From positions 297-64,296 of the forward strand of contig JAPYTP010000008.1 of assembly GCA_029941885.1 (NCBI GenBank): DNA of 64,000 nt, given 5' to 3'. Numbering within the stretch: position 1 is the first letter of the stretch; every line of letters begins with the position of its first letter. The stretch is from Myxococcota bacterium. Its GTDB lineage: Bacteria > Myxococcota_A > UBA9160 > UBA4427. Shown piece by piece: positions 1 to 64,000 of this stretch. The notes below the pieces were generated by a model, which saw only the letters and a program-made list of their open reading frames with translations, was not told where the DNA came from and did not search any database. The position numbers were made by a program, and so were the translations under genes.

Positions 1-419
1 GCTGCTCCGAGGTCCGCTTCAACGAGCGCAGCCCGCATGGCCTCGAAGGACTCGAACTCGGGCTCGCCGAACGTTCAGCGCAGGAGCGTCGCCGCGCGAA
101 AATCCTGCGCGGCGGCGCGGGCGAGCGTCTCGAGGGACTCCTCGAGGCCGAGATCGTCATCGTCGATCCGCCGCGCAAGGGCCTCGACCCGCCGCTCCTC
201 GAGGCACTTGCGACGGCGCCACCGGAACGACTCGTCTATCTCGCCTGTGGCCTCCCCGCGCTCCTGAAAGAGCTCGAGATCCTCGAGCGCGAGGGCGGAT
301 TGCGACTGGCGGGGATCGAAACCTTCGATTTCTTCCCGTTCACTGAGCACATCGAGATGCTTGTCTGGCTCGACCGCGAAGGGGAACGAATGGAATCAGG
401 TGCGCTGCCCCTTCCGTGA
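1..419 (+). CDS. RNA (uracil-5-)-methyltransferase, RlmD/TrmA family, C-terminal part (5' end outside window)
   Basis: Own translation of frame 3 (not in ORF track): VIVDPPRKGL, LVYLAC (catalytic Cys), FDFFPFTEHIE; TGA at 417-419. Confidence 0.88.
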   Translation, partial: CSEVRFNERSPHGLEGLELGLAERSAQERRRAKILRGGAGERLEGLLEAEIVIVDPPRKGLDPPLLEALATAPPERLVYLACGLPALLKELEILEREGGLRLAGIETFDFFPFTEHIEMLVWLDREGERMESGALPLP

Positions 420-1169
420 TCCCAGTACGGCGAGGCCGAGACCGACGAGCAGCGCCGTACCGGGTTCCGGAACGACCGGGCCGTCCGTTGTCGTGATCGT
501 GACCGACGCGTTGGTGACGAGGTTGTCCTCGGTGCCGGTGTATCCGTCGAGATACTCCGCGTAGGTGCCGATAAAGAGCGTCGTAGTGCCGGGAGCGGCC
601 ATGGTGAACACGACCCGGAACTGGGCGTCGCCGGGAACGCCCGTCACGATCCCAGGATCGATCGAACCATTGCCCTCCGCCGCCGTCACACCGAGCGTCG
701 CGAGGAATTCCGCCTCGACACCCGGACCGACCGCATTCTCCTGGAAAGGGATCGGGGAGGGGACCTGGTTCACCAGGCCCTGGATACAGCCGAAGCTCGG
801 GAAACAAGCTGAGGTCAGCACGTCGTGCGAGATCCGGCTCGCTCCGGCGTTCAGACTCAAGACCGTATTGTCATAACCGTTCACCGAACCGGCGATCGCG
901 AGGGCGCGGTCCGTCGTACGCAACGTGATGTCGAGGATGATCTGGTCACCGATCGTCACCACACTGAGACCACCGGGGGCGTCCGTGCTCACCTCCACGG
1001 TCCAGATCGCCTCGGCATAGGCCGTCGAGGCCGGCAAGAACATCGCCCCAGCAACGGCGAAGAACATCGCTGCCACGCTGAGGTAGGACACAAGAAATCG
1101 CGTCCCGATTCCCCTTCGGAGAAGCGCTGGGCAGAGTCTCGACCTCAGTCGACAGACATTCCTGAACAT
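396..1169 (-). CDS. PEP-CTERM sorting-domain surface protein
   Basis: C-terminus VPEPGTALLVGLGLAVLGSRKGQRT (PEP + TM helix + basic tail); signal peptide ending AYA-E; start uncertain (ATG 1169 chosen; 1490 is an over-extension). Confidence 0.88.
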   Translation of the reverse strand: MFRNVCRLRSRLCPALLRRGIGTRFLVSYLSVAAMFFAVAGAMFLPASTAYAEAIWTVEVSTDAPGGLSVVTIGDQIILDITLRTTDRALAIAGSVNGYDNTVLSLNAGASRISHDVLTSACFPSFGCIQGLVNQVPSPIPFQENAVGPGVEAEFLATLGVTAAEGNGSIDPGIVTGVPGDAQFRVVFTMAAPGTTTLFIGTYAEYLDGYTGTEDNLVTNASVTITTTDGPVVPEPGTALLVGLGLAVLGSRKGQRT

Positions 1170-1270
1170 TGGCAGCCCGATCCCATGTTGGCCGTCTAGT
1201 GAGGGAAGTAGTCGATTCCGGCCCCAACGTGGCAAGCAGATCTGGGGAAGATTGAAATCGGCGGCTCGGA

Positions 1271-1286
1271 TGCAAGACTCCCACCA
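1271..1286 (-). promoter_or_regulatory. candidate sigma-54 -24/-12 promoter for the PEP-CTERM gene
   Basis: Minus strand TGGTGGGAGTCTTGCA = TGG..GG-N10-GC..TTGCA, about 100 nt upstream of ATG 1169. Confidence 0.4.
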
Positions 1287-1354
1287 CGGTTCTACTCGCA
1301 GATAGAGATATGACGTGCGAAGACCGAAACGAAGAGAAGATTGGGCGGACCTGG

Positions 1355-2011
1355 ATGCACGCGGACCCGGACAAGACAGAGACCGTTGCCGATCGGCAGG
1401 AGACATTGGACTTCGGGCCGCCACGACCCCTGGTTCGCGAGCCTCGTTCGGGCGAGCGCAGGAGGGTGCAAGAAGTGCTCGGACGCGCATTCTTCGATGA
1501 CCCGGTGTCGATGTTTCTGTTTCCGGACGAACGCAGGAGAGAGACTGGCTTCGCCGCCTTCACCGGACTCGCCATCGACGCCTTCGGCGCGGATGCACTC
1601 GTATTGACGAATGAGGCCGTGCAAGGGGCTGCGATCTGGCAGCGACCCTCGCCTGGACGGCCAGGATGGTCGAAACAGCTCCGAATGGGCGTGCGGATGC
1701 TGTGGGTCATTCGAGGCGGGTTCCGAAAGGCGATCGGACTTGGTGAGTTCATGAACGAACATCATCTGCAGGAACCACACTACTACCTCGCGGCCCTCGG
1801 AACGGATCCCGCTTTCCAGGGATCGGGAATCGGATCCGCATTGATCCAGCCCGTCCTCGAGTGTTGCGATACGGAGCGCAAACCCGCCTATCTCGAATCT
1901 TCGAAGCGGAGCAATATCCCCTTCTACAACAAACACGGATTCGAAGTCATCGAGGAGCTACAGATTCCAGGCGGTCCGAGCATCTGGCCGATGATTCGGC
2001 GAACCGGCTAG
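1355..2011 (+). CDS. GNAT family N-acetyltransferase
   Basis: HYYLAALGTDPAFQGSGIGSAL (motif A), PAYLES, NIPFYNKHGF. Confidence 0.9.
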   Translation: MHADPDKTETVADRQETLDFGPPRPLVREPRSGERRRVQEVLGRAFFDDPVSMFLFPDERRRETGFAAFTGLAIDAFGADALVLTNEAVQGAAIWQRPSPGRPGWSKQLRMGVRMLWVIRGGFRKAIGLGEFMNEHHLQEPHYYLAALGTDPAFQGSGIGSALIQPVLECCDTERKPAYLESSKRSNIPFYNKHGFEVIEELQIPGGPSIWPMIRRTG

Positions 2012-2826
2012 CCCGTTACGCGGTGGCGCTCGAAGGACCAAGCTCCGCTCGCCTCTTCGATATGCCGGACGGAGTTCGCGCGACCGAAGCGCGCGGAGAT
2101 CCGGGCCTGGGGCACGAAGGGGGGGCCGACCGCAGGCGCCTTCAGATCCCCAGCGAATCGCGAGAGCAGCAACTCATCGATCCATTCGCCCTCGACCCGA
2201 TCGACCCGGTCGTTCCCCGAACTGGAGGTGGCAGGCGTGGGGTAGAGCGTCCTCGAAACGGTCGGCCCCGCCTCGACCAGGACGGTGCGGGCGCCGAGGA
2301 GCTCGCGGGCACGGGCGATTGCGCGGAGGACACTCGCGCGCAGCGGCTCGCCCGGTTCTTCCGGCCCCTCGATCGAGAGGCGGGCCACGTTCTGCCCGCC
2401 CAGGCGCACGCGACCGGCTGGCGTCGTCCAGACGAGCCCCGCTCGCGCCGCTACGAGCGCCGGGTGTTCGATCGGGAAGTCCCCGCTCTCGGACAACACC
2501 ACCACGCCGGGAGAAGCGTGCTTGCCGAGCACCCGCTCGCGCCATCGCGCGAGCGCGACCTGCCCCTCTTCGTCCTCGGCATAGCGATGGACGAGTTCTG
2601 GCTCGGCGCGCAAGATCGCGCCGGTCGTCACGATCGCATCCGCCCGCGCACGTGCGAGCCCGAGAACGAAACGGTCTGTCGGGCTCGTCGGCGCGCTCGA
2701 GCCGATCGCAATCGCACAGGCCGGGCTCCCCGCGATCGCCGCGACGTGCAGGAGCCCCGTCGCGGACCGCCAATCGACCACCCCGTAGAGGGTCTCGATC
2801 CGTTCGGAGAGTGCCGAAGTCTGCAT
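2008..2826 (-). CDS. RibD C-terminal / dihydrofolate-reductase-like reductase
   Basis: DRFVLGLARARADAIVTTGAILRAEP, VLVEAGPT, IDELLLS. Confidence 0.8.
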   Translation of the reverse strand: MQTSALSERIETLYGVVDWRSATGLLHVAAIAGSPACAIAIGSSAPTSPTDRFVLGLARARADAIVTTGAILRAEPELVHRYAEDEEGQVALARWRERVLGKHASPGVVVLSESGDFPIEHPALVAARAGLVWTTPAGRVRLGGQNVARLSIEGPEEPGEPLRASVLRAIARARELLGARTVLVEAGPTVSRTLYPTPATSSSGNDRVDRVEGEWIDELLLSRFAGDLKAPAVGPPFVPQARISARFGRANSVRHIEEASGAWSFERHRVTG

Positions 2827-2971
2827 GCCTGCGCGTTTCCTCGATGACCGGCCGCTCTCCCGATGACTTCGGGGCGGGCGACCCGGCTTACCCCCTGACC
2901 ACTCGGCCAATCCGTGGCATCCTACACCCGGGACTGGCTTCTGAGTCTGTGTCTGGGGGGGGAACCATCCG

Positions 2972-3565
2972 ATGATGTCCCACCTGTCTCTCTTGCAGGA
3001 GTTGCTGCTGCTCGGACTCGTTGCGCTTTCGCTGATCTACGTCCTGTATTTCCGAATCTGGCTCGCCCTGGCGATCGGTTCCGACGTGGTCTTCGCCGCG
3101 GCGCTCGGACTCGCGGTCGCGGCCATCTCGGCACCCGGTGTTTTCCATTCCGCCTCGACGGCGCTGATCGATCGCAGCCCACTCCCCACCGCCCTCCGCG
3201 ATGCCGACGCGAGGGTAGCCGCGATCGAGGCGCTTCCCCGCAACCTGATCGATCGCGCCCTCGCCCAGATCGGATATTCACCCGAACCGGTCGAGGACAA
3301 TTCGGACCTCGAGCCGACCCCACCGCCGGGACCCTTCGTTTCCGCGATACGACCCTCCGTCGAGGCCCTCGTTTCAACGGTCCTCCGCTTCGCGAGCTTC
3401 GCTTGCGGATCGTTCCTGATGCTGACGTCGCTCGCCATGCGATCGTCGACGACGACCGCCCGCAGACTCCAGCTATTTTCCGTGCGAATCGAGCGACTCG
3501 AATCTGCACTCACGCCTACTGATTCCGTGTCCGAAGACACGATCGACCAGGGTTATGCGACCTGA
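2972..3565 (+). CDS. hypothetical membrane protein
   Basis: Two N-terminal and one C-terminal hydrophobic segments; stop overlaps kinase start (TGATG). Confidence 0.65.
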   Translation: MMSHLSLLQELLLLGLVALSLIYVLYFRIWLALAIGSDVVFAAALGLAVAAISAPGVFHSASTALIDRSPLPTALRDADARVAAIEALPRNLIDRALAQIGYSPEPVEDNSDLEPTPPPGPFVSAIRPSVEALVSTVLRFASFACGSFLMLTSLAMRSSTTTARRLQLFSVRIERLESALTPTDSVSEDTIDQGYAT

Positions 3566-5769
3566 TGATGAATTCCAAGAGCGACTCAAAATCACAGGGA
3601 GGTCGAATCGCAGACCTGATAATGAGGGCGGACGCCTATTTCCTTTCCGACGCGCTCCGCAACGAAGGCGCCAGCGAAGTCGCCAACACGCGAATGGGAG
3701 TCCTCTTCTGCATCTCGGCGAGCCTCGGCACCCTCATCTTCATGCCGATCCAATTTTCGGTATGGCCGATCGAGATCGGTCTGGCAGCGACTCTCCTCGC
3801 GACGGCAACATTGATTCTGCCCTTCGCGCTTCGGCAGACCCGGGCGATTCGCTCCCTCGGTCAGGTCGCCTGCGGGATCCTGGCGCTGGGAACCACGATT
3901 TCGGTGTGGATGAGCGCGGGACAGGCGGGGGGGGGCCTTCCCTTCCTTCCCATTCTTCCGATGGCGGGGCTACTCGTTCGGGGCGGGCGAGGCGCCCTGC
4001 TCTGGGCCGGCGTCGCCCTCGCGATTTCCGCCCTTGGCGTGGCTCTGCTCGCCAGCGGAGCCGCTCCGAATCCCGGATACACGGGCTCGACGGAGATCTC
4101 CCGGTACGTGATCGCCATCATCTGCATCGTCGGAATGGGCGCGATCGCCCAGCTCTTCGAGGTCTTCTGGAACCGCACGGCAATCGAAGTCGCCAACCGT
4201 GCCCAGGCCGAATTGCGAGCACGGGAGGAACGCAACCGCAGCCTGCTCGAGTACGCGACCGAAGGCGTCATGGTCGTCGATGCGGACACGATCGTGAAGT
4301 TTGCGAGCCCCGCGGCAGAGCGTCTGCTCGGAATCGGTCCGGGTGAAGCGATCGGCCAGCTGCTCCGGAATTTCAGCGACCCGGAGGACCTGCACGAGAC
4401 CTATCGAGTGTGGTTCGAGGTCACGTCCCGGCCGGACGGTGTCGGACGCTTCCAGAGCCGCACCCGGGGCGGTCTCGGCCCCGGCGATCCGGCCAAGGCC
4501 CGGGTGCTCGACATCACGGTTTCGAATCGCCTCGACAACCCCTCGGTGACGGGCGTCATCGTTCGCCTGAGAGATATCACCGACCTCTCGCAGGCCGAGG
4601 CGAATTACCAATCCCTGGTCGAAAACTCGCTCCAGGGCATCTTGGTCATCTGCGACGACGCCATCGTCTACGCGAACGACGCTCTGGCCGAACTCTTTGG
4701 TGTGAGCCGGCAAGAGCTTCTCCGCAACGGCGACGTCGGCGCTCTCGACCACGTCCACAGAGACGACCGCCAACGCGTCCACGATTGTTTCACGTCGAAC
4801 GACCCGACTGGCTCCTGTTCCACAGAATTGCGCGTTCTCCGGGGCGACGGCGCATGGTGCTGGATCCAGATGCGTTGGGCCGACATGAGCTGGGAGGGCC
4901 GGCCGGCGCGACAGATCGCCCATGCCGATATCAGCGCCCAGAAAGAACTCACTGCCCAGCAAGAGCGGGAGCACGAGCGCCTCGGCGCCGCGATCCTCGA
5001 GCGGACGCGTGAACTCGAGGCGAGCCAGCAGAGCCTCCGCGAACAGGAAAGAATGGCGGCGGTCGGGACCCTTGCCGCCGGCATTGCGCACCAGATCAAC
5101 AATCCGATCGGGGCGATCCTCACGTCGGCCGACTTTGCGATCATGACCGCGCACGAGGATGGAGGCGCCCAGATCCGGACCGATGCGCTACACGACATCC
5201 GTGCCCAGGCCATCCGCTGTGGAAAGATCGTTCGCAGTGTGCTCCAGTTTTCTCGCTCCGAGGCCACGGAGAAATGGTCGAGCGATCTGACCAGCGTCCT
5301 CCGCACGGCAGTCGATGTCACCGCCCATTACGCGACGGAGCGAGCGGCGAGCATACAGGTCAGTCTCTCGCCGGAGGCATCCGACCGAACGACGTTGATG
5401 AATCCGATCGAGCTCGAGCAGGTCTTCGTCAATCTGATTCGAAACGCGATCGAATCCCAGCCCACAGGCGGCAATGTGAGCGTGTCGACTCGCATGGTCG
5501 ACGAGGAAATCGAAGTCGTGATCGAAGATGATGGCCCGGGGATTGCTGAGATCCATGCAATCCACGTCTTCGAGCCGTTCTACACCACCCGCCTGCGCGA
5601 CGGTGGAACGGGACTCGGACTCTCCGTGGCTCACGGCATCGTCGTGGATCACGGCGGCAGCATGTGGCACGAGAACTCGGAGGAGGCTCCCGAAGCGGGC
5701 CCACGGACGCCTCGAGGCGCCCGCTTCCACGTTCGGCTCCCATCCGAGAAGGCGAAGATCCTGGCGTGA
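3565..5769 (+). CDS. membrane-bound PAS-PAS sensor histidine kinase
   Basis: Multi-TM N-terminus, two PAS domains, H-box GIAHQINNP, N-box NLIRNA, DDGPG, FEPFYTT, GTGLGL. Confidence 0.93.
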   Translation: MMNSKSDSKSQGGRIADLIMRADAYFLSDALRNEGASEVANTRMGVLFCISASLGTLIFMPIQFSVWPIEIGLAATLLATATLILPFALRQTRAIRSLGQVACGILALGTTISVWMSAGQAGGGLPFLPILPMAGLLVRGGRGALLWAGVALAISALGVALLASGAAPNPGYTGSTEISRYVIAIICIVGMGAIAQLFEVFWNRTAIEVANRAQAELRAREERNRSLLEYATEGVMVVDADTIVKFASPAAERLLGIGPGEAIGQLLRNFSDPEDLHETYRVWFEVTSRPDGVGRFQSRTRGGLGPGDPAKARVLDITVSNRLDNPSVTGVIVRLRDITDLSQAEANYQSLVENSLQGILVICDDAIVYANDALAELFGVSRQELLRNGDVGALDHVHRDDRQRVHDCFTSNDPTGSCSTELRVLRGDGAWCWIQMRWADMSWEGRPARQIAHADISAQKELTAQQEREHERLGAAILERTRELEASQQSLREQERMAAVGTLAAGIAHQINNPIGAILTSADFAIMTAHEDGGAQIRTDALHDIRAQAIRCGKIVRSVLQFSRSEATEKWSSDLTSVLRTAVDVTAHYATERAASIQVSLSPEASDRTTLMNPIELEQVFVNLIRNAIESQPTGGNVSVSTRMVDEEIEVVIEDDGPGIAEIHAIHVFEPFYTTRLRDGGTGLGLSVAHGIVVDHGGSMWHENSEEAPEAGPRTPRGARFHVRLPSEKAKILA

Positions 5770-5788
5770 TTCGCCCTGCGAAACATGT

Positions 5789-6460
5789 TTAGTCGTCTGC
5801 GGAATCCGACGGGGGCGGAAATTTTTCGAGAATCGCGCGCACCCCCTGCTCCATCTGCTCGCCCCGCCGATCGCGACTGCGAGTCCCGACGATGCCGGTT
5901 CCCCAGCCGCGCCAAAGCAGCTCCTCGCTCGAGGGATCGAGCAGATCCAGAATCAGGGTGGATTCTTGATAGGCACGCACATTCGTCGTCGAATACACAT
6001 GGCCCACACCGATTCCACGCCGACGAAGCCCACCGGCCGAAGACGAGATGCCGTCCACCCGCACCTGATCATCCAGAATCACCGCATAGGTCACCAGGAA
6101 ATCCGCCTCATCGGGGCTTTCGACCAATCGAAATCCCCGGTCCTCGAGCACCGTTTCGACGGCGAAACGAACCCTCTTCCGCAACAGGGAGTTGTCTGCG
6201 AAGGGGTCCGCGCCCTCGATCACGGGCGGTTCGACGAAGTAAAATCGCTGCAGACCGTCGAAAGCGATCGATGAATCCCAGTCCGTCTGCACGTTGTAGG
6301 TCTGGCAGCCCGCCAGCCCGATCGCGAGAGCCAGGACCACGAGGAATCGGATCGGGTCGGGTCCAATTCGTCCGACATTTCCGATCGTCGACGCGGATCT
6401 CCCATCGACCCTCGCTCGGGCGCTCACCGGGGTGTTGTCGAGGGTCGTTTCCCGGGCCAT
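5789..6460 (-). CDS. DUF4136 family lipoprotein
   Basis: Lipobox LAGC; TDWDSSIAF, ADFLVTY, YQESTLILDLLD..LLWRG, ILEKFPP; GGAGGA RBS before ATG 6460. Confidence 0.85.
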   Translation of the reverse strand: MARETTLDNTPVSARARVDGRSASTIGNVGRIGPDPIRFLVVLALAIGLAGCQTYNVQTDWDSSIAFDGLQRFYFVEPPVIEGADPFADNSLLRKRVRFAVETVLEDRGFRLVESPDEADFLVTYAVILDDQVRVDGISSSAGGLRRRGIGVGHVYSTTNVRAYQESTLILDLLDPSSEELLWRGWGTGIVGTRSRDRRGEQMEQGVRAILEKFPPPSDSADD

Positions 6461-6588
6461 CGCGACTTCCTCCGCTGACACGCCCGATCCGAATCCTGGA
6501 TGGGCGTCATCGAACCCGGAGGATAGCGGCTCAACGGGCCCGCTGATCGCCTCTCGGTGCTAGCCTCCGGGCGGTTGCTGTTCCGCAT

Positions 6589-6664
6589 GGCTACTCGGAG
6601 GACGCGCCCCATCGTTAGGGGCGATTCTCGATTTCGTGACCGAAATCTGAGCGTCAGAGTAGCC
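6589..6664 (+). ncRNA. unassigned multi-stem structured element (candidate cis-regulatory RNA)
   Basis: Nested pairings GGCTACTC/GAGTAGCC, GACGC/GCGTC, GCCCC/GGGGC, GATTTCG/CGAAATC; no family recognised; strand inferred from upstream TGcTAGCCT. Confidence 0.35.
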
Positions 6665-6782
6665 GGAGGTTCCATGCCCCTCGATCCCGAATCGGCTCCG
6701 ACGTTCGGCGGCCAATCCGACCCCCACGAGGTCGACCCATCGTCGCCTGCCCTTCGCAATCTGTTCGAGGCCTGAATCAGTC

Positions 6783-7088
6783 ATGTCGTGGCATCGGATC
6801 CTGCTCGATTCCCCACTCGCACCGGGTGAAAAGGTTCCCACGCGCATCGAGGATCGAGAGATCCTGATCTGCCGAATCGAGGACGACTATTTCGCGCTCG
6901 CAAGCCGCTGCACACATTCCGCCTGGCCGCTGGCCGAGGAGGTGATCGAGGGCACGGAAATCGTGTGTTCGTTGCACGGCGCGCGCTTCGACATTCGCGA
7001 CGGCTGCCCGACCGGTGGCCCCGCGAGAAAACCCCTCGCCACCTACCCCATCGAGATTCGCGAAGGCGAACTCTACGTGAGTATCTGA
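6783..7088 (+). CDS. Rieske-type [2Fe-2S] ferredoxin
   Basis: CTH...CSLHGARFD motifs, 101 aa. Confidence 0.92.
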   Translation: MSWHRILLDSPLAPGEKVPTRIEDREILICRIEDDYFALASRCTHSAWPLAEEVIEGTEIVCSLHGARFDIRDGCPTGGPARKPLATYPIEIREGELYVSI

Positions 7089-7090
7089 AA

Positions 7091-8308
7091 ATGACCCGTG
7101 TACGAATCGCTTCGTGTCTCGCCCTATTGGTGGCGAGTCTCGCCTGTAGCTCGCTCAACTACCCCGATACACCCGACGCACCCGGCGCGCCCGACGGATC
7201 CCAGGCGGCACCGAGCGCACCCGTCCTGCTCGGTCTCGATTTCGGCATCCCGGAAAGTGACATCGACGCAAGCGAGGAGGAAATCGCCCAGGAATGGGAT
7301 GACCTCACGCGCCGCGCACGAGCGGACCACCAGCAGGGCCAATTCGATGCGGCACGGGATGGACTCGAGAAGGCCAGCATTCAGCTGTCCATGCGCGCCC
7401 CATCGAATGCACAGCGTCGAACGGTCTTTGGCATGCGGGCACGACTGGCAATGGACTTCGCCGCCCTCGGGCAAGACCAGACCGCCGAAGACCTCGCCGA
7501 TCAGCTTTTCGAAGAGGTCGAACAGGAGCCCCAGCTCGGCGGCCCCGCCATCGTCGAACTCGCCTATCTCTTCTCCCAGCGCCGTGCTGCCACCGCGCTC
7601 GAAGCGGGCCTCCCCGAATCGCAGCTGCCCTTGTTTCGAATCGCCCTGATCTCGTCGGAGTCCGCTGCGGCAAGTCAGGATCGACTGAGCCTCGCCTTCG
7701 AGATCTCGAATGTGGCCAGCGCCGAGGGAGATCACGGCCTCGCGCGCCGCGCGATCGACCGGGCCGTGCTCGATGCCCAGACGATCGCGCCTTCGGACAA
7801 GAGTCAGATCGCGTCGCTCAAGATCTTAAAGGCTCGCATCGCGATCGCGCAGGGAGATCTGGCCACCGCCGTCGCAACGGCCACCTCGGCCAACCGGATC
7901 TTCGCAGCGATCGATGCCCCCTCTCCCCAGCGGGCGATTGCGGAAGCGACCGTGGCTCGGGCGCTCGCGGAAGCAGGCGAGATCGAGCGGGCCCGCGCGA
8001 TCGCGATGGGAGCACAGGCCCGGATCGGAGGCGACCCGCCGCTTGCCGAACACTCCGCGCGACTCGTCCTCGCCGAACTCGCGCGTCTCGAGCTCGCGGC
8101 CGGCGATCCGGTGGCCGCTCGCAGCCAATTTCAGGCGGCGCTCGACATTCCTGGGATCGATTCGGCTGACGATGTGGAATTGGTCGCCCGGTTGACCGAA
8201 GAGCTCGCGGCTCTGCGTCCCACACCACCAGCAGGAACTCCAGTCGGTGCGCCAGCCGGAAATCCGGCCGGCATGGCCGTCGAAGTCGAGACGAGCGACC
8301 GGGAGTAG
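7091..8308 (+). CDS. TPR-like helical lipoprotein
   Basis: MTRVRIASCLALLVASLAC lipobox; Ala-rich TPR-like helices; starts 2 nt after Rieske stop. Confidence 0.72.
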   Translation: MTRVRIASCLALLVASLACSSLNYPDTPDAPGAPDGSQAAPSAPVLLGLDFGIPESDIDASEEEIAQEWDDLTRRARADHQQGQFDAARDGLEKASIQLSMRAPSNAQRRTVFGMRARLAMDFAALGQDQTAEDLADQLFEEVEQEPQLGGPAIVELAYLFSQRRAATALEAGLPESQLPLFRIALISSESAAASQDRLSLAFEISNVASAEGDHGLARRAIDRAVLDAQTIAPSDKSQIASLKILKARIAIAQGDLATAVATATSANRIFAAIDAPSPQRAIAEATVARALAEAGEIERARAIAMGAQARIGGDPPLAEHSARLVLAELARLELAAGDPVAARSQFQAALDIPGIDSADDVELVARLTEELAALRPTPPAGTPVGAPAGNPAGMAVEVETSDRE

Positions 8309-8344
8309 CCCGATCAGTAGCGTCCAGCCACAGCAGGAATGGGC

Positions 8345-8858
8345 CTAGTCGTCCGCTTTCGGCGCGTCGTCGCCGACCGCGTACACGCAGACTCGATAGC
8401 GACCGGATTACTTGGCGCGATAGAGGGCCGCATCCGCGCGCTGAACGATGGGTTCGGGCGAGTCGAGATTGGGAACCCAAGCCGCAACACCAATGCTGAT
8501 CGAGGTCGACAGGGTCTCGCCGCCATCCAACTGGAGCTTGATTCCCTCGACGGCCCGGCGCCATCGTTCTGCGAAGACGATCCCGCCGTTCGCGTCGTTG
8601 CTGCCGAGGATCGCCAGGAAAGGGACGTTCTGCTCGCCCCGACCGGCGTCTGACTCATACGCACCACTTCTCGCCGTCGAGTCCAGGCATTTCGAGGTCG
8701 CAGAGCACCAGGTCGGGCGAGCCGGAAAGAAGAAGCTTGAGACCCTCGATGCCGTCCCGGGCCTTGAGAACGTTGTCGAATAGCCGGGAGGCCTCGAGGG
8801 CGGCGCGCACCTCGGCCCTCTGACCCTCGGAATCTTCGATGACGAGGATTGTGGACAT
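8345..8858 (-). pseudogene. degraded response-regulator diguanylate cyclase (REC...GGDEF)
   Basis: REC N-half (ILVIED..DLVLCDLEMPGLDG) joined through frameshifts to the GGDEF C-half (SISIGVA..RADAALYRAK*SGRYRV); internal TAA at 8408-8410; GG(D/E)EF motif absent. Confidence 0.85.
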
Positions 8859-8968
8859 CCGATCTCCCACGATTCGCTTTTCTTATCGCAGCGAGCCGCG
8901 GGGACCGAAGTCCCCCGGACCAAAATACAGGGAATGCCTGACAGGACCTCCCCTGTTTCACCGGATCG

Positions 8969-9628
8969 TTAGGCAACTCGTTCGGCGACCACAGATTGGT
9001 AGGCCGGATGGTCCAACCCCGGGATGACCGGAAATCGAGTGACGGAAAGGACTCGTGCCCCTGCCCCCTCGATCAGTTCCGGATAGTCGGGGATCGGGTG
9101 GAGCGCGCACAGACCCAGGGCCCATGCGATCCAGTTGACCGGCCGGTAGTAGGCCTCGGTGATCCAGCGCGCGGCCCCGCCGGCCTCGCTGGGGGCAAAA
9201 TCCGCAAACATCAAGCGGCCCCCCGGTCGCACGAGCCGACACAGGATCGAGAGCATCGCTGCGGCGCCATCGACGTCGAAGAGATTCAGAAAGTAGTGTG
9301 CGACGACCGTGTCGTAGAGAACGTCCGGACGATGTTTCGCGACATCGCCCTGGATCGACTCCGCATCCAGAGCCTCGCGACGGAGGGTCGCGGAAAAGCG
9401 CCTCAGCATGATGGGCGACAGATCGATCGCGGTCACCGCTGCGCCACGCCGGATGGCCGGGATCGCGTCCCGCCCACACCCCACCCCCGCAAAGAGTACG
9501 CGCTCTGACGCCGAGAGCGTCTGGATCTGGCTCTGCTTCGACGCCTCGATCTGGCCGAGCGAGTAGACCGACGCCAACTCGTCATAGACGTACGCGACGC
9601 CGTCGTAGGAATGGGCGTCGAATTCCAT
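8969..9628 (-). CDS. class I SAM-dependent methyltransferase
   Basis: VLFAGVGCG, AIDLS, YDTVVAHYFL, VRPGGRL. Confidence 0.88.
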   Translation of the reverse strand: MEFDAHSYDGVAYVYDELASVYSLGQIEASKQSQIQTLSASERVLFAGVGCGRDAIPAIRRGAAVTAIDLSPIMLRRFSATLRREALDAESIQGDVAKHRPDVLYDTVVAHYFLNLFDVDGAAAMLSILCRLVRPGGRLMFADFAPSEAGGAARWITEAYYRPVNWIAWALGLCALHPIPDYPELIEGAGARVLSVTRFPVIPGLDHPAYQSVVAERVA

Positions 9629-9641
9629 CGATCGACCCGAC

Positions 9642-10337
9642 CTAGCGAAGCTCGGCTTCGAAGAATGTGTGTACGTCTCGCCAGACTTCGGCCGCGGTCT
9701 CCGCGTCGAAGACCTCGGGCCGTGCGTCGTTCAAGAAGGCGTGCTGAACCCCCACGTAGGTGAGTAATTTCGCTTCCAGTGAAGCTTTCTCGAGAGCCTC
9801 GCTCAGGATCTGAACATCGGCCGAGGAGATGAACTCGTCATTTTCCGCGAAGATGCCCAGGATCTTCGCCTGACAAGCGGCGAGATCGAGTGCGACCTTC
9901 GGATGCACCCCATAGCAGTCGACGACCGCAGCAATCTCCGGGCACAGGCAGGCGGCGTGAAGGGCGAGCTTGCCACCCATGCAAAATCCGATGCAACCGA
10001 CTTTCGATCCATCCGTCGCGGGCTGGCGCCGAAGCACATCGACAGCACACACGAGGTCTCGCCCGGCGCGAGGGATTTCGAGCTCCATCATCAAGCGGCC
10101 CGCCTCGCCGGGGTCCATCGTCGAATCGCCACGGTAGAGATCCGGCGCGAGCGCCACGAATCCTTCGCGAGCGAGGCGATCGCACACGTCCCGAATCTGG
10201 GGAACGAGCCCCCACCACTCCTGGAGAACCACCAGTCCGGGCCCGCTTCCCGAAGCGGGCGTCGCCAGATAGGCGAGGAACGAACCGTCTTCGCTCTCGA
10301 TTTCGATGTCCACTCCGGAGCGGCCCGTCTCGCTCAT
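9642..10337 (-). CDS. dienelactone hydrolase family protein
   Basis: QEWWG, APDLY, GFCMGG nucleophile elbow, HAFLND. Confidence 0.93.
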   Translation of the reverse strand: MSETGRSGVDIEIESEDGSFLAYLATPASGSGPGLVVLQEWWGLVPQIRDVCDRLAREGFVALAPDLYRGDSTMDPGEAGRLMMELEIPRAGRDLVCAVDVLRRQPATDGSKVGCIGFCMGGKLALHAACLCPEIAAVVDCYGVHPKVALDLAACQAKILGIFAENDEFISSADVQILSEALEKASLEAKLLTYVGVQHAFLNDARPEVFDAETAAEVWRDVHTFFEAELR

Positions 10338-10532
10338 GGGCTCCCTTTCCCGCGCCATCGGCATTCGACGAACCTTCCCCCGTGGTGGTCTCGCCTACCC
10401 AGGCGGCGACCGAATCGTTCGAGGCTCGACACACGACCGCGTGACCACCCGAATGGGCCGCCACGCGGTAGGGCGAGACAATACAGCGATTTCGTCGATT
10501 CGATCAGCCCGGGGCCGAGCGAGTCGCAACGA

Positions 10533-11375
10533 TCACGGGTTGTTGGGCATCCTCTGCGGCCTCTGTCCCGGGACGAGGATCGGAGGATTCGGCATCGGGT
10601 TCGGCCCGACTCCCATCACATTGCGGCATCCGGCGCCGGGAGAATCACAGGCCTGACGAATTCCGTCGAGTTGGGTCCCGAAAGGTTGCGCAGCAGCAGC
10701 GAGAGCCATCGGGGATCCACCGACCGCCGCGACGGGCGGGGCGAATCGAGCCACGACGGGGCCCGCCGTCGACTCATCCGGCCCGCCAAAGGCTTTATCA
10801 AAGGCACCGGTTGCGGCAGCCGCCAGCAAGACCGGGGCGGGAATGCTCGCCGCCACCATCGTCACCGGCCCACCCGCTGAGACGGGAGGCAGGAACGCAG
10901 CCGCCACCGGCGCTGAAGCGACCGGCGTCGAGGCCGCTGCTTCAGCCCCGGCACCACCCGCGCCGCCACCGCCGGTCGTGCCGGCAGCGACTGCGCCTCC
11001 GGCAACACCCGCACCACCCAGACCGGCGACGACTACGCCGCCCCCGCCCACTCCGGTTGCCGCACCCGCGGTTCCGACCGAAGCACCCGAGAGGGCTCCG
11101 CCACCTACGACGACATCGTCCGCCGGCTCGGCGACGGCCGCCGCAGCGACCTCAGGCTGTCCGAGCTGGGCGCCCGCGGCTGCACCCACGACGGCTGAGC
11201 CCAGAGGGCCGGCCGAAGAGGCCTTGGGTCCGGCGGTCACTGCGGGAAGTGGGGCACCACTCCCGTTGGCTCCACCGAGCCAGCCGTCCAGGGCCCCAAA
11301 TGTGAACAACAAGGCAATTGCGATCAGGGCGCTGCCAATCATCAAGCTATTTCGAGAGGTCGGGCTCATATCCAT
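10533..11375 (-). CDS. Gly/Ala/Pro-rich low-complexity exported or membrane-anchored protein
   Basis: N-terminal hydrophobic helix, GGAG RBS, co-directional with upstream barrel gene; C-terminal Cys pair (CDSPGAGC). Confidence 0.6.
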   Translation of the reverse strand: MDMSPTSRNSLMIGSALIAIALLFTFGALDGWLGGANGSGAPLPAVTAGPKASSAGPLGSAVVGAAAGAQLGQPEVAAAAVAEPADDVVVGGGALSGASVGTAGAATGVGGGGVVVAGLGGAGVAGGAVAAGTTGGGGAGGAGAEAAASTPVASAPVAAAFLPPVSAGGPVTMVAASIPAPVLLAAAATGAFDKAFGGPDESTAGPVVARFAPPVAAVGGSPMALAAAAQPFGTQLDGIRQACDSPGAGCRNVMGVGPNPMPNPPILVPGQRPQRMPNNP

Positions 11376-11421
11376 TCTCCATCAATCATCGACATGATCG
11401 TCCCGCGACGACCGGCCACCC

Positions 11422-13107
11422 TCAGTCGAATCGGAAATTCAGGTAACCGCCCACGATGTGGCGGTCGTAATTGTAGGCGTCGCGATTCGAATCGTTGTTG
11501 AGATACGAATAGCGAGCGCTTACCGAGATGTTTTCAGTCAGATCCTTCTCGACTTCCCCTTCGATGATCACTTCGTGCTCGCTCCGATCGCTATTCGAGA
11601 GCGTGTATTCGACGTTGACCGTTTCGACATCGGGGAACGTCGAGGGATTCAAAAAGTCGCGGTGCTCATAGCTGAAGCGGGTCGCGACACTGATGTCCAG
11701 AGGAAGCTCGATCTCGATACCGGCGCTCAGGAGATGGCTGAAATGCTCCCATTCTTCGCCTTCGGAATCGTAGAAACGGAAGCGATAGCCGCCACCGATC
11801 TCGATCTGCTCGAGGATCTCGTCGATCAGATCGGGTACCGGAACGAGGAATCGATGGGCGATTGCGCCACTGAGGCCGTAGCCATCGCGCTCCCGCTCCC
11901 GGTTCTCGTTGACGCCGACGGGACTACAAGCCACGCCCACTGCCGGACTACAAGCAGGCGCGGGCGGACCGCCACCCGGACCGTCGGCCACCAGGTCGGG
12001 CTCGAATCGCAGATCGTTCACCAGCGCGTCCAGGATGACGACGGTCGTACCCGCCTCTTGCCAGGTGTGCGCCAGCGAGAGTTCGGTCGTGTGCGTCTGG
12101 AGGTAGGGATCCTCGTCGACCCAGGCGTGGCCGAACTGGTACCGAATCTGCCCGATCGTGTCGGGACCGAATCGATTCGCCAGATAGCCACCGATCGTCG
12201 GGTAATGCGTGTCGAGATCGCCGAGTTCGTAGTGACCGTTCCCCGCGTAGCTGGCGGTAACACCGCCGCTCCAGTCACCGTCACTGAAGAGCTGAACCCC
12301 GCCTTCGATTTCCCAGACCCCTCGCCAATCGTTCTCGCCGGCGTTCGTGAGCGGGTTGCCGTCCACGATCTGCGTCACGTCGCCGCGCAGCAGGACGTTG
12401 TCGTCGTACTCGATGCCCACGCTCCCGCGCACGAAGTAGGGGAAGAGTTCGGTCGATTCGAGGAGCTTCCTGGCTTCCTTGCCCCAGGCCCCGTCGCCGT
12501 CGATGTCGATGACGCGCTGAAAGGCGGCGCGCGCCTTCGTGCGCTCGGCAGCGCCCTGCCACGCGAGGCCGGCGTAATAGGACGCAACGGGTTCGGTCAG
12601 TCGCGGAGAGAGACGGGCCGCCGACTCCAGCGACGGCGCGGCGCGATCATTATCCCCCTCTCGCAGCGCGATCAGGCCGCGGTAGAGCGCGAGTTGCGCG
12701 GCTTCGCGAGTCAGCCCGCTCGCCGTGTCGAGGGCAGCGGCGGCCTCGGAATAGCGTTCGAGGTGATAGAGCGCGACGCCTCGGTAGAGTTCCACGTCGC
12801 CCACCTGCCCGGAGGTCAGATCTCGGCCGCCACGGGCGAGATCGAGATCGCCGAGGGCCTCGGGATAGAGCCCGGCGCGGATGCGGCACTGACCCGCCAG
12901 CAAGCGAGCGCGACTCTCGAGTCCGTCGATCGAGGCGAGTCGCCGATACGCCTGCTCACATCGCCCGGTTTCGACGTCCCGTTTGGCCGCCGCGACCGCT
13001 TCTTCGACCGGACCCGCCGTCGCGAGGCCGGGAAACGTCGTGAGTCCGACTCCCAGAATCAGGACTCCACCGATGATTGCCGAATGCTTACGCAATATTT
13101 CCCCCAT
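11422..13107 (-). CDS. TPR + outer-membrane beta-barrel protein (Slam/DUF560- or BBP2-like architecture)
   Basis: Signal peptide, about 5 TPRs (LYRGVALY, YYAGLAW), amphipathic strands from GIEYDDNV, C-terminal DSN..YNYDRH..LNFRFD. Confidence 0.82.
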   Translation of the reverse strand: MGEILRKHSAIIGGVLILGVGLTTFPGLATAGPVEEAVAAAKRDVETGRCEQAYRRLASIDGLESRARLLAGQCRIRAGLYPEALGDLDLARGGRDLTSGQVGDVELYRGVALYHLERYSEAAAALDTASGLTREAAQLALYRGLIALREGDNDRAAPSLESAARLSPRLTEPVASYYAGLAWQGAAERTKARAAFQRVIDIDGDGAWGKEARKLLESTELFPYFVRGSVGIEYDDNVLLRGDVTQIVDGNPLTNAGENDWRGVWEIEGGVQLFSDGDWSGGVTASYAGNGHYELGDLDTHYPTIGGYLANRFGPDTIGQIRYQFGHAWVDEDPYLQTHTTELSLAHTWQEAGTTVVILDALVNDLRFEPDLVADGPGGGPPAPACSPAVGVACSPVGVNENRERERDGYGLSGAIAHRFLVPVPDLIDEILEQIEIGGGYRFRFYDSEGEEWEHFSHLLSAGIEIELPLDISVATRFSYEHRDFLNPSTFPDVETVNVEYTLSNSDRSEHEVIIEGEVEKDLTENISVSARYSYLNNDSNRDAYNYDRHIVGGYLNFRFD

Positions 13108-13260
13108 TCCACTCCCTGACCCGTCCACTGGAAGGCTCGTTCGAACCGTTCCAAGAAGCTGACCGCGTGATCTGCGACCGCGTTCCGAGTGACCTCCCAG
13201 CGAGGGAGATGACACGCGGTGCCCAGAAGACACGTCGGCCACGGTCAGAACCCGGCGCCG

Positions 13261-14085
13261 TCAGTCGCTCTCCCGACCGAATCGCCGTTCCCCCGTTGCG
13301 AGCAACGCGAGGCCGAGTCCCATCAGCATAGCCGTACTCGGCTCTGGAATGACGGAACGTCCGAGCGCATTTACGTGCAGCGTCGGATAATGGCGACCCT
13401 CGGGCGCGCTCAACACGTCGAAACGGAACGAGAAGGTCTGGCCGAGCACCACCTCCCAACCGACATAGTGTAGGTCCGGAAAACCCATCGACTGATCGGT
13501 CACGTCCACGATATGGACGAGAGGCGCAAAGCCGAAACCGTCGATGCCTGAAACGTCGGGCAGATCGGAAAGCGTCGGGTTCAGCTCGACCGTAACTTCG
13601 TTCGTCGAATAGAACGACGTGGTCTCGGACCGGCAGGGACCATCGGCGGCACTGGCCATCGTGCAGAGGCTGTTCAGGAAGAGCGTAAAGGGCCCGCTGA
13701 TCACCGAAGGATCGACGGCACTCACGGTGACGGTCACCAGCCCGGAATAGGCGCCCGTGATCCCCGTTGTGTTCGACTGACAAGGTGTCGACCCACCGGG
13801 ACCCTCGACGAAAATGCAGATATCCATGTTGCCCAGAGTGACGTTCAGAGAGCCCATCCCGAGGTCCTGGCCCGCAGTGAGAAAATCGTCGTTGCCGAAA
13901 TCCGCCTCTCCGGAGGGAAGGGCCCCGAGACCCTCTTCCTGGAATCCGAAGAACGAGTCGAAATTCGCGGGGGTCGCGGCTGCCTGCGCCGCCGCCAGGA
14001 AAATCGTCGCCAACAGGAAGGCCGCGCCCACGAGCGCACCCCGGAGCGTGCCTTGGCCCCATCCCATCGAGTTCATCCGTCGCAT
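13261..14085 (-). CDS. PEP-CTERM sorting-domain surface protein
   Basis: IPEPSTAMLMGLGLALLATGERR C-terminus; signal peptide ending AQA; GGAGG RBS before ATG 14085. Confidence 0.9.
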   Translation of the reverse strand: MRRMNSMGWGQGTLRGALVGAAFLLATIFLAAAQAAATPANFDSFFGFQEEGLGALPSGEADFGNDDFLTAGQDLGMGSLNVTLGNMDICIFVEGPGGSTPCQSNTTGITGAYSGLVTVTVSAVDPSVISGPFTLFLNSLCTMASAADGPCRSETTSFYSTNEVTVELNPTLSDLPDVSGIDGFGFAPLVHIVDVTDQSMGFPDLHYVGWEVVLGQTFSFRFDVLSAPEGRHYPTLHVNALGRSVIPEPSTAMLMGLGLALLATGERRFGRESD

Positions 14086-14374
14086 CAAATCCACCTCCCG
14101 AACCGCTTCCGGGACGCGCCACTTGTCGCCTCCCGCAAACGGATCTCCGCTCCAAATGAGCAGGGACAGCGGGAAAGACGCAAGCGCTCCCGAGGTTGCA
14201 GAGAAGTGGTGACGTGAGGTGGTTTGTGTCAGGCACGATTAAAAAAAATGTGGCTTATTAGCTACAAATTTCAGCGCAGGAAGCGGGAATCTTTGCCGCA
14301 AGAGGCGAAAAATCGTTAAAATTGTACCGTTTGATCGAGATTCCGCACGGGGTCAACCCCCGTCTGGGCATCGG

Positions 14375-16189
14375 TCAGCGAAGAGTGAGCATCCAGCCCT
14401 CGAAGGGATCCCCCTCCGGGAAGCCACTCAGACCGGGATGGTCGAGTCCCGCCTGGGCAGGCTCGAGGCTCGAGAGTGCGCGCTGCGACACGCGAAGCGC
14501 TCGCTCGAGCACCCGCTCGAGCCCGAGCGGGGGCCCGGCCCGGTTCTGCGTGACGAGCAGGATGCCGCCCGGTTCCAGGCGATCGATCGCCAGATGCAGC
14601 AACGGTTCGAGGTCCTGTTTGACGGACCAGAACCGACGCCCAGCGGCGGCGGCCGTCGGCGGATCGATCACGATCCCGCGGAAGGTCTGCTCCGTGCCGA
14701 GCCCCTCGAGATATCGACGAACGTCTCCGCGAAGGGTCTCGTGCCGCGCCGCCTCGACACCCCGATCGACGTTCGCCAACAGGTTTTCTTCGAGCCGTTC
14801 GAGGTAGCGTGGGGACAGATCGACCGACACGACCTGCTCGGCCCCCGCCGCGAGCAGCGCGACGCTGAACGCGCCGGTATGGGCGAACAGATTCAGCCAA
14901 CGCCCACCGCCCGCGGCGTGCAACGCGAGACGCTCTCGGTTCTCTCGTTGATCGACGAAGAGGCCGTAGCCCGGTCTCGGTTCGCACGGCGCATCCCAGC
15001 CCGGATCGACCGCGAAGCGCAACCCTCGCTCCTCCACGAAAAAGCGATCCCCCCTCGTCTCGAAACCGGCCGCCTCGAGTCTCTCGATCCCGCCTTCGAC
15101 CCAGCGGACGCAATCGATCTTGGCGAGGCCCGACCGACGCAGGTGCAGCAGTTCGAGCACACTCCAGGGATCGCCCTCCGGCGTCGTCGGGAGCTGCACG
15201 CGAAGGGCATCGAGCGTGCGCTCGCGAAATCCATCGCTCGCCCGACCGGCGACCAGCACACGCAGGAGAGGCCCCAATCGATCGACGGAGAGTCCGGGCA
15301 GTCCGTCCCCCTCGCCGTGAATCAGGCGAAACGCGTTCGTTCCGCCCGTCGCCCCGTCGACCAGCAGCCCCCGGCGACGCGCGATCGCCCGTGCAACCCT
15401 CGACTCGACGGAGGGAATCTCCCGGCGATCCAGATCGCCGGTTGCCCAGAGTCGCGCAGCCAGTCCCGGGGCTGCCTCGATATGCGCCCAACCGAGCGGG
15501 GCGGCGCCGCGTTCGACCAGCCGCACCAGAGCCCCGGGCCGATGGCGCGTCGCCGGATCGCTCGCATCGTCCGGGAGAATCCAGGGATGGCCCCCCGCGA
15601 GCGCCCTGCCCGTTTCGCGGGAGACGATCAGTTCTCCCAGCCCCTCCGCGTCCGACGCCCAGACCTCTTCGTTCGGCCAATCGAGATCGCTCCCGGTCCC
15701 CTGATCCTCGACGGGCGCGAGCCTCGGTCCTCCAGCCACCCCGAGCCCACCGTGCGTGAGGTCACCGACGACGGACATCGAGGCGCGGGCCAACCCCTCA
15801 CAGAGATCGGCCGCACCACTCGGCTCGCCACAGAGAACCAGGCGCGCAAGAGCACCGCGTATTTCGGCGCACGTGAATTCGAGTTCGTGCCCGCCGCCGA
15901 TCTCGAGTGCCCCGGAACGCCAGGGCGGGAGGTCTACGATCGCCTGCCAGCGTCGATGCACGCCGAGCACGGGGTCGTCGCCCAGGAGATCCGATGCATC
16001 CTCGATTTCGACCATCGCCCCGGCCGGACAATCGCGGGTCGATCGGTCCACGATCCGGCCATCCAGGCGAACGCATCCATCCTCGATCAGACGTCGCCGA
16101 TTGCGACGGTCGAGCGAGGGCAGCAGCGATGCGAGCCAGGCACCCAGGGGTTGGACACGCCCGGGGAGACGGAAGCGCAGGGTCGTCAC
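14375..16189 (-). CDS. RlmI/RlmK-like SAM-dependent rRNA methyltransferase with N-terminal S4/RluA-like remnant
   Basis: GHPWI (PUA), RLIHGEGDGLPGLSVD, GLFVDQRENR, LNLFAHTGAFSV, IDPPT. Confidence 0.87.
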   Translation of the reverse strand: MTTLRFRLPGRVQPLGAWLASLLPSLDRRNRRRLIEDGCVRLDGRIVDRSTRDCPAGAMVEIEDASDLLGDDPVLGVHRRWQAIVDLPPWRSGALEIGGGHELEFTCAEIRGALARLVLCGEPSGAADLCEGLARASMSVVGDLTHGGLGVAGGPRLAPVEDQGTGSDLDWPNEEVWASDAEGLGELIVSRETGRALAGGHPWILPDDASDPATRHRPGALVRLVERGAAPLGWAHIEAAPGLAARLWATGDLDRREIPSVESRVARAIARRRGLLVDGATGGTNAFRLIHGEGDGLPGLSVDRLGPLLRVLVAGRASDGFRERTLDALRVQLPTTPEGDPWSVLELLHLRRSGLAKIDCVRWVEGGIERLEAAGFETRGDRFFVEERGLRFAVDPGWDAPCEPRPGYGLFVDQRENRERLALHAAGGGRWLNLFAHTGAFSVALLAAGAEQVVSVDLSPRYLERLEENLLANVDRGVEAARHETLRGDVRRYLEGLGTEQTFRGIVIDPPTAAAAGRRFWSVKQDLEPLLHLAIDRLEPGGILLVTQNRAGPPLGLERVLERALRVSQRALSSLEPAQAGLDHPGLSGFPEGDPFEGWMLTLR

Positions 16190-16255
16190 GCCCGCATCAT
16201 AGGATAGGCGGACGACTCGGAGAGGATGTGGATCGTGCCGCTTGCGCGGTGGGAA

Positions 16256-16741
16256 TCAGCCGCAGAGACCCGTGATCCGACAGAAGATCGGCGTCATGAC
16301 GCCCGTGCCGAGTCGGCGCGAGCGCCGGATCGCCGACAGCAACTTGGCGGCCATGTCGGCGTGTTCGACGCAATCGCGCAATCGCTGGCGGTTCTCGTCG
16401 CCGGCCTCCACGACCGCTTCGGTGCCGGTCAGAACGACCACGGGAAGGCGGTGGGCGAGGTCGCTCGCCAACTCGAGCGCGGCACTGCGCTCGACGTTCG
16501 GCAGCATCGGATCCATCAACAGGAGGTCGAAGCTGTCACCGCGGATCTGCGCGGTCGCGTTGGCGAGACTCGTCTCACAGACGACATCGAAGGAAGCACG
16601 GCTCGCATTCCCGAGGCTCTGTCGGATCTCCTCGGCGAGCATGGAGCGGTCCTCGACCAGGAGGATCCTCACGTTCCGTTCGTCAGATCTTGCATCGTCA
16701 CCGTGAGGTCGATGACCCGCAAACTCAGCCCCAGTACTCAT
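16256..16741 (-). CDS. stand-alone (atypical) response-regulator receiver
   Basis: ILLVED, FDLLLMDPMLP, PVVVLTG; conserved Lys not evident. Confidence 0.7.
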   Translation of the reverse strand: MSTGAEFAGHRPHGDDARSDERNVRILLVEDRSMLAEEIRQSLGNASRASFDVVCETSLANATAQIRGDSFDLLLMDPMLPNVERSAALELASDLAHRLPVVVLTGTEAVVEAGDENRQRLRDCVEHADMAAKLLSAIRRSRRLGTGVMTPIFCRITGLCG

Positions 16742-16922
16742 CGCCTGCCCCCAACCCATCCAGCCACAACGGACCCGTCTCGCCACGAGAACTCCGAGGG
16801 AACCCCCGTCGCGCCGGATACTCCTGAAGAGTCGGAGGTTTTTGCCCAGACCTTGAGGGCTGTACGCAAGGAACGTGAATTGGCTTCCGGAATGAACGCG
16901 GGGGCGTGCTTGCTTCGCGTGC

Positions 16923-17252
16923 CTATCGTGCGAAGACGTCCTTCATCGCGCGTAGCGTGCGATCGTATTGCGCGTTGCGGAGTCGACCGCTGACTGCTTC
17001 TGAAGCGGCCGGCACTCGGTCGACCACGAAATTCCTGCGCGACACTTCACGCGGCTCGTTTCGCGTCTCGCAGCCAACGCCGCCTGCCTCGCCACTCCAG
17101 CACTGGGCAAACTCTCGCTCGAGCGCCGTGGGAAGCCCGGGCGGGGCGGGCTCATGCGCCACCGCGTGCGCAGCGAAAAAGCAGATCCCGATCCCGGCAC
17201 ACCCACCGAGGAATGCCGAAAATCGATTCCACGACGACATCCCACTCTGCAT
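16923..17252 (-). CDS. small secreted hypothetical protein
   Basis: AAGGAG RBS, signal-like N-terminus ending AVA-HE; fills the gap between two genes. Confidence 0.45.
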   Translation of the reverse strand: MQSGMSSWNRFSAFLGGCAGIGICFFAAHAVAHEPAPPGLPTALEREFAQCWSGEAGGVGCETRNEPREVSRRNFVVDRVPAASEAVSGRLRNAQYDRTLRAMKDVFAR

Positions 17253-17316
17253 CGATCACTCCTTCGCCTGCGAATGCGGCCGGCACCTTCTCCACGGTCT
17301 ACACTGTCCGTCCCAC

Positions 17317-18585
17317 ATGAGTCAACCAAACATCCTCGATGCCCCTCGTGAGCTTCCGAAGCCCGTGCTCGAACTCTCGGCCCGACTCGAGGAGCGCGGC
17401 ATCCGATCCTTCAGCCATGGGGAGGGTTTGCTAGACGACTTGCGCGCAGACCGCGGTTCGGGGATGCATGGAGCGATCGAAACGGATCGCGGCGCCGCGC
17501 GCTCACTGTTGTGTGAGGCGAGTTCCGCGAAGATCCTTCGGGCGCTGCCCCGCGCCGTCGTGACCGGAGAAGGCGCCAGCCGAATTACCCAAGCCACGAC
17601 GGCGGGCCCGGTCGATCTCGTGGCCACCGGGGGCGACGATACCGAGCAGACGCTGCTCGCCTTCGGCCTCGGCCCGCTCTGTTTCGGTTTCCGCCCCGCC
17701 GACGGCTCGTGGTGCGATCCGGCGGACCAGCGAAGCGCCTATGGCGAGGGCCGGCTCGAGCTCGCGACGACGGATCCGAATCCCTTCGTCGTCGCACCCC
17801 GACGGTATTGGATTGCGGCGCGGCTGATCGCCGAACGGGGACTCGAGGTGTCTCCCGATCTGCTCGCGGCCGCGATCGACGGATTCCCGGAGATCGAGGA
17901 GCGCCTGCCCCAGGCCGCGCCCGCCCGACGGGAACTTTCACGCATCCTCGCCGCGCGCCGGCCGGGACCGGCCTTCGCCCTGCTCCGGGCCTCGGGCGTG
18001 GCCGCCGCGTTGTTTCCCGGCACGAGAGAGGTGAACGAGGCACGGATCGGCGACCTGCCCGCGCTGCCCGCACTGCGTTGGGCGGCATGGCTTCGGGGCA
18101 GCGCGACCGCGAGGGCGCTCGTTCGATTCCGCGTGCCCCACGCACTCGCCCGTCGGATCGAACGCCTCCAGAGAAGCCATCCGATCGAGCGCTGCGTCGG
18201 AGAGGGACGCGATCTCGGTGTCCGCAGGCTGCTGCAGCGCCACGATGGGGAAGAGATCGATGCGCTCTTCGCCTGGCGGCGTCTCGAACTGGCAGCCGCC
18301 GCAGACCCGAAAGAAACCATCGAGGGAGAGGCGCGCCTCGCCGCGATCGAGTTGCGCATCCAGGAAGCGAAGGCCACCGAGGAACGTACGGGGCAGGTAC
18401 GCACCCTCCCCGTCGACGGTCGGGCCGTCATGGCGATTCTCGGCACGGGCCCCGGGCGCCACGTCGGACAGGCACTCGCTCATCTCGCTCGATTCGTCTC
18501 CGAGAATCCCGACGCCAACGAGCGCGCCGTCCTCGAGAAGGAACTCCGGCGTTGGGCGACCAAGAATACGAACCTCCTCGACTGA
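17317..18585 (+). CDS. CCA-adding/poly(A) polymerase-like protein with degenerate catalytic motifs
   Basis: Family layout (LP..V..L..RL, DP..F, RELSRIL) and C-terminal LPVDGRAVMAILGTGPGRHVGQAL; DxD and RRD absent. Confidence 0.75.
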   Translation: MSQPNILDAPRELPKPVLELSARLEERGIRSFSHGEGLLDDLRADRGSGMHGAIETDRGAARSLLCEASSAKILRALPRAVVTGEGASRITQATTAGPVDLVATGGDDTEQTLLAFGLGPLCFGFRPADGSWCDPADQRSAYGEGRLELATTDPNPFVVAPRRYWIAARLIAERGLEVSPDLLAAAIDGFPEIEERLPQAAPARRELSRILAARRPGPAFALLRASGVAAALFPGTREVNEARIGDLPALPALRWAAWLRGSATARALVRFRVPHALARRIERLQRSHPIERCVGEGRDLGVRRLLQRHDGEEIDALFAWRRLELAAAADPKETIEGEARLAAIELRIQEAKATEERTGQVRTLPVDGRAVMAILGTGPGRHVGQALAHLARFVSENPDANERAVLEKELRRWATKNTNLLD

Positions 18586-18701
18586 CCCCGACAGTCGATC
18601 GCTCCCCCACCCGCGTATTCGCGAGCCCGCAAGTAGGTGAGATCGGTTAGGATCTCAGGCCCCCCTTCGATCGCGCGGAACGGTTTGGCCCCTTGGATGA
18701 G

Positions 18702-21674
18702 ATGCAGCTGATCTTCGATGCCGTTCAAGAGGCCTGTCCGCGCGCGGTCTGGTCGCGGGGAGTCACGCTCGCGCGAGGCGACGCGGTGAGCATCGAGGAG
18801 CGCCGCAACGGGTCGATCACCCTACGCGTCGAGACCAAGAAAGGACTCAGCGCCCCCCAGGTCACTCTGCACCCCACCGACGAAGATTGGGAGTGCAGTT
18901 GCAATACTCCCGATGATCCCTGCGACCATGTTGCCGCGAGCGTAATCGCGTTGCGGCGTTCGCAGAAGGCCGGCGAGGAGCTTCCGACCCAGGGCGAGGG
19001 CAAGGGACGCATCGTCTACGAACTCGAAGACCGTGCGGGTCAACTCCACATGACCCGTACCATCGAGTTCGAAGGCAAGCGAACTCCCCTCCTGGGCAGC
19101 CTGACCGCCGCTGTCGCAGGCCACCGCGTCGGTCCGGATTTCGTCGCGACGCCGTCGGACGTCGCGATCGAAAGAGTCCTGGCCAATCGCCCTGCCGGCT
19201 CGGCCTCTCGACCCAATGTCGCCAACCTGCTCGACAAACTCGCGGGATCCGAACGCGTCTTCCTCGACGGACAGCCGATCAAGGTTGATTCGGAACCTCT
19301 GGGGCTCACCGGGCGCGTCGTCGATGCGCCGGGCGGCGTGCGGCTCTTCGTCGAGCAGGACAAGCGAATCGAACGAGCCTTCCGCAATGGCCTCGTTCTC
19401 ACGAACGACACACTCCACCCTCTGGCACCCAACAAGCTGAACGGCCGAGAACTCGCCGATCTCCCACGTGGGCGATTCTATAGCGACAACGACCTCGCCG
19501 TCCTCGTCACCGAGGTCATCCCCAACCTCGAAGAACGCATCCCGCTGAACGTCGAGACCAAGAAGCTCCCCACCGCCCGGCACGGCGAGCGGCCTCGCAT
19601 CCGAATCGAAGTCAAACGCGAAGGCCTGGGGCTCACCGTGCTCCCGACCCTCGTCTACGGCAATCCGCCCGTCGCCCGGATCGATTCCGGGCGGCTGGTC
19701 CATCTCGGCGGCGGAGAAGTCCCGATCCGAATCGAGGCCGCCGAGAACGAAGCGATCTCTCGCCTCCGCAGCGAATTGGGTCTGCGACCGGGATTCGCCG
19801 TGCGCCTGTCTGCGAGCGACGCGATCGTCTTCGCGTCGCGGCTCGAGAACACGTCGATGGAGGTCGTCGGAGGAAGCTACCGAGACTTCCAGCTTCGAGG
19901 AGATCTTTCCGCGGAGATCGAGATCGACGACGACCGCCTCTCCGTCAACTTCCAACTCGACACGCCACCCGAGGGCGGCCTCGACGCGACGCCCCGCGGC
20001 GAACGCCAGGCGGGAGCGGGCGGCGGCGCTACGGCGACGCCCGAATCGGTGCTGCGCGCATGGTCGAGGGGGGAATCGGTCGTCGCCCTCAACGGGGGGG
20101 GGTTCGCAAAACTTCCCGAAGACTGGCTGGCCCGCTACGGCGATCGCATCGCCGATCTGTTGGCGGCCCGAGATCCCCGAGGCCGCATCGCACGCCACGC
20201 ACTCCCGGACCTCGCACTTCTGTGCGAGGACCTGGACTGGCCGCCGCCGCCTTCGCTCGAGGGATTGCGCCCGTTGCTCGAAGGCTTCGATGGAATCCCG
20301 ACCGCCGAGATCGACCCCGAACTCGAAGACGTCCTGCGCCCCTATCAACGTCAGGGCGTCGATTGGCTCGTCTTTCTCCGGCGCGCCGGACTCGGGGCGC
20401 TGCTCGCCGACGACATGGGCCTCGGCAAGACACTCCAGACTCTCTGCGCCATCGAGGGCCGAAGCCTGGTCGTCGCCCCGACGAGCGTTCTCCACGGCTG
20501 GATCCGAGAGATCGAGCGGTTCCGTCCACACCTCCGTGTCGGGCTCTACCACGGACCCGCCCGGCGACTCGACCCGGACGCCGAAGTCACGATCACCAGC
20601 TACGCGATACTGCGCCAGGATGTCGACGCCTTGTCCGCTATCAGCTGGGATTGCGTGGTGCTCGACGAAGCCCAGGCGATCAAGAATCCCGAGAGCCAGA
20701 TCGCGCGCGCCGCCCATCAGCTCGATGCACGCGCCCGCTTCGCGTTGACCGGCACCCCCGTCGAAAATCGCCTGGATGAACTATGGAGCCAGCTGCATTT
20801 CCTGAATCCCGGCCTGCTCGGCGGCCGCGCGGATTTCCGGGATCGCTATTCGCGGCCGATCGCCGATGGCGACGACGAAGTCGCCCGCCGATTGCGACAA
20901 CGCATCCGCCCCTTCCTGCTGCGACGTCTGAAGTCCGAGGTCGCCCCCGAACTCCCGCCGCTCACGGAGATCGTGCTCGACTGCGAGCTCTCGACCGAGG
21001 AACGCGCGGTCTACGACAGCGTGCGCGCCGCGACGATCCGTGATGTGGTCGAGCGATTGCGGGCCGGCGGAAATGTCATGGCGGCACTCGAGGCGCTGTT
21101 GCGTCTTCGCCAGGCATCGTGTCATGCGAGTCTCGTACCCGGGCAGACCTCGGAGAGTGGATCGTCCTCGAAGCTCGAAATCCTTTTCGCGCGTCTCGAG
21201 GAGGCGGTGGCCGACGGACACAAGGCGCTCGTCTTCTCGCAGTGGACGAGTTTCCTCGATCTGATCGAGCCCGGGCTGCGGACCCGCAAGATCGACTGGC
21301 TGCGCCTCGATGGATCCACCCGCGACCGGGGTGGCGTCGTCGATGGATTCCAGTCCGAGGACGGACCCCCGGTGATGCTGCTCTCCCTGCGTGCGGGCGG
21401 AACGGGCCTGAATCTCACCGCCGCGGACCATGTCTTCCTGCTCGATCCCTGGTGGAATCCCGCGGTCGAACAACAGGCCGCCGATCGGGCCCACCGGATC
21501 GGGCAGGACCGTCCGGTCGTGCTCCATCGCCTGATCGCGCGAAACACCGTCGAAGAGGGCATCCTTCGGCTGCACGCCCAGAAACGAGCGCTCGCGGACG
21601 CCGCCCTCGAAGGTGCCGATGGCAGCAGCCGGCTCTCCCGTGACGAGCTCGTCGAACTCCTCGAAGGGGCCTAG
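18702..21674 (+). CDS. SWIM zinc-finger SNF2-family helicase
   Basis: CSC..PCDH SWIM; [43 protein letters not shown]. Confidence 0.95.
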
Positions 21675-21796
21675 CCGTACGGCCTGCGCGGGGGGCACGA
21701 GCGCCTTGCGTATCGCCCGCACAGCCTTCGACAACAGATGGTTTTTTCACCCAGAATTCTCAAGTGGGCTCGAGCGTCCTCCGAACGAAGATTAAA

Positions 21797-22153
21797 ATGG
21801 GTGCTTTTGACAACATTTTGAATCGAGGCCGACTTCGATCCGCGAACCTCGCGCTCGTCGCGGCGCTGCTCCTGGGCAGCGCTTCGGTCGCCGCAGCAGG
21901 GCCTCCCGAGGGCAGACTCGACGCTCGTTCGTCGGGTCCGATCGTGAACGCGACCGCCGAGACCGAAGCGTCGGTTTCGACCAGCCCCATCGCGCTCGGC
22001 GCGACCGGCCCCTTCGAACGAGCGACTGCTCCCCGGTCACACCGGGAGACGATGCCGCTGACGCGGGCGGCCTCGCAGCAGCGGGTCGAGGAGATGAGCC
22101 CGATGGCCTGGCTCGCCCGCTATGGAGCGGTCACCGTCGGGCGAACCGAGTAA
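21797..22153 (+). CDS. small secreted hypothetical protein
   Basis: Signal peptide LALVAALLLGSASVAAA; fills an intergenic gap. Confidence 0.5.
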   Translation: MGAFDNILNRGRLRSANLALVAALLLGSASVAAAGPPEGRLDARSSGPIVNATAETEASVSTSPIALGATGPFERATAPRSHRETMPLTRAASQQRVEEMSPMAWLARYGAVTVGRTE

Positions 22154-22195
22154 CCGACCTCTCAGCCTCGCTCGATCCGTGTATGATCCGCCGCC

Positions 22196-22828
22196 ATGGC
22201 CTCGTCACGCACCCTCCTCACCATCGTCCGCCACGGGCAGACCTCCGCCAATCTCGACGGGGTCTGGCACGGCTCGACCAACACACCGCTCACGAACCAT
22301 GGCCGGCTCCAGGCCGCCGCCGTCGGGGCGCATATCGAGGCGAACCACCGCCCGGTCGCTCATGTCTACGCGAGCCCCCTCGATCGCGCCCATCACACCG
22401 CCCAGGCAATCGCCGACCCTCTCGGCCTAACGCCCTCGCTCGAAGCCGACCTGGTCGAATACGACCTCGGAGTATGGGAAGGCCTTTCGTTCAAGACACT
22501 CTGGGAAGAAAAGAAGCTCTTCGAGAACATGAAGAAGGATCCCGACTTCAACCCGTATGGCGGAGAATCTCCTAAGCAGGTCGGCGATCGCCTCTCCGGC
22601 GCCCTGCGCCGGATCGCAGATCGCCATCCGGGTGAACGGGTCGTGGTCGTCACACACGGCGGCGCGCTGTCGATCGCATTCGGGATCATCCTCGACGATG
22701 ACTACACCCGTTGGGACCGCATGATGAAGAATTGTGCGATCAGCGAGCTCGTATTCGAGCCCAGCCCCGAACTCATCTCCTTCAACCGGATCGAGCATTT
22801 GCCGCCGGAAGATCCGACGCCTCACTGA
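22196..22828 (+). CDS. histidine phosphatase (phosphoglycerate mutase) family
   Basis: VRHGQT, SPLDRA, GES, VTHGG. Confidence 0.93.
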   Translation: MASSRTLLTIVRHGQTSANLDGVWHGSTNTPLTNHGRLQAAAVGAHIEANHRPVAHVYASPLDRAHHTAQAIADPLGLTPSLEADLVEYDLGVWEGLSFKTLWEEKKLFENMKKDPDFNPYGGESPKQVGDRLSGALRRIADRHPGERVVVVTHGGALSIAFGIILDDDYTRWDRMMKNCAISELVFEPSPELISFNRIEHLPPEDPTPH

Positions 22829-22888
22829 GACCGGACGTGCGTCGAGTGCGCCAGCGGTCCGTCCAACACATCGAGATTGGAGAAACTC

Positions 22889-23626
22889 ATGCAGATCGCA
22901 GTCATCGGAGCCGGGGTCATGGGGAGCGGTATTGCCCAGGTCCTCGCCCAGGCGGGCAACGTCGTCCACTGCACCGACGTCGACGAAGACGCCGTCGCAA
23001 AAGCCCGAGAAGGGGTCACGACGGGCCGCTACGGCTTCGAACGCGCGGTCACACGCGGCAAGCTCGATCGCGCCGATGCCGACGCCGCACTCGATCGCCT
23101 CACTTTCTCGACCGACTTCGAAGGGCCCGTGGGAAACGCCGAGTTGATCGTGGAATGTGTCCCGGAGAGGCTCGACCTCAAGATCAAGGTCTTCCGCGAG
23201 CTCGATCGATTGGCGCCTCCGAACGCGATCCTCGCTTCGAATAGCTCGGGGTTTCCCCTGGCCGCCCTCGCCGCCTCCACAGACCGGCCCGGGAACGTCA
23301 TCATCTGGCACTGGGCGTCGCCGCCGGTCGTCATGAAATTCGCCGAGATCGTCGTGAATGACGACACGGATCCGAAGGTGATCGAGACCGTGAGCGAGAT
23401 TGCCGCCGGCTGCGGCAAGAATCCAGTCGTCGTGAAGGACCACCCGATGGCCTGGGGCTATGTCGCGAACCGCGTCTACGCCGCCATGCTCACAGAGGCC
23501 AGTCGAGTCGTCGCAGAGGGCGTCGCCTCCCACGAGGACGTGAATCAGTTGATGGTCGATTGCTTCGGTTGGCCCGTCGGTCCCTTCGCGATGATCAAGG
23601 GCGCCACTACGGGCTGGAAGGACTAG
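22889..23626 (+). CDS. 3-hydroxyacyl-CoA dehydrogenase family
   Basis: GAGVMGSGIA, ECVPERLDLK, ASNSS, GYVANR, PVGPF. Confidence 0.92.
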   Translation: MQIAVIGAGVMGSGIAQVLAQAGNVVHCTDVDEDAVAKAREGVTTGRYGFERAVTRGKLDRADADAALDRLTFSTDFEGPVGNAELIVECVPERLDLKIKVFRELDRLAPPNAILASNSSGFPLAALAASTDRPGNVIIWHWASPPVVMKFAEIVVNDDTDPKVIETVSEIAAGCGKNPVVVKDHPMAWGYVANRVYAAMLTEASRVVAEGVASHEDVNQLMVDCFGWPVGPFAMIKGATTGWKD

Positions 23627-23709
23627 ACGGATTCGGCCGCGCGCGCGACTCTTCATGCGAGCGTTCCAAGGCGTTGTTCGAGCGCCGCGGGAGGGGGGGG
23701 GGCCCATCC

Positions 23710-24744
23710 ATGGACGAAAGCGGAACCGGTTCGCAGCCGGGACGCATCGCGTGCACGGCCGTCGGGCTACTCGGTCTCGTCGTGTTGATCGCCTCGGCGG
23801 GCGCGCTCGTCGCGCCTCCGGCGAGTGCCCAGTACTCGATGCTTGGCGACATCCCGCCCAGATTCGAATGGCGCAGTCGGGTAGAGACCCATTTTCGAAA
23901 CGAGTTCGCCAGCAGGAGCGACGGCGGCGATGAATTCGACGCCTGGCGAGTCGGCGTCGTGGGCGAGATCGGAGGACCGATCAACGAATCGATCCTGATC
24001 GGATTCCGTGCCGGGTACCGCCACACGAGTTACGAGTTCAATCTCGAAAACGCCCCACCGCCGGCCTACGGCACGACCACCCTGCCCCACGACCCCTGGA
24101 ATCCGCTGAACACGGTCGACCTGCTCCCGAGTACCACCGTACTCGTCGGGTCGCGCGTATCCGTCGTCGCGGCCGTCCCGATCCGATGGGCGGGCGAAGC
24201 CGGCGCCCGCCGAAATGGCTTCACCGCGGGGATCTCGGGGCTGGTTCGCTGGCAGGTGAACGATGCGCTCTCGATCGGAGCCGGAATCGGAGTCACGAGC
24301 CAGCTGGAGGACGACGCGGAAACGTTCCCCGTGATCAGTCTACGGTGGCGGATCTCCGAGAATTTCGAGTTCGCAACCGAGGGCAGCTGGCTTCAGGGCG
24401 GCAACGCGATCCTGTTCTGGGGCCCGAACGACGCGATTCGATTGAGTCTCTCGGCCGGCTACGAAAGGATCCGCTACCGCCTCGACGACCACGGAACCCT
24501 GCCCGACCGCGATGGGATCGGCGAGGTCACCACCGTCCCGATCGAAGTCGGTCTGCGCCTGCAAATCTTCGAAGAGGCGTTCCTCGATGTCCGCGCCGGG
24601 CTCGGCGTCGCAGGTCGCCTGCGCATCGAAACCGACAATGGGCGAAAGCTCTACGACCGGCAATACGACCCGGCTCCCCGACTTGGCGTGAGCCTGACCA
24701 TTCCCTTTGGCCTACCGGATGCGCGGTCGACATCGGACCGCTAG
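23710..24744 (+). CDS. putative outer-membrane beta-barrel protein
   Basis: Signal peptide ending ASA-Q; alternating amphipathic strands; FPVISLRWRI. Confidence 0.7.
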   Translation: MDESGTGSQPGRIACTAVGLLGLVVLIASAGALVAPPASAQYSMLGDIPPRFEWRSRVETHFRNEFASRSDGGDEFDAWRVGVVGEIGGPINESILIGFRAGYRHTSYEFNLENAPPPAYGTTTLPHDPWNPLNTVDLLPSTTVLVGSRVSVVAAVPIRWAGEAGARRNGFTAGISGLVRWQVNDALSIGAGIGVTSQLEDDAETFPVISLRWRISENFEFATEGSWLQGGNAILFWGPNDAIRLSLSAGYERIRYRLDDHGTLPDRDGIGEVTTVPIEVGLRLQIFEEAFLDVRAGLGVAGRLRIETDNGRKLYDRQYDPAPRLGVSLTIPFGLPDARSTSDR

Positions 24745-24793
24745 AACCCAGGCGGAACCCGGACACACCGATCGACCGCGTCCGGACCGTGGC

Positions 24794-26263
24794 CTAGGCA
24801 GTGATCGCCCGCTTCGGGAAATTCGGCATCACGATCCCCGCCAACTCCTCCAGACACCGGACGACCTGACGGCTGTAACCGAATTCGTTGTCGTACCATA
24901 CGTAAAGCACCGCGTGCTCGTCCTGCACGATCGTCGCCTTCGCATCGACGATCCCCGCGAATCGGTTCCCCACGAAGTCGCTCGAGACGACCTCCGTCGA
25001 GTTCACGTATTCGATCTGATTCTGCAGATCGCCCTCGAGCGAAATCTTGAGCAGATGCTCGTTGAGGGCCGCGACGGTCGTGCTCGATTCGAGGTTCAGA
25101 CTCATGACCGCGAGTGAAACATTGGGGGTCGGCACGCGGATCGCGTTGCCCGTCAGCTTCCCACCCAATTCGGGCAGGCATTTCGCAACGGCCTTGGCGG
25201 CCCCCGTTTCGGTCACGACCATGTTGAGCGGAGCGGAACGACCGCGCCGTTCCTTCCTGTGATAGTTGTCGATCAGGTTCTGGTCGTTCGTAAATGCATG
25301 AATCGACTCGATGTGTCCGCTCTTGATCCTGAACTCGTCGTTGACCGCCTTGAGCACGGGTGCGATCGCGTTCGTCGTACAGGAGGCCGCCGACAGGACG
25401 TTGCCTGCTTCGGTCATCCCGTGGTGATTCACGCCGTAGACGATATTCGGGACGTCGCCCTTACCGGGCGCCGTCAGGATCACCTTCGAGGCGCCGGGCA
25501 CCGCGACATGCTTCTCTAGCTCTTCGCGCGTTCGCCAGATTCCAGTGTTGTCGACGACGATCGCGTCGCGGATCCCGTACTTCTCGTAGTCACAGTCGAC
25601 GGGACCGTTGGCATAAATCACGTGAACGAGGTTCCCGTTGATGATCAGCGCGTTTTCGCTCGGATCGATCGCGACCTCGCCCGAAAAGGGTCCGTGGATC
25701 GAGTCGCGACGGAGCAGACTCGCACGCTTCGCGAGGTCGTTGTCTCCACCGGGTCGAACGACGATCGCGCGCAGTCGGAGGTTCTCGCCGCCCCCCGTCT
25801 TGCCCGCCAGGATGCGCGCAACCAGACGGCCGATTCGGCCGAAGCCGTAGAGAACGACATCCTGCGGATTGGATCGGATCGAGGCCTTGCCCGTCGCGAT
25901 GCCCGCGAGCTCGTCGCGAACGAAATCGCCCACGGAGACGTCGGTCGCGCGCCCCGTGAAATGACTCCAGAGATTACCGAGATCGATCCGCGAGGGTCCG
26001 AGATCGAGCTCCGCCATCGCAGAGAGGATCGGATAGGTGTCAATCAGGCTGATCTCATTATCCATGTTCGAGCGCGACTTGCGATGCAGTTCGAGGATTT
26101 CGAGCGGTGATTTATTCACCAGCGAATGGCTGAACAGCGTCACGATCACGCCGTGTTCGCGATACAGCTCGCCGATGATCGGGACCATCGCCTCGGCGTT
26201 GCGCTGCTGCTGGGACCATTCTTGCAGGGTCCGCTCGGACTTCTCGATGGCCTGGTCTGACAA
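24794..26263 (-). CDS. gap: glyceraldehyde-3-phosphate dehydrogenase, long (N-terminally extended) type
   Basis: GFGRIGR, ASCTTN, RVPTPNVS, WYDNEFGYS; about 130-aa N-terminal extension; TTG start with GGGGAG RBS. Confidence 0.95.
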   Translation of the reverse strand: MSDQAIEKSERTLQEWSQQQRNAEAMVPIIGELYREHGVIVTLFSHSLVNKSPLEILELHRKSRSNMDNEISLIDTYPILSAMAELDLGPSRIDLGNLWSHFTGRATDVSVGDFVRDELAGIATGKASIRSNPQDVVLYGFGRIGRLVARILAGKTGGGENLRLRAIVVRPGGDNDLAKRASLLRRDSIHGPFSGEVAIDPSENALIINGNLVHVIYANGPVDCDYEKYGIRDAIVVDNTGIWRTREELEKHVAVPGASKVILTAPGKGDVPNIVYGVNHHGMTEAGNVLSAASCTTNAIAPVLKAVNDEFRIKSGHIESIHAFTNDQNLIDNYHRKERRGRSAPLNMVVTETGAAKAVAKCLPELGGKLTGNAIRVPTPNVSLAVMSLNLESSTTVAALNEHLLKISLEGDLQNQIEYVNSTEVVSSDFVGNRFAGIVDAKATIVQDEHAVLYVWYDNEFGYSRQVVRCLEELAGIVMPNFPKRAITA

Positions 26264-26419
26264 GGAATTTTCTCCCCTTGGAATGGGCGGAAATTAGATG
26301 ATCCGCAGTCCCGCGAAAAGAGATCCGATTGTTGCGGGTCGAGCGGGCGCCAAAGTCGCACTGGCGCACTAGATTCCGCCCCCGGGTCGGATTCCGCGAC
26401 GGCCGGTGGAGGGACGAAC

Positions 26420-27601
26420 TTGAGCGAAAACCAGGGCTCGGGAAGCGAGCGCGAGCCCAGAGGGAGCCTGGGAGTCCTGTTCAGCGTGATCGTGGTCGAT
26501 CTGATCGGTTTCGGAGTCGTCGTCCCGATCCTGCCCTTCTGGTCGGAACGCTTCGGGGCAAGCGGCGCTCTCCTGGGCCTGCTCCTCGCGAGTTACGCGG
26601 CGATGCAATTCCTCTTCGCCCCGGTGTGGGGCCGACTCTCGGACCGAGTCGGACGAAGACCGGTCATGCTGATCACGATCGCCGGAACCGCTCTCTCCCT
26701 GCTCTTGCTGGGTCTCGCGGATTCGCTCTTCCTGCTCTTCTGTGCCCGTCTGCTGGGAGGCATCTTCGGATCGAACGTGAGCGTCGCGACGGCCTATTTG
26801 ACCGACGTGACGGACGAGGCCGACCGGACCCGTTGGATGGGCATGATCGGCGCCTCCTTCGCCGTTGGATTCACCCTCGGACCCCCGATCGGAGGCATCC
26901 TCTCCCGAGTGGGGCACGAGGTCCCGATGCTCTTCGCTGCAGGATTGGCGACGCTCAATCTCGCCTGGGCCGCCCTTCGACTGCGTGAACCCGAATTCCA
27001 TGAGGAGCGCCCACAGCCCAACCTCACCAGTCGACTCGAAGTCTTGCGCGTACCCATGATCGGACGCATCTGCTTCATCTATTTCCTGTTCAGCCTGGCC
27101 GTCACCCAGCTCGAGACGACCTTTGCCTTCTTCATGTCCCATCGATTCGGGTACGACGAACTCGGTGTCGGGCTGGTGATGCTCGCGATGGCGATCGTCA
27201 TGGGCGGAATTCAGGGGGGTGGGATGAAACGACTGTCAGAGAGATTTCCTCTGCAGCGGCTCGTCCCCGTCGGGCTGATCATGATGTCGCTCGCCTTCGC
27301 CGCGATTCCACTCTCCTCGACCGTCGCATTCCTGCTCCTGCCTCTCGGCGCAGCCGCGGTTGGACGCGGCATCTCGCAGCCGCCGATGATGAGCCTCGTG
27401 TCCCTCGAGGCGGACGAGGGTTCGCGAGGGCTGGTCATGGGCGTCTTTCAGTCGACCGCCTCGGCCGCGCGGATCGTGGGTCCGATCGCCGCCGGCATCC
27501 TCTACGACGTCGGACAACCCTTCCCCTATTGGACGGCGGCGGGGCTCACCGCGGTCGCAGCGCTCCTCGCCCTCCGGATTCGCACGGACACGGACGTCTG
27601 A
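26420..27601 (+). CDS. MFS transporter, TetA/DHA1-like
   Basis: DLIGFGVVVPILP, GRLSDRVGRRPV, GFTLGPPIGG; multiple TM segments. Confidence 0.92.
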   Translation: MSENQGSGSEREPRGSLGVLFSVIVVDLIGFGVVVPILPFWSERFGASGALLGLLLASYAAMQFLFAPVWGRLSDRVGRRPVMLITIAGTALSLLLLGLADSLFLLFCARLLGGIFGSNVSVATAYLTDVTDEADRTRWMGMIGASFAVGFTLGPPIGGILSRVGHEVPMLFAAGLATLNLAWAALRLREPEFHEERPQPNLTSRLEVLRVPMIGRICFIYFLFSLAVTQLETTFAFFMSHRFGYDELGVGLVMLAMAIVMGGIQGGGMKRLSERFPLQRLVPVGLIMMSLAFAAIPLSSTVAFLLLPLGAAAVGRGISQPPMMSLVSLEADEGSRGLVMGVFQSTASAARIVGPIAAGILYDVGQPFPYWTAAGLTAVAALLALRIRTDTDV

Positions 27602-27614
27602 GTCGAAGTCGCGA

Positions 27615-28478
27615 TCAGCGATCGGCCCGAAGCGCGTACTCGGCGATCTCACCGAGTTCCGCTTGCTCGAGCATCGCCGCACGTTGAAGTCGCAGCCTCT
27701 TGTTCCCCGGATCTTTGCCGATCGCTGAGAGAACCTCGTCGATCGCGTCGTACCAGATCCCCGACAGCGCGTAGGGCCCGTAGGCAGTGCTCGCGCCACG
27801 AAGGGAGCGTTCGAGGGAAGCCGTGATGCCGGTTCTTTCGATAAATCCTTCGGCCAGCGTGTCGATCGAGCGACGCTTCGCGTCCTGGACGATCGCGACA
27901 TGCCAGCGGTAGGTCTTCCAGGGCTCGAGGCTGAGTCCGAACTCCGCGAGCACGAGCGAGTGGATCCCCCGACGAACGGGCGCGGGCACGGTCATTTCCA
28001 GCAGCGGATCGATCGAATCGTCATCCACCAACGTCAGATCGATTCGCTGATCCGTATCCGCCGACACGAACCAATAGAGCGTCGGCTGGGCGCGGGTCGT
28101 GAACGCGACATGGTCTCTCGGCGCGAGTACCGCCACGGTCACGTCGCCCGATTCCGTCGTCAACGTGCGCGTACCACCCGCAGCCGTATTGAGCGCACGA
28201 CCGCGATTCGGCGGGACGTACAAGATGGGACTCCATTCGTCCGCAGTATCGGGCGGCTTCGCTTCCACCGCCCGATCGTCGCTAGCCGGCTTGGATTCGT
28301 GCGCGGGTGGGGCCTCATCGGAGTGCCCGTCCCCTCCGTGATGATCCGCCGAGACGGCGTCGGCCAGCGCGATCGAGATCACGATGGACAACAGGAGCAA
28401 GGTCCGTGGACGTCCCGTCGCGCGCTCGATCGTGGCCCCCACCCATAGGCTCTCGTTTCCCGTAGTTCTTCTCGTCAT
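27615..28478 (-). CDS. DUF928 domain secreted protein
   Basis: AGGTR, TTRAQPTLYWFV, GIHSL, YRWHV, GIWYDA, MLEQAEL; start overlaps cyclase stop (ATGA). Confidence 0.85.
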   Translation of the reverse strand: MTRRTTGNESLWVGATIERATGRPRTLLLLSIVISIALADAVSADHHGGDGHSDEAPPAHESKPASDDRAVEAKPPDTADEWSPILYVPPNRGRALNTAAGGTRTLTTESGDVTVAVLAPRDHVAFTTRAQPTLYWFVSADTDQRIDLTLVDDDSIDPLLEMTVPAPVRRGIHSLVLAEFGLSLEPWKTYRWHVAIVQDAKRRSIDTLAEGFIERTGITASLERSLRGASTAYGPYALSGIWYDAIDEVLSAIGKDPGNKRLRLQRAAMLEQAELGEIAEYALRADR

Positions 28479-30421
28479 TCGTCTTCCTCCCCCGTGCTCC
28501 GGCGACCCACGCCGATCACACGGTAGATCTTCAACGGATCGGCCTTGCCTTTGACGGCATGGGCGCCGAGATCCATGACCTCGAATTCCTCGCCGATCGC
28601 GTTTCTCGTGCGCTCGCCAATCAGGACCCGCTGAAGCGCGGTCTCTTGATCAAAATCGAGTTGGCCGCCGATCGCTTCGAGTCGGGCGGCGGAGTTGATG
28701 GTGTCCCCGACGGACGTGTATTTCATCCGCTCGCCACTCCCGATCGAGCCCACCACGGCGATCCCCGTGAAGAGCCCGATCCGCTGACGTCCGACGGGCC
28801 AGCCGCGGCGCGTCCACTCCGCGTTCAGCCGCTCGAGGACTTCGCCCATCTCGACCGCACAGCGCACCGCGCGTTTCGCGTCCTCGGCGATCTCTTCCGC
28901 ACTCCGGCTGGGGATCGGCACCCCGAAATTCGCCTTGATGCCGTCCCCCACATAATCATCGACGTGGCCGTCGTGGGACTCGATGACTCGCGTCATCGCA
29001 TCCATGTATGAATCGATCCACTCCATCAGGTCGACGGGTTCCATTTTCTCGGAGGCCGCGGTGTAGCCCTTGAGATCGGAGAGGAGCGCCGTGATCGTCG
29101 TCCTCTGTGGGCGCGGGCGTCCGCCATCCATGAAAAGGTCCCGCTGGCTCCAGAGTTCATCGGCCACGCGCCTCGAGTTGAAGCGCCGGAAGAGCGACAT
29201 CAGCTGGTGTTGTTCGCGGGCTTCGCGTCGCGCGCGGTCACCCGCGGCGAATCCGCCAGCGGAGAGCCAGGCAAGTGCCGGAGCGACCGTCGGGACCCAG
29301 AATCCTGAGGCGAAAAGCCAGGCCGATGCCAGGGTCAGCACGATCAGTCCAACAACGAATGCCGGGATCGCCCAACCGAGGGAAGCGAGTGCCGCCGAGA
29401 GTGCGATGCCGGCCAGGCCCCAGCCGATCACCCATCCCGTTTCGGCCCACTCGTTCCAATCCTGTCGCACGCCGGTTTCCGTTCGAGCCATCCGAATCAG
29501 CTGGTCCGTGACCTGCGCATGAATACGAAGACCCTTTACGGCCCGACCCGGCTGGTGGGGGGCGTTGAAGTCGTCCTTCACACTGGGTGCGTCCGTGCCG
29601 AGGACGACGACCCGCCCGCGCACTCGATCGGCGTCGAGATTGCCCTCCACGAGTTCCTGGAAGCGGAGGGTCTCGATCGATACCTCGTCCCTCGCGTAGT
29701 CGAGCAGGAATTGGTAGCCACCGGAGTCCAGTCCGGCATAGGCCCCGAAGTCCGTTTCCAGGGGCGGGAGCGTCGTCTCCCCGAGCCGGATCCATTCCTC
29801 GCGCTCGGGCGCGGGACCCAACCCGATTCTGTCACGAGCCAGGAAGAGCAGAGCCAGGCGTAGACTCAGTGATTGGTGAGCGTCCCCCGCATCGTCCCAT
29901 GCAAACACATAACCACGTCGAACGACTCGGCCGACGTCCATCAAGAGGTTGTTGAATCCGATCTGGTCCGCGGGGGCGAAGCTCGGCGCGGGGATGTCGC
30001 GCTGGTCCGCGGAGGCGAGCAGTTCGCTCACGATGAATCGCGGCTCATTGGCGACGACCTCTGCCAGCGCCGCCCAGCCCGCAAGATCAACCGGATTGTC
30101 GCTCGCGGGGCCATCCCGATAGAGGTCGATGCCCACTGCGGCCACGCCCGCGTCAGCGAGCTGCGAGAGGGAGCGGGCGAGAATTGCGTCGGGAATCGGG
30201 TAGCCGTAGCGATCGAACTCCGCCTCACCGATCGCGATCGTAACGACGGGGGAGGCCGAATGCGCAAGGCCGATATTGCGCTGGACGAGGCGGTCGTGGA
30301 TCGAGAGTTCGAGTCCCTCGAGGACCCCGCCGGCGCGCAGCCCCAGGCACACGACGATCGCCGCCAATCCGAGCAGGATGCCAGGCGTGCGCTGATTCAA
30401 CGTCTGGAAGTCCCCGACCAT
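28475..30421 (-). CDS. CHASE2 sensor + class III nucleotide cyclase
   Basis: VGIDLYRD, D.GRVVRR, VVLG..KDDFNAP, IHAQ (CHASE2); 3 TM; SDLKGYT, GDG, YTSVGDTINSAARLE. Confidence 0.92.
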   Translation of the reverse strand: MVGDFQTLNQRTPGILLGLAAIVVCLGLRAGGVLEGLELSIHDRLVQRNIGLAHSASPVVTIAIGEAEFDRYGYPIPDAILARSLSQLADAGVAAVGIDLYRDGPASDNPVDLAGWAALAEVVANEPRFIVSELLASADQRDIPAPSFAPADQIGFNNLLMDVGRVVRRGYVFAWDDAGDAHQSLSLRLALLFLARDRIGLGPAPEREEWIRLGETTLPPLETDFGAYAGLDSGGYQFLLDYARDEVSIETLRFQELVEGNLDADRVRGRVVVLGTDAPSVKDDFNAPHQPGRAVKGLRIHAQVTDQLIRMARTETGVRQDWNEWAETGWVIGWGLAGIALSAALASLGWAIPAFVVGLIVLTLASAWLFASGFWVPTVAPALAWLSAGGFAAGDRARREAREQHQLMSLFRRFNSRRVADELWSQRDLFMDGGRPRPQRTTITALLSDLKGYTAASEKMEPVDLMEWIDSYMDAMTRVIESHDGHVDDYVGDGIKANFGVPIPSRSAEEIAEDAKRAVRCAVEMGEVLERLNAEWTRRGWPVGRQRIGLFTGIAVVGSIGSGERMKYTSVGDTINSAARLEAIGGQLDFDQETALQRVLIGERTRNAIGEEFEVMDLGAHAVKGKADPLKIYRVIGVGRRSTGEEDE

Positions 30422-30734
30422 GGCGCTCGATTCCTTTCTCCGACCGAAACAGGTCTTCGCGTACGTTCCATAGGATCGGCGGTCTCCGTTTCCCGGCTGT
30501 GAAGGGCTTCACAGAGCGTTGGAGATTTCGAGAATGAGGGAGCGTGCCCCCTCGGCGCAACGCAACGATAGCAATCGGGGCCCGCCGAATTCGAGCCGCA
30601 GCTTTCGCCCCGACGAGCCCCAAAACGTCGTGAATTCGGTAACCTCCGCCGATCCCGCCGAAGGGCGGCCCCCCATCGAAGACTCCGGCTCGACAGGCAC
30701 GGACGAGTTCAGAACGAAATCGGCCCCGCAGCCG

Positions 30735-30770
30735 CTACGACCCCCTACGACCCCCTACGACCCCCTACGA
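30735..30770. repeat. 10-bp tandem repeat (CTACGACCCC x3.6)
   Basis: Seen directly; abuts the GAGGA RBS of pheS. Confidence 0.9.
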
Positions 30771-30782
30771 GAGGAAGCAACG

Positions 30783-31799
30783 ATGGATCCCGAAACCACA
30801 CTCGAGGCTGCGCGAGAGCGCATCGCAGAGTGTGAGGACTCGGCCGCGCTGAAGGACCTCGAGCGGGAGTACGTCGGCAAGAAAGGCGTCGTCGCCGGCA
30901 TGCTCTCGGAGATTCCCAAGCTCGCCGCGGAGGCCCGAAAGGAGCACGGTCAGAAGGCGAATATCCTCAAACGATCGATTCTCGAAGCGATCGCCGCGCG
31001 TCAATCCGAATTCGACGCGTCCGTACTCGATGCCGCGCGCAAAGCGGATGATTTCGATCCGACCCTGCCACCCCCGATCGCAACGCGAGGCAGCCTGCAC
31101 CCGATCACCCAGGTCACCCGCGAACTCGAAGACCTCTTCGTCTCGATGGGCTATGAGGTCCTCGACGGTCCCGAGGTCGAACTCGACCACTACAACTTCG
31201 AAGCGCTGAACATCACCAAGGATCACCCGGCCCGCGATTCGCAGGACACTTTCTACTGCGACGAAGTCGGTCGACTCGTGCTTCGCACCCACACTTCCCC
31301 CGTCCAGGTGCGCGCGATGGAGAAGCGCAAACCGCCCTTTCGCGTCATCGCCCCCGGTCGCGTCTTCCGGCAGGAGACGACGGACGCGAGTCACGACCAC
31401 ACCTTCTATCAGATGGAGGGACTCGTCGTCGGCAAGGACATCTCCGTCGCGCATCTGATCGGTGCCATGAAGACCCTGCTGCGCGGAATTTTCGGACGCG
31501 ATCTCGACGTTCGGCTGCGGCCCGGGCATTTCCCCTTCGTCGAGCCCGGCTTCGAACTCGATGCGCGCTGTCCATTCTGCCAGGATGGTTGCAGCGTCTG
31601 CAAGAAGACCACGTGGATCGAGCTTCTGCCCTGCGGCCTGATCCATCCGAACGTGCTCGTGGCGGGCGGGATCGATCCCGAGGAATGGAGCGGCTTCGCT
31701 TTCGGCCTCGGGCTCTCTCGCCTCGTCATGCTCCGACATAACATCGATGATGTTCGTTGTCTACTGGACGGCGACATCCGCTTCCTGGAGCAGTTCTGA
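30783..31799 (+). CDS. pheS: phenylalanine--tRNA ligase alpha subunit
   Basis: GSLHP, NFEALN..DHPARD, LRTHTS, FYQMEG, FPFVEP, GFAFGLG. Confidence 0.97.
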   Translation: MDPETTLEAARERIAECEDSAALKDLEREYVGKKGVVAGMLSEIPKLAAEARKEHGQKANILKRSILEAIAARQSEFDASVLDAARKADDFDPTLPPPIATRGSLHPITQVTRELEDLFVSMGYEVLDGPEVELDHYNFEALNITKDHPARDSQDTFYCDEVGRLVLRTHTSPVQVRAMEKRKPPFRVIAPGRVFRQETTDASHDHTFYQMEGLVVGKDISVAHLIGAMKTLLRGIFGRDLDVRLRPGHFPFVEPGFELDARCPFCQDGCSVCKKTTWIELLPCGLIHPNVLVAGGIDPEEWSGFAFGLGLSRLVMLRHNIDDVRCLLDGDIRFLEQF

Positions 31800-34258
31800 T
31801 GTTCGTCTCCGTGCGCTGGCTTGCGCGTCACGTCGATCTCGAGGGCATCAGCCCCGAACAACTGGCGAACGACCTCACCCTCTCGACCGCAGAGGTCGAA
31901 GGACTCGAGCGCTTCGCTCCCCCCCTGCACGACGTCGTGGTGGGCCACGTCGTCGCGCGCGATCCCCACCCGGATGCCGAAAAGCTCTCACTCTGCTCCG
32001 TCGACATCGGGCCCGCGGGAGACGGCGAGCCACTTCCGATCGTGTGCGGTGCACCGAACGTAGCCGCCGGCCAGAGGGTGGCCGTCGCGACCGTCGGAAC
32101 GACGCTCCCCGGTGATTTCAAGATCAAGAAATCGAAGATCCGCGGTGTCGCCTCCCTCGGGATGATCTGTTCGGTCCGCGAACTCGATCTCGGCGACGAG
32201 CACGACGGAATCTGGGTGCTTCCCGAAGACGCTCCGGTCGGGTCGCCGGTCGCCGAAGCCCTGGGAATCGACGACTGGATCATCGAGATCGACAACAAAT
32301 CCCTCACCCACCGCCCCGATCTCTGGGGTCATCGGGGCGTCGCCCGCGAAATCGCTGCGATCTATGGGCGGACCCTGCGCCCGCTCGAGACCTCCCTTCC
32401 GAAGACCGGCGATGCCGCGCCCTACCCGATCGCAATCGAGACCGAAGGCTGCTCGCGTTATATCGGACTCCCGATCGACGGCGTGACGCCCGGCCCCTCA
32501 CCCGACTGGCTTCGTTGGCTCCTATTGGCGGTCGGCCAGCGTCCCATCGAACTGCTCGTAGACCTCTCGAATTTCGTGATGATGGATCTCGGCCAGCCGA
32601 ACCACGTGTTCGACCGCAACCGCCTGGAAGCGGATGGCGAGGGTCGCGGGATCGTCGTGCGCGACGCGGCCGAGGGAGAGACGATCGAGACGCTCGACGG
32701 TGAGAAACGCAACCTCACCGAAAGCGACCTGCTCATCTGCGCCGGCGAAACCGCCGTCGCTCTCGCCGGCATCATGGGGGGAGAGGGATCGAAGGTCGCT
32801 GGCGACACCGACTCGCTCTTGCTGGAGGTCGCGACCTTCGACGCCACGACCATTCGCCGTACCTCGACCCGCGTCGGCTTGCGGACGGAATCCTCCGCGC
32901 GTTTCGAGAAGACGCTGGATCCCAATCTGCCACTCGAGGCCGCGGGCCATTTCGCACGTCTGCTCGTCGGCGCCCGTCCGGAGGCTCGTTTCCCCTCACC
33001 CCCTTCGGATATCGGATCCTGGAGCGATCCGGCCCGAACCATCCCGTTGCGCAGCGCACGTGTCCGCACCGCCCTCGGCAAGCCGATCCCCGACGACGAG
33101 ATCCGCGACATTCTGGAGCGCCTCGAGTTTCGCATCGAGGGCGACCCCGCCGGCAACATCGATCTCTATGACGTCTACGTCCCGAGTTTCCGCGCGACCA
33201 AGGACATCACGATCGAGCAGGATCTCGTCGAGGAGATCGGACGGATCCATCGCTACGGAAACATCGAGGAAAAGCCTCTCCACTTCGACATCGTCCCGCC
33301 CCCGCGCGACGAGCGGCGCGCACTGGTCCGCCAGCTCCAGGATCGCCTCGCCGGCGGCGCCCGCTTCCACGAGAGTCTGTCCTATTCGTTCATCGAGGAC
33401 GGACTCCTCGAAAAGCTTGGCGAACTCGAGCTGCCGCATGTGTCCGTGATCAACCCCGTCAATCGCGCCGAATCGAAGATCCGTCGGCGCGTGGCACCGA
33501 GCCTGCTGCTCGCGCTCGAGGCCAATCGGCGCAATCGCGCGGACGTCCGGCTCTTCGAGATCGGAAAGGCCTACGAGCCGGAGAACGGCAACGAACGGGG
33601 TGAACCGCGCGAGCGACACCTGCTCGCCCTGGCATGGGCGGGAACGCGACCCGGCAAGAAGGCGTCCTTCGATGAGAACCGATTGATGGGATTGCAGGCG
33701 ATCGTGAACGACCTCGTTCGCGCACGCGGATGCGGAGAGGCGAAATGGTCGAGAGAAGGAGCGCGACCCGCATGGGCCCATCCCGGAAAATGTCTATTCC
33801 TTTCGCTCGAAGGGGCCAGCGGACCCGTCGCCGTCGTGGCCGAACTCGAGCCTGCCCTGGCCCCTGCGATCGGACTCTCTGGGGATCTCGATAGCGAGAT
33901 CGCGATCGGCGAGATCTGTCTCGACGCGTTGCTGTCGGCAAGTCTCACCGGTGCCGGTTACAAGCCGCTCCCGAAGTTCCCGGGAATCAAGGTGGATGTG
34001 GCCGTCTCGGTCCCCGAAGCGACGACCGCCGCCGACTTGATCGAATTGATCGAGAAGGCCGGCAAGAAGCAGGTCGCCGGGACCGAACTCTTCGACCTCT
34101 ATCGGGGCCAGTCGATCGGCAAGGGAAAGAAATCCCTCGCCTTCCACGTGCTGCTGCAGTCGGAGGCGAAGACCCTGACCGACAAGGACGAGCAGAAATT
34201 TCTCAAGCGATTCGAGAAGCTGGTGGGTGAATCCGGAGGCGAGCTGAGGAAGGGCTGA
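31799..34258 (+). CDS. pheT: phenylalanine--tRNA ligase beta subunit
   Basis: HPDAEKL, CGAPN, KIRGV.S.GMICS, HRPDL, DLVEEIGRIHRY, FDLYRG; TGATG coupling to pheS. Confidence 0.97.
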   Translation: MFVSVRWLARHVDLEGISPEQLANDLTLSTAEVEGLERFAPPLHDVVVGHVVARDPHPDAEKLSLCSVDIGPAGDGEPLPIVCGAPNVAAGQRVAVATVGTTLPGDFKIKKSKIRGVASLGMICSVRELDLGDEHDGIWVLPEDAPVGSPVAEALGIDDWIIEIDNKSLTHRPDLWGHRGVAREIAAIYGRTLRPLETSLPKTGDAAPYPIAIETEGCSRYIGLPIDGVTPGPSPDWLRWLLLAVGQRPIELLVDLSNFVMMDLGQPNHVFDRNRLEADGEGRGIVVRDAAEGETIETLDGEKRNLTESDLLICAGETAVALAGIMGGEGSKVAGDTDSLLLEVATFDATTIRRTSTRVGLRTESSARFEKTLDPNLPLEAAGHFARLLVGARPEARFPSPPSDIGSWSDPARTIPLRSARVRTALGKPIPDDEIRDILERLEFRIEGDPAGNIDLYDVYVPSFRATKDITIEQDLVEEIGRIHRYGNIEEKPLHFDIVPPPRDERRALVRQLQDRLAGGARFHESLSYSFIEDGLLEKLGELELPHVSVINPVNRAESKIRRRVAPSLLLALEANRRNRADVRLFEIGKAYEPENGNERGEPRERHLLALAWAGTRPGKKASFDENRLMGLQAIVNDLVRARGCGEAKWSREGARPAWAHPGKCLFLSLEGASGPVAVVAELEPALAPAIGLSGDLDSEIAIGEICLDALLSASLTGAGYKPLPKFPGIKVDVAVSVPEATTAADLIELIEKAGKKQVAGTELFDLYRGQSIGKGKKSLAFHVLLQSEAKTLTDKDEQKFLKRFEKLVGESGGELRKG

Positions 34259-34278
34259 GGCCTCTACGCCGCCCTCCC

Positions 34279-34794
34279 CTACGCCGCCCGCATCCGTGCC
34301 CGGTAGTGCTTGTTCTTCACCGCGAAATCGGCGACGTGCGAGGCACACCAGGCGTTGGGCTTCACCAGCACGGGGAATCCCGACCCCGCCACCATCCCCG
34401 CGAGCTGCTTCACATAATCACTCGAGTCGTAGCGTTCATCCGGGTTCGCATCGACGTGTACCCAGATCTGTTTCTTGTCGGCGGCGAGCGCGAATGCCTC
34501 GTGCATCCGGATGGCGAGATCGAGTGAGAGCCAGGTCTCGGTCGATAGCTTTTCGTAGAGAGAAACGTCCTTCCGGTCGTAGCGGCGCGTATAGAAGACG
34601 CGGCCTCCCTTTCCCGGATTCAAGACGGCGGCGACGGTCACGAATTCCATCCGGGTCGACGACTTCTGGGCGTCCGTGCCGATGTGTACGACCTGTCCCT
34701 TTCGGATGAGCGATTGCACCGTCCCCATCACATCCAGGACCTCGGCCCCGCTGAGCGTCCACCACCGGCTCTCCGGCTCTACGTTCCCTCGCAT
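34279..34794 (-). CDS. ribonuclease H-like YkuK (DUF458) family protein
   Basis: VHIGTDAQ, GKGGRVFY, ETWLS, VHVDAN, KPNAWCASHVAD. Confidence 0.85.
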   Translation of the reverse strand: MRGNVEPESRWWTLSGAEVLDVMGTVQSLIRKGQVVHIGTDAQKSSTRMEFVTVAAVLNPGKGGRVFYTRRYDRKDVSLYEKLSTETWLSLDLAIRMHEAFALAADKKQIWVHVDANPDERYDSSDYVKQLAGMVAGSGFPVLVKPNAWCASHVADFAVKNKHYRARMRAA

Positions 34795-34921
34795 CGTGTC
34801 TCCCGTCTCGCCGGTCTCCGTTGCGCTGGCTGGCTGCAGCGTGACACCGGTCCGTTTCACTTCCGAATCGCAATCCCTCTCGAATCCTGCTGCTTGGATC
34901 GCCAAGCTCGGCGAACGGTCC

Positions 34922-34959
34922 AAAACGACGAAACCCCCGCGCGGCTGCGCAGGGGTTTC
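34922..34959 (-). terminator. intrinsic terminator/attenuator hairpin upstream of the YkuK-like gene
   Basis: GAAACCCCUGCGC-AGCC-GCGCGGGGGUUUC followed by GUCGUUUU on the minus strand. Confidence 0.75.
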
Positions 34960-35128
34960 AATCGTGAATTCGTTTGTCTCTTCTCGATCGCCGTCTCGAG
35001 ACCCGCTCCCGGCGTACAGCGAGTGAAGCCGGCCTCACCGCCGACCCGCCGGAACCCCGGTCCGATCGCTCGGCGGCGATCGGCACCGTGCCTGTCCCTC
35101 GGCTTCGGCTTCGCGCGGACCCGGCCAT
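34958..35128 (-). CDS. putative 56-aa Arg/Ser-rich leader peptide
   Basis: GGAGGA RBS 7 nt before ATG; MAGSARSRSRG...RRERVSRRRSRRDKRIHD; TGA overlaps the terminator stem. Confidence 0.45.
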   Translation of the reverse strand: MAGSARSRSRGTGTVPIAAERSDRGSGGSAVRPASLAVRRERVSRRRSRRDKRIHD

Positions 35129-35257
35129 CAATCGATCCTCCGTCGGGCAAATCTATATTGCCCATCGACCAAACCGCCTTCGCGGTCAACATTCAATCCC
35201 TTGATACCCCCCCACACACTGTCGCGTCAACCCCACACCCGGGCACGGGCAGCACCC

Positions 35258-35299
35258 CAAAACAACAAGGCCCCCGCGAAGTCGATGCTTCGCGGGGGC
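35258..35299 (-). terminator. intrinsic terminator of the MaoC-like gene
   Basis: GCCCCCGCGAAG/CTTCGCGGGGGC 12-bp stem followed by CTTGTTGTTTT on the minus strand. Confidence 0.8.
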
Positions 35300-35412
35300 T
35301 CTTCTCGATTCGATGCCACCCCTGCCGCGGGGCGCTGGTCATGCCCGCTGGCTCGCGGGAGGAATCGGCGCCACGGCGGCATTGCCCTGCCGCCCGGCGA
35401 TGTGACCCGGCT

Positions 35413-36249
35413 CTATGAAAAGGTGCAGACCCCCTGATCCAGAACGACATCGCCGTTCTGGTTCTTGGTCTGGAAGAGCGCCTTCCCACCGTCGACCCAC
35501 ATCGCGACCGTCAGCGCATCCCCCGGCATGACGGGCTTCGAGAAGCGGCCATCGATGCTCTTGAAACGGCTCGGATCGCCATCACAGAGACTGTGGAGCA
35601 GTGCACGTCCGGTGAATCCGTAGGTGCACAGACCGTGAAGAATCGGTCGATCGAAGCCGCCGATCGCCGCAAAGGATGGATCGGAATGGAGCGGGTTGCG
35701 ATCTCCTGACAGCCGATAGGTCAGCGCCTGATCTTCACGAGTCACGTACGTCACTTCGTGATCGGCCTTGCGGTCCGGGATCTCGAACGTCGGCGACGGG
35801 CCACGCTCGCCGCCGAAATCACCTGCACCGCGACAGAAGAGCGACATCTTCACCTTGAAGAGCGGCTTGCCCGTCGCAACGAGGGTCGAGGTCGAGGCGA
35901 ACTCGACGACTCCGGCCTTGCCCTTGTCCCAGATCCCCGCAATCTCGCCGACGCTCTCGATCTCGCCTTCCGGGGGGATCTCGTCGTAGAGCTCGATGCC
36001 TTCGGTGCCGTGCACCATGAGCGCGGGATTGAACTCGCCCGCCTTGCTCATCGGGACTCCGCCACCACCGAGGATCACGGCCATGGTCGGGAGCGCGCGC
36101 TGGGGGGTGTCCTTCGTGTTTTCCGTCGTGAACTGGAGCTCGCTCGTACCCGCGCCCACGCCGACTGCGTAGAGGAGCGAGTCCTTCGATGTCCATGATC
36201 GCTTGCTGGGCTCGCCTTTGGCGCCCACGCTGCTCGGATCGAGAGCCAT
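35413..36249 (-). CDS. MaoC/MFE-2-type double-hotdog (R)-enoyl-CoA hydratase
   Basis: LLYAVGVG, YRLSGDRNPLHSDP, PILHGLCTYG, RFSKPV.PG. Confidence 0.93.
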   Translation of the reverse strand: MALDPSSVGAKGEPSKRSWTSKDSLLYAVGVGAGTSELQFTTENTKDTPQRALPTMAVILGGGGVPMSKAGEFNPALMVHGTEGIELYDEIPPEGEIESVGEIAGIWDKGKAGVVEFASTSTLVATGKPLFKVKMSLFCRGAGDFGGERGPSPTFEIPDRKADHEVTYVTREDQALTYRLSGDRNPLHSDPSFAAIGGFDRPILHGLCTYGFTGRALLHSLCDGDPSRFKSIDGRFSKPVMPGDALTVAMWVDGGKALFQTKNQNGDVVLDQGVCTFS

Positions 36250-36275
36250 GATTTGCTTTCCTTTCTTGGATTCCC

Positions 36276-36371
36276 TTGTCCGGGGAATTGTCCGGGGAAT
36301 GGTCCTGGGAATGGTTTTGCGAACTATCCTACGTGCTGTGCTGCGTATTGTCCTGGGTGCTGACCTGCACA
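36276..36371. repeat. degenerate 12-bp tandem array (about 8 units)
   Basis: TTGTCCGGGGAA x2, TGGTCCTGGGAA, TGGTTTTGCGAA, CTATCCTACGTG, CTGTGCTGCGTA, TTGTCCTGGGTG, CTGACCTGCACA. Confidence 0.7.
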
Positions 36372-36554
36372 CGGGCTGCCGGATGCTTCCATCGTGGGGG
36401 CGGTCTGAGCGTTTCCACAGGTCGGAGCTTGCAGCTGCGCGGCAACGACCGTCACCCTCGGCCCGCACGCGGTCACTAGAAATACACTAGGCATTCTTCC
36501 TTGTCGATCGCCCGGATCCAACGGGTTTCGACGAGTTCCACCCTCAGGAACCCC

Positions 36555-39500
36555 ATGACTCCCAGTATCCTCTGTGCCCCCCACGGCGCCTCGACCCTCG
36601 CGTCCGCCCGCGCCCTTGCCTGCTATTGGCGACCGGATCGGCTTGGGCTGCTCGTCCTCGGGTTCGTCGCGGTCCTCGCGATCAGCCTCACGGGCGGAAC
36701 CGCCCAGGCCGCCTGTACGCCGGATCCACCCATGGCTGACGATGCGGTGACCTGTGATGGAACCGACTCGACGGGCTTCGACGGAAGCGGTGCCACGGGC
36801 CTCACGATCACGACCGATGGCGCCGCCGAGCTCGACGAGAGCGATGCCCTCCTCGACAGCGCGATTCTCATCGGCGCCGACAACACCGTCACGATTGGAA
36901 CCGACGCGACGGTCACCGTTACCGAGGCGGACGGATTTGGCGTGCGAGGGGGTGACCGCAATGGGGTGACCAATGATGGGATGATCGTGGTCGACGGCGC
37001 GAATGGTGTCGCGATCGATGTCGGCAGCCTCGACGTTCCCGACCCGGCCCCGGCGATCAATGTCATGAACAATGGAACGATCACATTGAACGGTGCCAAC
37101 AGCGTCGGCCTGCGGAGCGTCGACAACTACAATCTCTCGAACGAAGTGGGCGGCGTGATCACGATCAATGCGAGTGCCACCGGGGGCATCGGCATCCAGG
37201 GGGTGGACGACAACCTCGTCTTCAATCGCGGCACGATCACCGTCGACGCAGCGGATGGTCGCGCGATCTCGATTCGGGACAACACCGGCGTCCCGCTTCC
37301 GAACGGTGCGATCACCGTATCGACGAGCGTGATCGACCTGAACGGCGATCGCAGTATCGCCGTCGAAGTCCGCGACAACGTCGGCGCCGCCGTTGACGGG
37401 ATCATCAACTTCAGCGCCACGCGCCGCCTGACGCGCGGCCTGTCGGCGGGCAACAAGACCGACCCCTTTGCAGCGGCCAACTTCACGAACCAGGGAACGA
37501 TGAACGTCGCGAGCGACGACGCTTTCGGCATGAAGGTCGGGGACGGCTGGATCGACGGCTCCGACGATGGGATGGGCGTGCTCGTCCCCGAGTCCGCCGG
37601 GACGCGCAACGTCGGCACGATCAACGTCACGGGCAGCCGCTCCGTCGGTATCTTCGCGGGCGACGAAGCGAATCTCACGTTCAACCACAACAGCTTCGTC
37701 TCGAATACCGGTACGATCAACGTCACCGGCGTCGATGCGATCGGCATTTCTGCTGGCGGGAACGACGTGTTCGATCCCTTCGATTTCGATGACCTCGACT
37801 CGACCGTGCTCGTCTTTAGCATCCAGCAGAGTGGCACCATCACCGGCGGTGCGGACGCCGGCCCTCTCGTTCTACTCCGGAATTTCTCAGCGGACGGTGA
37901 GAATCGGATCTTCAACACGGCGACCGGTAGTATTCTCGCGGACGTCACGAATCTGGGGATGACCGACCGAGGCATCGCCATCCGCGGCACCGCCGGCCCC
38001 GAGCTCGTCCTCAACTCCGGCACGATCCAGGGTGATATCGAACTGCTCGGCGGCGATGACCGCTACGCGGTCGACTCCACTACGATGATGACCGGTACCG
38101 TATACGGCGGCACGGGAATCGATGAAGCGGTCCTCAACTTCGCGTTCGGGACGGAGCCAGGCAACTTCGATCCCTCGTCGCTCGACGGCTTCGAACGAAT
38201 CCGAATCTACGGCGCGAGCGGAATCGGCGGTTCGCTCAATGGCTGGACGCTGACCAATGGCGGGAGCTTCGCAGGCATCACGGAAATCGCAGGCACCGGT
38301 CGTCTCGTCGTTCCCGAAGGCGTCAACGGCTTCAACGTCCCGGTGACGCTCGGCGGCGATCTCGTCGTCGACCCGATGGGGAGTGTGCTCCTGACGCTGG
38401 ACGGCACGAATACTCCCCTCACGGTGGTTGGCAACGCGACCTTCGACGGCACCCTCATCGTCGAGCGAACCGCCCTGCTGCGCGTGGACGGAGCCTACCG
38501 TCTGATTCAGGTCGACGGCAGCCGAGCAGCCACGATCTTCGCGACTGAAATGCTCCCCGATACGATGGGCGTCTATTCTTTCTCGACGATCTACGACGCC
38601 AACGGCGTGTCGCTCTTGGTCGTTCGCAATTTGACGCTCGCCGCGATCGCCTCGAGCGCGAATCGAAGGGCGATCGCCACGCATCTCGACGACATCTACG
38701 TCGACCCCGCGACGCCGCTCGGGCTCCTTCAAGAGATCGATGATCTCCTGACGGGCACCGGCAACCTCAACAATGTCTTCGATGCCCTGAATCCCGAACC
38801 CTACGATGCACAGACGGCGGTGATCGCCGAGAGCAGCCGACGCATCGCGAATCTGCTGATGAATCGCCCCCGCGATTGCCAGAGGGGTCAGCTCGATCCG
38901 TGGCAGAAGTCGACCGAGCACCTCGCGTGCCACGCGCGACGCTGGTCTCCCTGGCTGGCGACGATTGGCAGCTTTCGCGAGCGGGATGCCAATTCGGGCC
39001 ATACCGAATACGACGCGCAGATCGGCGGTGCGGTATTCGGAATCGACGTTCGACCGATTGGCGATCTCCAGCTCACCCTCGCCATCTCCAGCCAGAAAGG
39101 CACGATCGACGTGCAGGGCTACGGCGAGAGCGATCTCGTCCTGGCGGATATCTCGGGACACGTGGCCTGGAGTCGAGGTCCGCTACGGCTTCAGGGTGTC
39201 GCCTCGTGGGGATACGGCTCCCACATGAGCCGCCGCAGGATCCAGTTCAACGAGGGTTCGACTCCCGTAAACGTCAATGCCGAAGATGATCACGCGAGTC
39301 AGCACGTTGCCGTTTCGGCGCAGGCAGGCTTCCTCATGCACCTGGGACCGATCGACATCGAGCCGCTCGTGGGAGCCGACTACACCTGGATCAGCCAAGA
39401 CGAAATCCGAGAGGGCGACGCGGGGCTCTTCGGAGAGAGTATCGAGCAGCGCGACGACGACCTCGTCTCCGTGACGGGTGGAGTTCGGCTGAGCACCGTC

Positions 39501-39818
39501 TACCACCACACCAAATACCTCCATTCCAGCCTCTTGTGGATGGATGGAATCTGGCGTCCGACGCTCGATCTTCGCTGGCGGCAGACCCTCATGGGCTATG
39601 ACCGAGACCTAACAGCGCGCCTGAACAGCGCACCGAGCAGCGTGTCGAGCTTTACGATCGAAGGGAAGGAAGACGAGGGAGGCTTCGAGATCGGCGCGGG
39701 CATCTCCTTCGTCCCCGAAAACGCCAACCGACTCCAGATCGATCTTGGATACGATGTCTTCCGCTCCGAAAATACTCTCGAACACAACCTCGTCGCAAAG
39801 GTGATCGTAGGCTTCTAG
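36555..39818 (+). CDS. autotransporter (type Va) with beta-helical passenger
   Basis: Long signal peptide ending AQA-ACT; repeated N.GTI.V.G turns; C-terminal ~300-aa barrel (EPLVGADY.W, terminal VIVGF). Confidence 0.88.
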   Translation: MTPSILCAPHGASTLASARALACYWRPDRLGLLVLGFVAVLAISLTGGTAQAACTPDPPMADDAVTCDGTDSTGFDGSGATGLTITTDGAAELDESDALLDSAILIGADNTVTIGTDATVTVTEADGFGVRGGDRNGVTNDGMIVVDGANGVAIDVGSLDVPDPAPAINVMNNGTITLNGANSVGLRSVDNYNLSNEVGGVITINASATGGIGIQGVDDNLVFNRGTITVDAADGRAISIRDNTGVPLPNGAITVSTSVIDLNGDRSIAVEVRDNVGAAVDGIINFSATRRLTRGLSAGNKTDPFAAANFTNQGTMNVASDDAFGMKVGDGWIDGSDDGMGVLVPESAGTRNVGTINVTGSRSVGIFAGDEANLTFNHNSFVSNTGTINVTGVDAIGISAGGNDVFDPFDFDDLDSTVLVFSIQQSGTITGGADAGPLVLLRNFSADGENRIFNTATGSILADVTNLGMTDRGIAIRGTAGPELVLNSGTIQGDIELLGGDDRYAVDSTTMMTGTVYGGTGIDEAVLNFAFGTEPGNFDPSSLDGFERIRIYGASGIGGSLNGWTLTNGGSFAGITEIAGTGRLVVPEGVNGFNVPVTLGGDLVVDPMGSVLLTLDGTNTPLTVVGNATFDGTLIVERTALLRVDGAYRLIQVDGSRAATIFATEMLPDTMGVYSFSTIYDANGVSLLVVRNLTLAAIASSANRRAIATHLDDIYVDPATPLGLLQEIDDLLTGTGNLNNVFDALNPEPYDAQTAVIAESSRRIANLLMNRPRDCQRGQLDPWQKSTEHLACHARRWSPWLATIGSFRERDANSGHTEYDAQIGGAVFGIDVRPIGDLQLTLAISSQKGTIDVQGYGESDLVLADISGHVAWSRGPLRLQGVASWGYGSHMSRRRIQFNEGSTPVNVNAEDDHASQHVAVSAQAGFLMHLGPIDIEPLVGADYTWISQDEIREGDAGLFGESIEQRDDDLVSVTGGVRLSTVYHHTKYLHSSLLWMDGIWRPTLDLRWRQTLMGYDRDLTARLNSAPSSVSSFTIEGKEDEGGFEIGAGISFVPENANRLQIDLGYDVFRSENTLEHNLVAKVIVGF

Positions 39819-39913
39819 ACTTCCCGTGGATCCGCCCGATTTTGCCTGCTGCGTTTCGCGGGCGGGTCGAGTCGGGAAACGACCCGCGAGGGGCGAAGGA
39901 GAAGTCGGGCGCG

Positions 39914-40921
39914 ATGTCGAGTGAGAATGTCCAGACGAACGTCGACCGTCGAGGGGCGATGGCCGGGATCGAGTGGATCGTCGCTCGCACGATCTTTCCC
40001 GCCGTGCTCGGCGGCGCCGTCCTCTACGCGATCGTCCAGATCGAGGCGGGCGTCGGCCCTGCGGAAGCGATCGGACTCCCGACGATCCTCTCCTATTTCG
40101 TGATCGCCGGCGTCGAACGCTTCCTCTATTGGCAACCCGACTGGCTCCATTCCAACGGCGATCTCAAGGTCGACATCGGGCACCTGTTGATCTCGGGCCT
40201 GCTGACGACCCGGCTGCTCGAAGTCCCCGTCCGCCTCGGCGGGATCGCCCTCGCCGCTGCACTCGCCGGCCAGACGGGAAGCTCGCTCTGGCCGACGGAC
40301 TGGAGCCTGTGGATCCAACTGCCCCTGGCTCTCGTGTTCGGCGAGTTCTTTCTCTACTGGATCCATCGCATCACGCACGAGGTCGACTGGCTGTGGCGCT
40401 TCCACGCGATGCACCACAGCGCCCCCCGACTCTATTTCCTGAATGCCGTCCGATTCCATCCGGTCGACATCGCGCTCTCGACCTTCTCCCCGATGATCCC
40501 GTTGATCGCGCTCGGCGCTGATGGGAGTCTGATCGCTCTCTTCGGCCTGGTCTCCGCGATCCACGGCCTCTTCCAGCACGCGAATATCGTGCTCAAGCTC
40601 GGCCCGCTCAATCACTTCTTCAGCATGGCCGAGCTCCACCGCTGGCATCACTCCCGCCTGCTCGAGGAGTCGAATACCAATTTCGGCCAGAATCTGATCG
40701 TCTGGGACACCGTCTTCGGGACGCGCTTTCTCCCCGAGGACCGCGAGCCTCCGACGGATATCGGAATCGCGGGGCTCCCGACGTTCCCGATGGACTATCT
40801 CGGCCAACTCCTGTCGCCCCTGCGCTGGAGGTCGATCAAGGCCGAGAGTGCGGCCCTGGATGCGGGACCGAGTCTGCTCTCCGAGCGCCCGGAATTTCGC
40901 CGAACCGTGCCGCCTCAATGA
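39914..40921 (+). CDS. sterol desaturase / fatty acid hydroxylase family
   Basis: His boxes YWIHRITH, FHAMHHS, FHP, HAN, HRWHH; NFG..WDTVFGT. Confidence 0.92.
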   Translation: MSSENVQTNVDRRGAMAGIEWIVARTIFPAVLGGAVLYAIVQIEAGVGPAEAIGLPTILSYFVIAGVERFLYWQPDWLHSNGDLKVDIGHLLISGLLTTRLLEVPVRLGGIALAAALAGQTGSSLWPTDWSLWIQLPLALVFGEFFLYWIHRITHEVDWLWRFHAMHHSAPRLYFLNAVRFHPVDIALSTFSPMIPLIALGADGSLIALFGLVSAIHGLFQHANIVLKLGPLNHFFSMAELHRWHHSRLLEESNTNFGQNLIVWDTVFGTRFLPEDREPPTDIGIAGLPTFPMDYLGQLLSPLRWRSIKAESAALDAGPSLLSERPEFRRTVPPQ

Positions 40922-41733
40922 ACCCGGATCTCGGCACCCGTCATGAAGCGAATCCGATGGACTGCCTCTTCGTGGCCGCCGTCGAGTGGCCCGACTCGAA
41001 TCGCGGCGTGATCGAATCCGAGTGCCTCCCATTTCGCGAGACGCTCCAGTGCGGCTTCGCCGGGCTCGAAATCGCCGGCTACGGCATGGGCGTGGACGCT
41101 GACGAGGTCGTGAGGATCCGCCTCGGCGCGACTTTCAGTGTAGGCGTCGCGATGGACCTCTAGCATCTCGTTCGATGCACCCGAGAGATCCAGGAAGCCG
41201 AGCCCGCCCCGGCCCGCGCGGCGCGCATGATCGAGCGACCAACCCGCTAGCCAGATCGGCGGATGGGGGCGTTGGATCGGCTTTGGGACGACATCGACCG
41301 GCCGGATTTCGAACCGAGGCGAGGTCCAGGAAAACGTCGGCGCATCCCACATGTCGACGAGCATGCGAAAACCCTCCTGCCAGGAAGCGTCGTCCCCCTC
41401 CGCCAGATCGCCGTCGGTGAGGAGGGCTATCGCGAGTCGACCCTCGCTCGCCTGATCGAGGGAAGCAGCCTGTTCGGCCACCCGCATCGGCGGGTACGAG
41501 GGCGGCGTCAGCCCTGCGAGCCCCCAGCCGAGTCGGATCCGTTCGGTCCTTCGCGCCAGCGCCGACAGCCAGATCTCTGGCGCACCGCCGCGAAAATCAC
41601 CTTCCTCCCCGGCCGATGGAAAACACCATACGGTGTCGGCTCCCAGTTCTTCAGCGAGGCGGACCTCTCGAGCGAGGGTTTCGAAGTCGGCGCCCTCGGC
41701 CCCGCCGAGCTGATAGAAAATCGAGCGTTTCAT
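40915..41733 (-). CDS. luciferase-like (LLM) flavin-dependent oxidoreductase, short/degenerate
   Basis: APEIWLSALARRTERIRLG, RVAEQAASLDQASEGR, PKPIQRPHPPIW. Confidence 0.8.
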   Translation of the reverse strand: MKRSIFYQLGGAEGADFETLAREVRLAEELGADTVWCFPSAGEEGDFRGGAPEIWLSALARRTERIRLGWGLAGLTPPSYPPMRVAEQAASLDQASEGRLAIALLTDGDLAEGDDASWQEGFRMLVDMWDAPTFSWTSPRFEIRPVDVVPKPIQRPHPPIWLAGWSLDHARRAGRGGLGFLDLSGASNEMLEVHRDAYTESRAEADPHDLVSVHAHAVAGDFEPGEAALERLAKWEALGFDHAAIRVGPLDGGHEEAVHRIRFMTGAEIRVH

Positions 41734-41748
41734 ACGCGATTCAATCGA

Positions 41749-42612
41749 TCAGTTCGAGCCCGCGATTGCGTTGAGAGTCGGGTTTCGTCGCAACCGGATA
41801 TCGTCGAGTCGGGTGCGGCAGGCCTGATCCCAACTCTTGCCCTCTTCGGCCAGGAGATAGAATCGATCCTCCCGGATCCCATCGAAAACGCGATCCGCCA
41901 TCGCCGACGGCGGAATCCCCCCGTCGATACTCGTCTGAATCACCGCTTCCACCATCTCCTGTTCGGGGGTGCCGGCATCCTCCGGGCGCTTGAGATGCTC
42001 GGGACGATTGCGCTCCGATCGACCGATCCCGGTCCGGATGAGCTCGGGGCAGAGCGCCGAACATCCGACCGGCGTCTCGAGGGTGTGGAGTTCGTGGTAG
42101 AGCGTCTCTGTCAAGGAGAGCGCTGCATGTTTGCTCACGTTGTAGGCCCCCGAAAAAGGCGTATTGATGAGGCCAGCCATCGAGCAGGTATTCACGACGT
42201 GTCCGGGTTCGTTCTGCTCGAGCAGGATCGGGACGAATGCGCGAATGCCGTAGAGAACCCCATAGACATTCACCCCGAGCACCCATTCCCAGTCCGTACC
42301 GATCGCCTCCCAGGTGCGGCCCCCTGCGAAGACGCCCGCGTTATTGCAGACGACGTGGACCTTTCCGAACCGATCGAGGGTGGCCTCGGCCAGAGCGGAC
42401 AGATCGTCGGCCTGGGAAACATCGGTCCGAACCGTCAGGACTTCGGCCCCCATCGCCTCGATGTCCTTTGCGGCCTCTGCGAGTGCCCCTTTCTCGATGT
42501 CGGCCATCACGACTTTCATCCCCTCACGAGCGAATCTCTCGCACATCGCCTTTCCGATCCCGCTCGCCGCTCCGGTCACCACCGCGACCCGTCCTTCGAA
42601 TTCCGTCAACAC
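41749..42612 (-). CDS. short-chain dehydrogenase/reductase
   Basis: TGAASGIG, NNAGV, YNVSKH. Confidence 0.95.
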   Translation of the reverse strand: MLTEFEGRVAVVTGAASGIGKAMCERFAREGMKVVMADIEKGALAEAAKDIEAMGAEVLTVRTDVSQADDLSALAEATLDRFGKVHVVCNNAGVFAGGRTWEAIGTDWEWVLGVNVYGVLYGIRAFVPILLEQNEPGHVVNTCSMAGLINTPFSGAYNVSKHAALSLTETLYHELHTLETPVGCSALCPELIRTGIGRSERNRPEHLKRPEDAGTPEQEMVEAVIQTSIDGGIPPSAMADRVFDGIREDRFYLLAEEGKSWDQACRTRLDDIRLRRNPTLNAIAGSN

Positions 42613-42737
42613 GCGTGTTCTCCTTCCCGGTCCAGGGGCGTCTCCATGCCTTGGACACGGGTGGCAATAGGGGCTTCGTCGCCCGGGCGATGGATGTTAG
42701 ATTCTCCGCGCAGGGACCGACAGCCAATGGAGAGACG

Positions 42738-45131
42738 ATGACCGAAGACCTCCCCCGCCCCTTCGACGGCCTATTGGTGATCGACCTCTGTAGCGAGATC
42801 GCTGGGCCCTATGCGAGCAAGCTCTTCGTGGACGCGGGAGCCCGCGTCATCAAGATCGAGCCCAACGGGGGCGACCCCTTGCGCCGGTGGACGGCCTCCC
42901 AGCAGGATCTCGCACCGGAGGAATCGAGCCCCCTCTTTCAATACCTGAACGCCAGCAAGAAGGGCATCGCCCTCGACCCGCGCGACGCTCGCGACCGCGC
43001 GAGGATCGGCCGTTTCGCCGAACGCGCGGACATCCTCTTCGAGGACTGGGGCCCGGGCGGCCTCGAGGCGCGGGGGCTCGATCCGGAGAAATGGTTGGAG
43101 TCGAATCCTCGACTCTCGATCGTGCGGCTCTCGCCCTGGGGGCAGGTGGGTCCCTGGGCAGACCGCCCCGCCAACGATTTCACGCTCCAGGCAGCAACGG
43201 GGTCCACCGAAAATCGCGGACTGCCCGATCGCCGGCCGGTCGCGGCCGGGGGACGCATCGGCGACTGGATCGGCGGAAGCTTCGCCTCGGTCGCAGCTTT
43301 GGCGGCCTGGCGATCGGCGAGACAGACCGGCGAGGGACAGGTCGTCGACCTCTCGGTTTTCGAGGCGATGATTCAGTGTTTCACGGTCTTCGGCGATCTC
43401 GGAAGTCAATTCAGCGGGGGGCTGCAGTCCCGCTCGATCGAGCTGCCCTCCATCGAGCCCACCAAGGACGGCCACGTGGGATTCTGCACCATCTCGGCGC
43501 AGCAGTGGAAGGATTTCTGTTCGATGTTAGGTCGTCAGGATGTGGCGGATGATCCGGTCTACCTCGACGGCGGCCAACGGATGGCCAACCTGGACTTCAT
43601 CCAGGACATGATGCATTCCTGGACCCGAGAAAAAACGACCGACGAGATCATCGAACTCTGCGAACTCTTGCGAATTCCCGTCGCGCCCATCGGCAACGGC
43701 CGCGACCTTCCGGAATTCGACCACCTGATCGAACGCGGGGCCTTCGAACGGGCACCGGGCGGCTTTCTCCAACCCCGCCCGCCCTGGAGACTCGAAACAA
43801 CGTCGCCCGCGCCGATCGGAAGGACCGCCGCCCTCGACGAGGATCGCGACGAGCTACTCGCTCTCCTCGAGAAACCCGTGACCACGCCAGTGGTTCGGGT
43901 CGGCCAATCGGATCTGCCCTTCGCCGGCCTGCGCGTCATCGATCTGACTGCCTTCTGGGCCGGCCCCTACGCGACGTCGATTCTCTCCGATCTCGGGGCG
44001 GACGTCATCAAGATCGAATCGATCCAGCGCCCAGACGGCATGCGCTTCGCGACACCGATCCGAAATGACGTGCTCTGGGAATGGGGGCACGTCTATCACG
44101 GCGTGAACCCCGGCAAGCGCGACGTCACCCTACGCCTCGATCACGAGAAGGGCGTCGGGCTCGTGAAACGATTGATCGAGGATGCCGACGTCGTGATCGA
44201 AAATTTCTCGGCGCGGGTGATGCCTCGGTTCGGCCTCGACGAGGCGACAGTCAAAGCCCTCAACGGACGCGCGATCTTCGTCCGCATGCCCGCCTTTGGT
44301 CTCGATGGTCCCTGGCGCGACCGACAGGGCTTTGCGATGACCGTCGAGCAGGTCAGTGGCATGGCCTGGGTCACCGGTTACGAGGACCTCCCGCTCGTGG
44401 TTCGCGGCGTCTGCGATCCGATCGGGAGCGCCCACGCGATCTTCGCCCTGGGGCTCGCCCTCGAAGAGCGCCAGCGAACCGGTCTCGGCCAGACGGTCGA
44501 AGTCGCCCTCGTCGAACCGGCGCTCGCGGTCGCCGCCGAGCAAGTCATCGAGTATTCAGCCTACGGCGAGTTATTGGGCCGCGACAGCAACGCGATGCCA
44601 CACGCGGCGCCTCAGGGACTCTTCGAAACCGCCCAGCCCGACGAGCGAATCGCCGTCTCCGTGACGAACGAAAAGCAGTGGGGGGGGTTGTGTCGCGCAC
44701 TCGAGGCCGAGGATTGGGACCAATCAGAATCACTGGCCAGCCACCGTGGTCGATTGGCCGAACACGATGCGCTGTGCGCCCGATTGTCGGCGTGGCTGCG
44801 GCCACAGGGGCGCGATGCCGCGCTCGAGCGTCTGCTCGCCGAGGGTGTCCCCGCGGCGGCCTCCATCAACAACTACGCCCTGTGGCCCAACGCGCAGCTC
44901 GATCATCGTGGCTTCTTCCAGACCATGAAACACCCGCATACGGGTGAGACCCGTTACCCGTCCTTTCCCGCCATCTTCTCCCGGTTCGAGCGCGATCTCC
45001 ACCGATCGCCCCCGCCCACGCTCGGCCAACACAACCGGGAAGTGCTCCAGAGCGAACTCGGGATCGACGACAAGGAACTCGCACAGCTCGAGGCGGACGG
45101 CATCATCGGGACTCGACCCAGCTTCATGTAG
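42738..45131 (+). CDS. family III CoA-transferase, tandem double CaiB/BaiF domain
   Basis: Two copies of the N-terminal motif (AGPYA..GARVIKIE and WAGPYA..GADVIKIE); PTLGQHN. Confidence 0.92.
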   Translation: MTEDLPRPFDGLLVIDLCSEIAGPYASKLFVDAGARVIKIEPNGGDPLRRWTASQQDLAPEESSPLFQYLNASKKGIALDPRDARDRARIGRFAERADILFEDWGPGGLEARGLDPEKWLESNPRLSIVRLSPWGQVGPWADRPANDFTLQAATGSTENRGLPDRRPVAAGGRIGDWIGGSFASVAALAAWRSARQTGEGQVVDLSVFEAMIQCFTVFGDLGSQFSGGLQSRSIELPSIEPTKDGHVGFCTISAQQWKDFCSMLGRQDVADDPVYLDGGQRMANLDFIQDMMHSWTREKTTDEIIELCELLRIPVAPIGNGRDLPEFDHLIERGAFERAPGGFLQPRPPWRLETTSPAPIGRTAALDEDRDELLALLEKPVTTPVVRVGQSDLPFAGLRVIDLTAFWAGPYATSILSDLGADVIKIESIQRPDGMRFATPIRNDVLWEWGHVYHGVNPGKRDVTLRLDHEKGVGLVKRLIEDADVVIENFSARVMPRFGLDEATVKALNGRAIFVRMPAFGLDGPWRDRQGFAMTVEQVSGMAWVTGYEDLPLVVRGVCDPIGSAHAIFALGLALEERQRTGLGQTVEVALVEPALAVAAEQVIEYSAYGELLGRDSNAMPHAAPQGLFETAQPDERIAVSVTNEKQWGGLCRALEAEDWDQSESLASHRGRLAEHDALCARLSAWLRPQGRDAALERLLAEGVPAAASINNYALWPNAQLDHRGFFQTMKHPHTGETRYPSFPAIFSRFERDLHRSPPPTLGQHNREVLQSELGIDDKELAQLEADGIIGTRPSFM

Positions 45132-45161
45132 AGACCGCACGGCCGGCGTCCGACCGGCCCC

Positions 45162-46046
45162 CTAGATCAACGCCAGTTGACCGCTTGCCGCTTCGCCCTG
45201 CTCCCCGGGCCACGCCGGCATCTCCCCCACCGCTTCGAGAGAGCCGATTCGAGCCAGCAGGTCGCGCGCGATGCTCGGAGATTCGCGATTGCTCGGAGAG
45301 TGCACGAAGACGATCGGCTCGAGACCCGCCCCGATCCAGCGGGCAAGAATCTTCGACCATCGATCGAGCCAGCGTTCGTTGATTGTCGGATCGGGATGAA
45401 AGACGATTCGGATGATCGGATCCGCCGAAAGCGCATCCTCTCTGACCGGCAGGTTCGGCTTCTGCCGGCGCGCCGCGTCGAGATACAGATGATCCCCCAA
45501 GCCGTCGCGCAGCGGCCGCGTATCCATGATGACCCGTCCGACCCCCGCCGCCTCGAGCAGGTCTTCCACGATCTGCGCGAGCATTCCCTCTGCCACGAGT
45601 TCCGGAGCCCGAAACTCCACGGCATAACGAAATCCAGAGGGTAGATCCGCGAGAAAAGACTCGAGCCGAGGGAGTTCGCGGGCACCGAAAACCGGGGGCA
45701 GTTGAATCATGAGCGGAGCGAGTTTGCCTCGAAGGGGGGCGATCCCTTCGAGAAACGCATGGGTCTCGTCGTGAACCCCCCGCAGCATCGCATCGTGAGT
45801 GATGGTCCGCGGCAGCTTGAAGCAGAACCGAAAGGGGTCCGGACTCTCACAATTCCATTTCTCGACGGTGCGCGGGGGAGGCGCCGCATAGAAGGTCGTA
45901 TTGCCTTCGACGGCATTGAAGACACGACCGTATTGGCGCAGGAAATCAGACCGGCGGCTGTCCTCGGTATAGAGGCCGCCCCGCCACTCCTCGAACCCCC
46001 AGAAGGGCAATCCCAGATGGAGTCGTCGAATCATCGTCGCCTGCAT
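45162..46046 (-). CDS. DUF72 domain protein
   Basis: AVEGNTTFY, FCFKLPRTITH, QLPP, YAVEFR. Confidence 0.92.
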   Translation of the reverse strand: MQATMIRRLHLGLPFWGFEEWRGGLYTEDSRRSDFLRQYGRVFNAVEGNTTFYAAPPPRTVEKWNCESPDPFRFCFKLPRTITHDAMLRGVHDETHAFLEGIAPLRGKLAPLMIQLPPVFGARELPRLESFLADLPSGFRYAVEFRAPELVAEGMLAQIVEDLLEAAGVGRVIMDTRPLRDGLGDHLYLDAARRQKPNLPVREDALSADPIIRIVFHPDPTINERWLDRWSKILARWIGAGLEPIVFVHSPSNRESPSIARDLLARIGSLEAVGEMPAWPGEQGEAASGQLALI

Positions 46047-46227
46047 TTCAAGATTCGTTCGCCGTCGCACCGGCTGGAATCTCGTGCCTCGTCATATTAC
46101 ACGTATCACACGAAAAAATTGATCATCACTTGAGAGTCGTCAATGGTCTGCAGAAGTTCTTGCAATCGGCTCCTGATTCGCGGACCCTACCGCCATCCCC
46201 CCGACAGCGCCCCCTATTCAGGAGACC

Positions 46228-46923
46228 GTGATGCCGCACGATTCCATGCGAATCGATCAGCTCTCATCCAGTGGCCGGGAGACCCGAACCGGGTTCGCCG
46301 CCAAGACGATCCGCCCCCTCGGGACGCGCGGATGGATCTTGATCATCGCTGTCCTCGCCTCGACCGGGTGGGCCGATCCCGTCGCCGCACAGGACTGGGG
46401 CGAGTCCGATGACGGCTGGTCCTCGGACTCCTCTTCCACGAGCCATTCGGGCGGATCCTCCGCCTGGGACGAGCCGGCCGCGACGCGCTGGTCCCTGCGC
46501 GCCGGCGTCGGCTTCATTGCCGGCCCGGACCACTTCTTGATGAACTTCGAGCTGCCCTACCGCTTCGATCAATACGTCTCGCTGGGTCCCATGATCCAGG
46601 TCGGGATCGCGAACGACCGATCGATTGTCGCCCCGACCGCGAACCTCACGATCACGATCCCCGATCTGCCGGGAGACACCCTGGATCGTTTCCGTCCGAA
46701 TGTATTCGCCGGGATCGGCTTCGCCGTGATCACGGACGATGATCGCAACGGCGATGACCGATCCGCTGGATTCCTGATCAACGCCGGCTTCGGGGTCGAC
46801 TACGTCTTGAGCCAGCGCGTCTCGATCGGCTCCCGGATGATTCTGAACTTCCTTCCCGAAAACACACTCGCCCAAAATTTCTTCTACAGCTGGGAGGTTG
46901 TGGGCGTCAAACTGTCCTTCTGA
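46228..46923 (+). CDS. small outer-membrane beta-barrel protein
   Basis: Signal peptide, RPNVFAGIG, NAGFGVDY, terminal VKLSF. Confidence 0.78.
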   Translation: MMPHDSMRIDQLSSSGRETRTGFAAKTIRPLGTRGWILIIAVLASTGWADPVAAQDWGESDDGWSSDSSSTSHSGGSSAWDEPAATRWSLRAGVGFIAGPDHFLMNFELPYRFDQYVSLGPMIQVGIANDRSIVAPTANLTITIPDLPGDTLDRFRPNVFAGIGFAVITDDDRNGDDRSAGFLINAGFGVDYVLSQRVSIGSRMILNFLPENTLAQNFFYSWEVVGVKLSF

Positions 46924-46992
46924 GAGGAATCCGCGGAGACGCGCCACGCGCCCGTCCCGCCCCTACTCCACCTGCCCGGCCTCTTGCTGCAC

Positions 46993-48198
46993 CTAGCCGA
47001 GGACGCCCTTTCCTCGAAGCGCCGCGACCTCCGCGTCGGTGCGACCGATTTCCCGAAGAATCTCCTCGGTGTGTTCGCCGAGGGCCGGCGCCATCGAGCG
47101 CGGGGCCCAGGGTGTTCCACCAAAGTCGACGGGGGTCGCGGGAAGCAGAGTCGTGCTGGCTCCGTCCGGGACCTCGACGAACCCGCCCGCCGCCATCACC
47201 TGGGGATCCGCGATCACATCGTCGATCGACTGCACCGGCGCCCACCACAAATCTTCTTCCGCGTCGAAGATCTCGCCCCATTCCGCTCGGGTCCGGGTCG
47301 CAAAGATCTCATCCAGCTCGCCGATCAGAGTCTCTGCGTTCTCGGCGCGTGCGCGGGGATCCGCATAACGTGGATCTTCGATCCACTCGGGATGGCCTGC
47401 CGCGCGGGCCAGCGGCGGCCAATGTCGTTCCCCCTCGAGCCCGACGATCCAGAAATACTTGCCCTCGGAATCCATGTAGTTGTTGATGCAAGGATTGCCG
47501 GCGGTCTTGCGGTTTCCGGGCTGAATCGACAGTCCATACCGGAGCGCGACCGCGAGATCGAAGGAGAGTGTATAGAGACCCTCGCGCAGGAGCGATGTCG
47601 AAACGACCTGTCCCTTCCCGGTCTTTTCCCGGTTATAGAGGGCGGCGCACACCCCGCCCGCCGCTGCGAGTCCGGCATTGTGATCGCCCATGCCACCTCG
47701 TTGGTGCGGGGGATGGGAGCCGGGCTGAGTGAGCGAGTGAGCGATCCCCGAGCGCGCCCAGAATGCAGCGATATCGTAGGCGGCGCGATCCGCGTCCTCC
47801 CCTTCCAGACCATATCCGGTCACGATCGTGTAGATCAGCCTGGGAAATTGTGAGCACAGCTCTTCCGCGCTCAAGCCGAGTCGGGCGAGCGCCGCGGGTC
47901 GGATGTTCGAGACGAAGACATCCGCGTCGCGGATCAGCTCGAGTGCGATCTCCAGACCTTCGGGCTTGCGAAGGTCGGCGACGATGCTTCTCTTGCTTCG
48001 GTTGTCGTTCTCGAAGACCGGGTTGATCGGAAGGTCGCCGCCGAGCATGTGTTGGAACATCCGCGCGGGATCCCCGATGCCGGGGGGCTCGATCTTGATG
48101 ACCTCCGCGCCCCAATCCGAGAGCACGCCTCCGGCGGCCGGTCCCGCCACCCAGACACCCATCTCAACGACCTTGATTCCCTCGAGCGGTCCGCCCAT
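46993..48198 (-). CDS. family III CoA-transferase (CaiB/BaiF)
   Basis: VAGP..GAEVIKIEP, NRSKRS, GMGDH (catalytic Asp), APALGEHT. Confidence 0.94.
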   Translation of the reverse strand: MGGPLEGIKVVEMGVWVAGPAAGGVLSDWGAEVIKIEPPGIGDPARMFQHMLGGDLPINPVFENDNRSKRSIVADLRKPEGLEIALELIRDADVFVSNIRPAALARLGLSAEELCSQFPRLIYTIVTGYGLEGEDADRAAYDIAAFWARSGIAHSLTQPGSHPPHQRGGMGDHNAGLAAAGGVCAALYNREKTGKGQVVSTSLLREGLYTLSFDLAVALRYGLSIQPGNRKTAGNPCINNYMDSEGKYFWIVGLEGERHWPPLARAAGHPEWIEDPRYADPRARAENAETLIGELDEIFATRTRAEWGEIFDAEEDLWWAPVQSIDDVIADPQVMAAGGFVEVPDGASTTLLPATPVDFGGTPWAPRSMAPALGEHTEEILREIGRTDAEVAALRGKGVLG

Positions 48199-48264
48199 GC
48201 GATCTCCCCGGCACGCGAACGCGCCCTCCCGTCATTGCCCCCGATCGGAACCCACGCGATCGGT

Positions 48265-49338
48265 TTAGACATGCTGCCCGAGTCGAACCTCGTCAACCAG
48301 TCCCCAATCGAGCGCGGTCCGTGCATCGATGCGAGCCCCGGACAATCCGAGCCAGGCGGTCCTCTGTCGACCGATCCGACGAGGCAGGCTCGCGGTCCCC
48401 CCCGCGCCGGGCACGAGTCCAAGCCCGACTTCCGGCAATTGAAAGAAGGCGTCCTCGCTGGCAATGACATGCTTCGTAAAAGCCGGCAACTCGGCACCCG
48501 CCCCGATACACGCGCCATGCACCTCGACTCGCGCGCGATCTCCCAGTCGTGAGAGCAGCAGGGCCGGACTCCGCGTGGTCCGGATCACGTGCGCTTCCGC
48601 GGGATCGGGAAAGCTCCCGAACTCATCGAGGTCACCCCCACTGCAGAAGGAATCGCCCTCCCCGGAGAGCACGACCTCCTCGATCGAGGGATCCGCCAGC
48701 GCCAATTGCAACGCCTCGGACACCCCGTCCCGCATTGCACGCGAAAAAGCATTGTGCTTTTCGGGACGGGTGAGGCGGATATCCAGGCGATTCCGATCAC
48801 GCTCCATGCGACAGGGGGCGATGTCCTCGGTTCGTCTTCGTTTCCTGCGCGGCCTCCGCCGCCGCGACTCGAGCCAGCGCCGGAATTCGGCCCCCGACTG
48901 TAGCGTCGAGTAGACGAAGGATTCGGCGATCAGCCCCGCGTAGATCGATTGATCCGAAGCACTGCGCAAGAGCTGGACGAATGCGAGCGCCGACACCGGC
49001 GTTTCGGAGAAGCCTGCGAGGAGCGGAGCGACCTCATCGGTGGATGCCACGACGACGTCGAACAACTCGCGAAGGGCGAGCACGTCCGGATCCGCCGAGC
49101 CGGATTCGACCGCGATCGTGACGGCGGGCAGGATCGGCAGCTGTTCGAAGAGAGCTGGCCCGAAACGAGCAATCTGCTCCGGCCGCGCGGTCGTTAGATC
49201 CAGAATGATGGCCCCGGGCCCTCGGGCGCCCTCACCCTCTTGCGGACCGAGGGGCGCGAGCCGTTCTCCCGCGTCCGGCGCGATCAAGAAGCGCCCGAGC
49301 TCTTCGATCGTCCAATGGGGCGCGTCGTTCGGGGTCAA
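48265..49338 (-). CDS. enoyl-CoA hydratase/isomerase family, N-terminally extended
   Basis: RPEKHNA, FCSGGDL, GAGAEL, PEVGLGLVPGAGGT; probable TTG start overlapping the ligase stop. Confidence 0.88.
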   Translation of the reverse strand: MTPNDAPHWTIEELGRFLIAPDAGERLAPLGPQEGEGARGPGAIILDLTTARPEQIARFGPALFEQLPILPAVTIAVESGSADPDVLALRELFDVVVASTDEVAPLLAGFSETPVSALAFVQLLRSASDQSIYAGLIAESFVYSTLQSGAEFRRWLESRRRRPRRKRRRTEDIAPCRMERDRNRLDIRLTRPEKHNAFSRAMRDGVSEALQLALADPSIEEVVLSGEGDSFCSGGDLDEFGSFPDPAEAHVIRTTRSPALLLSRLGDRARVEVHGACIGAGAELPAFTKHVIASEDAFFQLPEVGLGLVPGAGGTASLPRRIGRQRTAWLGLSGARIDARTALDWGLVDEVRLGQHV

Positions 49339-50867
49339 TCGGAATCCCGAAGCGCCTCGCGAACCTTTCGCCGCAGTAGCTTTCCGGTCTCGGTGTACGG
49401 GAGTTCTTCCCAAAATTCGATGCGCTCGGGGGTGCGAGAAGATCGCAGGCGATCCTTCACCCATTGCTGAAGCTCAGTGGCCGAAGCTGCACTGCCCTTT
49501 CGCGCGACCACGACCGCGGCCACGGATTCGCCCCACTGCTCGTCCGGCACTCCGATCACGCAGGCGTCGATCAGTCCCTCGTGGGTCAGCAGCACGTCCT
49601 CGATTTCACCCGGCGACATATTCTCGCCGCCGCGAACGATCACGTCGTCCATTCGGCCTTCGAGGAAGAGGAACCCCCCGTCGTCGAGATAGCCACCGTC
49701 TCGCGTGTCGAACCAACCCTCCGCGTCGAGCAGACTACCCTTGCCACGGTACTCGCCGGAGACCTGCTCACCCCGAACGAAGATCAGGCCCCGTTCCCCG
49801 GCGGCCACTTCCTCCTCCGTATCGACATCCCGGATACTGACCTCGATCGTCGGGAGCGGCAGGCCCACCGAAACGATGCGCTTGCGAACGGCTTCGTCGG
49901 AGCTGCCCATCGCGTCGCGATGATCCTCGGGCCCGAGCAGAGAGATCGTGGAGCTGGTCTCCGTCAGGCCGTAGGCGTTGGTGAAATTCGTCTCGGGGAA
50001 GAGCTTCATCGCCTTCTCGATCACGGATTGCGGCATCTTTCCGCCACCGTAGGCGAGCGCGCGCAGATTCGGCAGCCCCACCTCGGACTGCCCTTCGAGC
50101 TCATCGACGATCCGCGCCAACATCGTGGGCACCACCATCGCGTGGGTCACGTCTTGTTCGCGGGCAGTTTCGATCCAGGACTCCGCCGTAAAATTGGGCA
50201 TCTGTACCACGCGACGACCCGAGTAGACGGCGCTCACGATGCCCGCCATTCCCGCGATGTGGTAGGGCGGCACACAACTGAGGGACGCATCGTTCTCGTC
50301 CGCACCCATGAATTCGACCGAGCCCAGGACGTACGAGACGAGATGTTTCTGGCGCAGCACGGCGGCTTTCGGCGCACCGGTGGTGCCACTCGTGAAGAGC
50401 AGGATCGCCGTATCCTCGGGCTCCATCGACCACGGTTCTTCGCGCGGGGTCGCTTCCTTCGCCCGCGCGTGTGACAGCAACCCGTCGGTCGTCGAAATCG
50501 CCACGAAGTCGTCGCCTTCCGGAGACTCGAAGCGGTCCCCGAGACGATCCGCGCGATCTGAATCCGTCACGAGCCGTCCCGGATGTAGCTGATTGATCAG
50601 CGAATCGAGTTCGAGGTCCGTCAGCCGGTAGTTCAGCGGGGCGAAGGGAATCCCCGCCCACGACGCACCGAAGACCGCGATCGGAAGGGCGAGGCTCGTG
50701 ACGTCGAGCATCGCCAGATGCTTCGTGCGCCCATCGTCGAGGGAGGCCGCAAGGGCCCCTGCCGAATCGAAGAGCTGCTGATAGCTCAGCTGGTCGTCGC
50801 CGTTCTGAAACGCGACGCGGTCCCCATAGGCGCTTGCCGCCATCTCCAGAAGCATCATCAAGTTCAT
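49335..50867 (-). CDS. acyl-CoA synthetase (AMP-binding)
   Basis: FTSGTTGAPK, YGLTET, TRDGG, GRMDD, TGKLLR. Confidence 0.95.
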   Translation of the reverse strand: MNLMMLLEMAASAYGDRVAFQNGDDQLSYQQLFDSAGALAASLDDGRTKHLAMLDVTSLALPIAVFGASWAGIPFAPLNYRLTDLELDSLINQLHPGRLVTDSDRADRLGDRFESPEGDDFVAISTTDGLLSHARAKEATPREEPWSMEPEDTAILLFTSGTTGAPKAAVLRQKHLVSYVLGSVEFMGADENDASLSCVPPYHIAGMAGIVSAVYSGRRVVQMPNFTAESWIETAREQDVTHAMVVPTMLARIVDELEGQSEVGLPNLRALAYGGGKMPQSVIEKAMKLFPETNFTNAYGLTETSSTISLLGPEDHRDAMGSSDEAVRKRIVSVGLPLPTIEVSIRDVDTEEEVAAGERGLIFVRGEQVSGEYRGKGSLLDAEGWFDTRDGGYLDDGGFLFLEGRMDDVIVRGGENMSPGEIEDVLLTHEGLIDACVIGVPDEQWGESVAAVVVARKGSAASATELQQWVKDRLRSSRTPERIEFWEELPYTETGKLLRRKVREALRDSD

Positions 50868-50976
50868 AACGATCTCATCTCAACGTTCCGGCGAGCCCCA
50901 ATAGCGAACCTGGCGGAAGCATCCCCCCCTTCCAAACACGGGCGTCAGGGGGTTCGCGAGGCTCCCCCCGAAAAAA

Positions 50977-51285
50977 TCAGTCGGACGACGGAAGAGGCTT
51001 GGCGCCCTTGATCTCGAGGGCCGTACCGCCGACCGCGAGGCCACCCTCGCCGGGCTTCGTGCACAGGATCTCAATGTCACCGGCTTCGCTGGTGTACCGC
51101 TTGCCCATCTGCGTCCCGGCTTTCTGGTCGGGATCGATCTCGGCGTCCGGCGCCTCCGCGGTCAATTCGACGACCGCTGCTCCGCCGCAAGTCAAATTCA
51201 CATCTCCTGCCGGTGCAACGACGATCATCAGCTCCGAACTGCACACCGCACTCTTCAAACGGGTACCTGCCTTGAATACGGCCAT
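50977..51285 (-). CDS. small conserved-looking hypothetical protein with internal two-fold repeat
   Basis: GAGGAG RBS; GTRLKSAVC..LTCGG and GKRYT..ILCTKPG half-repeats; KPLPSSD end. Confidence 0.8.
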   Translation of the reverse strand: MAVFKAGTRLKSAVCSSELMIVVAPAGDVNLTCGGAAVVELTAEAPDAEIDPDQKAGTQMGKRYTSEAGDIEILCTKPGEGGLAVGGTALEIKGAKPLPSSD

Positions 51286-51451
51286 TCCAAACTCCTCTGG
51301 GTCTTCAGTCGATCATCACCGATCGAGACTTCCCTCGGCATCGCGGCGCGGCGCGAGCGCCTGGTTCCGCTCGACGCCCCACTCTATAAAGGGTGAGCGA
51401 GCATACGGATTCCAGACCGTGAATGCTAACGTTCAGAACCCTGAGACGGTC

Positions 51452-52933
51452 ATGCCCTATTCCCCCGAACCCCGTGAAATAGTTAGCCAAATCGGCACAT
51501 CTAAATCGGCTGGGAGCGATCGTGGAAGCGACCCGGTCGAGATTTTCGACGCGGGCCGAGCCCACGCGCGAGACCTCCTCCGGGCGTGCAACCTCGAACC
51601 CGACGAGGTGCCGGATCCCACGCCGCCGGTGCAACACGCCGCCACCGAGTGGGCCGCTTCTGGTGCGATGGCGCTGACCGGGCCAGCCAAGGGCCCACCT
51701 CGCTTCGCGTGCGGCCCACTGGCCAGCGCGGCCCGCGGCGCCGCGCTCGTCCTACAGGTCCTCGCGGATGACCGCCGACTCGAAGCCCTCGATGCGGCTT
51801 CCCTGCTCGGCGAGCGTGCGGCCCTGGCGGGCCTCACGCGCCGGGGCGATCTCTCGGCCGGTGGAAGCGCGCGGCTGCTCCCGACTCGCGATGGCACCCT
51901 CGCACTCAACCTTCCGCGGAACGACGACTGGCATCTCATCCCCGCGTGGCTCGAGGACGATCTCCCGTGCGGCCGAAGCGGGGACTCCCATGAGGGTGAC
52001 CACGACTCCCACTGGCGAGCGATCGCGAAAAACATCTCGAGTCGCGGCACGGGCGCATTGGTCGAGCGCGGTCGTCTGATGGGTCTCGCAATCGCAACCG
52101 CTCCCGCCGCCGCGGACGTGATGACGCGCGCACCCTTTTTCGAACTCCAACTCGATTCCCAAGCCGCGCCCGAGCGGCGCCCTCGGCGCCGGCGTCTGCT
52201 CGATCTCTCGACGCTCTGGGCGGGCCCCCTCGCGACCTCGCTGCTTTCGATGGCGGGTATCGACGTCCTCAAGATCGAGAGCCCCACGCGTCCGGACGGT
52301 GCGCGGAATGGACCGACCGAATTCTTCGATCTGATGAATGCAGACAAACGAGGCTGCGCCCTCGACCTGCACGATACGCGCGACCGCGGGATCTTCGAAA
52401 GACTCCTCGAATCGGCGGATATCGTCGTTGAGAGTGCCCGCCCCCGCGCCCTTTCCCAACTCGGATACGACGCGGAGGGATGGGTCGCAGAGCGTCCCGG
52501 TCGGATCTGGACATCGATTACCGGCTACGGTCGCAGCAACGAATGGATCGCCTTTGGCGACGATGCCGCGATCGCTGCGGGGCTCGCGTGGTCTCCCGCC
52601 GCCGAGGACACGGACCCGTGCTTCTGTGCGGACGCGATCGCGGATCCACTCACCGGGATCCACGTCGCCGCGATCGTCCTCGCCCATCTCCGACGGAGTC
52701 GCGGCGGATTATTCGACGTCTCTCTCTCGGGGATCGCACACCGCGCCGCGACCGCATCCTCGGGCTGCCTCCTGCTCCCGCTCGAGGGCGACCAGGCGGG
52801 CTGGAGCGTGATCGATCGCGACCGAAGGACTGCTGTCGTGGGCCCACGCGCTCGATCGGCTAGGGGCGCCGCTCCGGGGCTCGCGCCGCCAGACGAGGCC
52901 CTGCTCTCGGCGTGGTTGGACGCGCCGTGCTGA
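51452..52933 (+). CDS. family III CoA-transferase-like protein
   Basis: WAASGAMALTG, DLSTLWAGPL, KIESPTRPDG, SITGYG, AFGDD, ADPLTG. Confidence 0.87.
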   Translation: MPYSPEPREIVSQIGTSKSAGSDRGSDPVEIFDAGRAHARDLLRACNLEPDEVPDPTPPVQHAATEWAASGAMALTGPAKGPPRFACGPLASAARGAALVLQVLADDRRLEALDAASLLGERAALAGLTRRGDLSAGGSARLLPTRDGTLALNLPRNDDWHLIPAWLEDDLPCGRSGDSHEGDHDSHWRAIAKNISSRGTGALVERGRLMGLAIATAPAAADVMTRAPFFELQLDSQAAPERRPRRRRLLDLSTLWAGPLATSLLSMAGIDVLKIESPTRPDGARNGPTEFFDLMNADKRGCALDLHDTRDRGIFERLLESADIVVESARPRALSQLGYDAEGWVAERPGRIWTSITGYGRSNEWIAFGDDAAIAAGLAWSPAAEDTDPCFCADAIADPLTGIHVAAIVLAHLRRSRGGLFDVSLSGIAHRAATASSGCLLLPLEGDQAGWSVIDRDRRTAVVGPRARSARGAAPGLAPPDEALLSAWLDAPC

Positions 52934-54366
52934 TCCGTGGCGCCGACGTCGGCGGACGAATCCGCGACGTGCGTTGTGCCGACGGCCGCGTCCGCGAGGT
53001 CGCGCCCGATCTGTCACCCCGGGCGGACGAGTCGCTCCTCGACGCAGGCGGCGGCGCGCTGCTGCCGGGATTGCACGATCACCACATCCATCTGCACGCC
53101 CTCGCCGCGGCACTGTCCTCCATACGCTGCGGCCCACCCGAAGTCGAGGATCTCGAGGGGCTTCGGAGAGCGCTCGCGGTCGAACCGGATGAGCGGGGCT
53201 GGCTGCGGGGGACGGGATATTTCGAATCCGTTGCGGGCCCCCTCGACCGCAACCTCCTGGACGAACTCCGACACGATCTCCCCGTTCGCATTCAGCACCG
53301 GAGCGGGGCCATGTGGTTCCTGAACTCCCGCGCCCTCGCAGCCCTCGGGATCGCGGACACCGCCGCGGAGGACGTCGCGCGACCCGACGAAGAAGTCGCG
53401 GCGATCGAGCGCGATCCGAAGGGCCGTGCGACGGGGCGACTGTTTCGGGCCGATGCCTGGCTGCGGGATCGCCTTCCGACTTCGGCGGCACCGGACCTTG
53501 CCGCCGTGGGACGACGGCTCGCGGCCTACGGCGTCACGGCGATCACCGATGCGACGCCCACGAACGGATCCGACGAAGCCGGTCGTTTTCGGGCCGCACA
53601 GGCCTCCGGTGCCCTGCCCCAGCGGCTCGCCATGATGGGTCGCCTCGCAGCGACCGGGCCCGTCGACCCCGGCGACCCGATGCTGCGCGTCGGCGCGCAC
53701 AAGATCATGCTCGATGAACCCGCGCTTCCCGATCTCGAGCAACTCGTCGACACCATCCGCGCCGCCCACGCTCGCAAACGACCGGTCGCCATTCACACCG
53801 TCACGCGCGCCGAGATTCACTTCGCCCTCGCCGCCCTCACGGCCGCGCGGGTCCTCCCGGGCGACCGGATCGAACACGCCTCGGTCGCGCCGCCCGAAGC
53901 CGTCGAGATCATTTCGCGGCTCGATCTCGCGATCGTGACCCAGCCCAATTTCCTGGCGGAGCGAGGCGACGCCTATCGGGCGAACGTCGACGAGCGAGAC
54001 CTCCCTCATCTCTATCGTGTGAAGAGTTGGCTCGAAGCGGGCGTTCGTCTCGGCGGGGGAACCGACGCGCCCTTCGGTCATCCGGATCCCTGGCGTGCGA
54101 TGCACGCCGCAGTGGAGCGGCGCACAGCGACTGGGGATCGACTTGGCAGGGAAGAATGCGTGTCGCCCGAAACCGCCCTCGCGCTCTTCCTCCCCGCCTT
54201 CTCGCGCCGGCCTCAGCCCAACGACGAGACCGCGCCCGCGATCGAGATCGGGGACCCGGCGGATCTCTGTCTGCTCGCAGTGCCCTGGAGTCGGGCGCGT
54301 CTGGACCTCTCGAGTGACCACGTGAGCGCCACTCTTCGCGACGGCAGCCTGATCTTCTCAGCCTAG
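52927..54366 (+). CDS. metal-dependent amidohydrolase (amidohydro_3-like)
   Basis: PGLHDHHIH, VAIH, RIEHAS, GTDAP, ADLCLL. Confidence 0.9.
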   Translation: MLIRGADVGGRIRDVRCADGRVREVAPDLSPRADESLLDAGGGALLPGLHDHHIHLHALAAALSSIRCGPPEVEDLEGLRRALAVEPDERGWLRGTGYFESVAGPLDRNLLDELRHDLPVRIQHRSGAMWFLNSRALAALGIADTAAEDVARPDEEVAAIERDPKGRATGRLFRADAWLRDRLPTSAAPDLAAVGRRLAAYGVTAITDATPTNGSDEAGRFRAAQASGALPQRLAMMGRLAATGPVDPGDPMLRVGAHKIMLDEPALPDLEQLVDTIRAAHARKRPVAIHTVTRAEIHFALAALTAARVLPGDRIEHASVAPPEAVEIISRLDLAIVTQPNFLAERGDAYRANVDERDLPHLYRVKSWLEAGVRLGGGTDAPFGHPDPWRAMHAAVERRTATGDRLGREECVSPETALALFLPAFSRRPQPNDETAPAIEIGDPADLCLLAVPWSRARLDLSSDHVSATLRDGSLIFSA

Positions 54367-54530
54367 AGCCGTTCCCACACCCCGCGACCGACCGTGGGTC
54401 TTCGGGCACACCCGAACTTCACACAACTTTACACAGCGGACATCGAACCGAGAGGTGTGGTGCGTCGTGTTCTTTTTGCGCCCCAACTGGTCGCGGTACG
54501 GCCGATGACCCTCCGCCCGGAGGATTGAGA

Positions 54531-55209
54531 ATGACCTCGCAACGAAACGTCACCCCTGACCGACTCGAGCCCGGACCGAGTTCCAGCCGCCGTCTGCTCG
54601 CCCGGCCGCTCGGACTGCTCGCTCCCACCCTCGCAGAACGCCTACCGCGTGCTCGGCAGGACCGAGTACGCTCGGCATCCGGCGCTGCGCCATGATGCCG
54701 ACACGAAGAAATTTGCCGAGACGATCGCCGCGGAGATGGATGCGGCGGAGCAGATCGTCCGCGCCGGCGAGGTCGACTTCCTCTTCCTTCGACTCGAGGC
54801 GCTGGACCTCCTCACCCACGCCCATTTCGGCCCCCTCGACGGACGCGGACAGGACGACGGAAGGGGTCCACTCCTGGCGGCCTATCGCTACATCGATGAG
54901 CGGCTCGCGGCTCTTTCCTCGCTGATGGATGAAGACGACTGGCTCATCTATCTCTCGGACCACGGGATTCGATCGTCCATGCAGCACGAGGAAGACGCGA
55001 TCTCCGTCGTTTACGGCCGAGGCGTGCCTCGGGGCCGCGCAGATGGACGGCCCTCACTGCGAGGCGTTCCCCATAGTCTGGCTGCCATGCTCGACGTCGA
55101 CACGAATTGGCCGGATACGGGAACCGCACCCTGGCTCCGACTCGCCGACTCGGACCCCGCGGAGCAGTCGGTCGATCCCACGGACGAGACCCTCGCCGCA
55201 CGACACTGA
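54531..55209 (+). pseudogene. alkaline-phosphatase-superfamily (phosphodiesterase-like) remnant
   Basis: C-terminal motifs LDLLTH, AYRYIDERL, YLSDHG present; N-terminal catalytic part missing; RBS-led ATG 54531 is out of frame with the 54649-55209 ORF. Confidence 0.65.
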
Positions 55210-55240
55210 CGCGCGCTGCTCGAAGGATCGAGGACGAGGC

Positions 55241-56353
55241 CTAGCGGAATCGCGGAATCACTTCCTCCGCGAGGAGCTCGATGGTCCGAAGCGCTGCCTT
55301 CTGGGGCACGCTGCCCATCTGGATCAGGAACATCACCTCGTCTGCCCCGGCCTCCTGCAGGCGTTCGACGTACCCGATGGCATCGGCCGGCGTGCCGTAG
55401 GCATGATTCGGATTGAAGAGCCCGGTCGCCTCGGTGCCGACCTCGATCTTCTCTTCGTTTAGATAGGCGACGAAGGCTTCGCCCTTCTTCCGGAGGTACT
55501 CCGCGGCGTCCTCGTCTTCCGGCGGCGTGCCGGGCGCGGGTCCACCCTGATAGAAGTGATTGATCGACTCGGTGAAGAAACGTTGGCCGCGGTGGCCCAC
55601 AGCCCGGGCCTCGACACCATCGTCGAGCACGATCGCGGGGCAGAGCGCGGACAACTTGTCGTTCGCGACGGCGCCAACCTGGCTCTCGGGCGTACGGCGC
55701 TCGATCGCCGCACGGTAGACTCGGTTCTTCTGCGCAACGTCCTCCGGGCCACCGAAGCCGAGACACAGAGCGCCGACGCCCCACTCCCCCGCCTGGTTGA
55801 GCGTCGTTTCCCGGGTGCACGCCATCGAGAGCGGAGGATGCGGCTTCTGCATCGGCTTGGGATGGATGCGGCGCTCCGGCACGCGAATGATGTCGCTTTC
55901 GAAGGAATAGAGATCCGCTGCCCAGATCTCCGGAATCATTCGGAAGGAGGTCTCGAGCTGTTTATCGATGTCCGCAATATTCACATCGAAGGCTCCCGCT
56001 TCGGTCTCGGTCCCACCCTTACCGACGCCGAAATCCATCCGCCCATTCGAGAGCACGTCGAGCATCGCCACCCGTTCTGCAACCTTCACCGGATGATTCA
56101 TCTTGAAGGGCAGGCAGACGACGCCGTGGCCGATTCGGATATTCGAGGTCTTGCCGGCGACAAAAGCGAGGAATGTTTCGGGCGCGCTCATATGCGCGTA
56201 TTGCGTGAGGCAATGATGTTCGACGGCCCAGATGCGATCGAAGCCGAGCTTGTCGGCGAGAACCGCCTGCTCGACACTATCGTGCAGGACCTGCTGCTCG
56301 TTCTCGGGCGAGGGGTCCACCATCTGCGCTTCGAAGATCATCGAGAATTCCAT
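55241..56353 (-). CDS. luciferase-like (LLM) flavin-dependent oxidoreductase
   Basis: WAVEHH, SAPE, HPVKVAERVAMLDVLSNGR, PKPMQKPHPP. Confidence 0.94.
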   Translation of the reverse strand: MEFSMIFEAQMVDPSPENEQQVLHDSVEQAVLADKLGFDRIWAVEHHCLTQYAHMSAPETFLAFVAGKTSNIRIGHGVVCLPFKMNHPVKVAERVAMLDVLSNGRMDFGVGKGGTETEAGAFDVNIADIDKQLETSFRMIPEIWAADLYSFESDIIRVPERRIHPKPMQKPHPPLSMACTRETTLNQAGEWGVGALCLGFGGPEDVAQKNRVYRAAIERRTPESQVGAVANDKLSALCPAIVLDDGVEARAVGHRGQRFFTESINHFYQGGPAPGTPPEDEDAAEYLRKKGEAFVAYLNEEKIEVGTEATGLFNPNHAYGTPADAIGYVERLQEAGADEVMFLIQMGSVPQKAALRTIELLAEEVIPRFR

Positions 56354-56567
56354 GGATCGATCCGTCCTTTGGGTGCGAGTCGTGCAGCCGGTCCCTCTGG
56401 CACATCCTCCCGCCGTTCCGAATCGGGGACCGCGCGCGGATCACGAGCTTTACTTCAGTTCGAGATATTGCCTCAGCCGTCTCACCGCGCCACCGCAAGA
56501 AACGCGTTCGCGAAGGATGCGGAGGTCGCGAGCGATTCGGGCCCGTGGCCTTCGCTATGCTCGAACG

Positions 56568-57350
56568 ATGCCTGGTCAGATCCGCGTCGAACGTGACGGC
56601 CCCCTCGCCGAGGTCGTCTTCGATCACCCCGAACGCCGCAATGCCGTCACAACGGCAATGTGGAAGGAGATCCCGGAAATCGCCCGGGAACTCGACGCAG
56701 ACGACGGCGTGCGAGTCGTCGTCCTACGCGGTGAAGGGGACGTCGCTTTCGTCTCCGGTGCCGACATCTCGCAGTTCGAGGAGAGCCGCAGCGGAGACAA
56801 CGCCCGGCAATACGACATGGACAACCTCGACGCGTGGGAGGCGCTCTCCGCGATCGGAAAGCCGGTGATCGCATCCATCCATGGTTTCTGTATCGGGGGC
56901 GGCTGTGCGATCGCCCTCTGCGCCGACCTTCGATACTGCGCCGACGACGCAGTATTTGCGATCCCGGCTGCCCGACTCGGCCTCGGCTATGGACAGATGG
57001 GCCTGGCTACCCTGACCCGGATCGTTGGCGAACCGCGGGCCAAGGAGATCTTCATGACGGCTCGTCGCTTCGACGCCCAGGAAGCCGCCTCGATGGGTCT
57101 GGTCAATCGTGTCCTGCCCAAGAGTGAACTCGATGCCTTCGTGCGCAAGACCGTCGAGGCGATCGCGAACAATGCGCCCCTCACGCTTCGATCTTCGAAG
57201 ACGACCTTCCGCGATCTCGCGCGCCCCGAATCGAAACGCCGCCCGACGGATGTCCAGGAGGCGATCGCGACTTGCTTCGCGAGCGAGGACTACGCCGAGG
57301 GTGTGCGCGCCTTCCTCGAGAAGCGGCGCCCCGAATTCAAGGGGCGCTAG
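56568..57350 (+). CDS. enoyl-CoA hydratase/isomerase
   Basis: AFVSGADISQF, GFCIGGG, IPAARLGLGY, EGVRAFLEKRRP. Confidence 0.93.
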   Translation: MPGQIRVERDGPLAEVVFDHPERRNAVTTAMWKEIPEIARELDADDGVRVVVLRGEGDVAFVSGADISQFEESRSGDNARQYDMDNLDAWEALSAIGKPVIASIHGFCIGGGCAIALCADLRYCADDAVFAIPAARLGLGYGQMGLATLTRIVGEPRAKEIFMTARRFDAQEAASMGLVNRVLPKSELDAFVRKTVEAIANNAPLTLRSSKTTFRDLARPESKRRPTDVQEAIATCFASEDYAEGVRAFLEKRRPEFKGR

Positions 57351-57361
57351 GCCGAGTGATC

Positions 57362-58012
57362 ATGCCGACGAGATCTCCCTCACCGTCCACGAGACCGCGT
57401 CGTTGTAGCTGGGGGACCAGCCACGACGACTATCTGGAATACCACGACACAGAGTGGGGCTTCCCGGTCGATGACGATCAGCGGCTCTTCGAAAAGCTCT
57501 GTCTCGAGGGATTCCAGTCGGGCCTTTCCTGGCTGACCATTCTCCGAAAGCGTGAGAGTTTCCGAAGGGCCTTCGCCGACTTCGATTTCGCGCGGATCGC
57601 CCGCTGGAATGAAAGAAGCGTCCTGCGACTCCTCAAGGACGCGGGGATCGTTCGCCACCGCGGCAAGATCGAGGCCGCTCTCAGCAACGCCCGCTGTGCT
57701 GTCGCTCTACGGGAGGAGGCGGGATCGCTGGGGGCGTTCTTCTGGAGCTTCGAACCGGCGGCGGTGAAGCGCGCGAACGGCCGCAACGATGGAGAGCACG
57801 TCGCGATCAGCGAGTCGCCCGAGTCACGCGCCCTCACCAAGGCACTCAAGCAGCGCGGTTTCCGTTTCGTCGGTCCGACGACCGCCTACGCGTTCATGCA
57901 GGCCATGGGGATCGTCAACGACCACACGAAGAGCTGCGACACCCACGCCCTCGTCGAAGGAGCGCGCGATCGATTCAAACGCCCGCGTCTACCCTCCGAC
58001 TGGAAGGGCTGA
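57362..58012 (+). CDS. tag: DNA-3-methyladenine glycosylase I
   Basis: RCSW..YHDTEWG, LEGFQSGLSW, GF.FVGPT, NDH..C. Confidence 0.95.
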   Translation: MPTRSPSPSTRPRRCSWGTSHDDYLEYHDTEWGFPVDDDQRLFEKLCLEGFQSGLSWLTILRKRESFRRAFADFDFARIARWNERSVLRLLKDAGIVRHRGKIEAALSNARCAVALREEAGSLGAFFWSFEPAAVKRANGRNDGEHVAISESPESRALTKALKQRGFRFVGPTTAYAFMQAMGIVNDHTKSCDTHALVEGARDRFKRPRLPSDWKG

Positions 58013-58926
58013 TGGAAATAGAGTTGTGGGGCGTCCTCGCCATCGCGGCTGCCCTTGCCCAGACCACGCGAAATGCGGTCGCCCAGACGATCTCTTCGAC
58101 CATCTCGCCGACCCTGAACAGCTGGTCCCGCTTCACGTTCTGTCTACCTTTCGCGGGAGCGACCTGCGCAGTCGTGGTTGCCCGCGAGGGCTTCCCCACG
58201 CTTGCGCCGATTTTCTTCGTCTACTGCTTCTTCACGGCGGTGACGCAGCTCCTGGGGAACGTCGCCCTCATCACGGCCTTCCGGCTCGGCAGCTTTGGCG
58301 AGTCGATCGTTTTCCACAAACTCGAAGTGATCCTCACGGCCGTCGCAGGCGCGATCTGGTTCGCCGAGTTTCCGTCGGCGATCGGTGCCACCGGAATCGT
58401 GATCTGCGCCGTCGGCGTCATCGTGATCAATCTCGCTCGTGAAAGCGGGTCGACTCATTGGACCCGAGCCCTTCGCTTCGGCCGCGCCGGCAGCTACGCA
58501 CTTCTTTGTGCCGTGCTGCTCGTGTTGGCGAGCTTCGCCCTCAAGGCCGCAAATACCGTCGTCGCAACGGAGAATGCCGATGTGACGGTCTTCGAATCCG
58601 CGGTCCAGACGCTCTTCCACACGACCTGGATCGAGGTCGTACTCCTGACCGGGTGGATCGCGTGGCGCGAGCCCGCCTCGTTCCGCGCGGTGCCGATCCA
58701 CTGGCGACGAATGCTCGTGATCGGCTCGGCGGGCTTCACGGCGAGCCTGGGCTGGTTCTGGGCCTTCTCGCTCTCCCTCGTCGCCTACGTGAAGGCGGTC
58801 GGACAGATCGAGGCTCTGATCGCCGTCGGCCTCGGCATCCGTCTGATGGGAGAGCGTGATCTGATTCGTCAGCTGCCGGGGATCCTGCTGGTCGTGCTCG
58901 GAATATCCTTCGTCCTGCTCGGCTGA
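58012..58926 (+). CDS. DMT/EamA family transporter
   Basis: About 10 TM segments; AYVKAVGQIE; TGATG coupling to tag. Confidence 0.85.
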   Translation: MEIELWGVLAIAAALAQTTRNAVAQTISSTISPTLNSWSRFTFCLPFAGATCAVVVAREGFPTLAPIFFVYCFFTAVTQLLGNVALITAFRLGSFGESIVFHKLEVILTAVAGAIWFAEFPSAIGATGIVICAVGVIVINLARESGSTHWTRALRFGRAGSYALLCAVLLVLASFALKAANTVVATENADVTVFESAVQTLFHTTWIEVVLLTGWIAWREPASFRAVPIHWRRMLVIGSAGFTASLGWFWAFSLSLVAYVKAVGQIEALIAVGLGIRLMGERDLIRQLPGILLVVLGISFVLLG

Positions 58927-59157
58927 CGCACGTTCGACTCCAGAGAGACCAGGCCAGCCGGAAGGGCGAAAGTGAAGACGGCGCGGTTCCCGACGCGACG
59001 TCGGGCAAGCGGGATGCGCGAGAGCGGCGCGGCCAGTCCGCCCTGCCGGCGGCTCCTATGATGGGCGAGGAGTCGAATCTGGCAAATCGGGGCGGCTGCA
59101 CATACGCTTGGGGGGAGCCGACTGAGGCGGCTCTACCCAGAAGGGGCTCGCCGACCC

Positions 59158-60048
59158 ATGTCCACTCGTCCGATCCACTACGGCCCACGCCGACATATCT
59201 CCCAGGTTCGCGAACGACTCGACGGCCTGTCCTTTGATCATTTCGAGGCGACGCTGCAGAGCCCCTGTCTCGGAGCCGAGATCCGGGGTGTCGATCTCGG
59301 GAAACCGCTGTCCCCGGAGCTCGCCGCCGAACTCGTGACCGCGCTGGTCGAGTACAAGGTCCTCTTCTTCCGCGACCAGGACATCAGCGCCGAAGAGCAG
59401 GCGACGTTCGCCCGAAACTTTGGAGAGCTCGAGATCCATCCCTTCTTGCCCGGCGGCGAGACGCCCGAGGTGATCCGGTTCCAGAAGGACGAGAACACGG
59501 TCGGCGTCGAGAACAACTGGCACAGCGACGTCAGCTGGCGGGAAGTGCCTTCCCTCGGATCCGTGCTGCGAGCCCACGAGGTCCCCGCAATCGGCGGAGA
59601 TACCTTGTGGACCGACATGGAGGCGGTCTACGAGGGACTCAGCGAGGAGCTGAGGAAGGAAATCGACTGCCACATCGCGATTCACGACTTCGTTCAAACA
59701 TTCGGGATCGCGCTCAGTGAGGAAGAGCGGGCGGAGAAACGCAAGGAGTTCCCCCCGGCACGCCACCCGATCGTCCGTACGCATCCGGTCTCCGGACGAA
59801 GATGTCTCTACGTCAATCCGATCTTCACCGATCATGTCGACGGACTCGAGCGCGAGGCCAGCGACGATCTACTCGGCCGCCTCTATCGGGAGATCGACGT
59901 GCCCGAATATCAGGTGCGATTCAAGTGGGCCGACAACAGCGTCGCGTTCTGGGACAATCGGTCGACACAGCACTACGCGGCGAGCGATTACTGGCCGCAG
60001 GCACGTATCATGGAACGCTTGACGATCATCGGGGATCGGCCCGTCTGA
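59158..60048 (+). CDS. TauD/TfdA family 2-oxoglutarate/Fe(II) dioxygenase
   Basis: GAEIRGVDL, WHSD, GGDT, HPIVRTHP, WDNRSTQH. Confidence 0.95.
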   Translation: MSTRPIHYGPRRHISQVRERLDGLSFDHFEATLQSPCLGAEIRGVDLGKPLSPELAAELVTALVEYKVLFFRDQDISAEEQATFARNFGELEIHPFLPGGETPEVIRFQKDENTVGVENNWHSDVSWREVPSLGSVLRAHEVPAIGGDTLWTDMEAVYEGLSEELRKEIDCHIAIHDFVQTFGIALSEEERAEKRKEFPPARHPIVRTHPVSGRRCLYVNPIFTDHVDGLEREASDDLLGRLYREIDVPEYQVRFKWADNSVAFWDNRSTQHYAASDYWPQARIMERLTIIGDRPV

Positions 60049-60072
60049 TCAGCGCCGTGCCGGAACGGCCAA

Positions 60073-60291
60073 TCAGGCGACCGTCCCTTCCTCTTCCTCT
60101 GCATCGTCTTCCGGTGGATGGACCAGACCGTAGGCTTCGAGGTCGTCTTGCGTCGCCTCGCCGGAGTGAGGCTCCTTCTTCTCGCCGACCTCCTTCTCCA
60201 TCTCACGCATCTCTCGCTTGCGCGCGGATTTTTCCGCCTTCTCGCTCTCGCGCTTGCGTTTGAGAACGCTCATTCGACTTGCACGTGCCAT
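60073..60291 (-). CDS. small charged hypothetical protein
   Basis: GGAGGA RBS; basic N-half (KRKRE..K.EK..RKR), acidic C-half. Confidence 0.7.
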   Translation of the reverse strand: MARASRMSVLKRKRESEKAEKSARKREMREMEKEVGEKKEPHSGEATQDDLEAYGLVHPPEDDAEEEEGTVA

Positions 60292-60590
60292 TCAAGAATC
60301 CTCCACTCACGGTCGCCGCTGGCAATCGGGGTCCCCCCCCAGACTTTCACACCATCGGCCCTGCCCCTCCCTCTTCCGGTTTTTCGACCGGTGGGGATTT
60401 CGGGGCGCTCTAGATCTTCCTCACGCCGTCCGGCCACCCTAGCAAGGGGATCAGCCACCCGCGGCCGCTCCGTAGAGCGGACTTCGTGCTATCCGACGGG
60501 TCCAGTCGACCCCTCTGTCCGATTGTTCCCCACCGGGGTTTCGTCCGTGGCGTGTTTCACGACTTGGATCAGACTGCTCTGACCCTCAAC

Positions 60591-60860
60591 TCAACGTCGA
60601 CCGCCACCTCCACGCCGGTCCTGCGCTTCATTGACCCGCAGGTTCCGACCACCGAGATCGCTCCCGTCCAGCGACTGAATCGCCGCATCCGCTGCGGCTG
60701 GATCCTCCATCTCGACGAACGCAAAGCCACGGGGCCGACCCGTCTCACGATCCATGATGACATCGACACCGGTCACGTTTCCATGCTGTTCGAATTTTTC
60801 CCGAAGCTCCTGTTCCGTCAAAGAGAAAGGAACGTTTCCAACGTAGATTCGCTTTCCCAA
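60591..60860 (-). CDS. RRM RNA-binding protein
   Basis: RNP2 IYVGNV, RNP1 RGFAFVEM, Gly/Arg tail. Confidence 0.95.
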   Translation of the reverse strand: MGKRIYVGNVPFSLTEQELREKFEQHGNVTGVDVIMDRETGRPRGFAFVEMEDPAAADAAIQSLDGSDLGGRNLRVNEAQDRRGGGGRR

Positions 60861-61156
60861 TATTCCGTGCCCTCACCGAAGCTCAATTGCGGAGGCCCAT
60901 CAGGGCCTTCGAAGCAACATTCGACCTGGGGGATCGGGGAGAATCACGCTCCCCCCGTGACCACACGCGGACAGAATCTAGCATTGCAGAAGCGCGCTCA
61001 CACGGGGCCTCATTCGAGGCCTCTAGAAGCCGGTCCCATGGAGGAGGGCCCGTCGCCCCCTGGTCGATTGGCTCGAAAACGAGGGCGGCGTGCGGCCGGC
61101 CTCACGGACGACCGCAATCTCGCCCGACCCAACGCGATTCTCGGCGAGTCCGAGTC

Positions 61157-61765
61157 CTAGCCCGCGATCGACGGACGGGCCGCCACACGGGAATACCACG
61201 CCTGCAATCGCTCGCACTTGGCATCGAGGGGCTGACCGACATTGGCGCCGAACTCGAGAAAAGCAAAGAGCAGGATATCCGCGAGGGTGAAACGATCACC
61301 GCAGATGAACTCGTTGCCCTCGATGAGCGCGTCGACCTTGCCGAGCCAATCCCGTGCGATCTGCTTGAAATCGTCCGCCGCGTGCGGAATTACGTGGATG
61401 CGACTCTCGAAGAGTTGAAGACCTTCGGCGTTCCGAAAACCGTTGCCCAGCATCTCGCAGATGTTCAGATCGATCCGGCGCACCCACATATGGGTCTCGG
61501 CCCGCTGCTCGGGCGTCGAACCGATCAGGGATCCGGAAGTGACATCGTCGAGGTACTCGGCGATCGCCGTGATCTCGGAGATGCATTGTCCGCTGTCGAG
61601 TTCGAGCGTCGGTAACTGGCCCGCCGGGTTCCTGGCGAGATGAGCCTCCTGGCGATTCTCACCGGCAATCAGGTCGACTTCGACGAGTTCGACCTCTGCA
61701 CCGGTCTCGGCGACGGCGATCAAGACGACCCGCGGGTTGGGGCCCATTCCCGTGTAGAGTTTCAT
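61157..61765 (-). CDS. glutathione S-transferase family
   Basis: GPNPRVV, NPAGQLPTL, SEITAIAEYL, FTLADI. Confidence 0.92.
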   Translation of the reverse strand: MKLYTGMGPNPRVVLIAVAETGAEVELVEVDLIAGENRQEAHLARNPAGQLPTLELDSGQCISEITAIAEYLDDVTSGSLIGSTPEQRAETHMWVRRIDLNICEMLGNGFRNAEGLQLFESRIHVIPHAADDFKQIARDWLGKVDALIEGNEFICGDRFTLADILLFAFLEFGANVGQPLDAKCERLQAWYSRVAARPSIAG

Positions 61766-61923
61766 GAGGGGATTCCTTTTTTCTACGGCACCGACCCGGA
61801 GTGAACGGGGGCCTTGGGTTGTCGAGCCGGAACACGCGTCCCGGCTCACACAGGCGCCGGCGGATTCTCGCGCAGCCGCGCGCGTCCGGCAAAGCCCAAC
61901 GAGTGGACACAACGAAAGCTCGC

Positions 61924-63201
61924 TCAGGGCGCGCGGAACACCTCGAGATCGAGTTTGCCCTCGCTCCGCGCGACCACGCAGGAAACGGCCGCGTCTCCGA
62001 TGATATTCACCGCCGTCCGGGTCATATCGAGCAGCCGATCGACTCCGAGGATCAGGCCGATGCCCTCGACCGGGAGTTCCATCTGACGAAGCACCATCGC
62101 GAGCATGATCGTGCCAACGCCAGGCACGCCGGCCGTCCCGATCGACGCGAGGGTCGCGGTCAGAACGACGGTCAGATATCCCGCCGGCCCGATCTCGATT
62201 CCGTAGGCCTGGGCGATGAAGACCGTTGCAACTCCCTGCATGATCGCCGTGCCATCCATGTTGATGGTCGCGCCGAGAGGGACGGTAAAAGAGCCGATCG
62301 AGGTATCGACGCCGAGCCGCTCTTCGACGGTCCGAAGGGTCACCGGAAGCGTGGCGCCGCTGCTCGCCGTGCTGAATGCGACGGTCATCGGGGCGCGCAG
62401 CTTACGGTAGAAGGGCAAGGGCGCGACCCGCGCGAACAGGATCAGAATCGTCGGGTACGTGACGGTCGCATGGAGAATCAACACACCTAGCACCGTGAGG
62501 AAATACATGATCAGCTGTTCGAACGCCTCGGGCCCCTGCTCGGCGAAAACCTTGGCGATCAGACAGAAGATCCCGTAGGGGGCGATCTGCATCAGCACGA
62601 AGACGAGCTTCATGATCACCGCATTCGCACTCTCGAATACACGAAGCAGATCTCGGCCCGGTTCTCCCGCAAGCGTCATCGCAACGCCGAGCAGGACTGC
62701 GAACACGATGACCTGCAACATCCGGCCCTCTGCCATCGCACGAAAGGGGTTGTCGGGAAAGATGCCGATCAGTGTCTCTGCCAGACCGGGTGCTTCCTTG
62801 GCGGCGAAGCCGACATTTTGCGCGGCGAGATCGAAGCCCTCCCCCGGCCCGACGATGATCGCCGCGATGATGGCGAGACTGATCGCGAGCGCGGTCGTCA
62901 GGAGATAGAGGCCCAGGGTCTTGCCGCCGATCCGACCGAGTTTCGTCACATCCTCGAGCGCGGCCGTCCCGCACGCGAGGGAAACCAGAACGAGGGGGAC
63001 GACGATCAGCTTGAGGCTCGCCAGGAAGATCTGCCCAACGACGTGGAAGACACCGTTCACCAGGAAGTGGGCGATCGACGAGTCCCCGGCGAACACATTG
63101 AGGCCGATCCCCAGCGACATACCGCCCGCCAGGCCAATCAGGATTCTGCGTGTCAGGGCGCTGGTGTCCCCGAGACCCGTATCCGCTTCTGCTGCGCTCA
63201 T
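61924..63201 (-). CDS. dicarboxylate/amino acid:cation (DAACS) symporter
   Basis: AFSTASSGATLP, GATINMDGTA, GTAGVPG, DRLLDMTRTAVN. Confidence 0.95.
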   Translation of the reverse strand: MSAAEADTGLGDTSALTRRILIGLAGGMSLGIGLNVFAGDSSIAHFLVNGVFHVVGQIFLASLKLIVVPLVLVSLACGTAALEDVTKLGRIGGKTLGLYLLTTALAISLAIIAAIIVGPGEGFDLAAQNVGFAAKEAPGLAETLIGIFPDNPFRAMAEGRMLQVIVFAVLLGVAMTLAGEPGRDLLRVFESANAVIMKLVFVLMQIAPYGIFCLIAKVFAEQGPEAFEQLIMYFLTVLGVLILHATVTYPTILILFARVAPLPFYRKLRAPMTVAFSTASSGATLPVTLRTVEERLGVDTSIGSFTVPLGATINMDGTAIMQGVATVFIAQAYGIEIGPAGYLTVVLTATLASIGTAGVPGVGTIMLAMVLRQMELPVEGIGLILGVDRLLDMTRTAVNIIGDAAVSCVVARSEGKLDLEVFRAP

Positions 63202-63315
63202 GATCCGCACCCCCCAGAGTTCCAGCATACCCGACCGGACGCCCCACGGGCGGGGGCCCACCGACTCAAGCGCCGGCGACTACGGGTCGATTGAAACCAC
63301 GGGGGGACGGATTCC

Positions 63316-64000
63316 GTGGAAGCGATCGACATGGGGAGTTGGCTCTGGCTCGGCACGAACGTGGTCGTGGGCATCCCGCTCGCCCTGGCCACGCTCGTCG
63401 TCGCGCGCGAGCTGATCCGCTCCCTGGTCGCCCTCGTCTTCGGCTTCCAGGTCTTCGAAATCCGCTTGGGCGGCGGACCCCGCTGGCTCGAGCGGACGCT
63501 CGGTCCGGTCGACCTCGTTGTCAGCCCGATTCCCCTCGCGGGTGCCACGATCGCCCGGTCGGGAATTCCCCGTCGCCACCGCCTCGCCCGGATTGCAGTC
63601 GCTCTCGCCCCCGCCCTCCTTCAGCTTTGCTGGCTGGCCTTCCGGGTTCCGCACGCTCCGAGTCCGTCCGAAACCCTTTCCGCCGGCCTCGCTCCCGTAG
63701 CGGCCCTCGACCTCGCCAACGCTTTTCTGCTCGTATTCCATCTCGCGCTTCCGGTTCGACTCTCGGCGGGTGTGCGAACCGACAGCCGGCTCCTCTTCGA
63801 CATCCTGTGGGTCCATGCCAATTCGAATCGCATGTCCCGCGCGAGCTACTACGCGCGGTTGGCGCGCCACAGGATCGATCGAGCCGACATCGCGGGCGCC
63901 GAGGAGGCGCTCGAGCAGGGACTCGTACAGCTCGGACGCGAACCGATACTCGTGGCCTGCGAACGATGCTTTCGCGAGTCAGAACTAACGAGCGTGATCG
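63316..64000 (+). CDS. site-2-protease (M50)-like membrane protein lacking HExxH, running off the window
   Basis: Own translation (not in ORF track), open to the window end: ARELIRSLVALVFGFQVFEIRLGGGPR, PIPLAG, RIAVALAP, then a TPR-like helix. Confidence 0.7.
   Translation, partial: MEAIDMGSWLWLGTNVVVGIPLALATLVVARELIRSLVALVFGFQVFEIRLGGGPRWLERTLGPVDLVVSPIPLAGATIARSGIPRRHRLARIAVALAPALLQLCWLAFRVPHAPSPSETLSAGLAPVAALDLANAFLLVFHLALPVRLSAGVRTDSRLLFDILWVHANSNRMSRASYYARLARHRIDRADIAGAEEALEQGLVQLGREPILVACERCFRESELTSVI

Follow-up and report, generated by a model that had tools for sequence, protein, structure and literature searches.

A conserved leader with a short open reading frame and a terminator-like hairpin upstream of a ykuK-like gene in uncultured Myxococcota

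Comparison of related sequences argues that the ykuK-like gene of an uncultured Myxococcota bacterium is preceded by a real and conserved cis-regulatory leader, a further instance of a mechanism already known. The window (the whole stretch of 64,000 nucleotides that was analysed) contains a conserved promoter-like block, a short open reading frame (ORF) with its Shine-Dalgarno (SD) sequence, and a terminator-like hairpin, followed by a gene for a protein of the YkuK/DUF458 family. We consider there to be about an even chance that this arrangement is a coupling-type attenuator of the kind found at pyrE and pyrBI, in which a closely trailing ribosome would block the terminator before ykuK. To our knowledge no member of the YkuK/DUF458 family has a known biochemical function. 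In the literature we found neither a leader nor an attenuator described for YkuK, DUF458 or PF04308, and the family is not named in titles or abstracts among the matches listed. It is a widespread family, and a conserved attenuator would give a first hint as to when the gene is expressed.

A sequence-only reading of this DNA had proposed a leader attenuator before the YkuK gene. Its short ORF, its terminator-like hairpin and its identification of the gene have been borne out. Its promoter with the −10 element and palindrome, its antiterminator, its arginine sensor and its sign of regulation have not, and to call this an undescribed system was an overstatement; the type of mechanism is known from pyrE and pyrBI.

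The ykuK locus and its relatives

The features discussed below all lie on the minus strand, and are listed in the direction of transcription.

35270..35299, minus strand, tail to ~35260: intrinsic terminator of the MaoC-like dehydratase gene, with 12 pairs (10 G-C) and a T-rich tail
35201..35230, minus strand: sigma-70-like promoter, with −35 TTGACG (35230-35225) and −10-like TATCAA (35206-35201), assigned from conservation
35163..35189, minus strand: leader motif CTYGA-N17-CGAWG, with fixed spacing in 23 aligned same-genus loci
35136..35141, minus strand: Shine-Dalgarno sequence GGAGGA of the leader ORF, 7 nt before the ATG at 35128
34958..35128, minus strand: leader ORF of 56 codons plus TGA (34960-34958), the TGA being bases 1-3 of the hairpin
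34920..34960, minus strand: putative attenuator, comprising a hairpin (34960-34929) and U-rich tail UCGUUUUGG, assigned from folding and covariation
34795..34919, minus strand: unconserved spacer, unalignable except for its last ~15 nt, ending in the ykuK SD GGGAGA (34804-34799)
ATG 34794 to stop 34279, minus strand: ykuK-like gene encoding 171 amino acids, PF04308 RNase H-like, assigned by Pfam

The gene for a MaoC-like dehydratase (PF01575 and PF22622 in Pfam) and its terminator are followed by a non-coding stretch of 475 nt and then by the 171-codon ykuK, the end of which is 20 nt from the convergent pheT gene (31757-34258). The order maoC, spacer, ykuK, pheT is preserved among relatives. 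A terminator of the upstream gene had been noticed near 35258-35299, and this is confirmed as the 12-pair structure at 35299-35270. In most of the 13 loci aligned, the maoC terminator retains its structure though its sequence differs; it is absent from the clade of L007, L008 and L014. The placing of ykuK about 130 nt past the second terminator was likewise accurate, with its ATG lying 134 nt after the hairpin.

The protein encoded by ykuK matches PF04308 (YkuK/DUF458, 'RNaseH_like') with E = 7.8e-28 and 97.7 bits against a cut-off of 25, over profile positions 9-141 of 145. In an alignment of 23 orthologous sequences the mean column identity is 78%, and D41, E86, D115 and D156 are invariant. 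From their conservation these four residues presumably have a catalytic role. An AlphaFold2 model has a mean pLDDT of 80 and pTM of 0.80, and its top match in Foldseek, a weak one, is RNase H1 (4e19_B, E = 2.8e-4, TM 0.37/0.44); a sequence search of the PDB gave no match. YkuK/DUF458/COG1978 is predicted to be RNase H-like in a published classification, where it is grouped with RNase H1 (PMC3985635).

A DNA-level search of 41 related genomes with a 465-nt intergenic query matched 15, including the genome of the window itself. Within the genus 13 out of 24 genomes gave a match, and for 12 of those 13 the hairpin (query positions 294-345) was the sole matching part. Nearly the whole query was aligned, at 69%, in the closest relative, G004. 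Among 151 genomes of the order, 27 were found to contain PF04308; for the family to which the window belongs the figure is 25 out of 34. A protein-guided scan of species-representative genomes returned 46 loci, titled as uncultured Myxococcota or 'Deltaproteobacteria' MAGs, and after removal of duplicates there were 48 distinct ykuK loci. The sequences upstream of ykuK were searched for hairpins by a sliding RNAfold scan together with direct reading. In 33 of the 48 loci there is a terminator-like hairpin at 30-200 nt before ykuK, and one more was seen by eye in L074; none was found in 13 more distant loci, and one further locus is cut off. The analyses of 33 loci described below comprise the window and 32 related MAG loci, with L074 outside the set. 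Three blocks are conserved when the spacers of 13 loci from the same genus are aligned, i.e. the maoC terminator, a promoter-like block, and the hairpin with its tail.

A conserved promoter precedes the leader

In the promoter-like block GGGGTTGAC is invariant in all 13 same-genus loci, with a −10-like hexamer 16-19 nt downstream. More widely, TTGAC is found upstream of the leader in 32 of the 33 hairpin-bearing loci, mostly with a spacer of 16-19 nt and a hexamer resembling nAnnAT, as judged by eye. Transcription would therefore be expected to start near 35194. A scan of the region for the sigma-70 consensus returned no sites. It missed the conserved promoter because the −10 element of the latter lacks the final T, and the promoter was found through conservation alone. 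The −10 element originally suggested was TAGATT (35155-35150), within the palindrome GGGCAA (35163-35158)-N7-TTGCCC (35150-35145). Both are there in the window, but TAGATT is absent from the 13-locus alignment and the palindrome is unconserved across it, and the conserved promoter lies ~50-75 nt further upstream.

The distance from the hairpin to the ATG of ykuK is 134 nt in the window, and just 28-44 nt in L003, L006 and L057. By its length the spacer in these three loci is too short for a separate ykuK promoter, while there may be a start site inside the 134-nt spacer of the window. Given that the sole conserved promoter-like block precedes the leader, and that the spacer is unconserved, and short in three loci, we conclude from the comparison that ykuK probably depends on upstream transcription.

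The leader is ~270 nt in length and G-rich, with an excess of G over C in the sense strand (GC skew ~0.14-0.29). Its body is unconserved in both sequence and length, although it folds stably (−138 kcal/mol, z = −3.8). An Rfam scan of 33500-36500 at E up to 10 gave nine matches, none near its gathering score; the hairpin itself is matched best by the rnk_pseudo leader, which scores 22.8 bits where the gathering score is 55. The unconserved body, its stable folding and the Rfam result would suit a unit without regulation, in which the region from promoter to hairpin gives a small RNA derived from the 5′-UTR, or a leaky terminator keeps ykuK expression low, and the ORF is incidental. If such an RNA existed, the terminator would be the only conserved part of its body, so that it would have no conserved target site. 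The position of the ORF bears further on this reading, and is taken up below.

The hairpin is conserved as an RNA structure

The hairpin of the window has 14 pairs including a U.G, of which 9 are G-C, with a loop of 4 and the tail TCGTTTTGGA. A terminator stem of 13 bp overlapping the TGA of the ORF had been described; the overlap and the U-rich tail are as described, and the stem is longer by one pair. The hairpin pattern is single-copy in its own 6.6-Mb assembly. RNAalifold analysis of the 33 sequences gives a helix of 12 pairs with compensatory changes in 8 of them. In the alignment 97.2% of cells are standard pairs, compared with 38-68% when the register is slid, and none of 500 shuffles reaches any of the five measures. 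The conserved U.G pair makes the hairpin specific to RNA of the ykuK sense. This comparative evidence indicates a genuine hairpin that functions as RNA, and it probably terminates transcription. The U-tract is interrupted (UUUCGUCGUUUU), and part of it can pair with an upstream ACGA, lengthening the stem; the strength of the terminator is therefore uncertain.

Within the genus it is the sequence of the stem that is near-invariant, and not just its pairing; this extends to the U.G pair and to the tail UUUCGUCGUU. That is what might be seen if the hairpin were an element for protein binding or processing, which could serve autoregulation by YkuK (itself a predicted nuclease), an RNA-binding antiterminator, or cleavage by RNase III or RNA stability. 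Yet in neighbouring genera the sequence of the stem is wholly different while the hairpin and U-tract are kept, e.g. AAAAACCCCGG/CCGGGGUUUUU, and AAAAACCCCGG...CCGGGGUUUUUUU exemplifies a stem of the same design. Since the stem sequence changes and the design stays, a generic terminator fits better than a specific protein site. Nor is the hairpin a translational operator, because its distance from the ykuK start varies from ~30 to 200 nt. No candidate regulator gene is linked to ykuK, the neighbours of which are maoC and pheT. We therefore regard a protein-binding or processing element as decidedly unlikely.

The motif CTYGA-N17-CGAWG lies nearer to the 5′ end of the leader. Its C.CGA is near-invariant in the 23 aligned same-genus loci, for which RNAalifold predicts no shared RNA structure at the motif. 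Its fixed spacing without RNA structure is in keeping with recognition by a protein, and it would be a second protein site if the hairpin were the first.

The leader ORF ends at the foot of the hairpin

The ORF of 56 codons at 35128-34958 is as it was first reported, except that it contains 15 arginine codons and not 14. Its ribosome binding site GGAGGA is at 35141-35136 as proposed, and the blocks comprising SD and start are homologous within each clade. Equivalent ORFs were identified in the 33 loci as those with an SD core 5-17 nt before ATG, GTG or TTG and at least 25 codons, and the foot of the hairpin was taken as −20 to +2 nt of the stem core. An SD-led ORF stops at the foot in 20 of the 33 loci and reads through the hairpin in 10, leaving three (L051, L019 and L023) without one.

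Long ORFs are common by chance in a leader that is rich in G+C and in purines, and in ~40% of shuffled leaders an ORF reaches the hairpin, as would be anticipated if the ORF were incidental. Shuffles preserving dinucleotides lead to an expectation of 3.65 loci with an ORF ending at the foot and 13.9 with an ORF reaching the hairpin. When the shuffling is made stricter, with every stop close to the foot retained, the values are 4.67 and 14.4 respectively. Taking 22 clade representatives, there are 12 ORFs ending at the foot compared with 3.14 expected. The read-through ORFs are thus about as numerous (10 of 33) as expected (~10), and the excess is at the foot. The loci are related and P values are consequently overstated, so we have relied on the ratios of observed to expected. 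In a positional control using 23-nt windows along the leaders, stops of such ORFs fall at the foot in 20 loci and in any one of the other 23-nt windows in 0-6. Stop triplets of any frame concentrate within the 20 nt preceding the stem.

Changes in length within the ORF preserve its frame. In one clade the distances from start to hairpin are 158, 158, 179, 179, 191, 191 and 179 nt, all 2 modulo 3, and in two other clades the ORFs differ in length by 21 and 48 nucleotides. By contrast every residue class modulo 3 occurs in the distances from promoter to start and from hairpin to ykuK. The TGA within the stem is changed to CGA in seven loci; by eye, four of these have another TGA up to 17 nt upstream and three read through. 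Since this triplet doubles as stem sequence, structural constraint may account for its retention. The read-through ORFs mostly end close to the start of ykuK, at +13 in L002, −5 in L035, −6 in L055 and −14 in L018 and L037, and L076 and L077 have an ATGA in which the stop and the ykuK start overlap (by eye).

If the unit is unregulated, there is no explanation for SD-led ORFs ending at the foot four to five times as often as expected, for the confinement of frame-preserving length changes to the ORF or for the conservation of SD and start blocks within clades. We consequently consider an unregulated unit to be unlikely, although it deserves to be kept in mind. Comparing YkuK orthologues for a conserved uORF and terminator had been proposed as a check, and in the hairpin-bearing relatives the terminator and, often, the position of the ORF stop are kept; the peptide is not.

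The peptide of the leader ORF is unconstrained

The leader peptides cannot be aligned between clades, and a Pfam search with leader ORFs of 57 and 111 amino acids gave no family. In comparisons of close relatives the substitutions at the three codon positions are 11/16/19 of 40 (L003 against L006) and 23/15/20 of 57 (L014 against L021). There is no excess at the third position in these comparisons, and the test for coding selection is thus negative. The leader ORF diverges at the rate of its flanks. Its GC content by codon position is flat (0.65/0.68/0.71), compared with 0.62/0.43/0.83 in ykuK. The possibility that the leader ORF encodes a genuine small basic protein was considered and rejected, the peptides being unalignable between clades and the ORF having no coding bias.

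Because there is no coding signature, the case for translation of the leader ORF is made solely by the conservation of SD and start, the maintenance of frame and the position of the stop. By these signs the ORF is probably translated. The same comparisons argue that it is selected for frame and stop position while its peptide evolves neutrally, as might also be expected of an incidental ORF as far as the peptide is concerned.

The arginine content of the leader ORF, 15 in the 56 codons of the window with a run near the end, is the basis of a quite different explanation. In a classical stalling attenuator, a ribosome stalled on the arginine-rich leader, through arginine starvation or a translation inhibitor, would free an upstream segment to pair with the terminator's 5′ arm, and translation stress would induce ykuK. 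The ORF and terminator needed for this exist. Moreover the rare codons CGA, AGA and AGG make up 55% of the arginine codons in the leader ORFs compared with 21% in ykuK. However, arginine accounts for 22% in the frame of the ORF, against 19% in one alternative frame and 18% in the other, and its being about equally frequent in all three shows that the richness is compositional. The choice of arginine codons is also a matter of composition, since the leader ORF shows no codon bias. Sensing through arginine codons was rejected on the basis of the proportions in the three frames.

The segment suggested for the alternative pairing was GGGGUU (35058-35053), and it is complementary to AACCCC in the 5′ arm. 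The terminator 5′ arm was compared with the leader using RNAduplex at each of the 33 loci, with 100 shuffles per locus. The mean z is +0.12, so that the duplexes match those of shuffled leaders in strength, and the best sites are at non-homologous places. Even in the window GGGGUU is not the strongest partner of the 5′ arm; that site is 214 nt upstream of the core. There is thus no support for a trp-type antiterminator, and the GGGGUU:AACCCC pairing, while possible in sequence, is no better than chance. In addition, if the ribosome stalled at 12-50 nt before the hairpin, too little RNA would be left for an alternative helix. Taken together, these observations make a stalling attenuator very improbable.

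A proposed mechanism of attenuation

In a coupling-type attenuator the properties of the leader would be used as follows. Transcription would begin at the conserved promoter, near 35194, and a ribosome would load at the GGAGGA and ATG (35141 and 35128). If it trailed the polymerase closely it would be positioned on the TGA (34960-34958), or on the final codons before it, as the polymerase reached the U-rich tract ~40 nt downstream. A ribosome on the last codons of an ORF covers roughly 10-15 nt downstream of the A site. In that position it would therefore cover the 5′ arm, and the hairpin would be unable to close when the polymerase was at the U-tract. The terminator would not fold, and the polymerase would proceed into ykuK. 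If instead the leader ORF was untranslated or the ribosome lagged behind, the hairpin would fold and transcription would end at ~34920. Read-through into ykuK would thus be favoured by a slowed polymerase or by translation that keeps pace. In those relatives where the ORF continues through the hairpin to the ykuK start the outcome should be the same, with possible translational coupling in addition.

Induction by translation stress had been predicted. The ORF stops at the foot of the hairpin or runs through it, without an alternative pairing, and with this geometry the sign is reversed; slowed translation would be expected to lower the expression of ykuK.

A more specific proposal is that the leader is a dedicated sensor of the spacing between ribosome and polymerase, switching on an RNase H-like nuclease under particular conditions. 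In that case expression of ykuK would be confined to conditions in which the polymerase is slow compared with the ribosome, as when nucleotides run short on the G-rich leader or the template is obstructed, and YkuK would have RNA:DNA hybrids or stalled transcription complexes as its targets. Were this true, it would tie an orphan nuclease family to the surveillance of transcription-translation coupling. We think this rather improbable as it stands.

The coupling-type leader would in any event be a clean natural case of an ORF selected for its frame and stop position and not for its peptide. It could also serve as a benchmark for regulatory uORFs in G+C-rich genomes, where the length of an ORF says little by itself.

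Comparison with known systems

The protein encoded in the window shares its Pfam profile with the YkuK/DUF458 family, to which YkuK of B. subtilis belongs, and its top matches in Foldseek are RNase H1. Its leader resembles those of the trp and his types and of the antibiotic-responsive erm type in having a short ORF, which is probably translated, and an intrinsic terminator before the regulated gene. It differs from them in having no conserved antiterminator or anti-antiterminator, no frame-specific regulatory codons and no conserved stalling peptide.

The effect of stop position on a terminator is described for tR2 of E. coli, where shifting the stop from a distance of 28 bp before the terminator to one of 5 bp reduced termination from ~90% to <10%, an effect that was lost on removing translation (PMC4824070). 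In that series (Li et al. 2015, PMC4824070) the stop is ~5 bp before the hairpin, whereas the TGA in the window forms the first three bases of the hairpin. As described there, the tR2 constructs are engineered reporters in E. coli that do not concern regulation of a nuclease, while the leader in the window is natural.

The closest likeness is to the pyr attenuators of E. coli. Attenuation at pyrBI and rph-pyrE is described as depending on coupling and on the proximity of the stop to the attenuator (PMC5021804, PMC2784333), and at rph-pyrE the expression of pyrE is stated to be set by how far the rph stop lies from the attenuator loop (PMC2784333). By these accounts rph-pyrE and pyrL-pyrBI need no antiterminator helix, and require a ribosome close behind the polymerase for read-through. 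The ykuK leader is unlike these systems in that the regulated gene is RNase H-like and not a pyrimidine enzyme, and in that no U-rich pause tract was seen by eye in the leader. The geometry of the two pyr systems is nevertheless found again here. The rph-pyrE ORF is reported to end just before the hairpin and pyrL to run through it, and among the 33 ykuK loci there are 20 of the first kind and 10 of the second. If the likeness holds, it would extend coupling-type attenuation, so far mainly found at enterobacterial pyr genes, to the Myxococcota.

A conserved motif at the start of the leader

Three features of the window lie upstream of the leader hairpin:

35163-35189, minus strand: motif CTYGA-N17-CGAWG, directly 3' of the inferred transcription start
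36278-36315: tandem repeat of a 12-nt unit (3.2 copies, 92% matches), directly upstream of the likely MaoC start
36501-39818, plus strand: 1105-aa ORF from the ORF listing, divergent from maoC

The CTYGA-N17-CGAWG motif is kept across 23 leaders of the same genus, with constant spacing and a variable interior. RNAalifold found no RNA structure shared by the motif among the same-genus leaders. The motif may serve as a protein site or as a second element of the promoter.

Sequences flanking the leader and ykuK

The likely MaoC start is the ATG at 36249 on the minus strand. The 12-nt repeat translates to PRTIPRTIPRTI within a long GTG-started ORF (35413-36468). At the far end of ykuK the stop codons of the convergent ykuK and pheT genes are separated by just 20 nt (34259-34278), and a terminator scan found no terminator in this interval.

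The region ahead of ykuK in related genomes

Repeats are present ahead of ykuK in some relatives. In L071, a locus from a more distant relative, tandem units of the GGTGATTGG type occupy the place of the hairpin (~1370-1460). Tandem GCCGCTCTCCAG-like repeats lie upstream of ykuK in L034 (~2010-2105, minus strand) and L043; these loci belong to a neighbouring genus in which the hairpin is absent and ykuK does not adjoin maoC. Immediately ahead of the hairpin in the related locus L004 is a CACCAA-type microsatellite (~1540-1580, minus strand), giving TPTPTP or HQHQHQ in leader ORFs.

Leader ORFs that read through the hairpin

In two further ykuK loci, L076 (~1280-1495) and L077 (~1290-1495), inspection by eye revealed a Shine-Dalgarno-led ORF of 100-114 codons that spans the hairpin, and whose TGA overlaps the ATG of ykuK as ATGA. 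This arrangement suggests that translation of the leader ORF is coupled to that of ykuK in this lineage.
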